From assembly GCA_041687695.1 (NCBI GenBank), contig JAWLBL010000035.1, forward strand, positions 15,693 through 79,692: a DNA stretch of 64,000 bases, given 5' to 3'. The stretch comes from Myxococcota bacterium. GTDB taxonomy: Bacteria; Myxococcota_A; UBA9042; PHBI01; JAWLBL01. The notes under the pieces are model-generated. The model was given only the letters and a program-made list of their open reading frames with translations. It did no database searches and was not told where the DNA came from. The translations under genes and the position numbers were made by a program. Below, in pieces: positions 1-64,000 of this stretch (position 1 is the first letter of the stretch; every line of letters starts with the position of its first letter).

Positions 1-3000
1 GTCGGGGCGGGCCTCGGCGAGGCGCTCGAAGGCGGCGTTGGCGAGGTCGGGCCGCTTGGCGTCCAGGTAGCTGTGGGCCAGGACCAGGTCGAGGACCTGC
101 GCCTCGAGGCCCTTGGCGGCCTTGCGGGCGCGCTCGATCACGGCGCGGTGGGGGGCGGCGCCTTCGCCACGGGCCAGGTAGGTGGCGACGGCGAGGCGGA
201 CCCGGGCGTCGTCGGCGGCCTCGACCGGCCACAGGTGCGCCACGGGGTCGGCGGACAGCGGGTTGGCCGGGTCGGGGTCGGCCACGTGCCCGCGCAACCA
301 GCCCAGCCAGCGCCGGGCCGCCGCGGGGCGCTTGCGGTCGAGCTGACGGACGGCCTCGGCGGCGAGCGGGCGCAGGTCGTCGTTGGTGGTCAGGACGCGC
401 GCCTGACCGTCCTCGCGCACGACGTAGACGACCAGACCGTCCGCGTCGTCGTCCTCGGAGTAGACGCGCCAGCCGGTGTCGGCGTCGCCGTCGACCTTCA
501 GCGTGAGGGAGCTGGCGACGAGGTCGCCCAGGGCCTGCATGCTGAGCGGGACGCTGGACAGACGGCCGGCGTGCACGGCCGCGAGCTTGCGGCGGCGCCC
601 GGCGCTGGCGGCGAAGACGCCGCTTTGCGACTTGGCGAGCAGCGGGCGCCAGGTGGCCTCGTCCGGGAAGGGCTCGAACAGGGAGGCGTAGAAGAGGCGC
701 GCGGCGTGCTCGGGCTCGGTGACCTTGCCGACCGTCGAGGGCAGCCAGCGGCGGGCGCTGCGCATCGTAGTGAGGAAGCTGTCGTCGCCGCCGCGGCCCA
801 GCTTCTGCTGGGCGTCGAGCAGCTGGGCGGCCTCGGTGAAGCGCCCAGCGGTGGCCAGCCAGAGGGCGGCGCTGCCCAGGGTGTTCTGCCGGTCCTGCGG
901 GTTGCCGGCGAGGCGTGTCGCGAGGCGGGTGGCCGCCTCGGCGCCGTCGGCGGCGGCGACCGCGGCGACGCGCAGGGGGAAGCGCTCGCTGACCGTGGGC
1001 AGGCTGCGCGCGATGGGCTCGACCTCAGCGGCGCGCCCCGCCATGAACAGCGTCTCGAGCCAGGCGGTCTGGTGTTCGGCCTCCTGGCCGAGCTCGGCCG
1101 CGCGCTTCCAGTGCGTGAGCGCGGTCTCGAGGTCCGTGCCGGGGCCCCAGCGGGTGCCGCTGGCGTCGTGCTCGTGCGCGACCGCGACGCGCACATGGGC
1201 CAGCGCGTCCTCGGGGTCGAGCTGGACGACCTTCAGGAAGGCCGCCATGGCGCCCGGCCGGTCCCAGCCGCGCTCGAGCCAGCGACCGACCAAGTCGTGC
1301 CCCAGGGTCCAGCCCAGCGCGCGCCAGGCGTCGGCGTCCTCGGGCCGCTTGGCGACCAGCGCCTTGGCCTGCTCGCGCGCGGCCTCGCCCAGGCCGTAGC
1401 GCATCATGGTCTCGATGAGGAAGTTGCGGCTGGGCGCCTCGCTGGCCGGCAGCGTGACGAGGCGCTCGAGCACGTCGACCGCCTCACGCACCCGGCCGGC
1501 CGCCTCGTGGAGGGCCGCCTCGTGGTCGAAGGTCATGACGGCCGCGTTGGCCTTGTCGAAGCCCTGGATGCCCGCCCACAGGGCGCGCGCCTCGGCCGGG
1601 GTCAGGCGGCGCTGGTTCAAGGTGAAGGCGATGGTCGCCGAGACGGCGCCGTCCGGCTCGAGGGCGTAGCGCTCGGTCAGGCGCGCGGCGGGGCCGACGT
1701 CCCAGTCGCGCGGCTCGGGGACCGGGCGCGCCTTGTACCCGGGGGGCGGGACGATGCGGTAGCGGATCTCGCTGACGAAGGGGTGCTCGACCTGCACGTC
1801 GTGGGTGCGCTTGGCCCAGGCCTGGTCGGCGCGCTCGGGGACGCGCGTGCCCAGCGGCGCCGCCTGCGGGTGGGTGAGGATCTCGGGCAGCCCTCGATAG
1901 ACCCGCAGGTGACGCAGGGCGACGCTGGCCTCCCTCTGCGAGGTCCAGGCGACGCCGGCGTCGGCCACCTCGAGCGTGAGCGTCATCGGATCCTGGACCT
2001 GCTTGGGGTCCGTGAAGCGCAGGTCGGTCAGGCGGACGGCGTCGTAGGTCTCCTTGGCGTAGGACTCGAGGTGCGCGCGGAGGCGCTCGGCGTTGGCGGT
2101 CGCGTACTGACCGCGCAGGCCCAGGGCCGGGACGCCGGTGTACTCCGAGGCCTCGACGACGGCGGCCGGGCCGTCGGGCGACAGGCGCACCTCGCGCGTC
2201 TCGATGATGCGGTTGGCCTGCGCGGCGGCGACCGGGGTCTGGATCAGGCCCTTGGTGGTCGGGGCGGCGACCAGGACGAGGCGGCCCTGGTCCGAGGCGG
2301 GCAGCTGGCCGGCGGCGGCGGCCTCCCAGGTCGGGTCGACCCAGAGCGGCTCGGGGCCGGGGACGAAGACGATGGCGTGGTCGAACTGGTCGAGGCCGGG
2401 CAGGTCGTCACGCACCTCGCGGCTGTCGCCGACCCGGATGAGCGTGACGTGGGCGTCGACGCCGACCGCGCGCAGCAGGCCCACCAGCAGGGTCGCCTTG
2501 TCCTTGCAGTCGCCGTAGCGGCGGGCCAGCGTCTCGGCCGGCTTGCGCGGGACGATGGCGGCCTCGCCGAACTCGAGGCCCGTGTAGCGCACCTTGTCCT
2601 GCACGAGGGCCAGCAGCCGCGCGACCTTCTCGTCGCGGGTCGCGGCGCCGGCCACGGCCTCGGCCGCCATGGCGTCGAGCGCGTGCCCCTCGAGCTGCGC
2701 CTCGACGATGGCCGTGTACTCGGCGGCCACGTCGGCCCAGCCCTTCACGGTCGAGTAGGCGACCCTCGGCCAGCGAACGCTGTCCCAGGGCGTGTTCGGC
2801 TCGAAGACGCGCTCGGCGGCGACCCCTCGCATCTCGAACGTGGTGACGCGCCGGCCGTCCACGGTGGCGGTCTTCGGCTTGAGCTTCAGCGCGTCGAGGA
2901 CGAAGCGCGGCTTGACCTTGGGGTCGGCGGCGACGACGAAGCGCATGACGCGCACCGGGTCCTGCGAGGCGAAGTAGAAGGCGCCGGTGGCGCCGGAGCG

Positions 3001-3549
3001 TGAGAACGGACGGTGATCGCGCGTGACGACGAGGCTCTCGACGACCGCGCCCGGGGCGACGGCGGGGAGCGGGCCGAACAGGCGCTTGCGATCGGTCAGG
3101 ACGTCCGGCGAGTCGGCGCCGACGCCGGCCTCGGTGAGGGTCGCCGGGTCGAGGACGTGGGTGACGCCGTCCGGGGTCACGACGCGGGCGCGGACCTCGG
3201 CGCGCTCCTGGAACCAGGGCGCCCAGTAGCCGCCGATGGTGGCCGAGCCCTGGACCCCGGCGGGCGTCAGGACGCGGCTGATGGTGTGCCAGGCGTGGGT
3301 CTCGCGGCCGTCGGCCTCGAGGGTGACGGTGAGCTGGAAGAGGAGGATCTCGGTGTCAACGCCTTCGAGGGCCGCGGGGTCGGGCGCGGCGGCGGCGACC
3401 TCGAGCAGGCGGGCCGGGTCGACCGACAGCGGCGGCGCGGTGTGCCAGTCCGGCGGCGCGGCGGACGCAGGGCCCGTCAGGGCGAGCAGCGCCAGGGCGG
3501 CGAACAGCGCGTGATGGATCGTGGAGACAATGGCGACGCGGCGAGACAT
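1..3549 (-). CDS. DUF3857 + transglutaminase-like domain protein with TPR-like C-terminal region (partial, runs off the window start)
   Basis: Not in the ORF track. Manual minus-strand translation from ATG 3549: signal peptide MSRRVAIVSTIHHALFAALALLALTGPASA, DUF3857-like RARVVTPDG...LPAVAPGAVVE, transglutaminase motifs RYGDCKDKATLL (~2490-2520) and FDHAIVFV (~2365-2390), Ala-rich helical repeats toward base 1. Confidence 0.85.
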   Translation of the reverse strand, partial: MSRRVAIVSTIHHALFAALALLALTGPASAAPPDWHTAPPLSVDPARLLEVAAAAPDPAALEGVDTEILLFQLTVTLEADGRETHAWHTISRVLTPAGVQGSATIGGYWAPWFQERAEVRARVVTPDGVTHVLDPATLTEAGVGADSPDVLTDRKRLFGPLPAVAPGAVVESLVVTRDHRPFSRSGATGAFYFASQDPVRVMRFVVAADPKVKPRFVLDALKLKPKTATVDGRRVTTFEMRGVAAERVFEPNTPWDSVRWPRVAYSTVKGWADVAAEYTAIVEAQLEGHALDAMAAEAVAGAATRDEKVARLLALVQDKVRYTGLEFGEAAIVPRKPAETLARRYGDCKDKATLLVGLLRAVGVDAHVTLIRVGDSREVRDDLPGLDQFDHAIVFVPGPEPLWVDPTWEAAAAGQLPASDQGRLVLVAAPTTKGLIQTPVAAAQANRIIETREVRLSPDGPAAVVEASEYTGVPALGLRGQYATANAERLRAHLESYAKETYDAVRLTDLRFTDPKQVQDPMTLTLEVADAGVAWTSQREASVALRHLRVYRGLPEILTHPQAAPLGTRVPERADQAWAKRTHDVQVEHPFVSEIRYRIVPPPGYKARPVPEPRDWDVGPAARLTERYALEPDGAVSATIAFTLNQRRLTPAEARALWAGIQGFDKANAAVMTFDHEAALHEAAGRVREAVDVLERLVTLPASEAPSRNFLIETMMRYGLGEAAREQAKALVAKRPEDADAWRALGWTLGHDLVGRWLERGWDRPGAMAAFLKVVQLDPEDALAHVRVAVAHEHDASGTRWGPGTDLETALTHWKRAAELGQEAEHQTAWLETLFMAGRAAEVEPIARSLPTVSERFPLRVAAVAAADGAEAATRLATRLAGNPQDRQNTLGSAALWLATAGRFTEAAQLLDAQQKLGRGGDDSFLTTMRSARRWLPSTVGKVTEPEHAARLFYASLFEPFPDEATWRPLLAKSQSGVFAASAGRRRKLAAVHAGRLSSVPLSMQALGDLVASSLTLKVDGDADTGWRVYSEDDDADGLVVYVVREDGQARVLTTNDDLRPLAAEAVRQLDRKRPAAARRWLGWLRGHVADPDPANPLSADPVAHLWPVEAADDARVRLAVATYLARGEGAAPHRAVIERARKAAKGLEAQVLDLVLAHSYLDAKRPDLANAAFERLAEARPD

Positions 3550-3728
3550 GTGAACCCCCCCAGGCGAGCCGTCCTAGCATGAAGGCGCGAGCCGGCGCCA
3601 CAGTGCGGGGCGTTCGCGGGGGCCGGCTGACACGGCCGGCCGGGCGGGGCGCCGAGCGTGTAGAGGAATGCCACACGGGCGGTCGTGCCGGGCGCGGAGG
3701 GGCCGCGCAGTGGCTGGAGGGGCGCGGC

Positions 3729-3744
3729 TGGCACGCGACGTGAA
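3729..3744 (+). promoter_or_regulatory. imperfect sigma54 (-24/-12) promoter
   Basis: TGGCACGCGACGTGAA: GG-N10-GA instead of GC, ~35 bp upstream of the hydrolase start. Confidence 0.4.
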
Positions 3745-3776
3745 ACGGGCCGGGACGCACCCCGAGGACGAGGAGG

Positions 3777-4625
3777 ATGACGATGGCGTGGCTACAGCAC
3801 GAGGGCGCGCGGCTCTGGTTCGAGACGGCGGGCGACCGGGGCACGCGGGTGCTGCTGATCATGGGGTTCGCGGTGCCCGGGCGGGTCTGGGAGCCGCAGG
3901 TCGAGGCGCTGAGCCGGCATCACCGGGTCGTGTGGTACGACAACCGCGGGTCGGGCGCGACGCGGGCGCGGGCGGGGCTGTACTCGATGACGCAGCTGGC
4001 GCGCGACGCGCGGGCGCTGATGGATCACCTGGGCTGGCGCGACGCGCACGTGGTCGGGGCGTCGATGGGCGGGATGATCGCGCAGGAGCTGGCGCTGGGC
4101 GCGCGCGAGCGGGTGCGGACGCTGGCGCTGGTGGCGACGCACGCGGGCGGCGGGCTGCGGACCCTGGTGCCGAGCCGGCGGGGGCTGGGGGCGCTGGCGC
4201 GGGCGAGCGTGGGCCCGCTGGAGCAGCGCGTGGCCGGGTGGCGACGGCTGATGTTCCCCGAAGCGTACCTGGCCGAGTGCGACCGCGAGGCGGTGGACGC
4301 GGGGCTGGCCCGGGACTTCGGGCCGATGCCCAAGGCGTCGCTGCGGCTGTCGCAGATCGCGGCCATGGTGGGGCACGACACGCGGCGGCGGCTGGCGCGG
4401 CTGGAGGGGCTGCCGACGCTGGTGGTGCAGCCGGACCAGGATCTGCTCATCGCGCCCGAGCGGTGCGCGGCGCTGACGGCGCTGATTCCGGGCGCGCGGG
4501 GCGTCGTGGTGCGGGGCGCTGGGCACGCGGTGACCGGGCAGTGCGCCGATCAGGTCAACGCGATGCTGCTGGAGCACTTCCGGGCGGTCGACGCGACGCC
4601 CGTGCGGGCGGTCAGCGCGGCTTGA
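3777..4625 (+). CDS. alpha/beta fold hydrolase
   Basis: DNRGSG, nucleophile elbow GASMGG, C-terminal D-x-L-I and GAGH; RBS GAGGAGG upstream. Confidence 0.92.
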   Translation: MTMAWLQHEGARLWFETAGDRGTRVLLIMGFAVPGRVWEPQVEALSRHHRVVWYDNRGSGATRARAGLYSMTQLARDARALMDHLGWRDAHVVGASMGGMIAQELALGARERVRTLALVATHAGGGLRTLVPSRRGLGALARASVGPLEQRVAGWRRLMFPEAYLAECDREAVDAGLARDFGPMPKASLRLSQIAAMVGHDTRRRLARLEGLPTLVVQPDQDLLIAPERCAALTALIPGARGVVVRGAGHAVTGQCADQVNAMLLEHFRAVDATPVRAVSAA

Positions 4626-5559
4626 GGCGCTGGGCCGCGGCGCGGCGAGAGGCGACGACCAGGACGACGGCGGCGACGATGAGGGCGGCGGCGAGGGCGG
4701 TCCGCGGGGCGAGGGCCTCGCCGAGGACCACCCAGCCGAGGAGCACGGCGACCACCGGGTTGACGAAGGCGTAGGTGGCGACGGCGGCGGCCGAGGCGTT
4801 GCGGGCGAGCCAGACGAAGGCGCTGAAGGCGACGATGGAGCCGAAGACGGTGAGGTAGGCGACGGCGAGGACCGAGGAGGCGCTGACGGCGGCGAGGTCG
4901 AGGCGGGCCCACTCGCCGGTGGCCGAGCCGAGCAGGGCGAGGAGGGCGCCGCCGGCGAGCATCTGGAGGGCGGAGGACATCAGGGGCGAGGGCGGCAGGG
5001 CGGCGCGGCGGGCGTAGAGGGTGCCGAGGGCCCAGGAGGCGGCGGAGACGACGAGGACGAGCAGGCCGAGCCAGGAGGCGGAGGTGGGGGTGGCGCCGGG
5101 GGCGACGAGGACGGCGACGCCGGACAGGCCGAGGGCGAGGGCGGTGAGGACGAGGCCGCTCGGGCGGGGGCCGCGGAAGAGGAGCCAGTCGAAGAGGACG
5201 ACCCAGAGGCTGACGGTGGCGATGAGGAGGGCGGCGAGGCCGGTGGAGACGGTCTGCTCGGCCCAGGTGACGAGGCCGTTGCCGCCGAGCATGAGGAGGG
5301 CGCCGGCGAGGGTGGCGGCGCGCCAGGCGGCGGCGGGCGGGGCGGGGGCGCCGCGGAGGCGGGCGACGCCGTAGAGGAGGGCGCCGGCGGCGAGGAAGCG
5401 GACGCCGGCGAGGAGGAAGGGCGGGAGGGTCTCGAGGGCGATGGCGATGCCGAGGTAGGTCGAGCCCCAGATGAGGTAGATGGCCGCGAAGGCGGCGACG
5501 AACCAGGCGGTGCGGGGGGCGACGGGGGCGGCGGGCGCGGTGGGGAGGGCGAGGGACAC
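4612..5559 (-). CDS. EamA/DMT family (YedA-like) transporter
   Basis: IYLIWGSTYLGI, YAFVNPVVAVLLG, ~10 hydrophobic segments; GTG start at 5559 is inferred. Confidence 0.9.
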   Translation of the reverse strand: MSLALPTAPAAPVAPRTAWFVAAFAAIYLIWGSTYLGIAIALETLPPFLLAGVRFLAAGALLYGVARLRGAPAPPAAAWRAATLAGALLMLGGNGLVTWAEQTVSTGLAALLIATVSLWVVLFDWLLFRGPRPSGLVLTALALGLSGVAVLVAPGATPTSASWLGLLVLVVSAASWALGTLYARRAALPPSPLMSSALQMLAGGALLALLGSATGEWARLDLAAVSASSVLAVAYLTVFGSIVAFSAFVWLARNASAAAVATYAFVNPVVAVLLGWVVLGEALAPRTALAAALIVAAVVLVVASRRAAAQRLKPR

Positions 5560-5639
5560 GGGGGGCTCCGGGGTGCGAGCGGGTGCTGGCGGCGCTCGGG
5601 GCCGGCGGCAGCATGGGGAGCATGCGCCTGGGACGCGAA

Positions 5640-5732
5640 CCGTGACAGATGCAGGTGATTCGAATTGTTTCGGGTACAGTTCGGCAGGGGCGGACTGTGC
5701 TGGTCGCGCGGGTGGGCGACTGTGTCTGTCGG
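5640..5732. promoter_or_regulatory. divergent intergenic region with ACAG/CTGT repeats, likely MocR-family operator
   Basis: GACAG, GTACAGTT, ACTGTGC, ACTGTGTCTGTC between the divergent EamA and MocR genes. Confidence 0.45.
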
Positions 5733-5773
5733 CGAGGGGCGCCTCGGGGCAAGGTCGGGGCGTGGAGGGAGCG

Positions 5774-7204
5774 ATGGACGAGGCGGCGGGGAGCGGGACG
5801 CTGTACGAGGAGGTGGCGGGGCGCATCGAGCAGCTCATCGCGCAGGGGACGCTGCGGCCAGGCGAGCGGATCCCGTCGATCCGGCGGCTGCATCGGCAGT
5901 GGGGCGTCAGCGTGTCGACGGTGCTGGAGGCGTATCGGCGGCTGGAGGACCGCGGGTGGGTGGAGGCGCGGCCGCAGTCGGGGTACTACGTCAAGGCGCG
6001 GCCGGGGCCGAGGCTGCCCGAGCCGGGGGTGAGCGCGCCGCCGCGGGAGCCGTGCCGGGTCGACATGAGCACGCTGGGGCAGCGGCTGGTGTCGGTGGTC
6101 GGGGTGGCGGACTTCGTGAAGCTGTGCGCGGCCGTGCCGGACGCGAAGCTGCTGCCGACCAAGGCGCTGGGGCGCCTGACGGCCGAGGTGTCGCGTCGAG
6201 TGCGGGACGCGCACGACTACGCGATGACGCCGGGGCGGTGCGAGCTGCGGCGGGCGTTGGCGGCGCGGATGGTGGACGCCGGGTGCACGCTGGGGGCGGA
6301 CGAGCTCGTGGTGACGAGCGGCGCGCAGGAGGCGGTGTGGCTGGCGCTGGCGACGGTGACGCGGCCTGGGGACGCGGTGGCCGTGCCGGCGCCGACGTAC
6401 TTCGGGACGTTGGAGGCGCTGCAGGCGCAGGGGCTGAGGGCGCTGGAGATCCCGACCGACCCGCGCGAGGGGATGGACCTCGAGGCGCTCGAGCGGGTGA
6501 TGGCGGCGGGCGCGGTGCGGGCGGTGGCGCTGGTGGCGAACTTCGGCAACCCGCTGGGCACGCTGATGAGCGACGCGCGCAAGGAGGCCCTGTGCGCGAT
6601 GGCGGCGCGCTGGGACGTGGCGGTCGTCGAGGACGACATCTACGGGGAGCTGCCCTTCGAGGGCGGGCGCCCCAAGGCGCTCAAGGCCTTCGACGCCGAG
6701 GGGCGCGTCGTGTACTGCGCATCGGTGTCGAAGACGCTGTCACCCGGGTTACGCATCGGCTGGGCGGCGCCGGGGCGCTACCTGGAGCGGTTCACGCGGC
6801 TCAAGCGGGTGTCGAGCCTGGGCTCGCCGACCGTGCCGCAGCTGGTCGTGGCCGAGTACCTGGCGTCGGGGGCGTTCGACCGGCACCTGCGGCGGCTGCG
6901 GACGGTGTACCGGGATCACGTGCAGCGGATGATCTGGGCGCTCGGGCAGCACATGCCGCCGGGCACGCGGGTGACGCGGCCGCAGGGCGGCCACGTGGTG
7001 TGGGTCGAGATGCCCGAGCGGGTCGACTCGGTGCGGCTGTTCGACGAGGCGTGGGCGGCCGGGGTCAGCATGGCGCCCGGGCCGATGTTCTCGGCGTCGG
7101 GGCGGTTCCAGCACTGCATGCGGCTGAACGCGGCTGCTTGGTCGCCGGCCGTCGAGGACGCCATCGCGCGGCTGGGCGGGCTGGTGGCGGCGCAGCTGCG
7201 CTGA
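5774..7204 (+). CDS. GntR/MocR family PLP-dependent transcriptional regulator
   Basis: N-terminal wHTH (PSIRRL...VSVSTVLEAYRRLE...PQSGYYV) plus aminotransferase domain (EDDIYGEL, SVSKTLSPGLRIGW). Confidence 0.95.
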   Translation: MDEAAGSGTLYEEVAGRIEQLIAQGTLRPGERIPSIRRLHRQWGVSVSTVLEAYRRLEDRGWVEARPQSGYYVKARPGPRLPEPGVSAPPREPCRVDMSTLGQRLVSVVGVADFVKLCAAVPDAKLLPTKALGRLTAEVSRRVRDAHDYAMTPGRCELRRALAARMVDAGCTLGADELVVTSGAQEAVWLALATVTRPGDAVAVPAPTYFGTLEALQAQGLRALEIPTDPREGMDLEALERVMAAGAVRAVALVANFGNPLGTLMSDARKEALCAMAARWDVAVVEDDIYGELPFEGGRPKALKAFDAEGRVVYCASVSKTLSPGLRIGWAAPGRYLERFTRLKRVSSLGSPTVPQLVVAEYLASGAFDRHLRRLRTVYRDHVQRMIWALGQHMPPGTRVTRPQGGHVVWVEMPERVDSVRLFDEAWAAGVSMAPGPMFSASGRFQHCMRLNAAAWSPAVEDAIARLGGLVAAQLR

Positions 7205-7320
7205 GATCGTTCGTCAGACGAGGGGCGGCCCCTCGACCCTGACACGGATGCCGCACCCGAAAGGCTGGCGCGGCCCGACGCTGGACCGAGCGGCGCGCGA
7301 CACCGGGCCCCTGCCCGCGC

Positions 7321-7336
7321 TGGCACGCCGCGTGCT
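7321..7336 (+). promoter_or_regulatory. sigma54 (-24/-12) promoter
   Basis: TGGCACGCCGCGTGCT, GG-N10-GC, ~65 bp upstream of ATG 7402. Confidence 0.7.
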
Positions 7337-7401
7337 AAGGTCATCGGGCGTGGGCCGGCGCCGTGGGAGGCGCCGCCGCGCCACCGCCCTCGGGAGGACC
7401 G

Positions 7402-8409
7402 ATGAACCGCCTGTGGAAGCTGCTCGCCCTCGCCGTGGTGACCTGCACGGCCCTGGCCGCCGCGCCTGCCGCGCACGCCGCCGAGGTCTGGGTCGTGCAC
7501 CGACTGGGAACGCAAGGCGTCGACGAGGCGACGGCCGCCACCTTCCGGGATCTGCTCATCGCCGAGCTGGGCGAGCGGGTGGCCGCCACCTTCGCGCAGG
7601 CCGACGCCGTGTGCGACGGCTCGGAGTGCGCGCGCGTCACGGCCGAGCAGCTGGGCGCGGACGTGGCGGTCTTCGGCACCGTGTCCGCCCTGGGCCGAAA
7701 GATCCTGGTCAACCTGTACGTCGTCGACGCTCACGACGGGTCGACCCTGTCGCGACACAAGATGGACGTGGACCGGGTCGAGGATCTGGACACCGTCGCG
7801 CTGCGCGTGGCCAAGGCCATCGCCGGCGGCCGGCACGTCTCCGAGACCGCCGAGCTGGGCGCCATCACCCATCGCGAGGTGCAGCCGGATCTGCGCCGCG
7901 AGGGCGCGCGCGGGCTGGGCCTGTACCTGGGCGGGGTCGTGCCGGTGTCCGAGGCCTTCCAGGGCGGCGGACCCGGCGTGCTCATCGACGGCAGCTACTG
8001 GTTCGAGACGACCGACTTCGCCATCGAGCCGCGCATCGGCCTGCGCTTCAACACCAACGGGCTCGACGACGCCTCCGACTGGATCGAGATCCCGGTCGAC
8101 GTCGGGGTCTACTACATCCTGGGGCGTGGCGACCTCGCGCCCTTCTTCGGGGGCGGCGCCGGGCTGCGCTTCGCCTGGGCGGACGAGTCGCGCACGCTCA
8201 CCCAGGGCGACGTCATCAAGACCACCCACACGGCCGAGATCGAAGACGGCGGCGTCGGGTTCGGCGTCTTCGGCCGCGCTGGCCTGATGCTGCTGCGCAC
8301 CTACGCGATGCGTATGTCCATCAGCGTCGAGTACAACGCGATCCTCCGTGACTTCCTGGATCGCGGCGTGCCCCAGCAGCTCAACTTCGCCCTCGGCGTC
8401 TACTTCTGA
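7402..8409 (+). CDS. secreted protein with putative C-terminal outer-membrane beta-barrel
   Basis: Signal peptide MNRLWKLLALAVV...AHA, alternating aromatic beta-strands, terminal LGVYF; RBS GGAGGA. Confidence 0.7.
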   Translation: MNRLWKLLALAVVTCTALAAAPAAHAAEVWVVHRLGTQGVDEATAATFRDLLIAELGERVAATFAQADAVCDGSECARVTAEQLGADVAVFGTVSALGRKILVNLYVVDAHDGSTLSRHKMDVDRVEDLDTVALRVAKAIAGGRHVSETAELGAITHREVQPDLRREGARGLGLYLGGVVPVSEAFQGGGPGVLIDGSYWFETTDFAIEPRIGLRFNTNGLDDASDWIEIPVDVGVYYILGRGDLAPFFGGGAGLRFAWADESRTLTQGDVIKTTHTAEIEDGGVGFGVFGRAGLMLLRTYAMRMSISVEYNAILRDFLDRGVPQQLNFALGVYF

Positions 8410-8429
8410 TCGCGCCCCGGAGGACCGCC

Positions 8430-8912
8430 GTGACGATCTCGACCCGACTCGCCGCCCTGCTGGTCGCGCTGGGCGCTCCCCTGCCGGCCTGCGACCTCGA
8501 CTCCGACTGGCCCTTCGACCGCGCGTGCGCCGCTTCGGTCGTGCCCATGTCGCTGCAGGGTGCCTGGACCGTTCACGGCGACGGCAAACGCACCTCGTGC
8601 GACGACGCCACGCTGAACGCCTCGGAGCTAGCCCTGACGGTCGGCCCCCTCGACATCGTCCAGTCGGGCTCGACCCTGACGCTCGCCGAGCCCCTGTCCC
8701 TGCCGCCCGGCGTGTCGTTCACCTTCGACGGCGCGCGCGTCGACGGCTCGTGCGTCACCTTCACGACGACGGAGACGTCGGCCCACGGGGACGTGGTGCG
8801 CGTGACATTCGACGGGACGCGCGACGGCAGCCGCCTGAGCGGCACGTTCACCGGGTTCGGCCCGGGCACGTGCCGGCTCGAGGGCGACTTCAGCGTCGAC
8901 GTCCGGCGCTGA
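8430..8912 (+). CDS. hypothetical lipoprotein
   Basis: Hydrophobic leader ending LPAC; RBS GGAGGA; beta-rich body. Confidence 0.7.
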   Translation: MTISTRLAALLVALGAPLPACDLDSDWPFDRACAASVVPMSLQGAWTVHGDGKRTSCDDATLNASELALTVGPLDIVQSGSTLTLAEPLSLPPGVSFTFDGARVDGSCVTFTTTETSAHGDVVRVTFDGTRDGSRLSGTFTGFGPGTCRLEGDFSVDVRR

Positions 8913-8960
8913 GTCTCCGGACGCGGGCGCGCTCGCGACGAGGCGCCCGCCCGGATCGGA

Positions 8961-9377
8961 CTACTGCTGCGGGTTGAAGCCGCGGATCTTTTCGACCAGC
9001 GCCTGGACGACCGCGGGCTTGTCCTTCAGATCCGGGTTGCCCGGCATCAGCGGCGACAGGCCGACCGCCGCGCCGCCCTCGACGATGACCTTGCGCAGGT
9101 GATCGTCGGTCACGCTCTTCTGCCACTCGGCGTCCGCGTACGAGCGCGGCTTCGGGTCGAGGCTGGCCGCGGCCGGGCCGTCGCCCTTGCCCGACTCGCC
9201 GTGGCAGCTGACGCACAGCGTGGTCCACTTCTGGTCGGCCTCGGCCTTGGCCTTGGCGTCGACCTGAACGGCCGCCTGCTGCCCACCGGCGGCCCCGCCG
9301 CCGTCGTCCTTCTTGCACGCGCCCAGCCCGAAGGTCAGCGCCAGCCCCAGCCCGAGCGTCATCATCGCCTTGCGCAT
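8961..9377 (-). CDS. monoheme c-type cytochrome lipoprotein
   Basis: Lipobox LGAC, heme motif CVSCH, GDGPAAASLDPKP, distal Met (LMP). Confidence 0.92.
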   Translation of the reverse strand: MRKAMMTLGLGLALTFGLGACKKDDGGGAAGGQQAAVQVDAKAKAEADQKWTTLCVSCHGESGKGDGPAAASLDPKPRSYADAEWQKSVTDDHLRKVIVEGGAAVGLSPLMPGNPDLKDKPAVVQALVEKIRGFNPQQ

Positions 9378-9654
9378 CGCGTCCTCCTGAGTCCAAACCG
9401 TCGCGATCGAGTGGCGCCAGTTTCACCATGCGCCGCCACATCGCAAGCTCTTGGACGCAGCGCAGGGCATTTTGACGCGCCTGGCGTCATGCCCGCCGCG
9501 GCGGCTCCGCGTACGCAGTGTCGAAAGGCACCGGACCTCGCCATCATGGCCCCGGCTCGCCAGGTCACCTGTCGCGGAGTGGTGTCGGGGAGTCACCCTC
9601 CTGCGTGGGCCCTACCGGGATGTGGGTCGGAGCGCGATGCCTCTCGCGGGAACG

Positions 9655-9772
9655 ACCGCCGCGCGGCGAAAAAGGGGGGCGCCGCGCGGCGTGCAGACGG
9701 CTCGGGGGAGAGGCCGCCTGCGCTCGGAACATGTTGTCAGGCGGCCGGGAGGCGCCGCCGTCCAGGGAGTGG
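9655..9772 (-). ncRNA. candidate sigma54-dependent small RNA with three C/U-rich-loop hairpins (Pxr-like architecture)
   Basis: Directly downstream of a sigma54 promoter; minus-strand hairpins GGCGGC-GCCUCCCG-GCCGCC, GCAGGCGGC-CUCUCCCCCGA-GCCGUCUGC, GCCGCGCGGCG-CCCCCCUUUUU-CGCCGCGCGGC; no credible ORF. Confidence 0.55.
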
Positions 9773-9782
9773 TCCCAGGTTT

Positions 9783-9799
9783 AGCACGGGCCGTGCCAA
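9783..9799 (-). promoter_or_regulatory. sigma54 (-24/-12) promoter
   Basis: Minus strand TTGGCACGGCCCGTGCT, GG-N10-GC. Confidence 0.75.
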
Positions 9800-10127
9800 A
9801 CGGCTCGAGGCCGGCGATGACCCGCACGGCAGGCCGCTCTCGTCGGATCGGGACGCCTCCCCGGCCGCCGCTCCCTCACCTCCACGCCTCGACTGACCGG
9901 GAAAGTTTTCACCACCGCCTGCCGCGCCCAGTGACGCGACCGTCACGCCAGCGTCGCGCCCGCCCGCACGGCCGCTCGCGCCACGACACGCTGCGTCATC
10001 TTCCCCACCCTGCTGGGGACGCCGTCCATGGCGCCCACAACCTCCCGGCCCCGCCCTCGCTGTGGTGTGATCGTTCCGCGCGCCCGCGCAAGCCCCCTCC
10101 CCTCCCTCCCCCTGCCAGGATCACGCC

Positions 10128-10457
10128 ATGTCCCTCTCCCACGCCCGGCGCTCGCTCGTCTCCCTCGCCGCCGTCCTCGCCCTGTTCGCCTGCGGCGGCA
10201 ACGCCTCCGTCCCGCCCGAGGGCGCCCCGCCCCCTCCCGAGTCCACCGTCGTCGTCGGCGACGACCCCTGCCAGACCGACGCCGACTGCTTCCCCGCCGA
10301 GTGCTGCCACGCCTCGATGTGCGTGTCGGGCGACAACACCCCCATGTGCGAGAACATCGCCTGCACGATGGAGTGCCGCCCGGGCACCATCGACTGCGGT
10401 GGCGGCTGCCTCTGCGTCGAAGGGCGCTGCGCCGCGCGCCTGATGCATCGCTTCTGA
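10128..10457 (+). CDS. small cysteine-rich lipoprotein
   Basis: Lipobox LFAC then CQTDADCFPAECCH...CTMEC...CLCVEGRC. Confidence 0.8.
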   Translation: MSLSHARRSLVSLAAVLALFACGGNASVPPEGAPPPPESTVVVGDDPCQTDADCFPAECCHASMCVSGDNTPMCENIACTMECRPGTIDCGGGCLCVEGRCAARLMHRF

Positions 10458-10477
10458 CGCGGGCGCCGCCCGCCCTT

Positions 10478-10524
10478 GTGTCTTCTCGCACGCCCCGCCG
10501 CGGCCGGGTCGCGCCATCTCGCAC
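10478..10524 (+). promoter_or_regulatory. paired putative enhancer (UAS) boxes, GTG-N8-CAC
   Basis: GTGTCTTCTCGCAC (10478) and GCGCCATCTCGCAC (10511) upstream of the sigma54 promoter at 10577. Confidence 0.5.
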
Positions 10525-10576
10525 ACGGCGTCGCCCACCAACTCCGCAAACCCGCGTCGCCTCTAGGCTTTCACCT

Positions 10577-10592
10577 TGGCACGCGGGTTGCT
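10577..10592 (+). promoter_or_regulatory. sigma54 (-24/-12) promoter of the five-gene operon
   Basis: TGGCACGCGGGTTGCT, near-consensus, ~35 bp upstream of ATG 10628. Confidence 0.8.
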
Positions 10593-10627
10593 CAAACCCT
10601 GCCGCGGACACGTGCTGGAGACCACAC

Positions 10628-11581
10628 ATGGGCGACGACGGGATCTGGGTCATCATCCTCGCGGGCGGCGAAGGCCGCCGGGTGCAGGCGGTCACGCGTC
10701 GGCCCGACGGCGCCTCGGTCCCCAAGCAGTTCTGGCGCCTGCCCGAGGGCCCCACCCCCCTCGAGCTCGCGCTCGATCGCGCCTCGGATCTGGCCTCGCC
10801 CGAGCGCACCATGGTCGTGGTCTCGGCCGACCACGAGCCGCTGTGGGCCCCGGCGCTCGACAGCCACCCCCGCGACAACGTCGTCGTCCAGCCAGCGCGT
10901 CGCGGCACCGCCCCGGCCCTCCTGCTGGCCCTCGTGCGCGTCCTCGAGCGCGATCCCGGCGCCACCGTCGTCGTCATGCCCAGCGACCACTTCGTCGAAG
11001 ACGAGGGCGCCCTGCACTGGGCCATGCTCAACGCCGTCGGCTCGGCGCGCCACCGCTCGGGCCCCATCGTGCTGCTCGGCATGACCCCGACCCACGCCGA
11101 CACCAGCTACGGCTGGGTGGTCCCCGAGCGCGGCGGCGACGGCCTCGCCCACGGCGTCGCCCGCTTCGTCGAAAAGCCCGCCCCCGCGCAGGCCGCCGCC
11201 CTCCACGCCGAGGGCGCCCTGTGGAGCAGCTTCATCCTGGCGGGCGCCGCCACGGCCCTGCTGCGTCTGCTCTCCGACACGCTGCCCGAGCTGGTCGCGG
11301 CCCTCTGGCACTGCGACGGACGCCGCCGCTCCCGCGATCTCGAGAGCCTCGAGGTCATCTACGAGCGCCTCCCCGCTCACGACCTGTCGGCCGACGTCCT
11401 GCAGACCGTCCCCGAGCGCCTCCGCGTCTTGCCCGTCCCGCCCTGCGGCTGGACCGACCTCGGCACTCCCGACGGCCTCACCGGCCGCCGCCCCGTCGCC
11501 GTCATCGCCCCGCGCCCCCCCGCGCGCCCCAGCACCTCCCTCCTGTCCACCCTCCTCGCGGCCGTGGGGCTCACCCGATGA
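10628..11581 (+). CDS. sugar-phosphate nucleotidyltransferase (mannose-1-phosphate guanylyltransferase-like, no cupin domain)
   Basis: ILAGGEGRR, PKQF, RRGTAPA, PSDH, FVEKP, WTDLGTP. Confidence 0.85.
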   Translation: MGDDGIWVIILAGGEGRRVQAVTRRPDGASVPKQFWRLPEGPTPLELALDRASDLASPERTMVVVSADHEPLWAPALDSHPRDNVVVQPARRGTAPALLLALVRVLERDPGATVVVMPSDHFVEDEGALHWAMLNAVGSARHRSGPIVLLGMTPTHADTSYGWVVPERGGDGLAHGVARFVEKPAPAQAAALHAEGALWSSFILAGAATALLRLLSDTLPELVAALWHCDGRRRSRDLESLEVIYERLPAHDLSADVLQTVPERLRVLPVPPCGWTDLGTPDGLTGRRPVAVIAPRPPARPSTSLLSTLLAAVGLTR

Positions 11582-12984
11582 CGATGCAGCTCACCTTCCT
11601 CGGCGCCGTCGGCACCGTCACCGGGTCCAAGACCCTCGTCTCCGCCGGGCGCGCCCAGGTCCTGGTCGACTGCGGCCTGTTCCAGGGCTACAAGCGGCTC
11701 CGCCTCCGCAACTGGCGCCGGCCCGACTTCGAGCCCAGCCGCCTCGACGCCGTCGTCCTCACCCACGCCCACCTCGACCACTCCGGCTGGTTGCCGGTCC
11801 TGGTCCGCGCCGGCTTCCGCGGCCCCGTCTACTGCACCCCCGGCACGGCCGATCTCTGCGGCCTCCTCCTGCCCGACGCCGCGCGCCTGCAGGAAGAGGA
11901 CGCGTCCTTCGCCAACCGCCACGGCACCTCGCGGCACCGCCCGGCCCTGCCCCTGTTCGACGAGAACGACGCGCGCCGCGCCTTGCGCCTGCTGAAGCCG
12001 GTGCCCTTCGACGCGCCGTTCGAGGCCGCCCCCGGCGTCGAGGTCTCCTTCGCGCCGGCCGGCCACATCCTGGGCGCGGCCCTCACCCAGCTCACCCACC
12101 GGGGCGCGACGGCGCTCTTCACCGGCGACCTCGGGCGCCCCGACGATCTCATCATGCGCCCGCCGCGCCGTGGCCTCGAGACCGATCACCTGGTCCTCGA
12201 GAGCACCTACGGCGGCCGCCAGCACCCCGAGGGCGACCCGCTCGAGGCCATCGCCCAGGTCATCACGCGCACCGTCGAGCGCGGCGGCTCGGTCCTGATC
12301 CCCGCCTTCGCCGTCGGGCGCGCCCAGGAGCTGACCCTGGCCCTGGACCGCCTGCGCCGCGCCGGCCGCATCCCGGAGGTCCCGGTCTTCCTGGACAGCC
12401 CCATGGCCGTCAAGGCGACCCACATCTACGCGCGCCATTACGCCGAGCACCGCCTGTCCGCCGACGAGGTCGAGCACATGGCCGAGTCGGCCCGGCTCGT
12501 CACCCAGGTCGAGGAGTCCAAGGCGCTCACGCGCATGCGCCACTCGCGCGTCATCGTCAGCGCGAGCGGCATGCTCACCGGCGGCCGCTCCCTCCACCAC
12601 CTGGTCGCGCTGGCGCCCAACCCGGCCAACACCATCGCCTTCGCCGGGTTCCAGGCGCCCGCCACCCGCGGCGGCGATCTCGTGGCCGGCTCCCGGTCGG
12701 TCAAGGTCCATGGCCAGTGGATCCAGATCCGCGCCGAGGTCGTCTCGCTCGACGGCTTCAGCGCGCACGCCGACCAGCCCGAGACCCTCGACTGGCTCCG
12801 CACGCTGGCGCGCCCGCCACGCACGGTCTTCCTCAACCACGGCGAGCCCGCCGCGACCGAGGCCCTGCGCATCGCCATCCGCGAGGCCCTCGGCTGGGAC
12901 GTCGTCGTCCCCGAGGAGGGGCAGCCCTACCGCTTGGACCCGGGCGTCCCCGCGCGCCTCGTCGAGCCGGGAGGGGCCACATGA
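11578..12984 (+). CDS. MBL-fold metallo-hydrolase, beta-CASP family
   Basis: FLGAVGTVTGS, THAHLDH, AGHILG, TGDLG, ESTYG, FAVGRAQE, SASGM, FSAHAD, NHGE; ATGA overlap with upstream gene. Confidence 0.93.
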   Translation: MTMQLTFLGAVGTVTGSKTLVSAGRAQVLVDCGLFQGYKRLRLRNWRRPDFEPSRLDAVVLTHAHLDHSGWLPVLVRAGFRGPVYCTPGTADLCGLLLPDAARLQEEDASFANRHGTSRHRPALPLFDENDARRALRLLKPVPFDAPFEAAPGVEVSFAPAGHILGAALTQLTHRGATALFTGDLGRPDDLIMRPPRRGLETDHLVLESTYGGRQHPEGDPLEAIAQVITRTVERGGSVLIPAFAVGRAQELTLALDRLRRAGRIPEVPVFLDSPMAVKATHIYARHYAEHRLSADEVEHMAESARLVTQVEESKALTRMRHSRVIVSASGMLTGGRSLHHLVALAPNPANTIAFAGFQAPATRGGDLVAGSRSVKVHGQWIQIRAEVVSLDGFSAHADQPETLDWLRTLARPPRTVFLNHGEPAATEALRIAIREALGWDVVVPEEGQPYRLDPGVPARLVEPGGAT

Positions 12985-15728
12985 AGTCGGCCCCCGCCCC
13001 GCACGCCGTCCCTGCGAGCGAGGTCCTGGCCGGCCTCGACACCGGCCCGTCCGGCCTGTCCCCTGCCGAGGCCGCCGCCCGCCTCGCCCGCCTCGGGCCG
13101 AACACGCTGCCGTCCGAGCCTCCGGTCGGCCTGCTCGTGCTCTTCATCCGTCAGTTCAAGAGCCCGCTCATCTACGTGCTGCTGCTGGCGGCCATCGTGT
13201 CCCTGGCCCTGGGCGAGCTCGCCGACGGCCTGTTCGTCTTCTTCGCCCTCCTCCTCAACGCCATCATCGGCTTCATCCAGGAGCGCAGCGCCCAGCGCTC
13301 GGCCGAGGCGCTCAAGAGCCTGGTCGTCGCCCACGCGACCGTCCGCCGCGCCGGCGAGGACGCCGAGATCGCCGCCCAGGATCTGGTCCTGGGCGACCTG
13401 GTCCTGCTCGAGTCCGGCGCCAAGGTGCCGGCGGACCTGCGCCTCGTGCGCGCGAGCGGCCTCGAGGTCGACGAGTCCCTGCTGACCGGCGAGTCCCTGA
13501 CGGTCGACAAGCGCCCGGACGTCGTCCTCACCGAGGACGCGCCGCTGGGTGACCGCCGGAACATGGTCTTCGCCGGCACCCTGGTCACCCGCGGACGCGC
13601 CGAGGGGGTCGTGGTCGCGACGGCGTTCGACACCCAGCTGGGCCGCATCGCCGCCGACGTCCTGGGCGCCGAGTCGGGCGAGCCCCCGCTCCTGCAGCGC
13701 ATGGCGCGCTTCACCTCGCGCGTCGCCATCGCCGTCGCCGTCATGGTCTCGCTGCTCGGCACCTTGTCGCTCCTGCAGGGCGCCACGCTGCACGAGGTCT
13801 TCATCCTGGGCGTGGCCCTGGCCGTCTGCGCGGTCCCCGAGGGGCTGCCCGTGTCCATCACGGTGGCCCTCGCCCTGGGCATGTCACGCATGAGCCGCCG
13901 CAACGTCGTCGTGCGCCGCCTGGTCGCGGTCGAGTCGCTGGGCTCCTGCACCTTCATCGCCACCGACAAGACGGGCACGCTGACCCTCAACGCGCTCACG
14001 GTGCAGCGCGTCGTCGCCCCCGGCGAGCGCCCCTGGGAGGTCACCGGCGGTGGCCAGGTCCCCGAGGGCGGCGTGCAGTGGCCCGACGATCTGGACCCGG
14101 CGGCCGCCGCCTCGCTGGCCGGCCGCATCGCCGAGGCCGGCGCCCTGTGCAACGAGGCCACCCTCGCCCGCAAGGACGGCGCCTGGACCCAGCACGGCGA
14201 CGCCGTCGACGTGGCCCTGCTGGTCTACGCGCACAAGCTGGGCCTGACCCGCGGCGCCCTCGAGGCCGCCCACCCGCCGCTCGCGGCCCTGCCCTTCGAG
14301 TCCGAGCGCCTCTTCGCCGCCTCGGTCCACCGCGTCGCCGGCCAGCCGGTCGCCTTCGTCAAGGGCGCCCTCGAGCGCGTCCTGCCGATGTGCACCACCA
14401 TGGCCACGCGCCACGGTGACGCCCCCCTCGACGCCGCCACGCTCGAGGCCCAGGCCCGCGCCCTGGCCGCCGACGGCTACCGCGTCCTCGCCCTCGCCAG
14501 CGGCCCGGTCCCGGCGCTCGCGGGCGAGGCCCCGCCCCACCTCGTCGCCGATCACTTGAACGATCTCACGCTGGTCGGCCTCGTCGGCATGATCGACCCG
14601 CTGCGCCCCGAGGCCCCCGCCGCCATCGAGGCCTGCCGCCGCGCCGGCATCGAGGTCGCCATGGTCACGGGCGACCACCCGCTGACCGCCCTCGCCATCG
14701 CCCGCTCGCTCGGCCTCGCCGACACCGCCGAGCAGGTCGTCACGGGCCCCCAGCTCGCCGAGGCCGCCGCCCGCTCCGACGCCGAACGCGACGCCCTCGT
14801 CCGCCGCGCCCGCGTCTTCGCTCGGGTCAGCCCGCGCGACAAGCTCGAGATCGTCCAGGCCCTGACCCGCCTCGGCCACTTCGTCGCCGTCACCGGCGAC
14901 GGCGCCAACGACGCCCCCGCCCTGCGCGCCGCCCACGTCGGCGTCGCCATGGGCCTGCGCGGCACCGACGTCGCCCGCGAGACCGCCGACCTCATCATCA
15001 GCGACGACGACTTCTCCTCCATCGTCAGCGGCATCGAAGAGGGGCGCGTCTCCTACGCCAACGTCCGCAAGGTCATCTTCCTGCTCATCTCGTGCGGCGC
15101 GGCCGAGCTCATCCTGTTCACGCTGGCCATGGCCTTCGGCCAGCCCCTGCCGTTCACGGCCGTGCAGCTCCTGTGGCTGAACCTGGTCACCAACGGCATC
15201 CAGGACGTGGCCCTGGCCTACGAGCCGGCCGAGGGCGACGAGCTGCGCCGCCGGCCGCGCTCGCCCGGCGAGGCCATCTTCGACCGCTCGATGATCGAGC
15301 GCGTGCTCCTGAGCGCCCTGGTCATGGGCGCGGTCACCTTCGCCGTGTTCGTCACCCTGCTCGACGCCGGCTGGGGCCTCGAGTCCGCGCGCAACAGCGC
15401 CCTGCTCACCCTGGTGCTCTTCCAGAACGTCCTGGTGGGCAGCGCCCGCTCCGAGACCCGCTCGGCCTTCGCCCTGTCGCCGCTGCGCAACCGCGTGCTG
15501 CTCATCGGCACGGCGACCGCGCAGCTCATCCACCTGGGCGCCATGGTCACCCCCGGCGTGCGCGACGTGCTCGGCCTGCAGCCGGTCTCGCTCACCCACT
15601 GGCTCACCCTCTTCGGCCTCTCCCTGACCGTCCTCGCCGCGATGGAGCTGTACAAGTTCGTCCGGCGGCCCGCGCCGCGGCCGGTCGGCGGCGAGCGGCT
15701 GGCCACCGAGGCTGGAGCCCGGTCATGA
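12981..15728 (+). CDS. cation-transporting P-type ATPase (type II)
   Basis: [41 protein letters not shown]. Confidence 0.96.
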
Positions 15729-17608
15729 GCGCGACCGAGACCAAGGGACGACGCCTCACCCCGCAGCGGCTGGTCACCTTCGCCCTGCTCCTCGGGCTGA
15801 CCCTGTGGGTGCTCCACGACGCCCGCACCCGCGCGGCGGCGGCGCAGCTCGTGCCCTACAGCGAGCTGCTCGAGGCCGCCCAGGACGGGCGGGTCGCCCG
15901 GCTGGTGGTGCATCCCGGGAGCTTCGAGGCCGAGCTGGTCGCCGACGGCGCCGCCGAGGACCGCGGCGAGCGCGAGCACGTCCGCGCCCAGCGTCTGCCC
16001 GGCCTCGAGGAGCGCGCCCTGCTCGACGCCCTCGCGGGGCGGCCGGTCGAGCTGGTGGGCGAAGACGACGGCCAGGGCGCCTGGTGGCCGATGCTGCTGA
16101 TGTGGCTGCTGCCCATGGGCCTGTTCTTCGGCTACCTCGCCTGGAGCGTGCGCCGCGTGGGGCGCGGCGGCGGCGCGTCCGCCCTGAGCGTCGGCAAGGC
16201 CGGCGTGCGCATCTTCGACGCCTCGCGCGACCGCAAGGTGACCTTCGCCGACGTCGCGGGCGTCGACGAGGCCAAGACCGAGCTGGCCGAGATCGTCGCC
16301 TTCCTGCGCCACCCCGAGCGCTTCGCGGGCGTCGGCGCCCTGATGCCCAAGGGCGTCCTGCTCCTCGGCCCGCCCGGCACGGGCAAGACGCTGCTCGCGC
16401 GCGCCGTCGCGGGCGAGGCCGGCGTCCCCTTCTTCTCCATCTCGGGCTCGGCCTTCGTCGAGATGTTCGTCGGCGTCGGGGCCGCCCGCATGCGCGATCT
16501 GTTCGACAAGGCCCGCGAGCGCGCCCCCTGCATCGTCTTCATCGACGAGATCGACGCGGTCGGCCGCTCCCGCGGCGGCGTCGGCGCCATGGCCACCCAC
16601 GACGAGCGCGAGCAGACCCTCAACCAGCTGCTGACCGAGATGGACGGGTTCGCCCCCAACAGCGGCGTCATCATCATGGCGGCCACCAACCGTCACGAGA
16701 TCCTCGACCCCGCCCTCCTGCGCGCCGGCCGCTTCGACCGCCAGGTGCTCGTCGACCGCCCCGACGTGACCGGCCGCGAGGCCATCCTGCGCATCCACGC
16801 GCGCCGGCTGCGCCTCGACGAGGACGTCGCGCTCGAGGTCGTCGCGCGCCGCACGCCCGGCATGGCCGGGGCCGACCTGGCCAACGTGGTCAACGAGGCG
16901 GCGCTCGCGGCCGTTCGCCGCGGCGCGGACCGGGTCGCGCAGCGCGACTTCGAGGAGGCCATCGACCGCATCCAGCTCGGGCTGAAGAAGGGCGCCTCGC
17001 CCATGACCGAGGCGGAGAAGCGCCGGGTCGCCATCCACGAGGCCGGCCACGCGCTGGTGGCCCTGTCGGTGCCGAACGCCGATCCCGTCCACCGCGTGTC
17101 CATCCTGCCGCGCGGGCTCGGGGCGCTCGGCGTGACCCTGCAGCTGCCGACCCACGACCGTCAGCTGCTGACGCGCTCCGAGCTCGACGACCGGCTCGCC
17201 GTGTTGATGGGGGGCCGCGCCGCCGAGGAGCTCGTCTGCCACGAGGCCTCGACGGGCGCCCAGAACGACCTCGTCCAGGCGACCGAGACCGCCCGCGCGA
17301 TGGTCCTTCAGCTCGGCCTCAGCGAAGCCATCGGGCCGGTCACCTACGAGCGGCGCCCCGAGTCGAGCTGGCTCGCCGGCTCCTCCCGCGCCGAGACGTC
17401 CGAGGAGACCGCGCGCCTCATCGACGCCGAGATCCGCCGCATCCTCGACGAAGCCTACGGCCGGGCCTTGCGCGTGCTCGAGGTCCGGCGCGACCATCTG
17501 GAGGCGGTGGCCGACGCGCTCTGCGAGCACGAGACGCTCGACGCCGCCGCGCTGCAACAGCTGCTCGCCCGCCGGCCGCGGGTCGTACGCAGAGCGGGTG
17601 CGACATGA
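15725..17608 (+). CDS. ftsH: ATP-dependent zinc metalloprotease FtsH
   Basis: Two TM segments, TFADVAG, Walker [31 protein letters not shown]. Confidence 0.96.
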
Positions 17609-18753
17609 CCGAAGCCTTCCAGCCGCTGGCCGACTCCCTCGGCTTCACGCCCCAGGACTCCGTCTACCTCCGGGCCTTGCACCAAAGGGTCGAGCCCCAC
17701 CTGCCGGGCCTGGTCGACGGCTTCTACGCCTCCCTCGCCCGCCGCCCCGACACCGCCGCCGCCCTCGACCGCCACGGCCCACTCACGCGCCTGCACGCCA
17801 TGCTCGCCGGCTGGCTCGACGAGCTGCTCCTCGGCCCCCACGACGAGGCCTGGCACGCCCGCCGCCGCCAGGTCGGCAGCGTCCACTTCCGCCTCGGCCT
17901 CGATCAGCGCGCCATGGTCCTCGCCATGGGCTTCGTCCGCCGCGGCCTGGTCGACCTCACCCTGACCCACGGCCTCGCCGACGACCCGGCCGCCACCGTC
18001 GGCGCCATCGAGCGCGTCCTCGACCTCGAGCTGGCGACCCTGCTCGAGTCCTGGAACGAGGCCGACCGCCTCGCCACCGAGGCCGAGGCCGCCGAGGCCC
18101 GCAACCTCGCCCGCATGGGCGCCTTCGCCGCCGCCATCGCCCACGAGATCCGAAACCCCCTCGCGGGCATCTCGGCCGCCATGCAGCTCGTCCTGCTCTC
18201 GCTGCCCGCGGACGACCGCCGCCGCGGCGTCCTCACGAAGCTGCTCGACCAGGTGCGCCGCCTCGACCAGCACGCCACCGATCTGCTCGCCTTCAGCCAA
18301 CCCCTCGAGGCCCGCTCCGCCTCCATCGACCTCGGCCAGGTGGCCCGGCTGGTCGCCTCCCAGGTGGCCGCCGGCGACCTCGGCGGCGCCGAGGTGGTGG
18401 GCGAAGGCGCCGCCCTGGGCGACGCCTCCCTGCTCGGCCTCGCCCTGACGCAGCTCATCCAGAACGCCTGGCAGGCGGGCGCCCGCCGCGTCCACGTCGC
18501 CATCCGGGACGGCGCCATCGCCGTCTACGACGACGGGCCCGGCATCGATCCCGCCATCGTCGCCCGCATCTACGAGCCCTTCTACACGACGCGCCAGCGC
18601 GGCTCGGGCCTGGGCCTCACCAACGCCCTCCGCGCCATCCAGGCCATGGGCGGCAGGCTCCAGCTCACCGACTCGCCCCTCGGCGGCGCCGGCTTCGAGC
18701 TGACGCTTCAGCGCGCGACCAGCACCAGCGCGTCGTCGTCCGGGCGTCCGTAG
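17605..18753 (+). CDS. globin-coupled (protoglobin) sensor histidine kinase
   Basis: N-terminal LVDGFY...[10 protein letters not shown] globin-like region; H-box [23 protein letters not shown]. Confidence 0.85.
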
Positions 18754-19727
18754 CGCTCGAGCAGCGCGTGCGCCACGAACAGGGGGTGCTGCCGGAGCAG
18801 CGCCAGGTCCGACGACAGATCCAGGCGCGTCCTCAGCCCGTCGGTCGCCAGCACCAGGACCTCGCCCGGCTCGCGCGGCATCCGCTCGACCCGCGGCGCG
18901 CGCCGTCGCAGGTCCGCCGCACCCAGCATGCCGCGCGTCGCCGTGAAGCGCAGCGCCTCGCGCGGCCGGTACCGATGCACCATGACGTCGCCGACGATGG
19001 TCGCCTCGAGCGCCTCGGCCGCGAAGTCGACCCGCGCGACGCCCATCACCGCCCCGCGCGTGCCCACGAGCGCCGCGTCGCACGCCCGCACCACGCCCTC
19101 GGGATCCCGCCCCGGGTCGGCGAGCACGGCCTGCATCGCCCGCGCCGACGCCTCGTGCGCCGGCGGCCCATGCCCCAGCCCGTCCGCCACGGCCACCAGC
19201 AGCGCCCCGTCGGTCCGGCAGAACGCCGCGTCGTCCCCGCTGACCGCCTCGCCCGGATAGGGCCGCCCCAGCACGGCGACGTCGCTGCGCCACGGCACCG
19301 GCCCCGCGAACACCCGCGCCCGCACGCACAGCCCCTCGCCCAGCCTCGCGTCGACGTCCAGCTCGTCGGCCAGCCGGTGCACGCCCGCCAGCCCCTGCCC
19401 CAGCCCGCCCGCGCTCGACGCGCCGCCCTCCAGCGCCGAACGCGCGTCGGCCAGCCCCGGCCCGCGGTCCGCCGCGATGACCTCGAGCCCGCAGACCGCG
19501 CCCCGCCGGACCTCGCGCACCCCCACGCGTCCGCCCACCGCGTGCCGCAGCTGGTTGTGCGCCAGCTCGCTCGCCGCCGTCGCCAGCCGCTCGAACGCGT
19601 CGCGCTCGAGCCCCACGCGCGCCCCCGCCTCGCGCACCGCCTCGCGCGCGACGGCGACCGAGGCCGGGTCGAAGATCGGCACGACCTCGGCCCCGGCCAG
19701 CCAGCGTTCGGTCAGAGTCGCTTCCAC
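18708..19727 (-). CDS. stressosome-associated RsbT-like ATPase / PP2C (SpoIIE) phosphatase fusion, RsbX-like
   Basis: N-terminal SELAHN..DRGPG..GLGQGL; C-terminal SGD, VADGLGHG, LATDG, DDALV. Confidence 0.88.
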   Translation of the reverse strand: MEATLTERWLAGAEVVPIFDPASVAVAREAVREAGARVGLERDAFERLATAASELAHNQLRHAVGGRVGVREVRRGAVCGLEVIAADRGPGLADARSALEGGASSAGGLGQGLAGVHRLADELDVDARLGEGLCVRARVFAGPVPWRSDVAVLGRPYPGEAVSGDDAAFCRTDGALLVAVADGLGHGPPAHEASARAMQAVLADPGRDPEGVVRACDAALVGTRGAVMGVARVDFAAEALEATIVGDVMVHRYRPREALRFTATRGMLGAADLRRRAPRVERMPREPGEVLVLATDGLRTRLDLSSDLALLRQHPLFVAHALLERYGRPDDDALVLVAR

Positions 19728-20125
19728 TTCACGATGACCACGCGCGTCCCCTGGCCGGGCGCGGTGTCCAGCTCCATCTCGTCGACCAGCCGCCGGCTGC
19801 CCGACAGCCCGAGCCCCAGCGAGCGCACCGTGCTGAAGCCGCCCTCCATCGCCCGCGACAGGTCGGCGATGCCGGGCCCCTCGTCCGTGAACGTGACCCG
19901 GATGCCGCGCTGCCCGAGGCGCTCGACCTCCTCGACGATCGCGTCGCCGCCGCCGCCGTGGACCCAGGCGTTGCGGGCCAGCTCGCTGGTCGCCGTCGTG
20001 ATCGCCGCCGCCGCGAACGAGCTGAACCCCAGGCGATCGGCCAGCTCGCGCACCTTGCGGCGCACCAGCACCACGTCGTCCTCGGCGCGGATGGGCAGCG
20101 CGTGCTGCGAGACGCTACGCGACAT
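19712..20125 (-). CDS. rsbT: stressosome Ser/Thr kinase RsbT
   Basis: SELARN, DEGPGI, GFST..LGLGLSGSRRLVDE, GTRV...KW. Confidence 0.93.
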   Translation of the reverse strand: MSRSVSQHALPIRAEDDVVLVRRKVRELADRLGFSSFAAAAITTATSELARNAWVHGGGGDAIVEEVERLGQRGIRVTFTDEGPGIADLSRAMEGGFSTVRSLGLGLSGSRRLVDEMELDTAPGQGTRVVIVKWKRL

Positions 20126-20131
20126 CGGCGC

Positions 20132-20500
20132 TCAACCCCGCCCGAGCAGCTCGCCGAGCAGGGCGAGCCCCTCGTCCACGTTCAGCGCCGTCCGCAGCCC
20201 GCGCGTCTGGAACCCCATCCGGACCAGCGTCGCCGCCACCTCGGGCCGCATGCCGACCAGCACGGCCTCGGTCCCCATCAGGCGCGCCATCTGGCCCGTG
20301 TCGACCAGCACGCGCGCGACGTAGCTGTCGACCGTGTCCAGGCCGCTGATGTCGATGACCAGCCCGGGCGCGCCCATGCGCTCGATCTCGCTGAGGATGT
20401 CCTCCTGGAAGGCGTCGGCGACCGTGTCGCGCAGCTCGATCTGGATGGTGACCAGCAGCGTCTTGCCGACCCGCAGGATGGGGATGGGGTGGTCTCTCAC
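20132..20500 (-). CDS. rsbS: stressosome STAS protein RsbS
   Basis: IPILRV, LVIDISGLDTVDSY, GMRPEVAATLV; GTGA overlap with rsbR stop. Confidence 0.93.
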   Translation of the reverse strand: MRDHPIPILRVGKTLLVTIQIELRDTVADAFQEDILSEIERMGAPGLVIDISGLDTVDSYVARVLVDTGQMARLMGTEAVLVGMRPEVAATLVRMGFQTRGLRTALNVDEGLALLGELLGRG

Positions 20501-21450
20501 TGGTCGCCTCCCACGTCCGACACCAGCGCGTCGTCGGCCATGCCGGCCGCGGGCCGGTCGACCAGGGTCATGGCCAGCTTCAGGCCGTCCGCGAGGCGGT
20601 TGCGCGTGTGCATGGCCGAGATGTTCAGCCCCAGCTGCACGATGGTCTTGGCCACGGTCGGCGAGATGCCGGTCAGGACGGTGCGCGCCCCCAGCAGCCG
20701 AACGGCCTCGGTCGTCTTGAGCAGGTGGTCGGCGACCTTGGTGTCGACGACGGCGACGCCCGCGATGTCGATGATGATGATGCGCGCCTGGTGCTCGACG
20801 ACGGCCATCAGCACGCGCTCCATCACCTGCTGGGCGCGCTGCGTGTCGACGGTCCCCACCAGCGGCAGGAGCAGGATGCGGTCGTGGATCTGGATGACCG
20901 GCGTGGAAAGCTCGCGGACGGCCGCCTGGTGGCGCTCGAGCGAGTCGACGAAGGCGGCGATGTAGGTGTCCATCGCGATGGCCATGTCGAAGGCGACCAG
21001 CTTCTCGATGCTCTGCTGCGCCGCGTGGAACTCCTCGCGCGACTCGAACTCGTGCAGCAGCCGGTCGAAGATGAGGCGCAGGTAGCGGGCGTAGGCGCCG
21101 ATGTACAGCTTGGGCGGCACGCCGACGCGCTCGTGGGCGAGGCCGATGCGCAGCCGATCGTCGACGTAGGCGAGGTCGCAGCGCCCCGCGAACAGCCCCA
21201 GGAAGTACTCGCGCTGGGCCTGCTTGACGTGCCGGATGGTCGCCTGGTCGGGGAAGTGTCGCCGGCTCTCCGCGTGGCCCAGGATGAGCTCGTAGAGGGA
21301 CTCGACGATGTCGTCCATGTACTTTTCGGCGAAGGGCCGCAGCCGCGCGAGCCGCGCGAGGTCCTCGTCGTGCAGCTCGAAGAATTCGCGGCGGCTGCGT
21401 AGCTCGGCCTCGTCGAACCGCAGCCGCGCCGTCAGATGTTGGTAGACCAT
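20497..21450 (-). CDS. rsbR: globin-coupled stressosome sensor RsbR (protoglobin + STAS)
   Basis: Globin region (RLRIGLAHERVGV), ELSTPVI, GTVDTQRA, DIAGVAVVDT, LTGISP. Confidence 0.93.
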   Translation of the reverse strand: MVYQHLTARLRFDEAELRSRREFFELHDEDLARLARLRPFAEKYMDDIVESLYELILGHAESRRHFPDQATIRHVKQAQREYFLGLFAGRCDLAYVDDRLRIGLAHERVGVPPKLYIGAYARYLRLIFDRLLHEFESREEFHAAQQSIEKLVAFDMAIAMDTYIAAFVDSLERHQAAVRELSTPVIQIHDRILLLPLVGTVDTQRAQQVMERVLMAVVEHQARIIIIDIAGVAVVDTKVADHLLKTTEAVRLLGARTVLTGISPTVAKTIVQLGLNISAMHTRNRLADGLKLAMTLVDRPAAGMADDALVSDVGGDQ

Positions 21451-21531
21451 CGCTCGCTCCCGAAAAGGCCGGCACGCTTTTAACCCGCCCGCGCCCGGCC
21501 CGCCAGCGTTGTCGAGCCCGCCGCTCCAGGC

Positions 21532-22773
21532 TTGACGTCATCCGCCTCGCTCCCGACACTCGCGCCCGTGTCGGCCTCGCCCCCCAACGTGGACACCAAG
21601 ACGCCCATCGAGGTGCTCGTCCACTTCAGCCACCTGCTCGCCACGACGGACGCTCCCGACGAGATCCTCGGGCTGCTCGCGCGCGCCGCGGTCGACCACC
21701 TGGGCGCCGACGGCGCGGGCGTGCTCGAGATCGCCGGCGACGAGGCCCACCTGGTCGCGGCCGCCGGGCTCCCCGTCGCCTCCCCGGCCGCCCACCCCAG
21801 CCCGTCCTTCGAGGTCGAGACCATCGGCCCCGAGCTCGGCGATCGCCTGCTCGCCGCCTGGCACCTGCCCGACGGCGTCGCCCACACCCTGCCGCTCGTG
21901 TCGGGCGGCGACCTCTTCGGCGTCCTGGTCCTCGTCTGCGCGACCGGCCACCGCCACCACCTGGCCGAGCTGCAGCTCGGGCAGGCCCTGGTGGATCTGG
22001 CCGCCACGGCCCTCAGCAAGGCCCACCGCCTGGCCCAGCTCGAGCGCGCCTACGCCGAGCTCGAGGCCTCGCGCGACGTCCTCGTCCGCACCGAGAAGCT
22101 GCGCGCCCTGGGCGAGATGTCGACCGGCGTGGCCCACGACCTCAAGAACATCCTGACCCCGCTCATCCTCGCCGTCACCCAGCTCAAGCGGAACCCGGAC
22201 GTCCCCAAGGCGACGCTCGAGATGGTCCTGGGCTCGATGGACCGCGTCCTCGTCCGCGGCCTGCAGACCGTCGACCGCCTGCGCCTGTTCGGCCACCAGT
22301 CCGCCGACAGCCCCGCCCAGGCCGTCGACGTCGACGCCCTCGTCGACGAGGCCGTCCACATGGCCAACGGCCACATCAAGCCCGGCCAGATGGCCCGCAT
22401 CGTCACCGAGCGCGGCGCCCCACCGCTCATCCGCGTGCAGCCCTCCGAGCTCGTCGCCGCCCTGGTGAACCTGCTGGTCAACGCCCTGCACGCCATCGGC
22501 GGCGCCGGCCGCGTCACCGTGACGACCCGCGCGGCCGCTGGAGGCGCCGAGATCCTGGTCGCCGACACCGGCCCGGGCATGACGGCCGAGGTCAGAGAGC
22601 GCGTCTTCCAGCCGTTCTTCACCACCAAGGGCCGCGAGGGCACGGGCCTCGGCCTGGCGATGGTCTACGCCCTGGTGCAGCGCAGCCACGGCCTCATCCA
22701 CCTCGACTCCGAGCCGGGCGAGGGCGCCACCTTCACCCTGTGGTTCCCCGCCGCCGAGCCCCCCGCCGCCTGA
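21532..22773 (+). CDS. GAF-domain sensor histidine kinase
   Basis: GVAHDLKN, NLLVNA, DTGPG, FFTTK, GTGLGL; start uncertain. Confidence 0.9.
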   Translation: MTSSASLPTLAPVSASPPNVDTKTPIEVLVHFSHLLATTDAPDEILGLLARAAVDHLGADGAGVLEIAGDEAHLVAAAGLPVASPAAHPSPSFEVETIGPELGDRLLAAWHLPDGVAHTLPLVSGGDLFGVLVLVCATGHRHHLAELQLGQALVDLAATALSKAHRLAQLERAYAELEASRDVLVRTEKLRALGEMSTGVAHDLKNILTPLILAVTQLKRNPDVPKATLEMVLGSMDRVLVRGLQTVDRLRLFGHQSADSPAQAVDVDALVDEAVHMANGHIKPGQMARIVTERGAPPLIRVQPSELVAALVNLLVNALHAIGGAGRVTVTTRAAAGGAEILVADTGPGMTAEVRERVFQPFFTTKGREGTGLGLAMVYALVQRSHGLIHLDSEPGEGATFTLWFPAAEPPAA

Positions 22774-22790
22774 GGACCCGACCCCGCGCT

Positions 22791-24980
22791 TCAGCGCGGC
22801 AGGTCCACGCGAAAGCGCGCGCCGCCGCTGACCGCCTCGCCGACCGCGATGCGGCCGCCCAGCGCCTCGACGATGCGCCGCACGATCCACAGCCCCAGGC
22901 CGTGGCTCTCGCTCGCGGCCTCGTCCGTCGCGCGATAGAACCGCTCGAAGACCAGCTCCCGGTGCTCGGGCGCGATCCCTGGGCCCCCGTCGGACACCTC
23001 GATCCAGGCGGTCTTCGCGTCCGCCCCGATCTCGATGAGGATGGGCCGCCCCGTCCCGTACTTCACCGCGTTGGTCAGCAGGTTCGTCAGGATCTGCTCG
23101 ATCCGCACCCGGTCCCACCGCCCCCGCACCTGGCCTTCGCACACGCAGCTGGCCTCGCACGCGCCGGCGTCCAACAGCTCGGCCTGCCGCGCGAGCACGT
23201 CGCGCGCCACCTCGGCCAGGTCCAGATCCTCCGGGAACACCTCGACCGGGCCGGTCGAGCGCCCCGTGGCCAGCAGATCGTCGATGAGCCGCACCGCCCG
23301 ATCGACCGTCTCGCGGCTGCGCGTCATGGCGGCCTCGAGCCACTCGCCGCTGACCCGCTCGGGGCTCTTGCGCAGCGTCCGCATCACCATGTCCTGCTGC
23401 AGCCGCAGCGCGGCCAGGGGCTCCTTCAGGTCGTGCGACGCCATCGCCAGCAGATCCTCGCGCGCCAGCCGCTCGGCCTCGTCCCGCACCGCCCGCGCGC
23501 GCTCGGCCTTGGCCCGCCGGGTGTCGCTGATGTCGATGCCCGTCCCCACGAAGTGCGTCGCCTGGCCCTCGTCCCGCGACACGGGCGAGAACGACCAGGC
23601 GATCCAGCGCCGCTCTCCGCCGCGCGTCGTCCACGCCAGCTCACACCCGCGCGGCTGGCCGCTCTGGCGCACGCGCCCCAGCGTCTCGTCCAGGCTGGCC
23701 AGGTTCTGGGCAGAGACCATGCGCCGGTAGCCGTGGTCGCGGGCGTCCTCGAAGCTGAAGCCGGTCAGGCGCTCGCACGCCGGGTTCCAGCGCACCAGCC
23801 GCGCCTCGGCGTCCAGCACGATCACCAGGGTCCCCAGGGCGCCCAGCACGTCCCCGCTCACCCCGAAGGCGCCGTCGACCCGCGCCTTGGCGTCCAGGTG
23901 CCGCTCCATCGTGACCCGCGACCGCTCGAGCGCCGCCGCCGTCGCCTCGGCCACGCGCTCGAGGGCCGCCCGGCCCCCGGCGTCGGGCGTCGCCGACGGC
24001 GCGTAGGCGACCGAGAGCATGCCCAGCGTGCGACCGCCGACGATGAGCGGGATGAACCCGAAGGCCTCGCGCTTGCCCAGCTCGGGGGTCTTCGCGACGA
24101 GCTCGGGGTAGCGCTGCGCCATCTCGGTCCGCGACGCGATCCACAGCGGCCGCCCCATCGCGATCGCCTCGGTCACCGGGTTCACCACCGGCGTCTGCAC
24201 CCGGAGGCTGGACCACTCGCGCATCAGCTCCGTCGGGATCCCGCTGGCGGCCGTCAGCTCCAGGGTGCGCCAGAGCGGATCGAGCAGCCACAGGATCGCC
24301 GCCCGCCCGCCCACCGCGCGCCGACCCTCGTCCACCGCGGCCTCGGCCACCTCCAGCGGCGTGGCGATGCCCTGCAGGGCTTGGGTGAAGCGCTCCACGT
24401 CCTCGGGACCGACGGTGGTCGCGGCCGGCGGGTCCCCTCGCCGCATCGCGCCGAACGACTCGGCCAGCCGCACGGCGATGGGTTCGATCCCGAGCAGCTG
24501 CGGATGAGACAGACCCAGCGTCGCGCACGTCCCCACGGTCAGCGCCCCCACCAACTCACCCCGGCACAGCAGCGGAAACACCGCCAAGCCCCCAAGGAGC
24601 GGCTCGACGTCCATGAACACCGGCAGCCGGTCGGCGTCGTCACGCGCCGTCTCGAGCAGCCGCCGCGCCACCGCCACGCCGTCGACGGCCCCGACGCCTC
24701 GCTCCGTCGCGCCGTCGCCTGCCCCCCCGCAACGCCCCCGTGCCGGACATTCGTGCATCTGCACAACCCGCAGGCTGCCGCCGCCCTGCAGCGCGGCGTC
24801 GACGGCATACCAGTCGACGATCGCGGCCAGATCCCGCGCCTCTTTGTGCAGTGCAGCGAATTCGCCGCCCTCGGCCGAGCGCGAAGTGGCAGACGGGCCC
24901 TCCGGCGGTGATGCGAACGCCGGCCGGACCCCTCCCTGCCGCGATTCGCCCTGGCCAGGCAGCCGCGTGGAGTCGGTCAC
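22791..24980 (-). CDS. GAF/PAS sensor histidine kinase
   Basis: GAF regions, PAS/PAC (WNPACERLTG...GTGIDIS), SHDLKEPL, NLLTNAVKYG, DGGPG, GLGL; start uncertain. Confidence 0.88.
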   Translation of the reverse strand: MTDSTRLPGQGESRQGGVRPAFASPPEGPSATSRSAEGGEFAALHKEARDLAAIVDWYAVDAALQGGGSLRVVQMHECPARGRCGGAGDGATERGVGAVDGVAVARRLLETARDDADRLPVFMDVEPLLGGLAVFPLLCRGELVGALTVGTCATLGLSHPQLLGIEPIAVRLAESFGAMRRGDPPAATTVGPEDVERFTQALQGIATPLEVAEAAVDEGRRAVGGRAAILWLLDPLWRTLELTAASGIPTELMREWSSLRVQTPVVNPVTEAIAMGRPLWIASRTEMAQRYPELVAKTPELGKREAFGFIPLIVGGRTLGMLSVAYAPSATPDAGGRAALERVAEATAAALERSRVTMERHLDAKARVDGAFGVSGDVLGALGTLVIVLDAEARLVRWNPACERLTGFSFEDARDHGYRRMVSAQNLASLDETLGRVRQSGQPRGCELAWTTRGGERRWIAWSFSPVSRDEGQATHFVGTGIDISDTRRAKAERARAVRDEAERLAREDLLAMASHDLKEPLAALRLQQDMVMRTLRKSPERVSGEWLEAAMTRSRETVDRAVRLIDDLLATGRSTGPVEVFPEDLDLAEVARDVLARQAELLDAGACEASCVCEGQVRGRWDRVRIEQILTNLLTNAVKYGTGRPILIEIGADAKTAWIEVSDGGPGIAPEHRELVFERFYRATDEAASESHGLGLWIVRRIVEALGGRIAVGEAVSGGARFRVDLPR

Positions 24981-25085
24981 GATATCCCCCCGAAGTCGGG
25001 CCTGCGTGTGGCTCCGATGAAGGACAAGATACCGCCGATGGCGCCCGGCTGCCAAGGGCACAGCCGTATTCTTTGGGAATACGAG

Positions 25086-26483
<1,398 letters not shown>

Positions 26484-26558
26484 CTTGCTCTCCTCGTTGG
26501 GCCGTCGGGCGGTCGGAGCGTGTCTCGCGCCCCCATCCGGGTCCTCGCCGGGTCATTC

Positions 26559-26574
26559 TGCACACGGCGTGCCG
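26559..26574 (-). promoter_or_regulatory. sigma54 (-24/-12) promoter
   Basis: Minus strand CGGCACGCCGTGTGCA, GG-N10-GC, upstream of the NtrC-like gene. Confidence 0.65.
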
Positions 26575-26639
26575 AATCCGGTCCGACCCTGTCCGCGCGC
26601 CGTGCTGCGGGCCGTGGCGACGCGCGCGTCCTCGTCTTG

Positions 26640-26675
26640 GTGCGAAAGGCCACACCGGGCCGTGCTATTTCCCAC
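26640..26675. promoter_or_regulatory. paired putative enhancer boxes, GTG-N8-CAC
   Basis: GTGCGAAAGGCCAC (26640) and GTGCTATTTCCCAC (26662), 22 bp apart. Confidence 0.55.
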
Positions 26676-28191
26676 ACCCCGTAGCATCGGCCAGGGGCAG
26701 CTCGATGGTCATCACGGTGCCTCCGTCGGGCGGGCACACCAGATCGACCGTGCCGCCGTGGGCCTCGACCATGCGCCGCACGATGGCCAGGCCCAGCCCG
26801 GTGCCCTTGTGGCGCGTCGTGAAGAACGGCTGGAAGACCCGGTCTCGCACGTCCGGCGGGATCCCCGGTCCCTCGTCGGCCACCGCGATGCGGCACGTGC
26901 GCTCCCCCCGAGTGAGGGTCAGCCGTACGGGGCGTCCGGTGATGCCGGCCTCGTCGAGGGCCTGAGACGCGTTGAGCAGCAGGTTGAGCACGGCCTCGCG
27001 CAGCAGCGCCGCGTCCGCCGCGACGACGACCGGCGTCGCCGGCCGCTCGAAGACGACCTCGCCCTGCCCGGGCGAGTCGGCGAGCAGCGCCCTGGTCTCC
27101 TCGAGCAGGGCCCCCAGCTCGACCTCGGCCATGAGCGGCGTCCGCGGCCGCGCGTACAGCAGCAGATCCTCGAGCTTGAGCGTCAGCGTCTTGATGCGCT
27201 CGACGATGCTGCCGATGACGCGCCGCTCGGGGCTGGCTTCGGGCAGCCGCGTCGCGATGACCTGCACGGCCCCGCCGATCCCGGTCAGGGGGTTGCGCAC
27301 CTCGTGGGCCACCATCGCCGCCATCTCACCCAAGGTCGCCAGCGCCGCCTGCTCGCGCAGCCGCTGCTCGGCGCGCTTGCGCTCGGTGATGTCGTTGCGG
27401 ATGGACAGGTAGCGATAGGGCCGGCCGCGCTCGTCCAGGAACGGGACGATGGTCGTGTCCACCCAGTAGAAGTGCCCGTCCTTGGCGCGGTTGCGGATCT
27501 CGCCGCGCCACACGCCCCCCTGCCCGATGGTCCGCCACATCTCGCGGAAGAACTCGCGCGGGTGGTAGCCCGAGTTGACGATCCGGTGATCCTGCCCCAT
27601 CAGCTCGTCGCGCGCGTAGCCGCTGATCGCGCAGAAGCGGTCGTTGACGTAGATGATGCGACCGCGCTGGTCGGTGGTCGCCACGATGCTCGCCTGGTCG
27701 AGCGCCTGCTTCATCTCCTCGAGCTCGCGGCGCGAGGCCGCCAGGGCGCGGTCCGCGTCGTGGCGCTCGGTGAAGTCCAACCCGGAGCAGAGCAGGCCCA
27801 CGCGCCCGGTCGCGTCCTTGAGCGGCGTGTGCTGCCAGCGCACCTGTCGGATCTCGCCCGCCCGCGTCAGCATCGGCAGCTCGAGCGGCTCGTCGGCCTC
27901 GGGGCTCCCCGCCAGACAGCGCTCGAGCGCCTCGCGCGCGCCCAGCTCCGCCGACGGCGGCAGCGACCGCGCGAACCAGTCCTGTCCGATCAGCTCCTCC
28001 GCGGTCCACCCGACCACCTGCGCGAGCCGCTCGTTGGCCAGCGTGACGCGCCCCTCGCGGTCCAGCGCCACGACGTACGCCTCGGCGATGTCGAGCACGA
28101 GCGCGGCCACGCGCGCTTTGTCGCCCACCACGCCCGCCTCGGCCGCCGGCGCCCGCGCCGCCACGTCCGCTCGTCGTCCCTCGGCCGTCAC
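26665..28191 (-). CDS. PAS-PAS sensor histidine kinase
   Basis: Two PAS/PAC domains (YVNDRFCAISGY...WRGEIRNRAKDG), AHEVRNPL, DEGPG, GTGLGL; GTGA overlap with the receiver gene. Confidence 0.93.
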   Translation of the reverse strand: MTAEGRRADVAARAPAAEAGVVGDKARVAALVLDIAEAYVVALDREGRVTLANERLAQVVGWTAEELIGQDWFARSLPPSAELGAREALERCLAGSPEADEPLELPMLTRAGEIRQVRWQHTPLKDATGRVGLLCSGLDFTERHDADRALAASRRELEEMKQALDQASIVATTDQRGRIIYVNDRFCAISGYARDELMGQDHRIVNSGYHPREFFREMWRTIGQGGVWRGEIRNRAKDGHFYWVDTTIVPFLDERGRPYRYLSIRNDITERKRAEQRLREQAALATLGEMAAMVAHEVRNPLTGIGGAVQVIATRLPEASPERRVIGSIVERIKTLTLKLEDLLLYARPRTPLMAEVELGALLEETRALLADSPGQGEVVFERPATPVVVAADAALLREAVLNLLLNASQALDEAGITGRPVRLTLTRGERTCRIAVADEGPGIPPDVRDRVFQPFFTTRHKGTGLGLAIVRRMVEAHGGTVDLVCPPDGGTVMTIELPLADATGCGK

Positions 28192-28628
28192 GACAGACAC
28201 GCGGCGATCTGCCCGGCGATCGTCTCGAGGTCGAAGGGCTTGTCCACGAAGGCCCGCACGCCGCCCGCCACCGCCCGCGCCGTCACCGCGTCGCTCCGAT
28301 GGGCCGTCATCAGGATGACGACGGCGCCCGGCGCCGCCGCCCGCACGTCCGCGAGCAGACTCAAGCCGTCCGAGTCGGGCAGCTTGAGGTCGAGCAGCAC
28401 GACGTCCGGCGGCCGCGCCGACGGGTCGGCCAGCCGCGCGCGCGCCTCGCCGATGCTGGCGGCCTCGCGGACCTCGCAGCCGAGCTCGCCCAGGCGCTGC
28501 GTGAGCGACCACCGGATGAGCTCCTCGTCGTCGACGACCAGGACGGCGCGGCCGGCGAGGCTGGGCGGGACGTCGTCCTGACCTCGCGGGCCGCGCGCGG
28601 GCGGTACTGGCAGCGTCATCGGGCCCAT
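28188..28628 (-). CDS. single-domain response regulator
   Basis: VVDDEELIRWSL, LLDLKLPD, MTAH, DKPFD. Confidence 0.9.
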   Translation of the reverse strand: MGPMTLPVPPARGPRGQDDVPPSLAGRAVLVVDDEELIRWSLTQRLGELGCEVREAASIGEARARLADPSARPPDVVLLDLKLPDSDGLSLLADVRAAAPGAVVILMTAHRSDAVTARAVAGGVRAFVDKPFDLETIAGQIAACLS

Positions 28629-28662
28629 GGGGAACCTCTCGGGTGGGCGGGCGGGCACGTGG

Positions 28663-29139
28663 TCAGGCCTCGGGCGATGGCGCGGCCCGCCGCACGACCA
28701 GCACGGGGACCGACGCCAGACGCACGACGCGCTCGGCCACGGAACCCAGCAGCGCGCGCTTGATGCCCGTGCGGCCGTGCGTGCCGACCACGATGCGGTC
28801 GACACCCAGCTGCGTGGCGGCCTCCAGCACGGCCTCGGCCGCGTGCCCGACCCGCAGCTCGGGGTCGCAGTCGACGCCCGGGAACGTGCGCTCGACGCGC
28901 TCCGCGGCCTCTTGCAGGCTCGCCCGCGCGCGCTCGGAGGCCTGCGCGTGGACGTCCTCCCACGATCCCAGGCTGCCGTAGCCGCCCAGCGGGTCCAGGG
29001 TCACGGGCGCCGGCGCGAGGTCCAGCACGTGCAGCAGCACGATGCGGCCCTGACGGGCGACCAGCTCGCGCGCCGCCTCGTTCAGGGCCTCCTCGGCCGA
29101 CTCTGAGAAATCGTAGGCCACCAGCCAGGTCGGGTTCAT
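28663..29139 (-). CDS. universal stress protein
   Basis: LVAYDFSES...IVVGTHGRTG...LLGSVAERVVR..PVLVV. Confidence 0.94.
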   Translation of the reverse strand: MNPTWLVAYDFSESAEEALNEAARELVARQGRIVLLHVLDLAPAPVTLDPLGGYGSLGSWEDVHAQASERARASLQEAAERVERTFPGVDCDPELRVGHAAEAVLEAATQLGVDRIVVGTHGRTGIKRALLGSVAERVVRLASVPVLVVRRAAPSPEA

Positions 29140-29180
29140 CGCGGACTCCATCATTCGAGAGGTGGGTTCGAGCAGCCGGG

Positions 29181-29615
29181 TCAGGGGACGATGGTGACGG
29201 GGACCTTGCTGTGGGCAGCCAGGGCGCGCGAGACGCTGCCCTCGATGGCGCGGCGGAACGGCCCCTTGCCGGTCCGGCCGAGCACCACCATCTGAACGCC
29301 CTCGCGCTCGGCGAGATCCAGCAGCCGGTCGGCGACGTGGCCGATCTCGACGTGGGCATGGACGGGCGGCGCCTCCGGGCCGAGGCGCAGGACGGCCGGC
29401 CGCAGCACCTCGGCGTCGACCCGCTGCTCGAGCGCCTGCACGTCGGTCCAGGCGATGCCGTCGCGCGTGAACATCTCGAGGGGCGGCGTCTCGAGCACCG
29501 CCACCACCTCGAGCGACAGGCCCTGGGCGGTGGCGAGCCGCGCGGCCAGCGCCAGCGCGCGCAGGCTGGGCTCGGAGCCGTCGATCGGGACGAGGAGGCG
29601 GTCGGTCGTGGTCAT
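29181..29615 (-). CDS. universal stress protein
   Basis: LVPIDGSEPS...VVLGRTG..GSVSR..PVTIV. Confidence 0.93.
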   Translation of the reverse strand: MTTTDRLLVPIDGSEPSLRALALAARLATAQGLSLEVVAVLETPPLEMFTRDGIAWTDVQALEQRVDAEVLRPAVLRLGPEAPPVHAHVEIGHVADRLLDLAEREGVQMVVLGRTGKGPFRRAIEGSVSRALAAHSKVPVTIVP

Positions 29616-29692
29616 GTCGTGTCCTGTGTAGGTAACGGTGTGCGGGGGCGGCGTGTCCAGCGCTCACCCCGCGTGCGGTCCACCCACGCTTC

Positions 29693-29708
29693 AGCACGTT
29701 CCATGCCA
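29693..29708 (-). promoter_or_regulatory. sigma54 (-24/-12) promoter
   Basis: Minus strand TGGCATGGAACGTGCT, GG-N10-GC, upstream of the USP genes. Confidence 0.72.
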
Positions 29709-29762
29709 GTGTGATATGCACCGCACTCCGCGGCGTCCCGCCAGCCCCGGGGCCGATACCCC

Positions 29763-29798
29763 GTGCCATCTGCCCCAGGCCGGCGTGTGTTCCCACAC
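29763..29798. promoter_or_regulatory. paired putative enhancer boxes
   Basis: GTGCCATCTGCCCC (29763) and GTGTGTTCCCACAC (29785), 22 bp apart. Confidence 0.45.
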
Positions 29799-29907
29799 AC
29801 CCGTCGCCGAGCGCTCCGCGGAGGGGGACCTCCCCTGCGGCCCCTGGGGGCGATTGCCCGGCCTCCGGCGACGGGTTAACGTTGGGCCCGGACGTGAGGG
29901 GGACACG

Positions 29908-31104
29908 ATGAGCGATCCCGCGAACCAGCAGCCCGCCGACGATCTGTACGACGTCGAGATGCCCGAGGCTTCCCCACCCGGCGTGGCGGCCGGGTCCGCG
30001 GCCGGGTCGCCGTCCGCGCCCGCCCGCCCGCGACGCCCACAGCGCGCCGCCGCGCCGCCGCCGCCCTTCAAGGTCCCGGCGCCGAACGTGCTGGATCTGC
30101 TGAAGGCGCATCTGGCGCGCGCGTTCGCCGTCGACGGCGGCCCCGAGCGCCTCGTCGCCGACGAGCAGCGCACCTTCGAGGTCACCAAGCCCGCCGTCGC
30201 GACCGAGCTGCTCGCGAAGGTCCTGCTCTGGCGACGCGCCAGCCTGACGATCGGCGGCCTGATGCTCGCCCTGGCGCTCCTGCTGCTGCTGGTCGACACC
30301 GCGACCAGCCTCTCGGCCATGAGGGGCTCGGCCGTCCTGATGGTCCTCGTGACCCTGACCGGCCTCGGCGTCCTGGGCTGGGCCGTCTGGCAGGCCTTCG
30401 CCGGCTGGGACTTCTGGGCGCGGCACCGCGGCGGGCTGCGCCTCGGGCTGCTGGTCGCCCTGGCCGCCGTCGCCGTCGGCTCCGTCCTGCGCGGCCACAG
30501 CCTGTACCTGTTCGCCCTCGCGCCGTGCCTGCTCGGCCTGACCCTGGGCACGGTCCGCATGGCCGGCTTCGCCAAGGCGGCCTTCCCCGGCGCCCGCGCC
30601 CCGGGTTGGGTGCTGACCTTCGCCTTCCCCGTCCACGCCGCGCTCGCCTTCAGCCTGCTCATCATGGCCTGGCAAGGCTTCGGCAGCGCCGTCTACCTGC
30701 TCGGCGCCCTCACGGTCGCCGCCATCCCGGTCTTCCACTGGCGCGCCGCCGCCGCCCTGTCACGCCCGGCCGAAGCCGCCGACGTCGTCGCCACCCTGGG
30801 CGCGGTCCGCCTCAAGGCCTGGCTCCTGGGCGGCATGGCCCTGCTCTACTTCCTGCTCGGCGCCATGCTCGCCCTCGACGGAGGCACCGTCGCGACCCTC
30901 ACCGCCCTGCTCTTGTGCGGCGCCTTCACCTTCGTCGGCGGCGTCGTCGCCTTCGACCTCTACTTCGAGCTCCAGACGCGCGTCGCCGCCGAGGCCACCG
31001 CCGACGCCGACCTCGCGCGATCCCAGGCCGAGCTGTGGACCGCCTTCGTGGCCGACGCCGCCCTCGAAGGCGAGCGCGCGGCCCGCCTCCCGGGCGGCGT
31101 CTGA
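29908..31104 (+). CDS. hypothetical multi-pass membrane protein
   Basis: Pro-rich N-terminus, ~8 hydrophobic segments, GC3-biased codons, RBS GAGGGGG. Confidence 0.75.
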   Translation: MSDPANQQPADDLYDVEMPEASPPGVAAGSAAGSPSAPARPRRPQRAAAPPPPFKVPAPNVLDLLKAHLARAFAVDGGPERLVADEQRTFEVTKPAVATELLAKVLLWRRASLTIGGLMLALALLLLLVDTATSLSAMRGSAVLMVLVTLTGLGVLGWAVWQAFAGWDFWARHRGGLRLGLLVALAAVAVGSVLRGHSLYLFALAPCLLGLTLGTVRMAGFAKAAFPGARAPGWVLTFAFPVHAALAFSLLIMAWQGFGSAVYLLGALTVAAIPVFHWRAAAALSRPAEAADVVATLGAVRLKAWLLGGMALLYFLLGAMLALDGGTVATLTALLLCGAFTFVGGVVAFDLYFELQTRVAAEATADADLARSQAELWTAFVADAALEGERAARLPGGV

Positions 31105-31108
31105 CCCG

Positions 31109-31303
31109 CTACCCTGGCGTCGTCGAAACCAGCGACACCACGGCCATCACGAGGAACAGGACGGCCGCGACGAGCAGCACCTTGCGGGCGACGCCCATCA
31201 GCTGCGTGCTCCCGACGCCGCGCGCGCCCTGCGGGCTCAGTCCCAGCACGGCCGCCAGGGCCGCGAGCAGCGCCGCGATGCCGAGCAGAGGGATCCAGGT
31301 CAT
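31109..31303 (-). CDS. small two-TM membrane protein (loosely DUF1328-like)
   Basis: MTWIPLLGIAALLAALAAVLG...VARKVLLVAAVLFLVMAVVSLV; RBS GGAG. Confidence 0.6.
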   Translation of the reverse strand: MTWIPLLGIAALLAALAAVLGLSPQGARGVGSTQLMGVARKVLLVAAVLFLVMAVVSLVSTTPG

Positions 31304-31417
31304 GGGTGGTCTCCGGGTCGTCCGGGTGAGGTCGGCCACCGAGGGCCTCTCGTGCTCGCCAACCCTAAGCACGGTCCCCCGGGGACGCCCTCACGCGGCC
31401 CGGACCACGCCGCCCCG

Positions 31418-31642
31418 TCAGCCCGCCGCGCGCGCCAGCGCCTCGAGCTCGGCCTCATCCGCCTCGGTCGCGTCCACGAACCAGGGGTCGCCCGGCGGCC
31501 CCTCGAGGTAGCGCGTCAGCAGGTCGCCCGGCCGCAGCGGCCCGGCCAGCCCGTCGAGCAGCAGCGCGACCGACAGGTCGTCCACCGACAGGGTCGAGGT
31601 CGAAGAGACGAGGTCATCGTTCTGCGCACGGAGCGTCACCAT
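31418..31642 (-). CDS. small acidic hypothetical protein
   Basis: ATG preceded by GAGGAGG; MVTLRAQNDDLVSS...EAELEALARAAG. Confidence 0.6.
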   Translation of the reverse strand: MVTLRAQNDDLVSSTSTLSVDDLSVALLLDGLAGPLRPGDLLTRYLEGPPGDPWFVDATEADEAELEALARAAG

Positions 31643-31836
31643 GGGGGCCTCCTCGGCGGGCAAGCTCACCGCCGTTACGAGGGCAACGACGACGGCGCGG
31701 CGGGCGACATTTCGGGCGCCGCGCGCTTTGCCACATCGTCTCGGAAGTGGCCCGCGGAGCGCCGCGATTGCCAAATCGGCACGCGCGACTTCCCGACGCT
31801 AACACCCCTGCCCGGCTCGGCCGACGGCCCGGTCGT

Positions 31837-33318
31837 TCACCGGCCCCCGGCCCCGCCCGACTCGCGCTCCTTCAGCTTCTTCTCGACCTCGCACGCCGTC
31901 TTCACGCCCCCCTTGCAGGCCTTCGCCGCCATCGCGCGCCCCTTCTTCGGATCCCGGGGCACGCCCAGCCCCTCGAAGTGCACCACCGCCAGATCCGCGC
32001 AGCTGGCCATCCGCCCCTTCGCGCACGCCCCGTCCATCAGCTTGGCCGCCCGCTCGAAGTGCTCGGCGTCCCCCACCACCTCGATGAGCGCCACCCCCAG
32101 GCTCCCGCACGCGTCCACGTCCCCCAGCTCGCACCCCCTCTCGAACGCCGCGACCGCCCGCTCCTCGTCCTCGGCCACCCCGCCGTGTCCCTCGAGCAGC
32201 ACCACGCCCAGGGTCAGACACGCCCAGCCGTCCCCGTCCTTGCACGCCGCGTCGAGCAGCCCGACGCCCTTGGCCGCGTCCCGCGCCACCCCCTCGCCCG
32301 TGATGTGCGCCGCCCCCAGCCGCGCGCACCCGTGCGGCCACTTGCCCTCGCAGCTCTTGGCGTACAGCGCCGCCGCCCGCTTCGCGTCCGCCTTCACCCC
32401 GGTCCCCGTCTCCAGGTGCGCCCCCAGGTCCGCGCACCCCACCTCGTCCCCCGCCTCGCACGCCTGCCCCAGCACCGCCACCGCCCTCGCGTGGTCCGCC
32501 TTGCCCGCGAGCCCCGCGTTCAGCGCCCGCGCGAGGTGCACGCACCCCTTCGCGCTCCCCGCCTCGCACGCCTTGCGGAACAGCGCGACCGCCTTCTTCC
32601 CGTCGGCCTTCATCCCCGTCCCGGTCTCGAGCCGCTCGCCCAGGGCCGAGCACGCCTGAGGGTCGCCGCCCTTGCACCCCTTGTCGGCCAGCTTCATCGC
32701 CGCCTTGTCGTCCTTGGCGGTCCCCAGCCCGTGCAGGTGGTGCACCGCCGCCGCCCGGCACCCGTGCAGCGCGTTGCCCGCCGCGCACGCCTTCTCGTAC
32801 AGCTTCAGCGCCGCCGCGTCGTCCGCCTTCACCCCGGCGAACCCGGTCCGCAGCTGCGTCGCCCGCCCGGTGCACGTCCACGCGTCCTGCGCGCACGCCC
32901 GCTCGAGCAGCGCCGACGCCTTCTCGGCCGCCCCGTCCCCGCCGGCCCCGAACATGTACAGCTTCGCCAGCGCCAGGCACGCCCGCTGGTCGTCCTTCTG
33001 GCACGCTGCCGTCAGCCGCGCGCCCTCGGCGTTCCAGTCCACACCGCCCTTGATCCCCGCCTTCAGCAGCCCCTCGAAGGCGACGAACCCGTCCAGATCG
33101 TCGGCCAGCAGCGCCTTCCACGCCCAGCCCATCGCCGCCTCGGCCCGCCCGGCCAGCCGCTCGCGGTGGCTCGCCTGCACGCACGCGTACCCGGCCCCCG
33201 CCTCGCACGCCGCGTCCGGCCACGCCGCCGCCTCCTCACCAGCCGCGGCCGCCCCGGCCCCGCCCAGCAAGCCCGCCGCCACCGCCACCGCCCCGAGCCA
33301 CCACCGTCCACCCGTCAT
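31837..33318 (-). CDS. secreted Sel1-repeat (cysteine-rich Hcp-like) protein
   Basis: Signal peptide; repeated AC..LG.....G.G...D...A..L..KAC units. Confidence 0.9.
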   Translation of the reverse strand: MTGGRWWLGAVAVAAGLLGGAGAAAAGEEAAAWPDAACEAGAGYACVQASHRERLAGRAEAAMGWAWKALLADDLDGFVAFEGLLKAGIKGGVDWNAEGARLTAACQKDDQRACLALAKLYMFGAGGDGAAEKASALLERACAQDAWTCTGRATQLRTGFAGVKADDAAALKLYEKACAAGNALHGCRAAAVHHLHGLGTAKDDKAAMKLADKGCKGGDPQACSALGERLETGTGMKADGKKAVALFRKACEAGSAKGCVHLARALNAGLAGKADHARAVAVLGQACEAGDEVGCADLGAHLETGTGVKADAKRAAALYAKSCEGKWPHGCARLGAAHITGEGVARDAAKGVGLLDAACKDGDGWACLTLGVVLLEGHGGVAEDEERAVAAFERGCELGDVDACGSLGVALIEVVGDAEHFERAAKLMDGACAKGRMASCADLAVVHFEGLGVPRDPKKGRAMAAKACKGGVKTACEVEKKLKERESGGAGGR

Positions 33319-33426
33319 CGCCGCCTCCGTTGGGCCCTCGCCGGGCCGCGCGCCGGCAGGCAACCACCCCGCGCCCCCCTTGGCAAGCCTTGGCAACGCC
33401 GCCGTCCTCGCCCTACCCTCGCCCCC

Positions 33427-34365
33427 ATGCCCGCGCCCACCCTCATCTACGAGACCGTCTACGGCAGCCGCGCCTACGGCCTCGACACCGCCGCCTCCGA
33501 CGAGGACCTCCGCGGCGTCGTCGTCGGACCGGCCGCCTGGTACCACGGCTTCGTCGGCGGCCCCGAGCAGGTCGACCTCGGCAAGGACCACGTCCACTGG
33601 GAGATCCGCAAGCTCATGCGGCTCCTCGCCGCCGCCAACCCGACCGTGCTCGAGGTCGTCTACACCGATCCGCGCCACCACCGCGTCCTGACGCCGGCCG
33701 GCCGCCGCCTCCTCGACGCCCGCGACCTCTTCCTCTCCCGCCGCGTCAAGGACACCTTCGCCGGCTACGCCCTGGGTCAACTCCGCCGCATCGAGACGCA
33801 CCGCCGCTGGCTGCTCCACCCGCCCTCCGAGGCGCCCACCCGCGCCGCCTACGGCCTTCCCGAGCGCTCCCTCGTCCCGCGCGACCAGCTCGGCGCCGCC
33901 GAGGCCCTGCTCGCGCGCGGCCGCCTGGGTGAACACGAGCTCCCAGCCGGCTTCCTCGAGCTCCTCGGCCGCGAGAAGCGCTACCGGGCCGCCCGCCGCG
34001 AGTGGGAGCAGTTCCAGCAGTGGTGCAAGGCGCGAAACCCGGCCCGCGCCGAGCTCGAGCGGCGCTTCGGCTACGACACCAAGCACGCGCAGCACCTCAT
34101 CCGCCTGCTCCGCATGGCGCTCGAGATCCTCGAGCGCGGCCAGGTGGTCGTCGAGCGCCCCGACCGCGACGAGCTGCTGGCCATCCGGCAGGGCGCCTGG
34201 TCCTACGAGCAGCTCCTCGACGAGGCCCGCCGCCTGCAGGCCGCCGCGGACGCCGCCGCCGCCACCTCCCCGCTGCCCGCCGACGTCGACCTCGCCGACC
34301 TCGACGCGCTGTGCGCCTCCATCGTCGAAGACGTCCTCCGCGCCCGCGCCCCAGGCCACCCATGA
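33427..34365 (+). CDS. RlaP/YcgL-like (Pol-beta superfamily) nucleotidyltransferase, long form
   Basis: GSRAYGL..SDEDLRG, NPTVLE, TFAGYA, YDTKHAQHLIRLL, RDELLAIR.G. Confidence 0.88.
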   Translation: MPAPTLIYETVYGSRAYGLDTAASDEDLRGVVVGPAAWYHGFVGGPEQVDLGKDHVHWEIRKLMRLLAAANPTVLEVVYTDPRHHRVLTPAGRRLLDARDLFLSRRVKDTFAGYALGQLRRIETHRRWLLHPPSEAPTRAAYGLPERSLVPRDQLGAAEALLARGRLGEHELPAGFLELLGREKRYRAARREWEQFQQWCKARNPARAELERRFGYDTKHAQHLIRLLRMALEILERGQVVVERPDRDELLAIRQGAWSYEQLLDEARRLQAAADAAAATSPLPADVDLADLDALCASIVEDVLRARAPGHP

Positions 34366-35180
34366 CCCCGCACGACCTCCCGCCCGCCGCCGCCCCCGAC
34401 CTCGCCCTCGCCCGCCGCGTCCTGGCGACCCGCTCTCCTCCGGGCGCGCTCGTCCTGTGCGCGGTCACCGGCGCCCACCAGTACGGCTTCCCGTCGCCCG
34501 ACAGCGATCTGGACCTCAAAGGCGTCCACGCCGCTCCGACACGCGCGCTGCTCGGGCTCGGGACGCCGGCCGAGTCCTGGGACACCACCGTCGTCTTCGA
34601 GGGCGTCGAGTGCGACGTCACCACCCAGGAGCTGGCGCGCGCCATCGGCCTGCTCCTGCGCGGCAACGGCAACATGCTCGAGCGCCTGCTCTCTCCCTTC
34701 CAGGTCCTGCCGGGCCCCGACCAGCAGGCCCTCACCGACCTCGCCCGCGCCTCCGTCAGCCGCCGCTTCCTGCAGCACTACCTGGGGTTCTTCCGGGGCA
34801 AGCGCCGCGAGCACGAGCGCGCCCCCGCGGCCGAGGCCAAGACGCTGCTCTACATCTATCGCACGGCCCTCACCGGCGCCCACCTGCTGACCACGGGCGC
34901 CCTCGAGGCCGACCTGTCCGTCCTCGCGCCCGCGTACGGCTTCCCCGAGGCCCTGCCGCTCATCGCTCACAAGCGCGCCGGCCGAGAGCACATCGCCGTC
35001 TCGCCCGAGGACGACGCGCTCCACCGCGCCCAGTGGCCCCGCCTCGAGGCGACCCTGCTCGCCGCGCACGAGGCCAGCCCCCTCCCGGAAGATCCCCCGA
35101 ACCGGGACGCTTTCGACGCCTGGCTGGTCGACCACCGCCTGCGTGCCCTCGCCGCGCGCCGAGATCGTCACGATTCGTGA
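34362..35180 (+). CDS. RlaP/YcgL-like nucleotidyltransferase, second copy
   Basis: GAHQYGFPSPDSDLDLKGVH, GNGNMLERLLSP, HYLGF, KTLLYIYR..LTG; ATGA overlap. Confidence 0.9.
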   Translation: MTPHDLPPAAAPDLALARRVLATRSPPGALVLCAVTGAHQYGFPSPDSDLDLKGVHAAPTRALLGLGTPAESWDTTVVFEGVECDVTTQELARAIGLLLRGNGNMLERLLSPFQVLPGPDQQALTDLARASVSRRFLQHYLGFFRGKRREHERAPAAEAKTLLYIYRTALTGAHLLTTGALEADLSVLAPAYGFPEALPLIAHKRAGREHIAVSPEDDALHRAQWPRLEATLLAAHEASPLPEDPPNRDAFDAWLVDHRLRALAARRDRHDS

Positions 35181-35282
35181 CAAAAGCGCGCGAGGGCCCT
35201 TCCCCAGCACCGTCACAGCTTGGTATGTTCCGCCGCGTCCGGGGCCCGTCGCGCCCCGGGGGGACGTGGGGGAGGCGCAGCC

Positions 35283-36758
35283 ATGGTGCAAGCAGCGGAC
35301 AAGGTCGACAGACAGGTGCTGGTGGTCGACGACGACCCGCAGATCGGGCGGCTGGTCGACCGGGTGCTCACCCGCCAGGGCTATCGCGTCCAGGTCACCA
35401 CGACGGCGGCGGCGGGCCTCACCGCCATCGCGAACGGCTTCCGCGGCGTCGTGGTGCTCGACGTGCAGCTGCCCGACATGCCCGGCACCGAGCTGTTCGA
35501 GCGCTTCCGCGCCGAGGCGCCCGAGCTGCCGGTCATCTTCCTGACCGGCTACGGGTCGACCGACCTCGCCCTCGACTCGCTGCAGCAGGGCGCCTTCGAG
35601 TTCCTCGACAAGTCGGCCGTGCTCGACCGGCTCGCGCCCAGCGTCGCGGCGGCCTTCGAGACCCTGCAGGTCGACGAGCAGGCGCAGTCGCTCCAGCACG
35701 AAGGCCACGCCGACCTGGCCTTCGCCAGCATCATCACCCAGTCGCGCCCGATGCGCGCCGTCTTCCAGGCGCTCCGCAACGCCATCGACTCCAAGCTGAC
35801 GGTCCTCATCCGCGGCGAGTCGGGCACCGGCAAGGAGCTCATCGCCCGGGCCATCCACCAGGGCTCGCCGCGCCGGAGCGAGGCCTTCGTCCCGGTCAAC
35901 TCGGCGGGCATCCCCGAGAGCCTGCTCGAGTCCGAGATGTTCGGCTACGAGCGCGGCGCCTTCACCGGCGCCAACAACCGCAAGATCGGCCACTTCGAGG
36001 CCGCCCGCCGCGGCACGCTCTTCCTCGACGAGATAGGCGAGCTGCACACGACCCTGCAGGCCAAGCTCCTGCGCGCCATCCAGGAGGGCCAGATCACCCG
36101 CGTCGGCGGCTCCGAGCCCATCAGCGTCGACGTGCGCCTCGTCGCGGCCACCCACCGCGACCTCGAGCAGGAGGTCGAGCAGGGCCGCTTCCGCGAGGAC
36201 CTGTACTACCGACTCGCCGTCTTCACGGTCTATCTGCCCGCGCTGCGCGAGCGCCCCGGCGACATCCCGCTGCTGGCCGAGCACTTCGTCGCCCGCGCCG
36301 CCGAGCGCGAAAACCGCCCCATCCAGGGCATCGACCCGCGCGCGCTGGAGGTCCTGACCTCCTACTCCTACCCAGGCAACGTCCGCGAGCTCGAGAACCT
36401 CATCTCCTACGCGGTCGTCGCCTCGCGCGGCCCGAACCTGACCCTGGCCGATCTGCCGCGGCACTTCCTGCAGGCCGTCTCCCTCGAGCGCAAGCAGAAG
36501 GGCCTGCGCCCCGCCGGCGCCGCGGCCACCACCAGCCCCGACGCCTCCGCGCCGCCCCCGGCCGCCCCGGCCTCGAGCCCGGCCGCGCCCGCCTACCGCC
36601 TCGACACCTTCCCGACCCTCGCCGCCATCGAGCGCTCCCACATCCTGGCCGCCCTCGACCTCGCCCAGGGCAACAAGACCAAGGCCGCCCAGCTCCTCGG
36701 CATCTCGCGCATGACCCTGTACCGCAAGACCGCCGACCTGGGCCTCGCCGAGACCTGA
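35283..36758 (+). CDS. sigma54-dependent response regulator (NtrC family)
   Basis: [45 protein letters not shown]. Confidence 0.96.
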
Positions 36759-36941
36759 CGGCGCCCCCGCCTCAGGCGTCCTCGTCGTCGTCGTCGTCCA
36801 GGCTCAGCGCGCCGGCGCCCTCGACCACCGACAAGGCGCCCTCGCCGGCCGCCGGCGTGGGCGCCGCGCGTGGCCTGCAGGACGTCGCCCGGCACCTCGA
36901 CCGCGCCGAGGACCGGCAGCGCGTGCATCACCGTCCGGCGC

Positions 36942-37652
36942 TCAGAACACCAGGCCCAACCCGATGCGGAAGACGTCCTGATAGACGCTCACCTCCGGCT
37001 CGGGGAAGCGCGCCAGGTTGTCGGGATCCTCGGCCGTCGCGTACGCGATGTCGGCCGGCGACCACTCGGCGAAGATCTGCAGGCCCATGTCCTCGTCCAG
37101 CCGGTGGAACACCGACCCTCGCAGCTGCAGCGCGTCGAGGCCGGCCTCCCCGTCCACCCAGGCCGTGCTGGCCTCCTGGGGCGTCCAGCGGCCCATCGCC
37201 TCGAGGTGCAGGTCGCTCGTCACCGAAAAGAGCAGGCGCCCGCGCACGTACCCGTACGCGTGCTGGACGTTCAGGCCGGCGCCGAGGGCGAAGGTCAGCA
37301 GCGTCGAGCCGAACCCGCCCTCGCCCAGCTGCAGGAGCGTGATCGGGAAGCCCAGCCCGACGTCGAAGATCAGCTCGGACGCGGCGTACGACTCGTAGCC
37401 CAATTCGGTCGCCAGTTCGAAGCCCAGGAAATTGCCCAGCGCCGTCGGCGACACCGGGAGGCCGAGCTCGAAGTGCGCCGACAGGCCGTAGCCGCCGCCG
37501 CCCAGTCGGTCGCCGAACATCCCCGACACGCCGGCCGCCATCCCGCCGATGCCGAACAGCCCGCCTTCGTCGGCCCGCGCCGACGCCATCGGCGCCGAGA
37601 GTGCCCCCACCGTCGCCGCAACGCACGCGACCCGCGCCCTCCAAGCCATCAT
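36942..37652 (-). CDS. putative outer-membrane beta-barrel protein
   Basis: Signal peptide (ASA-RADEGG), amphipathic strands, terminal GLVF. Confidence 0.65.
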   Translation of the reverse strand: MMAWRARVACVAATVGALSAPMASARADEGGLFGIGGMAAGVSGMFGDRLGGGGYGLSAHFELGLPVSPTALGNFLGFELATELGYESYAASELIFDVGLGFPITLLQLGEGGFGSTLLTFALGAGLNVQHAYGYVRGRLLFSVTSDLHLEAMGRWTPQEASTAWVDGEAGLDALQLRGSVFHRLDEDMGLQIFAEWSPADIAYATAEDPDNLARFPEPEVSVYQDVFRIGLGLVF

Positions 37653-37662
37653 GACACTCTCC

Positions 37663-38544
37663 TCAGAACCGCAGCCCGGCCGAGGCGCGGAACCCGAAGT
37701 CGCCCGAGTCCAGCGCCGGCGTGGTCACGCTGCCCTGCAGCATGACCCGCCCGAACAGCGCCGTCGTCATCCCCAGCTCGAGATGACTGCCGCTCAGCTG
37801 CCGCTTGTAGCGCCCCGGCTCGTCCAGCACCTGCGGCTCGTGGCCGCTCCACTCGCCCAGCCAGTTCCAGTCCCACTGGAACCAGACCAGCGCCGGCCCG
37901 GCCGCCACATTCAACTTGAACGGCATTCCGAAGTACGAGTGCGTCAGGGCCACCTGCCGCTCGTCACGCTCGAAGCGGCTCACCAGGCTGCCGAAGCCCA
38001 TCCCGACGTCCAGCATCACGTGCTCGCCGAATTCGGCCCCGAAGAACATGTTCAGCTTGTACCCGCTGCTCTCGCCGCCGCCGGGCAGCCGCGTCATATA
38101 CAGATCGAGTTCGAAGCTCTGGTCCTCGGCGCCCATCATCTCGCTCGAGGACTCGGCGGTCCGGTCCAGGATCGCCTGCTTCTCGGCTTCGCTGCGATAG
38201 GTCGTCTTCGTGACGATCCAGTTGCCCGATCGATAGCGCTCGACGCTCTTGGGCGACGACGCGGCGAGGCCGCCCGCCACCGTGTTCATCAGCGCGAAGA
38301 ACAGCCCGGTGACGAAGCCCTTGCGCTCGGTGTAGCGCAGCCCGGTCAGCCGCGGCTCGAGCCCGAGCGCCGTGACCCCGAGCGCGCCGGACCCCACGCC
38401 GTAAAAGCCGCTGAAGGCGCCCCAGCGCCCGTGCAACAGCTCGAGGCCCGTGCTCCCGAAGCCGCCCTCGTCACCGCGCGCCGGCCCCACCGCCGTGACC
38501 ATCGTCAACATCCCGACCAACCCCGCGGCCACCGCGCGTCGCAT
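37663..38544 (-). CDS. putative outer-membrane beta-barrel protein
   Basis: Signal peptide MRRAVAAG...ARG-DEGG, aromatic strands, terminal GLRF. Confidence 0.65.
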   Translation of the reverse strand: MRRAVAAGLVGMLTMVTAVGPARGDEGGFGSTGLELLHGRWGAFSGFYGVGSGALGVTALGLEPRLTGLRYTERKGFVTGLFFALMNTVAGGLAASSPKSVERYRSGNWIVTKTTYRSEAEKQAILDRTAESSSEMMGAEDQSFELDLYMTRLPGGGESSGYKLNMFFGAEFGEHVMLDVGMGFGSLVSRFERDERQVALTHSYFGMPFKLNVAAGPALVWFQWDWNWLGEWSGHEPQVLDEPGRYKRQLSGSHLELGMTTALFGRVMLQGSVTTPALDSGDFGFRASAGLRF

Positions 38545-38689
38545 CCTGCTCCCTCCGGCTCCGTCGCTCGCTCGAGGCCACCATAACGAGCCGCGCCGAC
38601 CGCGCCAGTACTCAAATCGCCCCGCCTCCACGCTTTGAGCACATCTACTCACGCCGGGGGCCTTGGCGGCCTCTTCGAGAGCTGCTAGC

Positions 38690-39768
38690 GTGAGTCGACG
38701 CCGTCCCACGACGCGCGCCCGGAGCCCGAAGCCCTTGACGAAGACCGACCCCGTCGTCGCCGCCGTCCGCCGCGACCTGACGTCCGCCCACGACCTCGAC
38801 GCGACCGCCCTGCGCGCCCGCGTCCTGGCCGGCTTGCGCCGCGTCGTCGACAGCGACGTCGCCATGTTCTACACGGTCGGCTTCACGCGACGTGGCCTCG
38901 GCCTTCGCGACTGGCTCATCGACGGCTGCGCCAACGGCGGCCACGCCATGGCCCTGGTGCAGTCGTGCCCCGAGCTGCTCAACCAGCCCGCCTCGCTGCC
39001 GCCCCAACGCGACGGCCGCCCCTACGACGTCCTGCGCCCCCGCCCCCACGAGCGCCGCGCCTTCCTCGAGGACGCCGCCCTGTGGAGCCCCGGCCAGATC
39101 GAACGCTCGCCCTTCTACGCCCGCGTGTTCGTCCCCTTCGGCCTGACCAGCCAGCAGCGCCTGCTGGTCTACCACGGCGACCGCTTCGTCGGCTGGATCG
39201 GTCACATGCGCACCCGCGGCACCCAACCGTTCAGCGTCGCCGACCGCCGGCGCCTGCAGCCCCTGGTGCCGACCATCCGCACCGCCCTCGTCACCGCGGA
39301 CCGCCTCGAGCGCGCCGCCACCCCCCAGGGCCCGGGCGACCTCGTCGTCTCGCCCGACGGCGGCCTCGAGTTCGCCACCCCTGCGGGCGCCGCCTGGCAC
39401 GCCGTCCCCGCCTTCGCCGAGGCGCTCCGTCGCCACATCCGCGCCCTCGACCGCGACGACGCCCAGCAGCTCGCGGCGCCGCTCGCGCTCGCGGACGCAC
39501 GCATCACGCGTCTCGACGGCGAGGGCCGTGTCCGCTATCTGGTCCAGGTCGTGCCCATCCGGCCCGCCCGCGTGGCGGCCGACGCGGGCCTGACGTCCCG
39601 GCAGCGCGCCGTCGCCAGCTACGCCGCAGCCGGCGCCACCGTCCCCGAGATCGCCCGCTGCCTGTCGGTGTCCCCCGAGACCGTCCGGACCCACCTGCGC
39701 GCGACCTACCGCCACCTCGACGTCGCCAACCGCGTCGAGCTCGCCGCCGCCCTCGAGGCCCAGACGCC

Positions 39769-39772
<4 letters not shown>
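38690..39772 (+). CDS. LuxR-family transcriptional regulator with N-terminal GAF-like sensor
   Basis: C-terminal LTSRQRAV...[29 protein letters not shown]; start uncertain. Confidence 0.88.
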
Positions 39773-40644
<872 letters not shown>

Positions 40645-40695
40645 GCCGCGCCCTGGCGACGCCACCCGAGCGGAAGCGTCGCCAGGGCCGGCGGG

Positions 40696-43600
40696 TCACC
40701 ACAGGACGCTCTCGACGCTGGTGCTCGGGCCGCTCGGCGTCAGGCCGCCGACCGCGAAGATGCGGCCGCTGCCCTGGCTCATGCCCATCAGCGCGCGCGA
40801 CACCGCCATGGTGTCGCCGGTGGCGTTGACGTTGCCCAGCGTGCCGTTGGGGCCGACGAAGCCCGAGTCGCGGCCGTTGGACGGCCCCGCCGTGCCGCTG
40901 CCCCCGAACAGGAACAGCTGGTTCGACGCGGCGGCCGCTCCGTAGCCGGCCCGGCTGACGTTGCCGTTGAACGCCTGGGCCCAGGTGGTCAGCTGGCCGC
41001 CCGCCTGCACCCGCGCCGCGTGGAAGCGGCTCGCGCCGGCGCCGCCGAGGCCCGGCCCCGAGTAGATCCACGTCTCGTCGAGCTCCACCTGCGTCGTGAC
41101 CGTCGCGTCGACGCTGAAGGCCCCATGCAGCCGCTTGGCCGCCGGCATGAGGCTCAGGCCGGGCAGCCACGCGGGCGTCACCGAGTGGCCGCCGCCCTCG
41201 CCGACGGTGACGCTCACAATCTCGACGGACGCGAGGGTAGTCCCCAGGGCGCCCCGCCCGCCGAGCGCGTACAGATGCACCACGTCGCGGTCCACGGGGT
41301 CGACCGCCACACCCAGGGCCAGCTCGGCGCGCGGGGCCAGCAGCGGCGGCATCGCCATCCACGCGCCCAGGTCCCCCAGCCGCCGCGGCGTCGCGGCCCC
41401 GGCCGGCGTCAGGGCGTCCACGAACGACGTGCTCGGCGCCGCGACCGTGGCGATGAGGCCCACGTCGGCCAGCGGCGCGTCCGCGGCCGGGCTGCGGTAG
41501 ACGCGGTACGCGGCCGCTCCCGGCACGGCCGACCAGCGCAAGGTCACCTCGAAGCCGTCGGGCGCCCAGCTCGGCACCTTGATGGGCAGCGGCTCGCTGG
41601 GCAGCGTCTCGCCGCCCGCGTTGTCCGCGTCGCCCGCGCCCATCACCGCGCTGACCCGGTAGTACCACAGGCCCTCGCCCAGCCCGTCCGGGTCCAGCGC
41701 GATCTCCAGGTCCCCGTCGATCTGCGGGGCGTCCTCGGGCCGCAGCACCTCGGCGCGCACCACGCTCGCGACGGCCCCGTCGCCGTCGTCGCCGCCCACG
41801 ACATAAAGGAACCGGCCGATCGCCTTGGCCGCCGCCAGGGTGCGGCCTTCAGGCAGGCCCGCCGGCAGCGTCCGGAAGGCGCCCAGGTCCCCGAAGGGCG
41901 TCAACGGCGCCGCCTCGATCGACGCCAGCGGCGCCCCGGCCGCGCTGCCGTGTCCGCCCAGCGCATACAGGAACTTCGCCCGCCGCGTCGCCGCCCCCAC
42001 GACGGCGGCCAGCCCCTGCCGCGCCGTGTTCAGGGTGGCGCCGGTCAGCTGGCTCGCCGGGATGTTCTCGGCCGGGTTCAGCATCACCAGCGCCGAGAAC
42101 TCGTCGAAGCTGGCGTCGGGGTGGGTGACCCGGACCAGGCAGATCCAGTTCTGCGGGATCCCGTTGGGCACCGCGAACTCGATGCGCCCGGCGTCGACGA
42201 AGTTCGCCATCGCGCCGAACTCGGTCGGCGCGGCGTCGGGGAGCTGCGGGTCGCGACACAGCAGATCCACCTCGGCGCCGGCGTCGAAGTCCTCGCCGAC
42301 GATGGTCACGACCACGCCGGGCCCTGGGACCGCGCCGGGGGCGATGGTCTCGATGATCGGCGGCGGGCTGTCGACGACGGTGAACCCGGCCGGGTCGAGG
42401 CCCACGGAGCCGTCCGGGTTGACGACGACGACGTCGTAGTCGCCGGGCGCCAGCCCCTGCCCGACCAGGGCCGTCAGCTCGGTCGGGCCGATGAAGCCGA
42501 CGCTGGTCAGCGCGGTCGCGGTGCCGCCACCACCGACCGGGTTCAGGTACACGCGCGGCAGCTCCTGGAACGGGTCACCGGGCGCCGCGGCGTCGAGCAG
42601 GATGGACACCGACGTGCGGCGCGTCGACCCGCCGAAGGGCGGCGAGACGGCGAAGGGGGCCATGTCGATCTGCCGCGTCAGGTCGGTCGCGCCGGTCAGG
42701 GCCGCGGGGCAGCCCAGGCCGTCGGTGACAGACACCTCGTAGGTGACGACCTCGCCGAGCTGCACCAGGTCCTTGGGCAAGGTGGCCAGCACCTTGCTGG
42801 GCGCGGCCGGGTCGAACGCGTGCGGCACGGTCAGCCACCCCGCGGTCCCGGCGCGGCGGATCTCGACCTCGTCGACGGCGCCCCCGTTGATGTTGGCCAC
42901 GTACAGCGTCACCTGCAGATCGAGGCCGTTGTAGGCGACCGGCGGGTCGACGAAGAACACCACCGGCCGCGGCAGGACCGTGATCGCGTTCGGGCGGACG
43001 TCCTCGCACCCGGCGCCGTTGGACACCGTCAGATCGTAGCTACCCGCGGCTAGCGGCCCGAAGCTCACGTCGGCCAGGGCCCCGCCCGTCGCGACCGCGG
43101 TGCTCAGGGCCGGGCGCTGCTGCCCGTCGGCGCCGGTCAGCCAGAACTGCGTCGAGGCGCGGAAGCCGCTGCCCGTCACCTGCAGCCCGACGTCGGCGTC
43201 CTCGCAGAAGGCCTTGGGGCTCACGTCCGCGATGGTGGGCTTGGCGCCGACCGAGAAGGTCGCCGTGTCCCCGCAGACCAGCGTCGTCGGGTTGTCGACC
43301 TCGATGACGTAGTCGCCGGGCGCGAGGCTGGCCGCATCCGGCACCTCGAAGGTCAGCTCGGAGCACCCCTCGATGTCGAGGAACGCCCCCAGGACCGGCG
43401 CGCAGCCGCTCATGGCCGTCACGGGGACGGGCTGCCCGTCGAAGCTCACCCGCGGGCCCTCTCCCTCGACCACCAGGAACCCGGCCCCCGTCGCCTTCAC
43501 GGTCAGCTCGCCCGGGACCACGCCCTCGCACGCCACCGGCGGCACGACCCCGGCGACCCCGAACCCGGCGCACAGGTCGAAGGCGGCGCACGTCACCAGG

Positions 43601-45189
43601 CACCCGTCCGTGTTGTCCAGGTTGCCGTCGTCGCAGTCCTCCTCGCCGCTCCAGACCACGCCGTCACCGCACTTGGCCGCTACGCACCCGCTCAGGCACC
43701 CGTCCGTGTCGACCGCGTTGCCGTCGTCGCACGCCTCCTGCCCCGCCCAGACGATCCCGTCGCCGCACCGCGCCGGCTCACACGCGCTCGTGCACGCGTC
43801 CCCGTCCACCGCGTTGCCGTCGTCGCACGCCTCGACCCCGGCCCGCACGAACCCGTCCCCGCACCGCGCCAGCAGGCACGTGTTCAGGCACCCGTCCGCG
43901 TTCGACCCGTTCCCGTCGTCGCACTCCTCCCCGTCCTGCACGACCCCGTCGCCGCAGGTCGGCAGCGTGCACGACGACGTGCACCCGTCCGAATCGTCCG
44001 CGTTCCCGTCGTCGCAGGCCTCGACCCCGACGTGCACGAAGCCGTCCCCGCAGCTCGCCGGCACGCACGTGTTCAGGCACCCGTCCGCGTTCGACGCGTT
44101 CCCGTCGTCGCAGCTCTCGCCGCTCTGCACGATCCCGTCACCGCACTTGGCCAGCAGGCACCCGCCCGTGCACCCGTCCTCGTCGTCGTCGTCGCCGTCG
44201 TCGCACTGCTCGACCCCGACCTGCACGAACCCGTCGCCGCAGCTCGGCAGCTCGCACCCGTTCAAGCACCCGTCGTGGTTCGACGCGTTCCCGTCGTCGC
44301 ACGCCTCGACGCCCGCCCACACGAACCCGTCGCCGCAGCTCGCCGCCACGCACGTGTTCAAGCACCCGTCCGCGTTCGACGCGTTGCCGTCGTCACACTC
44401 CTCACCCGGCTGGACCACGCCGTCCCCGCAGCTGGCCAGCCTGCACCCCGGCGTGCAGCTCCCGTCGGCCGCCGCCCCCTCGCCCGCGTCGCACGCCTCG
44501 ACCCCCGCCCACACGATGCCGTCACCGCACACGGCCGCCTCGCACGCGTTCGTGCAGCCGTCGTGGTCGTTCGCGTTGCCGTCGTCGCACGCCTCGACGC
44601 CCACCCACACGAAGCCGTCGCCGCACGACGCCGCGACGCACGTGTTCAGGCACCCGTCCGCGTTGGACGCGTTCCCGTCGTCGCACGCCTCGCCCGGCTG
44701 CACGATGCCGTCGCCGCAGGTCGCCACCCGACACGCCGTCGTGCACCCGTCGTCGTCGACCTCGTTTCCGTCGTCGCACGCCTCGACGCCGACCCGCACC
44801 ACGCCGTCGCCGCACCGCGAGGTCGTGCACGCGTTCGTGCATCCGTCCCCGTCCACCGTGTTGCCGTCGTCGCACTGCTCGACGCCGACCTGCACGAACC
44901 CGTCACCGCACCGCGCCGCCCGGCACTGCCGCGTGCACCCGTCCCCGTCGTTCAGGTTGCCGTCGTCGCACTCCTCGCCGAGCGCCGCCTGCACGATGCC
45001 ATCGCCGCAGCGAGCCACCGTGCAGGCGGGCGTGCACCCGTCGTCCTCCAGGTCGTTGCCGTCGTCGCACGCCTCCCCGGCCTCCAGCTGTCCATTGCCA
45101 CAGACCGGCTCCTCGGAGCACCCCGCGCCCGCGAGCGCGGCGGCCAGCCCGAGGAGGGCCACCCAACGGTCACGACCCAGCGTCATCAC
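40696..45189 (-). CDS. large lipoprotein with ~16 myxobacterial Cys-rich (DUF4215-type) repeats, IPT/TIG-like and Kelch-like domains
   Basis: Lipobox AGC; repeats CGDG.V..G.E.CDDGN....DGC...C; later LYALGG/LYVVGG/LFLFGG Kelch-like motifs. Confidence 0.9.
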   Translation of the reverse strand: MMTLGRDRWVALLGLAAALAGAGCSEEPVCGNGQLEAGEACDDGNDLEDDGCTPACTVARCGDGIVQAALGEECDDGNLNDGDGCTRQCRAARCGDGFVQVGVEQCDDGNTVDGDGCTNACTTSRCGDGVVRVGVEACDDGNEVDDDGCTTACRVATCGDGIVQPGEACDDGNASNADGCLNTCVAASCGDGFVWVGVEACDDGNANDHDGCTNACEAAVCGDGIVWAGVEACDAGEGAAADGSCTPGCRLASCGDGVVQPGEECDDGNASNADGCLNTCVAASCGDGFVWAGVEACDDGNASNHDGCLNGCELPSCGDGFVQVGVEQCDDGDDDDEDGCTGGCLLAKCGDGIVQSGESCDDGNASNADGCLNTCVPASCGDGFVHVGVEACDDGNADDSDGCTSSCTLPTCGDGVVQDGEECDDGNGSNADGCLNTCLLARCGDGFVRAGVEACDDGNAVDGDACTSACEPARCGDGIVWAGQEACDDGNAVDTDGCLSGCVAAKCGDGVVWSGEEDCDDGNLDNTDGCLVTCAAFDLCAGFGVAGVVPPVACEGVVPGELTVKATGAGFLVVEGEGPRVSFDGQPVPVTAMSGCAPVLGAFLDIEGCSELTFEVPDAASLAPGDYVIEVDNPTTLVCGDTATFSVGAKPTIADVSPKAFCEDADVGLQVTGSGFRASTQFWLTGADGQQRPALSTAVATGGALADVSFGPLAAGSYDLTVSNGAGCEDVRPNAITVLPRPVVFFVDPPVAYNGLDLQVTLYVANINGGAVDEVEIRRAGTAGWLTVPHAFDPAAPSKVLATLPKDLVQLGEVVTYEVSVTDGLGCPAALTGATDLTRQIDMAPFAVSPPFGGSTRRTSVSILLDAAAPGDPFQELPRVYLNPVGGGGTATALTSVGFIGPTELTALVGQGLAPGDYDVVVVNPDGSVGLDPAGFTVVDSPPPIIETIAPGAVPGPGVVVTIVGEDFDAGAEVDLLCRDPQLPDAAPTEFGAMANFVDAGRIEFAVPNGIPQNWICLVRVTHPDASFDEFSALVMLNPAENIPASQLTGATLNTARQGLAAVVGAATRRAKFLYALGGHGSAAGAPLASIEAAPLTPFGDLGAFRTLPAGLPEGRTLAAAKAIGRFLYVVGGDDGDGAVASVVRAEVLRPEDAPQIDGDLEIALDPDGLGEGLWYYRVSAVMGAGDADNAGGETLPSEPLPIKVPSWAPDGFEVTLRWSAVPGAAAYRVYRSPAADAPLADVGLIATVAAPSTSFVDALTPAGAATPRRLGDLGAWMAMPPLLAPRAELALGVAVDPVDRDVVHLYALGGRGALGTTLASVEIVSVTVGEGGGHSVTPAWLPGLSLMPAAKRLHGAFSVDATVTTQVELDETWIYSGPGLGGAGASRFHAARVQAGGQLTTWAQAFNGNVSRAGYGAAAASNQLFLFGGSGTAGPSNGRDSGFVGPNGTLGNVNATGDTMAVSRALMGMSQGSGRIFAVGGLTPSGPSTSVESVLW

Positions 45190-45202
45190 GTCTCCCCCCT
45201 CG

Positions 45203-47113
45203 TCATTCCCACGCGTACTCGCAGACGAACGGCGCCGTCTGCGTGCACAGCCGGTCCTCCCAGGCGCCCGCGTCGTCGAGGCCCGCGCAGTCGCCGGCCC
45301 CGGGCGCGCCGTCCGCCCAGTTGGTGTAGGTCGCCGCGAAGAAGCTCCCCGGCCCCTCCACCCACAGCCACAGCCCCTCGGTGAACATGTCCGTCAGGCC
45401 GAACCACGCCGCGGGCGCGAGCGCCGCCGTCAGCAGCCCCTGCACCTCGGCGTTCTCGGTCTCCGACGTCACGCTCGCCAGGTGCCCCCCCAGCACCTCG
45501 CAGTACGCCCGCGCGTCCGCCCACGCCAGCTCCAGCGTGAACAGGGCGTAGCAGCTCCCGCTCGCGCCCAGCACGTTCTCGTCGCCGACGAAGCACTCCT
45601 TCTCGCAGACCTCGTCGCACCAGTCGCCCGCCACCAGGTTGCCGTCGTCGCACGCCTCGACCCCGGCCTGGACGAACCCGTCGCCGCAGCGCGCCGCCAC
45701 GCACCCCGGCAGGCACGCCGCGTCGAAGGCGTTGCCCGCCCCCAGGTCGCACTCCTCGACCCCCTCGCGCACCACGCCGTCGCCGCACACCGGCAGCTCG
45801 CACGCGTTGGTGCACCCGTCCGTGTCCACGTCGTTGCCGTCGTCACAGCCCTCGACGCCCTTCCACACGAACCCGTCCCCGCACTGGGCCACCTCGCAGC
45901 TGTTCAGGCACGCGTCCGCGTTCGACGCGTTGCCGTCGTCGCACGCCTCGCCCGGCTGCACGAACCCGTCGCCGCACGACGCCTCGAGGCACGTCGTCAG
46001 GCAGGCGTCGTGGTTCGACAGGTTGCCGTCGTCGCACGCCTCGCCCGGCTGGACGATGCCGTCGCCGCAGGTCGGCAGCGCGCACGCGTTGGTGCACCCG
46101 TCGTCGTCCACGTCGTTGCCGTCGTCGCACGCCTCGACGCCCACCAGCACGAACCCGTCACCGCACACGTTCAGCGCGCACGCGTTCGTGCACGCGTCGT
46201 TGTTCGACGCGTTGCCGTCGTCACACGCCTCGCCCTCCTGCACCCAGCCGTCGCCGCACACGGCCAGCTGGCACTCGGTCGTGCACCCGTCGGTGTTCGA
46301 CACGTTGCCGTCGTCGCACGCCTCGCCGGCCTGCACGATGCCGTCGCCGCAGCGCGGCAGCTCGCAGTCGTTGGTGCACCCGTCACCGTCGACCTCGTTG
46401 CCGTCGTCGCACGCCTCGACGCCGACGAAGCGCAGCCCGTCGCCGCACACGTTCAGCGCGCACGCGTTGGTGCACGCGTCGTTGTTCGACCCGTTGCCGT
46501 CGTCGCACGCCTCGCCCGCCTGCACGAACCCGTCGCCGCAGCTGGGCTCGGTGCAGTTGGTCAGGCACGCGTCGGTGTTGGACAGGTTCCCGTCGTCGCA
46601 GGCCTCGCCGCCCTGCACGAACCCGTCGCCGCACCGCGCCGCCTTGCACGCGCTGGTGCACCCGTCCGTGTCGACGTCGTTGCCGTCGTCGCACTCCTCG
46701 ACCCCGGCCTGCACCACGCCGTCGCCGCAGACGGCCACCGTGCACTCGGCCGTGCACCCGTCGCTGCCGTCGGCGTTGCCGTCGTCGCACTCCTCGCCCG
46801 CCTGCAGGATGCCGTCCCCGCAGCGCGGCAGCCGGCAGTCGTTGGTGCACCCGTCGAAGTTGGTCCCGTTGCCGTCGTCGCACTCCTCGCCGACGCTCGC
46901 CTGGGTGAACCCGTCGCCACACACGGCCAGCCGGCACGTCGACGTACACCCGTCGGTGTCGTCGTCGTTGCCGTCGTCACATTGTTCGCCCTCTTCGACC
47001 GTGGCGTTTCCGCACACGGCGTCGTCCCCACAGGCGACCAGCGCCCCCGACCAGAGCACGGCGCAGGCCGTCCAGACGAGCGCGTCACGAACGCGCGGCA
47101 TACGCGAAGCCAT
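45203..47113 (-). CDS. lipoprotein with ~15 Cys-rich (DUF4215-type) repeats and C-terminal C-type lectin domain
   Basis: Lipobox LVAC; CGDG repeats; SCY...WADARAYC..LGGHLASV..WFGLTD..EG.W.W...W.D..C....FVCE. Confidence 0.9.
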   Translation of the reverse strand: MASRMPRVRDALVWTACAVLWSGALVACGDDAVCGNATVEEGEQCDDGNDDDTDGCTSTCRLAVCGDGFTQASVGEECDDGNGTNFDGCTNDCRLPRCGDGILQAGEECDDGNADGSDGCTAECTVAVCGDGVVQAGVEECDDGNDVDTDGCTSACKAARCGDGFVQGGEACDDGNLSNTDACLTNCTEPSCGDGFVQAGEACDDGNGSNNDACTNACALNVCGDGLRFVGVEACDDGNEVDGDGCTNDCELPRCGDGIVQAGEACDDGNVSNTDGCTTECQLAVCGDGWVQEGEACDDGNASNNDACTNACALNVCGDGFVLVGVEACDDGNDVDDDGCTNACALPTCGDGIVQPGEACDDGNLSNHDACLTTCLEASCGDGFVQPGEACDDGNASNADACLNSCEVAQCGDGFVWKGVEGCDDGNDVDTDGCTNACELPVCGDGVVREGVEECDLGAGNAFDAACLPGCVAARCGDGFVQAGVEACDDGNLVAGDWCDEVCEKECFVGDENVLGASGSCYALFTLELAWADARAYCEVLGGHLASVTSETENAEVQGLLTAALAPAAWFGLTDMFTEGLWLWVEGPGSFFAATYTNWADGAPGAGDCAGLDDAGAWEDRLCTQTAPFVCEYAWE

Positions 47114-47721
47114 GGAGTCCCTCCCAACGGATCCCGAAACGGTAGATTGGCCGGACGTCGGCCCGGGCTCGACCCGGACCCGCGCGCGCGGTCGCCGCCC
47201 ACCCGGCGGCGTCCCGCGCTCCGTCCCGAAGCGCGGCATCGACTCTGCGCAGCTTTCGACCGCCGGCGATCCCGACGCAAGCGCACCGCCCCCCGCGGTC
47301 CGCCCTCGGCTGTGACCGAGGCCGGATCGTCCCCGCGCCGCGCTCCCCCACCCCCACGCCCGCTCGCGCCGCGCTCTCCATCGCAAGTGCGCGATAACAG
47401 ACCATTGCGCGCCCTCTCGCGCGCCGCCTCCCCCACACGGCCCGGAAGTATCCAGAACGGATACGGAATCATCGCAACGAGGCTCGCGTGGGCCCGCATG
47501 TGCCCCCTCCCTGGACAGCTCGAGGCGGCCGTGAGGCGGCGCCGATCGCGCGCCGCGCTCCGTCACCCTGCCGGCTGCGCGAGGCGCGGTGGCGGCCTCG
47601 AGCCGTCGCGCCATTCTGCGGTTGTCTCGACGCCTCGCGGTTCATAGGCTCCGCACGCACCGCGGCCGGCTGCCTCCCCGGCGGCCCCCGGTGCGTCGCC
47701 CGAAGCGCGACGGGGGGACGA

Positions 47722-50700
47722 ATGCGTGGGTTCGGTTCGGTACGTTCAGGCCGTGGCGTCAGCCCTTGGACCATCGTGGTTGGCGCGCTGCTCGCAGCGA
47801 TCGGCGCGTGCGGCGACGGAGGCGCGCCGACCTCCGACGTCGGCGACACCAGCGGCGACGTCGGCGAGGAGCTGGTCGACACGCTGCTGGTCGAGGCGGT
47901 CATCGGCCCCGAGGGCGGCACGCTGCGCGACGAGGCCCATGGCGTGACGGTGACCTTCCCCGAGGGCGCCCTGACCGAGCCGACCACGCTGCGCCTCTTC
48001 GCGCGCCAGGTCGCGCCCAAGGCCGACGGCGCCGAGGACCCGTGGGTGGTGCCGACGCGGCGCTTCCTCCTCGAGCCGGCCGGGCTGGCGCTGGCCGAGC
48101 CCGCGTGGGTCCATCTGAAGGCCTCGGCCGAGGCGATCCCCTTTCCGGCGACCGGCCCGGACCTGGGGATCTACCGCCGCGACGACGCCGGGTGGTCACC
48201 CATCGACCTCACGCCCTACGCCGGCTCCGAGCGCCACTTCCCCGCGACCTTCGAAGTCTCGGGCTACACCGACCGCCTCGGCGAATTCGCCGCTCGGCTC
48301 CACCCGCCCTACGACCAGCCGCCGGTCCTGACGCAGATCGGCTACTACGATCCAGTCTCCCTGCCGTCGGGCCCCGTGACGGTGGTCGGCGCCGGCGGGC
48401 TGCACACCATCTGGGGGCACAACTTCGGCTGGGATCCCAGCCAGGTCCGGGTGTCGGTCGGCGGCGTCTCCCAGCCCATCCACGATCTGACCAACGCGAC
48501 CGTCGAGTTCGCCCTGGGCGTGCCCCAGCCCCAGAACGACAAAGACTTCGCCGTGGTGGTCCAGGTGCGCGGCGCCAGCAGCAACACGCTCGTCATCCGG
48601 GTGGCCGGGCTGACCTCGGGCAAGTCGGTGGTCGACAAGGTCGCCCCACCCGGCGGCGCCCCGCGCGGCACGCGCGTCGGGATGCAGGGCGTGTTCTACG
48701 GCGGCCTCGAGACGCGCACCGTCACCCTGGGCGGCGTGACGGTCCCGCACGAGCTCGACGGCAGCGGCAACCTCTGGTTCACCGTCCCATCGCTCGCCCC
48801 GCTCGGCCCGACCCAGATCGTCATCGCGGACGGGCTCGGCGGCGAGCCCTCGGACCCGGTGCCCTACGTCGTCCTCCCGTCCGAGGCGCCGACCCTGTCG
48901 CCGGGCCTGCAGGCGCAGGGGCTGTGGCTGCCCGCGCGGCTGCCGACAACGACGCTCGACACCTATGGACCCGAGATCGACCTGGTCTTCGACGTACAGA
49001 ACATGCCGCCGTACGTCTCGGACGCCAGCCAGCTGTCGGTGCGCTATTGGACCAGCGACGTCGACACCGACTGGCAGGAGATCCTGGCCACCAGCGACAC
49101 CCCACTGCCCTGCATCGGGATGCCCACCGGCCGGTGCATCCTGAGGCTGCCCAAGGCGCTGTCGTTCACGCTCGCCGAGGGAGACACGGTGAACGTGGCC
49201 GTGCGAGTGCGCGTCGCGCAATACCCGGCCACGGGGCCGCTGCCCAAGACGCCCGACTGGATCCATCGCGAGAGCGCCCCCGTCCAGGTCACGATCGCCG
49301 GGCGGGCCATCCCCGGCGCCGTGACCACCGGCCACGTCGGCCCCTGGTACGGCACGGTGGGCTGGATGTGTAGCGGCGCCGGCTCGCCGCTGGCCATCGG
49401 CGACGTGCTGTGCCTGCGGATCGGGGACACCTGTCACGAGGGCACCTGCGTGGCCCAGCAGCTGGTCGAGGCGCCCGCGCTCTGGGACGGCCAGCTGCCC
49501 TGGGGAGCCCACGGCGTGCATGGGCACTGCTTCCCGCTGGCCAAGGCGCAGACCATCGCGATGCACAACGAGTCGCTGGGGCTGTCGTGCGAGGTCGAGG
49601 TGGCGCACACCGGGGGGCGCGTGTCCGCCGGCAGCGTGCACGGGGTCGCGCACGACCAGCCGCTGGTCCTGGGGCTGGGCGGCGGGCGCCTGAGCATCCC
49701 GCCGGGGGCGCTGCCGCCGCTGCCCGCTGGCGACACCTACTCGGTCACGGTCTGGGCGCCGAGCGCCGACGACCCGGGCAACCCGCCGCTGCAGTCCGCG
49801 GATCCGCAGGCCGCGACCGCCCTCGGGACCTACCAGATCCAGATCCATCCCGAGCCCTCGAAGCTGAACGCGCCCATCGGGCTGAGCCTGCCGGTCGCCC
49901 CCGGAGGCCACGGCCCCTCGCTGGGGCTCATCGATCGCGCCACCGGTTTCGTGCGTGAGGTCGCCGCCGCCTACGACGCGCTGTCCGGGCAGCTGACCTG
50001 GGCGCTGCCCGCGGGTCACTACGAGGCGCCGAAGGCCGAGCCGCCGAGCGGGCCGGTGGCGCTGCCGGCGCGGTTCAACGCGGCGTTCCAGGACATCGGC
50101 GTCCTGTACCGCAAGCACCAGCCGGGGGTCATCGAGGACGCCCAGGGGCGGGTGCGGGTCGAGTACGTGGTCGATGCGAGCAGCGACGACTACTGCACGG
50201 ATCCCTACGCGGTCTGGGTGCTCGAGGCGGCCGTCCTGGCCTGGGAGAAGCTGCAGGGCGAGGGCTGGGAGGCGCCGGAGGAGACGGTGCGGATCTTCGT
50301 GCGCAAGACCGTCTCGTGGGCGAGCAGCACGGCCAAGGGCGCGACGTCGTCGGGTTTTCTGGGCGCCGTGCAGGTCACCATCAAGAGCGACCTCGCCGAC
50401 AACGCCGAGGTCCGCTACGTCGTGGCGCACGAGATGGGGCACGTCTTCCAGCGGCAGTACACCACGAACCTGACGCTGTCCTGGCTCGACGAGGCCGCCG
50501 CCGAGTGGGCGGCCTTCATCACCCTGGGCGAGCTCTTCCCGACCGAGGGGATGACGGGCGATCAGGACGCGGTGCGGCTGGTGCTGGCGGGGCTGCCGTC
50601 CAGCTGGGGCGGCGTCTCGGACCCCTACATCTATGGGTCGTCGGTGTGGGTGCTGTGGCTGTCGTGGAAGAAGGGGACCGCCATGGTCCGCAAGCTGTAC

Positions 50701-51468
50701 GAGGCCCTGGACTGGAGCCCGTCGGCCTGGGCCAGCGTGTACACCACGTTGCAGAGCGCCACCGGCGACAGCGCCTCGACGCTGATGCGCGAGTTCGCCG
50801 AGGACTTCTGGCTGCAGCGCTTCACCCCGGTGGACAAGCTGGCGCTCGGCGCCGAGCTGGCGGGCGTCGGGCCGGGCAACACCATGACGCTCACGGCGAC
50901 CGGCGACCAGCCGCTGCCCCTGACGAGGCCGCCCCTGTCCAGCCGCCGCTACCGGTTGGACATCCCCAGCGCGCTGCACACGGCGCTGGGCACGGGCGAT
51001 CTGGTGCTGCGCGTCATCGATCTCGACGACGGCGCCGAGCTCTCGGTGTGGAGCGAGGCGTCCTTGACGCCCGACCCGGCGGCACCTGAGGAGAAGGCGC
51101 GCCTGAGCAAGGACGAGCCCATGATCGTGCTGGACGAGCTGGAGACCGGCAGCTGGTGGATCATCCACAACAACTGGTCGACCAGCGTCACCAGCGAGGG
51201 CACCTTCACCATCGACGTGCCCCGCGTGACCGGCCTCACCCCGACCAGCGCCTCCGAGGGCACCATCGTGCAGGTCTCCGGACAGGATCTCGGCACCACC
51301 AAGGGCGAGCTGCGCGTCGGCGGGCAGCCGGTGCAGTCCGGCCAGTGGGGCCCCTCCGGCACCTGGTTCACGATGCCCGACTTCCCCAACACCCAGTCGG
51401 TCACCGTCAGCATCACCACGAGCGACGGCGCCAAGACCAACGCGCTGACCCTGCAGGTCGTGGACTGA
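47722..51468 (+). CDS. large lipoprotein with IPT/TIG-like domains and a putative zinc metallopeptidase (gluzincin-like) domain
   Basis: Lipobox IGAC; IGPEGG/FPEGAL ZU5-like start; GHNFG and GQDLG IPT-like segments; AHEMGH followed by WLDEAAAEW. Confidence 0.75.
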   Translation: MRGFGSVRSGRGVSPWTIVVGALLAAIGACGDGGAPTSDVGDTSGDVGEELVDTLLVEAVIGPEGGTLRDEAHGVTVTFPEGALTEPTTLRLFARQVAPKADGAEDPWVVPTRRFLLEPAGLALAEPAWVHLKASAEAIPFPATGPDLGIYRRDDAGWSPIDLTPYAGSERHFPATFEVSGYTDRLGEFAARLHPPYDQPPVLTQIGYYDPVSLPSGPVTVVGAGGLHTIWGHNFGWDPSQVRVSVGGVSQPIHDLTNATVEFALGVPQPQNDKDFAVVVQVRGASSNTLVIRVAGLTSGKSVVDKVAPPGGAPRGTRVGMQGVFYGGLETRTVTLGGVTVPHELDGSGNLWFTVPSLAPLGPTQIVIADGLGGEPSDPVPYVVLPSEAPTLSPGLQAQGLWLPARLPTTTLDTYGPEIDLVFDVQNMPPYVSDASQLSVRYWTSDVDTDWQEILATSDTPLPCIGMPTGRCILRLPKALSFTLAEGDTVNVAVRVRVAQYPATGPLPKTPDWIHRESAPVQVTIAGRAIPGAVTTGHVGPWYGTVGWMCSGAGSPLAIGDVLCLRIGDTCHEGTCVAQQLVEAPALWDGQLPWGAHGVHGHCFPLAKAQTIAMHNESLGLSCEVEVAHTGGRVSAGSVHGVAHDQPLVLGLGGGRLSIPPGALPPLPAGDTYSVTVWAPSADDPGNPPLQSADPQAATALGTYQIQIHPEPSKLNAPIGLSLPVAPGGHGPSLGLIDRATGFVREVAAAYDALSGQLTWALPAGHYEAPKAEPPSGPVALPARFNAAFQDIGVLYRKHQPGVIEDAQGRVRVEYVVDASSDDYCTDPYAVWVLEAAVLAWEKLQGEGWEAPEETVRIFVRKTVSWASSTAKGATSSGFLGAVQVTIKSDLADNAEVRYVVAHEMGHVFQRQYTTNLTLSWLDEAAAEWAAFITLGELFPTEGMTGDQDAVRLVLAGLPSSWGGVSDPYIYGSSVWVLWLSWKKGTAMVRKLYEALDWSPSAWASVYTTLQSATGDSASTLMREFAEDFWLQRFTPVDKLALGAELAGVGPGNTMTLTATGDQPLPLTRPPLSSRRYRLDIPSALHTALGTGDLVLRVIDLDDGAELSVWSEASLTPDPAAPEEKARLSKDEPMIVLDELETGSWWIIHNNWSTSVTSEGTFTIDVPRVTGLTPTSASEGTIVQVSGQDLGTTKGELRVGGQPVQSGQWGPSGTWFTMPDFPNTQSVTVSITTSDGAKTNALTLQVVD

Positions 51469-51469
51469 C

Positions 51470-51512
51470 GCCCCGGGGCCGCGCCGTCCCTCTCGAGACG
51501 GCCCCCGGGGCG
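51470..51512. terminator. GC-rich hairpin between convergent genes
   Basis: GCCCCGGGG...CCGTC..GACGG..CCCCGGGGC inverted repeat just after the stop at 51468; no U-tract. Confidence 0.4.
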
Positions 51513-51540
51513 CCCCCCCCCCCGCGCGGCTACGAAGGCG

Positions 51541-52818
51541 TCACAGCGAGATGATGATCGAGTTGCCCGTCGACGGCTCGAACTCGACGATCGAGAACCC
51601 GTCCTGCGCGACCAGCAGGTTCCCGTTCGACCGGAGCCAGATGGGCGCGTAGTTCAGGCTGTTGATGTTGACCGGGCCGCCCGCCCCGAGCGGCATCCAC
51701 GGGAAGACGCCCCCCTCGAAGATGAGCGCCGTCTTGCCAGTCGCCGGGTCGAAGGCGTCGATGGACACGCCGTTGGTCATGCCGGCCAGCCACCAGACCT
51801 GCCGGGTGTCGTCCCAGACCGCCCACCGCTCCGTCGGGGTCACGCCGCCCGGCTCCGACCACAGCGTCCGGTCTCCCGTATCCAGGTCCACCGAGAAGAA
51901 CTGCTTGGGCTGCGTCGAGAACGCCCACAGCTGCCCGGCGTGCAGCGTGAAGCCCTGGATGAAGCCCGACAGGTACGGGCCCTCGCCGCGGGTCGCCTCG
52001 GCGATGCCGTTGCCGGTCACCACCTCGCACTGCGTGAAGTCGGCGCTCAGGCGCATGATGCCGCGCCCCTGGGTCGGGTTGGAGAACCCGATGTACACGC
52101 GCCCCTCGGGGTCGACGGCGAACCCGCTGTGCGACAGCTGCAGGCGGAAGGGGCTCTCCGGCGTCTCGCAGAAGCCGAACTTGCTCGGATCGCCCAGCTC
52201 GGTGCTCCACTTCAGCTCGGTCGCGCCGGTGTCCCGGTCGACCTGCAGGACGTGGGTCCCGGTGCCGCGCGGGTTGCGCACGAACGCGTACAGCTGCCGT
52301 CCGTGCGCCGGCCGCACGTCCAGCACGTGCCCGATGGTGTACTCGTACGGGCCCCACGACGGCCCCGAGTGCGGCCCCGGCTCCAGGATGACGGTCCGGT
52401 CGCCGGTCGCCACGTCGACGGTCAGGATGAGCCCCTCCCACGCGGTCGACGGCCCCAGGCCCGCCGCGACGTACAGCGTCCCCTCGGGGCCCTCGGCCTC
52501 GTCCAGGAACCCGCCGTAGTACTCGGCCTGGTACATCGGCGCGATGGACGGCCCCTCTCCCACCGAGATGCCGGCCTTCATCAGGTTGTAGGGCCGCTTG
52601 CACAGGTCGATGCCGCTGCTGGGCGCCTGGTTGTTGAAGCAGCGACAGTCGGCCAGCAGCTTGCTCTTGTGCTTCTGCTGCTGCACCAGCGGACACGGCC
52701 GGTCGTAGTACGGGCTCGACTTGTCCGTGATGGTCGGCTCCTCGCCCAGCAACCCCTCGCACCCGGCCAGGGTCAGCCCCACCAGCCCGGCCACCCACAC
52801 ACGCATCATCGGCGTCAT
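51541..52818 (-). CDS. hypothetical lipoprotein, probable beta-propeller
   Basis: Lipobox LAGC; repeated VD..TG.R motifs. Confidence 0.75.
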   Translation of the reverse strand: MTPMMRVWVAGLVGLTLAGCEGLLGEEPTITDKSSPYYDRPCPLVQQQKHKSKLLADCRCFNNQAPSSGIDLCKRPYNLMKAGISVGEGPSIAPMYQAEYYGGFLDEAEGPEGTLYVAAGLGPSTAWEGLILTVDVATGDRTVILEPGPHSGPSWGPYEYTIGHVLDVRPAHGRQLYAFVRNPRGTGTHVLQVDRDTGATELKWSTELGDPSKFGFCETPESPFRLQLSHSGFAVDPEGRVYIGFSNPTQGRGIMRLSADFTQCEVVTGNGIAEATRGEGPYLSGFIQGFTLHAGQLWAFSTQPKQFFSVDLDTGDRTLWSEPGGVTPTERWAVWDDTRQVWWLAGMTNGVSIDAFDPATGKTALIFEGGVFPWMPLGAGGPVNINSLNYAPIWLRSNGNLLVAQDGFSIVEFEPSTGNSIIISL

Positions 52819-53007
52819 CGGTCTCCCTCCCAGTTGCCGCGGATTGAACCGGTCCGCCACGCCTGCGGGCAACGACCGAACGCCTCGTGTGAGGTTCCGG
52901 TGAGATCCGCGCCGCCCGTGTGAGATCCTCGAGAGATCACCCGCCGGCTCCCGCCCGGTAGCGTGCCCGCGCGGCCCGCCGCCGCCCATCGCCCCCCGGA
53001 GCACCCC

Positions 53008-53463
53008 ATGACCGCGTTCCCTCACCGCTCGCGCGCCCTGCTGCGCCCCCTCGCCCTCGCCGCCGCCCTCGCCGTGAGCCCGGCCTGCCGCACCGAGGCC
53101 CCGTCCTCGGGCGCCGCCGCCGCCCCCAAGACGGCCGCCATCGCCCCCAACGGCCCCATGGGCAACTACGCGGGCACGCTGAAGAAGCACGACGGCGCCG
53201 TCGCGGACCACCGCGTCGACGTCCTGACCGACCGGGCCGGCGCCCCCACCGTCACCGTCTACGAGTTCTGCAGCCTCCCGCTGACCGGCCCCGGCCCGAG
53301 CTACACCGTCGCCGAGGGCGCCAGCTGCCTGCTCGACCTGGGCGACGGCAAGCAGCGCCCCCGCGCCGCCACCGGCGAGGCCACCATCGCCGACGGCCGC
53401 ATCAACGTGACCGTCACCTTCCCCGACGACCGGCTCACCTGGTCCTACGAAGGGCGACGCTGA
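53008..53463 (+). CDS. hypothetical lipoprotein
   Basis: Leader ending SPAC; RBS GGAG. Confidence 0.7.
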   Translation: MTAFPHRSRALLRPLALAAALAVSPACRTEAPSSGAAAAPKTAAIAPNGPMGNYAGTLKKHDGAVADHRVDVLTDRAGAPTVTVYEFCSLPLTGPGPSYTVAEGASCLLDLGDGKQRPRAATGEATIADGRINVTVTFPDDRLTWSYEGRR

Positions 53464-53645
53464 CCGCGACGGCGGCGCTCACGGCGGCGCAGGGTGGTTA
53501 GCCGCTATACACTCTGTGGCCGTTCTCCTCCGACGCCCCGGAGCCCCCGCCCCGGTCTGGTCCGCGCCGATGGCGGCGCGCCACCTCGCCCTGCACTGCG
53601 AGCGCGGCCCCCCGTACGCCTGCCGCCTTTCCGCCCGTCGACGCC

Positions 53646-53661
53646 TGGCACACGCCTTGCG
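53646..53661 (+). promoter_or_regulatory. sigma54 (-24/-12) promoter
   Basis: TGGCACACGCCTTGCG, near-consensus, ~85 bp upstream of ATG 53745. Confidence 0.75.
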
Positions 53662-53744
53662 ATGGCTCCCTGGTGAACGAGCGACGCCCCAGCGCCACCG
53701 TGGCGCGACCCGGCCGCGCTCGCCCACCCCCAGGAGCCTGCCGC

Positions 53745-54461
53745 ATGACGTTCCGCTCATCTCCCCACGCCGCCCCGCGCCGCGTCGGCCTCGCCGTCCT
53801 GAGCGCCGCCGCCTTCGCCCTCCTGGCGGCGGGCTGCCTCGACACCGAGGCCGAGGCCTCCGCGCCCGATCCCGCCCCGCAGTGCACCGGCGCCGCGTGC
53901 GACGACCCTCCGGAGTCCCAGGAGCCCGCCTGCGTCGTCGACACCGACTGCGAGGCCGGCCACACCTGCGACGAGGGCGAGTGCCTGCACATCGACCCGC
54001 CCGAGGGCTGCCTGTCCGACAGCGACTGCCCCGCGGGCGACACCTGCGTCGACGGGGACTGCGCCCCCGAGACCGAGACGCCGGCCGAGGACGACGAGCC
54101 CGCCCCCAACCAGGACCAATGCGCCAGCGACCACGACTGCCCCGCCGGCACCGTCTGCGACACCGGCCCCTGCGCCCCCTGCGTCCCTGGCGACGACGGC
54201 GAGTACGCCTGCCCGCCCTGCTTCAAGGTCTGCTACGGCCCCGGCGTCGAGCAGCCCTCCGAAGGCGAACCCACCGAGCACGGCGAGGAGCCGGAGCAGC
54301 CTGAGCAGCCGGCCCCCAACCAGGACCAATGCGCCAGCGACGACGACTGCCCCGCCGGCACCGTCTGCGACACCGGCCCCTGCGAGCCCTGCGTCCCCGG
54401 TGACGACGGCGAGTACGTCTGCCCGCCCTGCTTCAAGGTCTGCTACGGCCCCGGCGCCTGA
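53745..54461 (+). CDS. acidic cysteine-rich lipoprotein with internal duplication
   Basis: Lipobox AAGC; C..D.DC..G..C repeats; duplicated C-terminal module. Confidence 0.8.
   Translation: MTFRSSPHAAPRRVGLAVLSAAAFALLAAGCLDTEAEASAPDPAPQCTGAACDDPPESQEPACVVDTDCEAGHTCDEGECLHIDPPEGCLSDSDCPAGDTCVDGDCAPETETPAEDDEPAPNQDQCASDHDCPAGTVCDTGPCAPCVPGDDGEYACPPCFKVCYGPGVEQPSEGEPTEHGEEPEQPEQPAPNQDQCASDDDCPAGTVCDTGPCEPCVPGDDGEYVCPPCFKVCYGPGA
54102..54456 (+). repeat. ~145 bp intragenic direct repeat (54102-54246 and 54312-54456)
   Basis: Two copies 210 bp apart with about 6 mismatches by eye. Confidence 0.9.
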
Positions 54462-54468
54462 CCGGCAA

Positions 54469-54503
54469 GCGCGCGCGCCGGGGGCTCTCTCCGGCGCGCG
54501 CGC
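54469..54503. terminator. GC-rich hairpin after the Cys-rich lipoprotein gene
   Basis: GCGCGCGCCGG...CCGGCGCGCGC followed by CCTTGT. Confidence 0.45.
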
Positions 54504-54629
54504 CCTTGTCCCGGCCACCTCCGGCCACTTCGCCTTGACAGGTGGGCCTCCTCCCCCGGTCTCCCGACTCGAGCAGGCACGCCCCGGCGCGCCGATTTTC
54601 CTCTCGACCGACCCTGGGAGCCCCCTCCG

Positions 54630-55982
54630 ATGTCCGCCTTCGCCTCTGGTCTCCGCGCCCTGTCCGCCGCCGCGGCTTGCGTCGCCGTCGTCGCCACCGT
54701 CGCCCCCGCGGGGGCGCTCACCGACTATCAGAAGAACCAGGTCCTGCAGCACCTGGACAGCCCGCGCATGCGCCTGGACCAGGCCATCTTCGACGGCCAG
54801 CGGTTCGTGCAAGGCGTCGAGTTCCAGAAGGTCAGCGCCTACTACGCGGCCTTCGTGGACGAGCTGAACAAGGCCATCGCCGCCTGGAACAAGTACTCGG
54901 ACGCGGACCGCGCCTCGCCCGACATCCAGCCCATCCAGGCCAAGCTCGTCGCCGCCATCAACTGGGGCAAGGCGATGAACGCCGTCTACCCGCAGCTCGA
55001 GGCCGAACACGAGGCCAAGGCCGCCGCCGCCCAGAACCAGGCCAAGCAGCAGGCGGCCCTCGACAAGGCCGGCCAGGCGGCGCATCACGCCAAGTGCCAG
55101 GCCTTCGCCAAGGGCGCGGTCAACAACACGCCGCTGCGCGATCCCATGCACCGGATGGTCGACCTGCTGACCAACCACTACCCCTACGACCTCGCCAGCG
55201 TGAAGAGCATCGACAAGCACCGCGCGGCGCTGACCGAGGTCGCCGGGCTCTGCGCCGACCCCCAGTTCGACGAGGCCTTCTTCGCGCGCCCCTGCTGGTT
55301 CAACGAGCGCGGCCCGGCCGACGATCTGCGGCGCAACAGCCCCAAGCACTGGTGCGACGCCGCGGCCCAACGCGACTCCCTGCTGCGGCAGGCCGCCATC
55401 AACCACGCCGCCAAGCTGAACGAGCGCGCCGACTCCCAAGGCGTCGGCCCCGACGACCTCCAGCGCCGCGAGGGCTGGCTGACCTCCGAGCAGTTCATCA
55501 CCTACCTGGACGTGACCACGGTCACCCCCGAGCAGAAGAAGGCCCGCCTCGCCAAGCTGGGCCCGGTCCTCGAGGCCGCCGGCGTGACCGACATCGCCGC
55601 CCTGCCCATCTGGGCCGCCGACGAGGCGCGCAAGGCCGCCTTCAAGGTCCGGCTCGACCAGCTCGCCCCCACCTGGGACCTCCCCGCCAACGCCGGCTCG
55701 GACTACAGCGTGGCCCTGGCCAAGAAGATCATCAAGAAGGCCCACCCCAAGGCCAAGGGCCTCACGGCCTGGCTCAGCCGCGCCACCTGGCACATCGACA
55801 AGAACGCCGCGGGCATCCCCACCCAGCGCACCAAGCCCGGCTACGCCCTCTTCCAGCTGCCCGGCGAGCCCTGGTGCCAGCTCTGGTCCTACACCCTCTC
55901 CGAGGGCTACGCCGGCGGCGGCAAGTACCAGAAGGCCCAGGGCGTCAACCTGCACAGCGTCCGCTGGCAGCGCTGCAAATAG
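54630..55982 (+). CDS. secreted hypothetical protein
   Basis: Signal peptide, helical body, C-terminal WHIDKNAAGIP..R...C...Y.GGGKY segment; strong GC3 bias. Confidence 0.8.
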   Translation: MSAFASGLRALSAAAACVAVVATVAPAGALTDYQKNQVLQHLDSPRMRLDQAIFDGQRFVQGVEFQKVSAYYAAFVDELNKAIAAWNKYSDADRASPDIQPIQAKLVAAINWGKAMNAVYPQLEAEHEAKAAAAQNQAKQQAALDKAGQAAHHAKCQAFAKGAVNNTPLRDPMHRMVDLLTNHYPYDLASVKSIDKHRAALTEVAGLCADPQFDEAFFARPCWFNERGPADDLRRNSPKHWCDAAAQRDSLLRQAAINHAAKLNERADSQGVGPDDLQRREGWLTSEQFITYLDVTTVTPEQKKARLAKLGPVLEAAGVTDIAALPIWAADEARKAAFKVRLDQLAPTWDLPANAGSDYSVALAKKIIKKAHPKAKGLTAWLSRATWHIDKNAAGIPTQRTKPGYALFQLPGEPWCQLWSYTLSEGYAGGGKYQKAQGVNLHSVRWQRCK

Positions 55983-56106
55983 CGCCTCCGCGGCCGCCCC
56001 ACCCGCCCGACGCCCCCGCCGAGCCCATCGCTCCTCGGGGGCGTCCTCATTGGCGCTCACGGATGGCGCAGCCGGTCACGTGCGACCCACCGCGCCTCGC
56101 CCAACC

Positions 56107-56382
56107 TCAGGGGCACTTCTGGTTGGCCACCGCCGTCCGGATCGCCTCGGCGTCTCCGGAGGCCAGCACGGCGTCGAACAGGCCGCGGGCCTCGGTGGCC
56201 TCCTTGGTGAACTTGATCTTGTCGTTCGGCTCGGTCGCGGCCTTGGCCGCCTCGACCGCCTTCTCCATGTTGCAGCGGTGCACCAGCGCGCTGGCCACCA
56301 GCTCCTGGTCCGGCCCACAGCCGCCCATCAGCAAGCTGCTTCCCACGAGCCCCACCACGACGGCCGTGCAGATTCCCTTCAT
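56107..56382 (-). CDS. small hypothetical lipoprotein
   Basis: MKGICTAVVVGLVGSSLLMGGC leader. Confidence 0.65.
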   Translation of the reverse strand: MKGICTAVVVGLVGSSLLMGGCGPDQELVASALVHRCNMEKAVEAAKAATEPNDKIKFTKEATEARGLFDAVLASGDAEAIRTAVANQKCP

Positions 56383-56476
56383 CGTGTCTCTCCCATCCAA
56401 GTGACTACGCGGACGAAAGTGCGACGCCTGAGGCGTCTGTCCGGCGGGACCGTCCGCGAACGCCCCACCGGCCGCT

Positions 56477-58354
56477 TCACGGCTCCAGCAGCCGGAAATA
56501 GATCTCGGTCGACGGGTGCCGGAAGTCGGTCCACGAGACCGCCAGCTGACCGCCGGTCCACGTCAGGCTCGGCCCCTGCGCCTTGGCGGCCCCGCACGAC
56601 ACCAGTTGGTCCGGGCCCAGCTTCTGCCCCGCCGCGCTCAGGTGCGCCAGATACACGCGCGTCGTGCCGTCCCGCTTGTCCGACCACGCGACGGCATACT
56701 GCCCCCCGGTCCACACCAGGCTCGGCCCCGGGATGTCCGCCGTCGTCGCGACCTGCACGTCGCCGCCCAGCTTCTGCCCCGCCGCGCTCAGCCGCGCCAG
56801 CCGAATCTGCGGCAACCCGTCGCGGTCGTCGTACCAGGCCACGGCATACTCCTGCCCGGTCCAGACCAGGCTGGGCGCATACGACGTGCCGGCGGCCTCG
56901 CTGACCCGCACGTCCCCGCCGATCTTCGTGCCCTGCCCGTCCAGCCGCGCGAAGTAGATCTCCAGGTTGCCATCCCGCGTGTCGTTCCAAGCGACGCCAT
57001 ACTCGCTGCCCGTCCACACGATGGACGGATACTCGGCCACGCCCTCACCGCCGCTGATGGCCGCGTCGCCGCCCACCAGCTGCCCGTCCCCGGTCACCCG
57101 CGCCACGTGCAGCCACGACACGTTCATGGTCGCGGGCGCCGGCCCGTCGTCGCGCCAGCCAAGCAAGTACTCTCCGGCCTGCGGGTTCCAGCCCACCCCC
57201 GCCGTGAACGCCAGCGCCGTCGTCGAGGTCAGCTGCAGCTCGCCCCCGACCGGCGCCCCCAGCGGCGTCACCCGCTGGAAGTACATCTGGTTCGACCCGG
57301 TGCGGACGTCGCTGAAGGCGATGCCCACCTCGCTACCCGACCACGCGGCCCGCGGCGGGTGCGCCACCGTCCCCGACCCGACCGCCAGCGCCGGCGCCCC
57401 GACCAGCCCGCCGCCCGCGTCCAGCGTCGCCAGCCGATAGTTCCACGCCTGACCGTCGGCCTCGGCGATCTCCAGCCACAGGACCACGTGCTGGCTGCCC
57501 GTCCACAGCGTCCACGGCCCCGAGGACTGGTGCGCGTCGTCCGACACCCGCACCTCGACCGCCCCCTCGCACGTGTCGACGCACCCCTCCCCATCGCAGG
57601 CCGGCACGCACGCGCCCGCCTCGCACACCTCGCCACCCGCACACGCCGTGTCCACCCACGGGTACGAGCACTCGCCCTTGCCCACGCACTCGCCCGGCCC
57701 GCTCCACGTGCGCACCGACCCGGCGTCCACGCACGCGGCCGCCGGCGGCGTCGAGCACGTCACCCCGGCGCACCCGGCCGCTATGCCCGTCCCGCTCAGC
57801 GGCACGACCACCTCCTCCGCCCCCGCGGCGTTGGTCGTCAGCACCAGCGTCCCCGTCGCCTCGCCGGGCAGCGCCGGCTTGAACGTCACCGCGACGTCCC
57901 CGCTCTCGCTCGCCCCCAACACCAGCGTCCCCGCCTCGGTCGAAAACGCCGAGCCCTCGGCCTCGACGGCGACCACGGCGACCAGGCTCCCCCCGCCCGC
58001 GTTCGTCACCGTCACCGCCAGCGTCTTCGTCTGCCCTCCGATGACCTCCCCGAACTCCAACGCCTCGGGCGCGACGACCGCCGCCGGCTCGCCCCCCACG
58101 TCCCCCGCGTCGCCCTGGACGCCATCCCCGGCCTCCCAGCCGTCCCCGCCCAGCCCGTCCTCGTCCAGCGGCTCCCCGTCCTCACCGTCCCCGTCCTCGA
58201 CGTCGGCCTCGGCCTTGCTGTCGACCGGCACGTCCACGGTCCCGAACTGCGTCGGCGCGTCGACCCCCTCGCCGACCTCTCCCGTCCGCGCCGAGCTGCA
58301 CCCCGCCAGCCCCACCACCAGCGCGGCCCACACCGCCCCCGCTCTCCCCGCCAT
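56477..58354 (-). CDS. lipoprotein with Ig-like (choice-of-anchor D/ASH-like) domain and C-terminal repeated beta-propeller-like region
   Basis: Lipobox LAGC; LEFGEV..G.T....VTN.G...VVVPLSGTG; repeats PSLVWTG.EY.VAW.D.RDG. Confidence 0.8.
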   Translation of the reverse strand: MAGRAGAVWAALVVGLAGCSSARTGEVGEGVDAPTQFGTVDVPVDSKAEADVEDGDGEDGEPLDEDGLGGDGWEAGDGVQGDAGDVGGEPAAVVAPEALEFGEVIGGQTKTLAVTVTNAGGGSLVAVVAVEAEGSAFSTEAGTLVLGASESGDVAVTFKPALPGEATGTLVLTTNAAGAEEVVVPLSGTGIAAGCAGVTCSTPPAAACVDAGSVRTWSGPGECVGKGECSYPWVDTACAGGEVCEAGACVPACDGEGCVDTCEGAVEVRVSDDAHQSSGPWTLWTGSQHVVLWLEIAEADGQAWNYRLATLDAGGGLVGAPALAVGSGTVAHPPRAAWSGSEVGIAFSDVRTGSNQMYFQRVTPLGAPVGGELQLTSTTALAFTAGVGWNPQAGEYLLGWRDDGPAPATMNVSWLHVARVTGDGQLVGGDAAISGGEGVAEYPSIVWTGSEYGVAWNDTRDGNLEIYFARLDGQGTKIGGDVRVSEAAGTSYAPSLVWTGQEYAVAWYDDRDGLPQIRLARLSAAGQKLGGDVQVATTADIPGPSLVWTGGQYAVAWSDKRDGTTRVYLAHLSAAGQKLGPDQLVSCGAAKAQGPSLTWTGGQLAVSWTDFRHPSTEIYFRLLEP

Positions 58355-58538
58355 GACATCCCCCTGCGCGATGGCCCGACCATACCCGCCCCCCGCCCCA
58401 CTGTCACCGCCCCCCCACACAGTCGTCCGTCCCCTTGGCCCACCCGCTTCCAGTCGGCCGAAACGCCGCCAAACGAGGCGCCGCGAGCGGCGCGATCCAG
58501 CGAGCCCTCGCGAGCGAGGGCACTCCAGAGCCGCGTCA

Positions 58539-58792
58539 GCTCCCCCTGGGACCGCCGGCTTCCAGCCGGCCCCGAGCCCCGACCATCTCAGCGCCCTGAC
58601 CCGCGCCGGCCACGCCGGCGCTATGGACCGCGCCGGCCACGCCGGCGCTATGGACCGCGCCGGCCACGCCGGCGCTATGGACCGCCCCTCCCACCCCGAC
58701 GCTCTCGACCGCGCCCTGCTCCAGACGCTCCCCCCCTGGGACCGCCGGCTTCCAGCCGGCCCGAACCCCGACCACCCCAGCGCCCTGACCCG
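58539..58792 (+). repeat. composite intergenic repeat: two ~65 bp REP-like direct repeats flanking 3 x 27 bp tandem units
   Basis: CCCCCTGGGACCGCCGGCTTCCAGCCGGCCC...CAGCGCCCTGACCCG at ~58540 and ~58730; CCGCGCCGGCCACGCCGGCGCTATGGA at 58601, 58628, 58655. Confidence 0.9.
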
Positions 58793-58888
58793 TACCGCCA
58801 GCCCCCACCCGGGCGAGGCTGGACCAGGCGACTTGCGCTCGACGACCGTCCGGCTATGCTCACGATCCGTTCGACAGGGGGAGGCGAC

Positions 58889-59974
58889 ATGGGGGCGACC
58901 TGGGACCTGTTCGTCGACGAGTCTGGCGACTTCGCCGACGCAGCTGACGCCGTCGTGGTGGCCGGCGTGCTCGTCCGTCGCGGCTGCAAGGCCTTCGCGC
59001 CGATGCGCCTCGAGCACGCGCTGAGGGCCGCCGCGCCCCACGTGCCCTGGCCGCTGCACACGAGCCTCATCTGGCGGCCCAGCGCGCACGTCCTCTGGCG
59101 CGCGCACGAGGGAGCCGCGCAGCCCGCCGACGCACGCGCCCTCGACCTGCTCCGGCGCGCCTGCCCCGACCTCCTCGCGGCGGTCCAGGCCCAGCTCGCG
59201 CGTGGCGCCGAGCCCCGACACGCCGACCTCGTCCTGCTCGAGCGGACCCTCCGCGGGCTGGACGGCGAGACGTGGCCCCGGCTCACACGAGCAGCCCACC
59301 ACACCGCGACCCGCATCCGCCAGGTCCTCGTCACGGCCGCCCGTCAGGCTGGCGACGACGTCGCCCTCGTGACGGCGGCCGAGTCGACGCTGGGCGACGC
59401 GGTCCCTGCCGGCGGCACCTCAGGCGACCGCTACCTGACGCTCCTGACGCGCCTGCTCGAGCGCCTCGCCGACGCCCTCGCCCGCGAGGCCGGCGACCAC
59501 GAGGTCCGCCTCCACGTCCTCGGCCGCGACGTCCAGGACCCGCTCCTGCACCGCCCGACGCCGCTGCACGTCCGCCACCTCACCGCGGCCGCCCAGGACG
59601 CCACCCGCGCCGAAGACCGGCGGGTGACGACCTCCGCCGGCTCGGTCCGCCTCGTGCCGCAGCCCGTCCTCGCGTTCGACGCCCACGCGCCGGCCGGCGC
59701 CGTGGCGGCCGACCTCGTCGCCAACGCCATCCGCCGCGACGTCAACGCGAGCGCCGGGCTCCGCGACCTGTCGGCCGCCCTGTCGGACAAGCTCAGCATG
59801 GGCCCGACGCTGGCCGGGCGCCCGCTCGTCACCGCCTCGGGCGCCGCCGCGGCCTGGCTCGACCACGCGCGCGGCGGGCGCGTCGGCCCCCTCGCCGGCG
59901 GCCTCCGGCGCTGGGCGCTCGAACAGGCGCTGGCCTGGGGACGCGAGCTCGCCCCCGAGGAGGTCCCGGCATGA
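58889..59974 (+). CDS. DUF3800-like RNase H-fold protein
   Basis: N-terminal LFVDESGDF..VVVAGVL and late AADLVAN; RBS GGAGG. Confidence 0.6.
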   Translation: MGATWDLFVDESGDFADAADAVVVAGVLVRRGCKAFAPMRLEHALRAAAPHVPWPLHTSLIWRPSAHVLWRAHEGAAQPADARALDLLRRACPDLLAAVQAQLARGAEPRHADLVLLERTLRGLDGETWPRLTRAAHHTATRIRQVLVTAARQAGDDVALVTAAESTLGDAVPAGGTSGDRYLTLLTRLLERLADALAREAGDHEVRLHVLGRDVQDPLLHRPTPLHVRHLTAAAQDATRAEDRRVTTSAGSVRLVPQPVLAFDAHAPAGAVAADLVANAIRRDVNASAGLRDLSAALSDKLSMGPTLAGRPLVTASGAAAAWLDHARGGRVGPLAGGLRRWALEQALAWGRELAPEEVPA

Positions 59975-60690
59975 CCCTCGTCGAAGCATGGAACGCCCTC
60001 GCGGCCGTGGTCGGGGGGTTCGACGCCCCCGAGCACAAGCAGGCCGTCAAGGTGCTCTACGGCGCCCTGATGACGCTCACCGACAGGACGCGCCTCGGCG
60101 GCGTCGACCCCGCGTCCGTCGAGGACCAGGTCTCGCGCGCCTTCTTCGCCGTGACCCGCGGCGTCCGCGACCCCTTTCCGGTCGAGGACCCGGCCTCGGA
60201 GGCCAAGGTCCTCAAGTACCTCGGCACGACCCTGAGGCGCCTCGTCCTCCGCGCGACCGAGCGAGCCCGCAAGTCCGAGACCGCCTTCGAGGACGTGCGC
60301 GAACCCGGCCACCAGGACACCAGCTCCGCCGTCGAGCTCGCCAACCGGTTCGAGTCCGTCCGCCGCCACGTCGTCGAGCCGTGGGCTGCCACCCGACGCG
60401 CCGGCCGCGGCGACGCCATCCTCCGCGACTTCGCCGAGATGCTCCGCCTGGCCATCGGCCAGGCCACCGTCGCCGATCTCCTGGGCGCCACGGATCTGTC
60501 AGGTGCCGCCACCCCCGAGGCTCTCCATCAGCGACACTCGCGGACGCGCCGCGAGCTGCTCCAATACGTCGAAGACCACGCCGGCGTCACATTGAGCGAA
60601 GAGGACGCCGAGGTCTATCGCGAGCTCCTCGAGCTCCTGAGTCGGCGCAGAACCGACACTCCCCGCAGCGGTGGACGAGGGAGGGCCTGA
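59971..60690 (+). CDS. divergent ECF/sigma70-like protein
   Basis: Region-2-like DPASVEDQVSRAFF..YLGTTLRRLVLR; region-4-like EALHQRHSRTRRELLQ; ATGA overlap. Confidence 0.5.
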   Translation: MTLVEAWNALAAVVGGFDAPEHKQAVKVLYGALMTLTDRTRLGGVDPASVEDQVSRAFFAVTRGVRDPFPVEDPASEAKVLKYLGTTLRRLVLRATERARKSETAFEDVREPGHQDTSSAVELANRFESVRRHVVEPWAATRRAGRGDAILRDFAEMLRLAIGQATVADLLGATDLSGAATPEALHQRHSRTRRELLQYVEDHAGVTLSEEDAEVYRELLELLSRRRTDTPRSGGRGRA

Positions 60691-60692
60691 GC

Positions 60693-61718
60693 ATGCACCC
60701 CAACACGATTCATGAAGCATTGAAGGCCATCGGACTGCCAGGCGCGGCCCTCGGAGAGGCCTTCACCATCCCCTCGCCTGCGAGCGATCCGGTCGCGCGC
60801 GGCTTCGTCCGCCGAGCGGCCCCCGTCGACGTCTCCGACTGGGACGTCCTCGACGTGAATGTGCCCGACGCGCGACGCGCCGGATTCTCGCTTCATTGGA
60901 CGACCCACGAACCCCGGCAGATGTTGGTCAGCCCCTGCGAGCCCGGCCGAACCTTCAGAGTATTGCCGCCAAACGCACCGGGTGTCGTCGCCACGGACGA
61001 CGAGCTCTGGCTCGATCCCGCGACATTACCGCCACTTCTGGCCGTCTTGCTCGACGACGACACGGGACTGACCTTCCAGCCATCCCCAGAAACAGGGCTG
61101 GTGGCACATCCCTTGATTGTCGACCCGCTCCCCATCCCCGACGCATTGGACGTGCCACGACACGTCACATCATGGCTCCAATCCGTTCCCGATCCATGGC
61201 TGGACGATTTGGTGCAAGAAGCGCTCGCATTCGACGATGGCTGGTCGACCTTGATCGCCACAGGACGTTTCGTGCGTCTGAGAGAGCCGACCGACGACGA
61301 ATTGGCAGCCATTCGCAGCGGCACTCCCAACGACACATCCGCGCGAGAGAGGGAATGGGTCCGGTCATTGCCCGCCCAGACCCTCGAGTCCGCGCTCATT
61401 CACCTCCAAACCGCCGCGGAACACCTGCACGACACGTTGGAAGAGGTGGCAAACTCCGTCGCACCCGACAATCCCACCTGGCGGCAATCCTTCCTCGATG
61501 TCCTGCACACCCGCGACGACCTGGAAGGCCTTGCGCTCATCCTGACCGCCGCCGGCTCCGGCGAACGCGTCAAGATGGCACTCTCAGCCCTAGACGCCGC
61601 CGGCGAGACCTGGATTCGCGCCCTCCCGACCCTCCCCGAGCTCGCCGACGACGAACGCCTCTCCCGCGCCTCCGTCGTCAGCCCGCTCGGCTGGTGGACC
61701 GAACCCGTCGATTGGTAG
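60693..61718 (+). CDS. hypothetical protein (helical C-terminal domain, RDDLE...PLGWW)
   Basis: Starts 2 bp after the upstream stop; 341 aa open frame with visibly more AT-ending codons. Confidence 0.75.
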   Translation: MHPNTIHEALKAIGLPGAALGEAFTIPSPASDPVARGFVRRAAPVDVSDWDVLDVNVPDARRAGFSLHWTTHEPRQMLVSPCEPGRTFRVLPPNAPGVVATDDELWLDPATLPPLLAVLLDDDTGLTFQPSPETGLVAHPLIVDPLPIPDALDVPRHVTSWLQSVPDPWLDDLVQEALAFDDGWSTLIATGRFVRLREPTDDELAAIRSGTPNDTSAREREWVRSLPAQTLESALIHLQTAAEHLHDTLEEVANSVAPDNPTWRQSFLDVLHTRDDLEGLALILTAAGSGERVKMALSALDAAGETWIRALPTLPELADDERLSRASVVSPLGWWTEPVDW

Positions 61719-61732
61719 GAGCGCACTTCCGG

Positions 61733-62404
61733 CTACATAGCCGTGCACACGTGCCCGCGCAACATGATGTCGACGATCGATGGTCGTGCGACACGCGGCA
61801 CGGTTTCGGGAAGCGCAGCCTCAATCCGCGCGCCGAAGTCCGCCCGGTCACGCTCCGCTTGCACGACTGCGTTGGCAAGTGAAGCCCGGTCAATCTCGAC
61901 GGCCACCTCGAGACCGTCGTCCGCGCCCTCTTCGGTCGTCCGTGAGAGCTGAAGTCGATCGCCCCAGGCGCGGACATAGATCCACGGATGCCCGATCCAT
62001 ATCATGGCCCACTCCTGCGAGGTGTGCCCAACGGCCTTCTGCCACTCCGCCAGATTGCCCAGGTCCCCACAGCACCCAGGGAATAGCCGCTCATCGCCAT
62101 GCTCGAGCACGTATCCGCCCGATGGTGGCACGATCTCGTCGGAGGCAGCCGAGTCCACCCCGCTCGACGCGTGCTCGAGCACGATCCGCAACGTGTCCGA
62201 ATCCGCCAACTCAGTCACGGCGACCAGCCACGACCCGGGCGCGACAGGGCTCAGCCCGACGATGCCCGCGTCGGCCAGAGAGGCCCGCCAATGGCGCTCC
62301 CAGCCCCGCGGGTCCTCGGCACGGGTGCCAGACGGCGTCGGGTGAGGCTGCCGCGCAAACGCACTCGGCTCCAAGGTCAGAACGGGGATCAGTACGGTCT
62401 GCAC
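61733..62404 (-). CDS. hypothetical protein
   Basis: GTG start after GAAGGAGG; GGYVL...PGCCGDL..L.EW....WIGHPW. Confidence 0.7.
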   Translation of the reverse strand: MQTVLIPVLTLEPSAFARQPHPTPSGTRAEDPRGWERHWRASLADAGIVGLSPVAPGSWLVAVTELADSDTLRIVLEHASSGVDSAASDEIVPPSGGYVLEHGDERLFPGCCGDLGNLAEWQKAVGHTSQEWAMIWIGHPWIYVRAWGDRLQLSRTTEEGADDGLEVAVEIDRASLANAVVQAERDRADFGARIEAALPETVPRVARPSIVDIMLRGHVCTAM

Positions 62405-62532
62405 GGCGCCTCCTTCACTCGGATCGGCGTCGCCGCCTTCCAATGCGCGTTCTGGTCCGCAGAGCGCGAAAAGCCGGTGAACACTGGCACCAACCCTGGA
62501 CCCGGATCCCGCACCCTGCGTGGCCTCGTCGC

Positions 62533-63246
62533 CTACAGGACCTCGATGACGATGGTCTTGCGAATGCACCGCAGCGAGACACCGCCCTCGTAGTGCATGG
62601 TCGGGTCCCATCCCTGCATCAGCGGCACGATGGGCGCCACCCTGGGCGAGGCCCCCGGCGTCAGGTCGCCGACCTGGATGCTGCCGTCCGACGCGCGGAC
62701 GAAGACCTGCAGCCCGAAGTAGAAGCTCGAGCCCCAGCCGCCCACGCCGCTGGCGTCCGTCAGCGTCTGCGCCATGAAGGCCAGCTCGTCCTCGCTGAAG
62801 CCCTCGACGTCGGCCTGCGTCGGCAGCGTCCAGTCGGGCCCCAGCACCTCGCCGCAGATGTCGACGTCGTCGACCAGCTGCGGGATCCAATAGGGCTTGG
62901 CCGTGTACTTCACATAGCCGCACTCGGCGACCGCCCCATAGTTCAGCGCCAGCTGCGTCGGCGTCAGCGCCTCGCTGCCCGGCCCCAGCAGCGTGATGCT
63001 CGGATAGTCCTCGGCGCACTCCAGCAGCAGCTCCTCGTAGACCAGCGCCGAGTCGACGGCCAACGCCCGCTGCGCCTCGGGATCGCTGGGATAGTTCGCC
63101 CCCTGCCCGGCGTACATCACCAGCACGTTCGGCAAGATCGGCGCCGTCAGCTCGACGACCTCGGACTTGCCCCCCTCGGCCCACCCCACGCCCGGCGCCC
63201 CCATCGACGCCGCCGCGACCGCCATCCCCATCAGCATCGTCTTCAC
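62533..63246 (-). CDS. secreted hypothetical protein
   Basis: Signal-like N-terminus, W.LPT and terminal LRCIR motifs reminiscent of C-type-lectin-like folds. Confidence 0.65.
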   Translation of the reverse strand: MKTMLMGMAVAAASMGAPGVGWAEGGKSEVVELTAPILPNVLVMYAGQGANYPSDPEAQRALAVDSALVYEELLLECAEDYPSITLLGPGSEALTPTQLALNYGAVAECGYVKYTAKPYWIPQLVDDVDICGEVLGPDWTLPTQADVEGFSEDELAFMAQTLTDASGVGGWGSSFYFGLQVFVRASDGSIQVGDLTPGASPRVAPIVPLMQGWDPTMHYEGGVSLRCIRKTIVIEVL

Positions 63247-63488
63247 GGCAACCTCCGCTTGATCGAGATCGAGCCGTCATACTGCAGCCCACCCTCGAGG
63301 ACACCCGCCCCAGGCGCCTCGACCTCGCTCCCGCTCCCGGGCTCCTCGACCGCCTGCCCACCGGACCCCTGCACCGCCCCATCCTGCTCCGGCGCCTGCG
63401 TCACCGGAGGCCCGGCCGACCCCGCCGCCTGCTCACACCCCGCGAGCCCCACCAGCAGGCCCACCACCAACCCGTACCGCATCCCCAT
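63243..63488 (-). CDS. small hypothetical lipoprotein
   Basis: Lipobox LAGC, low-complexity body; GTGA overlap with the downstream gene. Confidence 0.55.
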   Translation of the reverse strand: MGMRYGLVVGLLVGLAGCEQAAGSAGPPVTQAPEQDGAVQGSGGQAVEEPGSGSEVEAPGAGVLEGGLQYDGSISIKRRLP

Positions 63489-63844
63489 CACCGTCACCTC
63501 CGCTCAGCCCAAGGGCCGCATCCTACCGGCGACCTCCGGTCTACACAACGCGCGAGCCGGGCCCCATCGAAACCCTCGTCCTCACGCCCACGCCTCGCCT
63601 TTATGACACCGCGACGCAACACGCGCCCCCGCCTCGGCCCCAGGCCCGAGGTGCTCCTCCCTCAGTCGCCCGAATACCGGACTGCACGAGCTCGCTCGTG
63701 CTCCGGCGTAGCGCGGCTCGCCGCGCTGAATGCGAGGCGTGGCGAGCCCGACCGAGGCTCTGCGGTCGACTGCTTCTACAGCCCGCCCTACATGCTCGAG
63801 GCCCTTCACCGCGACGTGCTGGGCGACGACGGCGACGGGGAGGG

Positions 63845-63907
63845 CCCAGCATGGGCGCCTTCCTGCCCGTCCCCGGCCAGGCGGTCTACGGCGCGACCAA
63901 GGCGTAA
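63845..63907 (+). pseudogene. short remnant of an SDR-family oxidoreductase
   Basis: SMGAFLPVPGQAVYGATKA-stop has the SDR S...YxxxK catalytic segment but no Rossmann N-terminus. Confidence 0.5.
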
Positions 63908-64000
63908 CCGTCCGATATCAGGTGTCCCTCAATCCCCTTGCGCGCTTGTTGCCACAGGTCTAAGGGTCGGGCGGTGGTCGCGGCTTCCAGTTGTGGGGTA

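Follow-up and report, generated by a model that had tools for sequence, protein, structure and literature searches.

Predicted sigma54-promoted RNAs with C-rich loops occur as a five-copy family in a Myxococcota genome

This locus raises the question of whether the gap upstream of a cytochrome c gene encodes an RNA of its own, and what such an RNA might act on. The window, meaning the whole stretch of 64,000 nucleotides that was analysed, lies on contig C35 of a 7.97 Mb, 73% GC, 99%-complete genome. A sequence-only reading of the window had described a 750 bp gap holding a minus-strand GG-N10-GC promoter and three hairpins, and had proposed a trans-acting RNA of about 115 nt ending at 9655 or, alternatively, a structured leader of the cytochrome c gene. 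The gap has the size described, extending from the cytochrome c start at 9377 to the next open reading frame at 10128. The features discussed below are listed in Table 1.

The promoter was found where the reading had placed it. The minus strand carries the word TGGCAC-N6-TGCTA, with the -24 box at 9798-9793 and the -12 box at 9786-9782. The correctly spaced pattern occurs at 86 sites in the genome, whereas seven wrong spacings yield 6-36. A genome search identified rpoN in the host, together with 37 matches to sigma54-activator domains, about 30 of which are strong. Two further clean sigma54 promoter words are present in the window, both on the plus strand: one at 7321-7337, upstream of an open reading frame starting near 7402, and one at 10577-10593, upstream of a mannose-1-phosphate guanylyltransferase-like gene at 10628.

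The predicted RNA belongs to a family. When all sigma54 sites were listed, others showed the same words downstream, and the copies were first spotted in this way. From the promoter onwards, five loci can be aligned for about 300 bases: C35-25490 (the window copy), C7+257605 and C7+261668 (the copies of contig C7 are called C7a and C7b), C12-52978 and C32-65161. An nhmmer profile, built from these same five sequences, recovered the five copies at E values of 5e-80 to 7e-55, the next match having E = 5. Pairwise identity among the copies is 55-88%, the window copy being the most diverged, and TGGCACGG and the TGC of the promoter are invariant in all five. C7a and C32 are the most similar pair and also share about 180 bp of DNA upstream of the promoter; tandem CACGGC-type repeats lie just upstream of both C32 and C7a (loci L031 7290-7483 and L029 7383-7440, respectively). 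These alignments point to a real, uncatalogued family of predicted RNAs of about 280 nt, each behind a sigma54 promoter, with four C-rich loops and five copies in one genome.

The alignment also revises the extent of the RNA. Homology with the four paralogues extends to about 9500, so the three hairpins of the sequence-only reading would make up only the 5' 40% of the RNA. The third hairpin is internal, and neither the length of about 115 nt nor the end at 9655 was retained. No intrinsic terminator was found in 9300-10200, and no U-tract terminator follows any of the five copies.

The upstream DNA shares little among the copies apart from composition. The AT-rich patch in Table 1 has 7-8 A/T per 12 positions in all five copies, compared with a mean of 5.5 over the 86 sigma54 sites, which weakly suggests a possible site for an activator or a bending protein. 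No upstream 8-mer common to at least four copies was found. A GTGAC-N6-GTCAC palindrome lies upstream of the promoter (9931-9946) and a TGACGC-N5-GCGTCA palindrome lies between the RNA and the cytochrome c gene (9473-9489); both are possible regulator sites. GCGTCAC occurs three times upstream of copy C7b.

Table 1. Features of the window copy and of the candidate target (window positions unless a contig is given)
Feature	Position	Strand	Remarks
sigma54 promoter	9782..9798	-	Consensus match; start at about 9772 inferred from consensus spacing
AT-rich patch	9901..9910	-	About 105-110 bp upstream of promoter; similar place in all five copies
Whole predicted RNA	9500..9772	-	Some 270-280 nt; approximate 3' end without a U-tract terminator
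Arm 1 hairpin	9740..9759	-	Loop GCCUCCCG at 9753-9746
UGACA(A) motif, conserved	9734..9739	-	Closes arm 1 against 5' GUCG in the other four copies
Closing stem, 5' strand (probable)	9725..9730	-	GUUCCG pairs with CGGAGC at 9509-9504
Arm 2 hairpin	9693..9721	-	Loop CUCUCCCCCGA at 9712-9702; strand-specific G-U pair
Arm 3 hairpin	9657..9691	-	12-bp perfect stem, loop CCCCCCUUUUU at 9679-9669; internal, not a terminator
Arm 4, long rod	9522..9646	-	Apical loop ACUCCCCGA at 9593-9585
Closing stem, 3' strand (probable)	9504..9509	-	Placed as for the 5' strand
Cytochrome c gene	8961..9377	-	Downstream neighbour, outside the RNA
ftsZ start region, host	C13:1908-1930		Plus 15 relatives; loci L066-L081

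Every copy has the same predicted anatomy: arm 1 with a CUCCC-containing loop, a conserved UGACA, arms 2 and 3 with C-rich loops and the long arm 4, with the apical loop A(A/CU)CCCCGA. The three hairpins described previously correspond to arms 1 to 3 and carry exactly the loops named, and the G-U pair at position 5 of the second stem (GCAGGCGG/CCGUCUGC) is directly legible in the sequence. The proposed loop core, an anti-Shine-Dalgarno CCUCC, has to be replaced; the conserved core is CCCC(GA). Arm 4 is the most conserved part, with 81% column identity, and its C-rich loop is the best conserved of the four. In the window copy, the 5' GUCG partner of UGACA(A) is missing, arm 1 is broken up in the minimum-energy fold when 274 nt are used, and arm 1 and the outer helices of arm 4 shift with the sequence ends chosen for folding. 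Its 6-bp closing stem is probable and was placed by position, not by folding. The counterpart in C7a is a 13-bp stem (CCAGACCUCGCGA/UCGCGAGGUCUGG) with 100% complementarity, and a long stem encloses arms 2-4 in C7a and C32.

The structure appears to have been under selection, most clearly in arm 4. There, 97.1% of 209 cells are paired, as against 31-48% in slid controls, and 13 of 42 pairs are altered on both sides, a level reached in none of 500 shuffles; the covariation rests on five related sequences from one genome, with the structure predicted from them on the minus strand. By these comparisons arm 4 is maintained by selection on pairing, and the covariation among homologues that the sequence-only reading had called for was obtained among the paralogues. 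Variant cells in arm 4 include six G-U and no A-C, which favours a minus-strand RNA. A 121-nt segment folds better than expected by chance, at z = -2.78 (3 of 200 shuffles were equally good). For the entire RNA the z-scores, from -1.2 to -3.5, are modest, and the other strand gives folds that are equally good or better.

Base composition is also strand-specific. Each copy has 3-9 CCCC runs and 0-1 GGGG runs on the RNA strand, and the 5-kb flanks are unskewed. CCCCGA occurs 2-4 times and C-rich segments 7-9 times per copy, the motif being found in loops, linkers and bulges. Four C-rich hairpin loops were found at 4 of 82 scorable sigma54 sites, all four of them family members, while the fifth copy has three; none of 300 random windows had four, by a criterion chosen after the element had been seen. 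The predicted accessible 7-mers are mainly the C-rich loops in all five copies.

The surroundings of the copies bear on whether the RNA is a gene of its own. The neighbours differ at each copy (cytochrome c; a methyltransferase; TetR and an unnamed gene; malic enzyme and acetyl-CoA hydrolase; ruvB), and the copies have no neighbour family in common. The closest sequence clusters of the neighbouring cytochrome c are mostly from Myxococcota. One alternative is that the element is a structured 395-nt 5' leader of the cytochrome c mRNA, acting in cis. It lies on the same strand as that gene, no terminator was found to separate it from the start at 9377, the gap showed no sigma70-like promoter, and a same-strand gene also lies downstream of copy C7a. 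A convergent gene follows C7b, C12 and C32, however, which shows that the family is not a cytochrome c leader, and the downstream genes are unrelated. In addition, 45 of 65 intergenic sigma54 sites are within 101 bp of the next same-strand start, whereas the window site is 421 bp away. The leader alternative of the sequence-only reading therefore fails for the family and is very improbable for the window copy. Read-through from the window copy into cytochrome c may occur, as the gap showed neither a terminator nor a sigma70-like promoter. It is even less probable that the element encodes a short peptide starting in arm 4. A possible start codon (AUG, GUG or CUG) does occupy the same aligned position in all five copies, beside a GGAG-like word. 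Against this, the start is buried in the covarying stem and almost abuts the GGAG word, and the frames diverge at once or soon (57, 71 and more than 130 codons, with no common stop). No conserved reading frame was found among the five copies; this, with convergent neighbours at three of the five, is what would be expected of a free-standing non-coding gene.

The family was next compared with catalogued RNAs. Among 4227 Rfam families, sX13 and 6C included, none matched the window or three paralogue loci at the gathering score, and the gap gave only three chance-level matches (E 2-8). The Pxr model (RF01812), suggested by the sequence-only reading, had no match at E <= 10 in 9300-10200; genome-wide its best score was 23.6 bits against an 80-bit threshold, at none of the five copies. 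It also had no match in 80 genomes of the phylum, a set with no positive-control genome. Weak matches to the Pxr model at C19:102023-102120 and C11:86913-87005 were rejected as related GC-rich palindromes between convergent genes, the C11 one without a promoter-like site; they are probably REP-like repeats or terminators.

Homologues in other genomes were sought in several ways. Searches with blastn returned short weak matches only (the gap against 40 relatives) and one 34-nt match with E of 1e-3 (copy C32 against 17 other genomes of the order). The core pattern was found in none of 300 genomes of the phylum and the arm-4 model in none of 17 genomes of the order. A sequence-only model run on 97 loci found the window alone. 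Sites downstream of ruvB in five genomes and of maeB (two of five) held no element, and there were no matches in viral contigs or in phage and plasmid collections. Looser patterns produced candidates that were rejected. A promoter followed by TCCCCGA gave 19 matches in relatives, all inspected, and a promoter followed by CTCCCCA gave four in five genomes; none had the architecture. A double-loop pattern gave 36 matches in relatives against 42 in a reversed control, and none of the 27 inspected was convincing. A looser pattern gave six metagenome and four genome matches, none scoring on the family model. In one metagenome locus (L050, about 560-760, minus strand), which likewise has no score on the family model, several hairpins carry loops of 5-6 C, which we take to resemble the actinobacterial 6C RNA. 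Because the host is the sole member of its taxonomic family among the genomes compared and several relatives are incomplete, the element is best described as not found, rather than absent, in relatives; so far, the RNA family appears confined to the host lineage. None of the papers returned by the literature searches describes this five-copy RNA family.

Several described RNAs share some of these properties. According to the parts of the literature available, Pxr has a predicted sigma54 promoter (PMC5684412, PMC5568312). Pxr resembles the family in this promoter (by sequence), in its myxobacterial setting and in its C-rich first loop, which the Rfam consensus gives as UCCCCCCA. However, Pxr has 109 positions, three stem-loops and a U tail, whereas the predicted RNAs of the family are about 280 nt long, have four arms and lack a U tract. 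Pxr lies immediately downstream of the two-component genes pxrR/pxrK, while none of the five copies adjoins an activator or kinase gene, and the Pxr paralogues known in Cystobacter are in tandem, unlike the dispersed copies here. By Rfam score, size and gene context, the predicted family is not Pxr. The 6C RNA is described as pairing its C-rich loops with G-rich ribosome-binding sites without a chaperone; it acts through dnaB and panD, and its overexpression elongates cells (PMC6486639, in part). It differs in being smaller and in belonging to another phylum, Actinobacteria. The sX13 RNA of Xanthomonas is 115 nt long and Hfq-independent, with three arms, 4C/5C apical loops and G-rich motifs near target starts; pairing of C-loops with G-rich ribosome-binding sites was proposed, and the available part of that paper does not describe it as a multi-copy or sigma54 RNA (PMC3771888). 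NrsZ of Pseudomonas is RpoN-dependent, with repeated stem-loops carrying one motif and predicted pairing near the ribosome-binding site; its loop motif is ACAGGCAG, and in contrast to the family it activates its target, lies beside ntrC and is processed to short forms, as described in the text available (PMC4253122). The same text gives CrcZ an RpoN promoter (PMC4253122). The family has predicted stable stems with loops of at least four C, as in sX13 and 6C.

Our preferred reading is a free-standing RNA of about 280 nt, driven by sigma54 and independent of a chaperone, whose CCCC loops would pair with GGGGAG-type ribosome-binding sites; on the sequence evidence we consider this somewhat probable. 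An enhancer-binding activator, once switched on, would lead sigma54 polymerase to transcribe the RNA from the five dispersed paralogues, and the RNA would fold into four arms, each exposing a CCCC-containing loop. Independently of Hfq, these loops would pair with a minority of mRNAs, those having a GGGGAG ribosome-binding site, and translation would change, most likely downward. The trans-acting role proposed by the sequence-only reading, a sigma54 RNA with C-rich loops directed at G-rich ribosome-binding sites, gains from the paralogues, the covariation and the predicted loop accessibility, and loses its size and number of arms, which become about 280 nt and four. Neither Hfq nor CsrA had a match in the 99%-complete genome.

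The proposed targets are a minority class. Of 5675 predicted starts, 161 have GGGGAG within 20 nt, compared with 28 in a control window, and 1156 have GGAGG; TCGGGGAG is near only 8 predicted starts in the host genome. In an accessibility-weighted pairing scan of 5671 genes, most of the top matches lay at -11 to -18, a clustering that is partly circular because a Shine-Dalgarno score had entered into the choice of start codons. Many of the best-ranked matches are unnamed, and the predicted targets are of mixed function. Of 14 candidates checked, 9 could be assigned to a Pfam family; these 9 include RNase J, primase, an HTH_25 protein, a kinase and a sigma54 response regulator. The gene for a sigma54 response regulator at C7:73313-74683 (minus strand) has the ribosome-binding site TGGGGAGG, complementary to the CUCCCCA loops, and is a candidate feedback target or activator. 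The complementarity, like the promoter, the paralogy, the conserved structure and the predicted exposure of the loops, is shown by the sequence analysis. Transcription, pairing in the cell, the direction of regulation and the identity of the targets are what we infer, ftsZ and ftsA being the best target leads.

In the pairing scan, ftsZ ranked 16 and ftsA 44 of 5671 genes; one small open reading frame of the cluster ranked 273, and the other cluster genes ranked beyond 2000. The ftsZ site has a perfect match of 8-11 nt to all five RNAs, which for the window copy is 9 nt through the arm-4 loop. In the 16 of 18 genomes of the order in which ftsZ was located, the site has GGGGAG in 15, YGGGGAG in 13 and TCGGGGAG in 10, occurrences that are not independent events because these genomes are kin. 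At other genes of the cluster, GGGGAG was found for ftsA in 8 of 16 genomes, mraY in 7 of 14 and murE in 1 of 11, and for six others in none. Selection for a strong Shine-Dalgarno sequence was considered as the cause, and comparison with ribosomal-protein genes did not support it as the explanation: across 29 genes of ribosomal-protein operons in up to 15 genomes, GGGGAG was present at 10 of 393 sites, YGGGGAG at 4 of 393 and TCGGGGAG at 0 of 393. The ftsZ site has two variants, UCGGGGAG and UGGGGAG, which are the counterparts of the loop types CUCCCCGA and CUCCCCA, and three genomes have the site CCUGGGGAGG, for which CUCCCCAG loops would be the compensatory counterpart. Three observations weigh against the ftsZ lead. 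Matches to TCGGGGAG plus ATG number 17-39 per relative. No such RNA was found in the relatives that keep the ftsZ site. In 11 of 16 genomes most of the site is predicted to be base-paired with other parts of the ftsZ mRNA, so cis structure could explain its conservation.

DicF of Escherichia coli is a prophage-encoded, Hfq-dependent RNA. It represses ftsZ translation and so provides a precedent for a small RNA acting on ftsZ, according to the part of the source available (PMC11584013). If the paired ftsZ site were targeted here, the RNA could open it, as the available text proposes for NrsZ on rhlA (PMC4253122). A rather speculative extension, which we think less likely than the general reading, is that the five RNAs form a sigma54-switched brake or switch on cell division, with the CUCCCCGA and CUCCCCA loops pairing with the ribosome-binding site of ftsZ and, more weakly, with that of ftsA. 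If it were true, relatives would carry still-undetected C-loop RNAs, given the order-wide (U/C)GGGGAG site at ftsZ, and a testable class of direct Pxr targets would be suggested. In the main text available for the Pxr transcriptome paper, direct targets are uncharacterised and ftsZ is absent; its Table S6 may bear on the matter (PMC11928866). Whatever the role of the RNAs, the conservation of the ftsZ site across the order calls for an explanation of its own.

Two other readings of the family take the repeated C-rich motif or the dispersed copies as the starting point. Some RNAs act as protein sponges: CsrB/RsmZ for CsrA, and CrcZ, itself sigma54-dependent, for Hfq-Crc. CrcZ/CrcY and CsrB/RsmZ are long and multi-copy, with a repeated single-stranded motif, A-rich or GGA. 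The RNAs described here could likewise sequester a C-rich-RNA-binding protein through the repeated CCCC(GA) motif, a reading that we regard as unlikely though worth weighing. The recurrence of the motif in loops, linkers and bulges fits it, the length, multi-copy state and sigma54 control presumably resemble those of CrcZ-type sponges, and a 280-nt multi-arm body is larger than base-pairing requires and would suit a protein-binding RNA just as well. Five RRM proteins and a KhpA-type KH protein are encoded in the genome. However, the repeat is C-rich rather than GGA or A-rich, the known partners Hfq and CsrA were not found in the genome, any binding partner is hypothetical, and the loops exactly complement a real class of ribosome-binding sites, of which the ftsZ site is conserved. 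It is more improbable still that the family is a repetitive DNA element or a non-autonomous mobile one, with hairpins that function at the DNA level and a promoter that is carried along. The copies are dispersed in unrelated places and restricted to one lineage, both strands fold, and C7a and C32 share their upstream DNA and flanking tandem repeats. Yet there are only five copies, with identity down to 55%, no terminal inverted repeats in common and no transposase or nuclease among 15 neighbouring proteins, and a MITE- or REP-type repeat was rejected for this combination. Phage and plasmid collections gave no match, the invariant promoter stands at a fixed distance, the C-rich loops are on one strand, and arm 4 varies by G-U and not by A-C.

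The preferred reading, a predicted sigma54-driven RNA that pairs with ribosome-binding sites, is of interest for several reasons. Pxr is the only myxobacterial small RNA found to have been studied in depth in the literature searched, and its direct targets are uncharacterised. The present family offers clear internal evidence of structural selection, and the search of its genome yielded neither Hfq nor CsrA. Its predicted RNAs are over twice as large as known C-loop small RNAs, and it is present as five diverged copies behind sigma54 promoters. The question it poses is whether C-rich loops single out GGGGAG-type ribosome-binding sites, that of ftsZ in particular.

Other loci came to light during these searches. 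On contig C9 of the host, an intergenic sigma54 site at 79380 (minus strand) is followed by several hairpins with C/U-rich loops (about 79056-79356); the sequence is not alignable to the family and is a candidate for a second small RNA in the host. Near-identical loci at contig ends (C43:42769, C43:132 and C44:230) share a sigma54-like word, a hairpin and the same open reading frame start, and are probably copies of a multi-copy mobile element. The promoter-plus-two-loops pattern matched 1 of 70 genomes of the class, and this match was set aside as a candidate short small RNA that does not belong to the family. At this locus, L057 (1501-1610; G038, contig C61), a sigma54 promoter is followed by about 80 nt with CCCUCCC and a strong hairpin that has a U tract.
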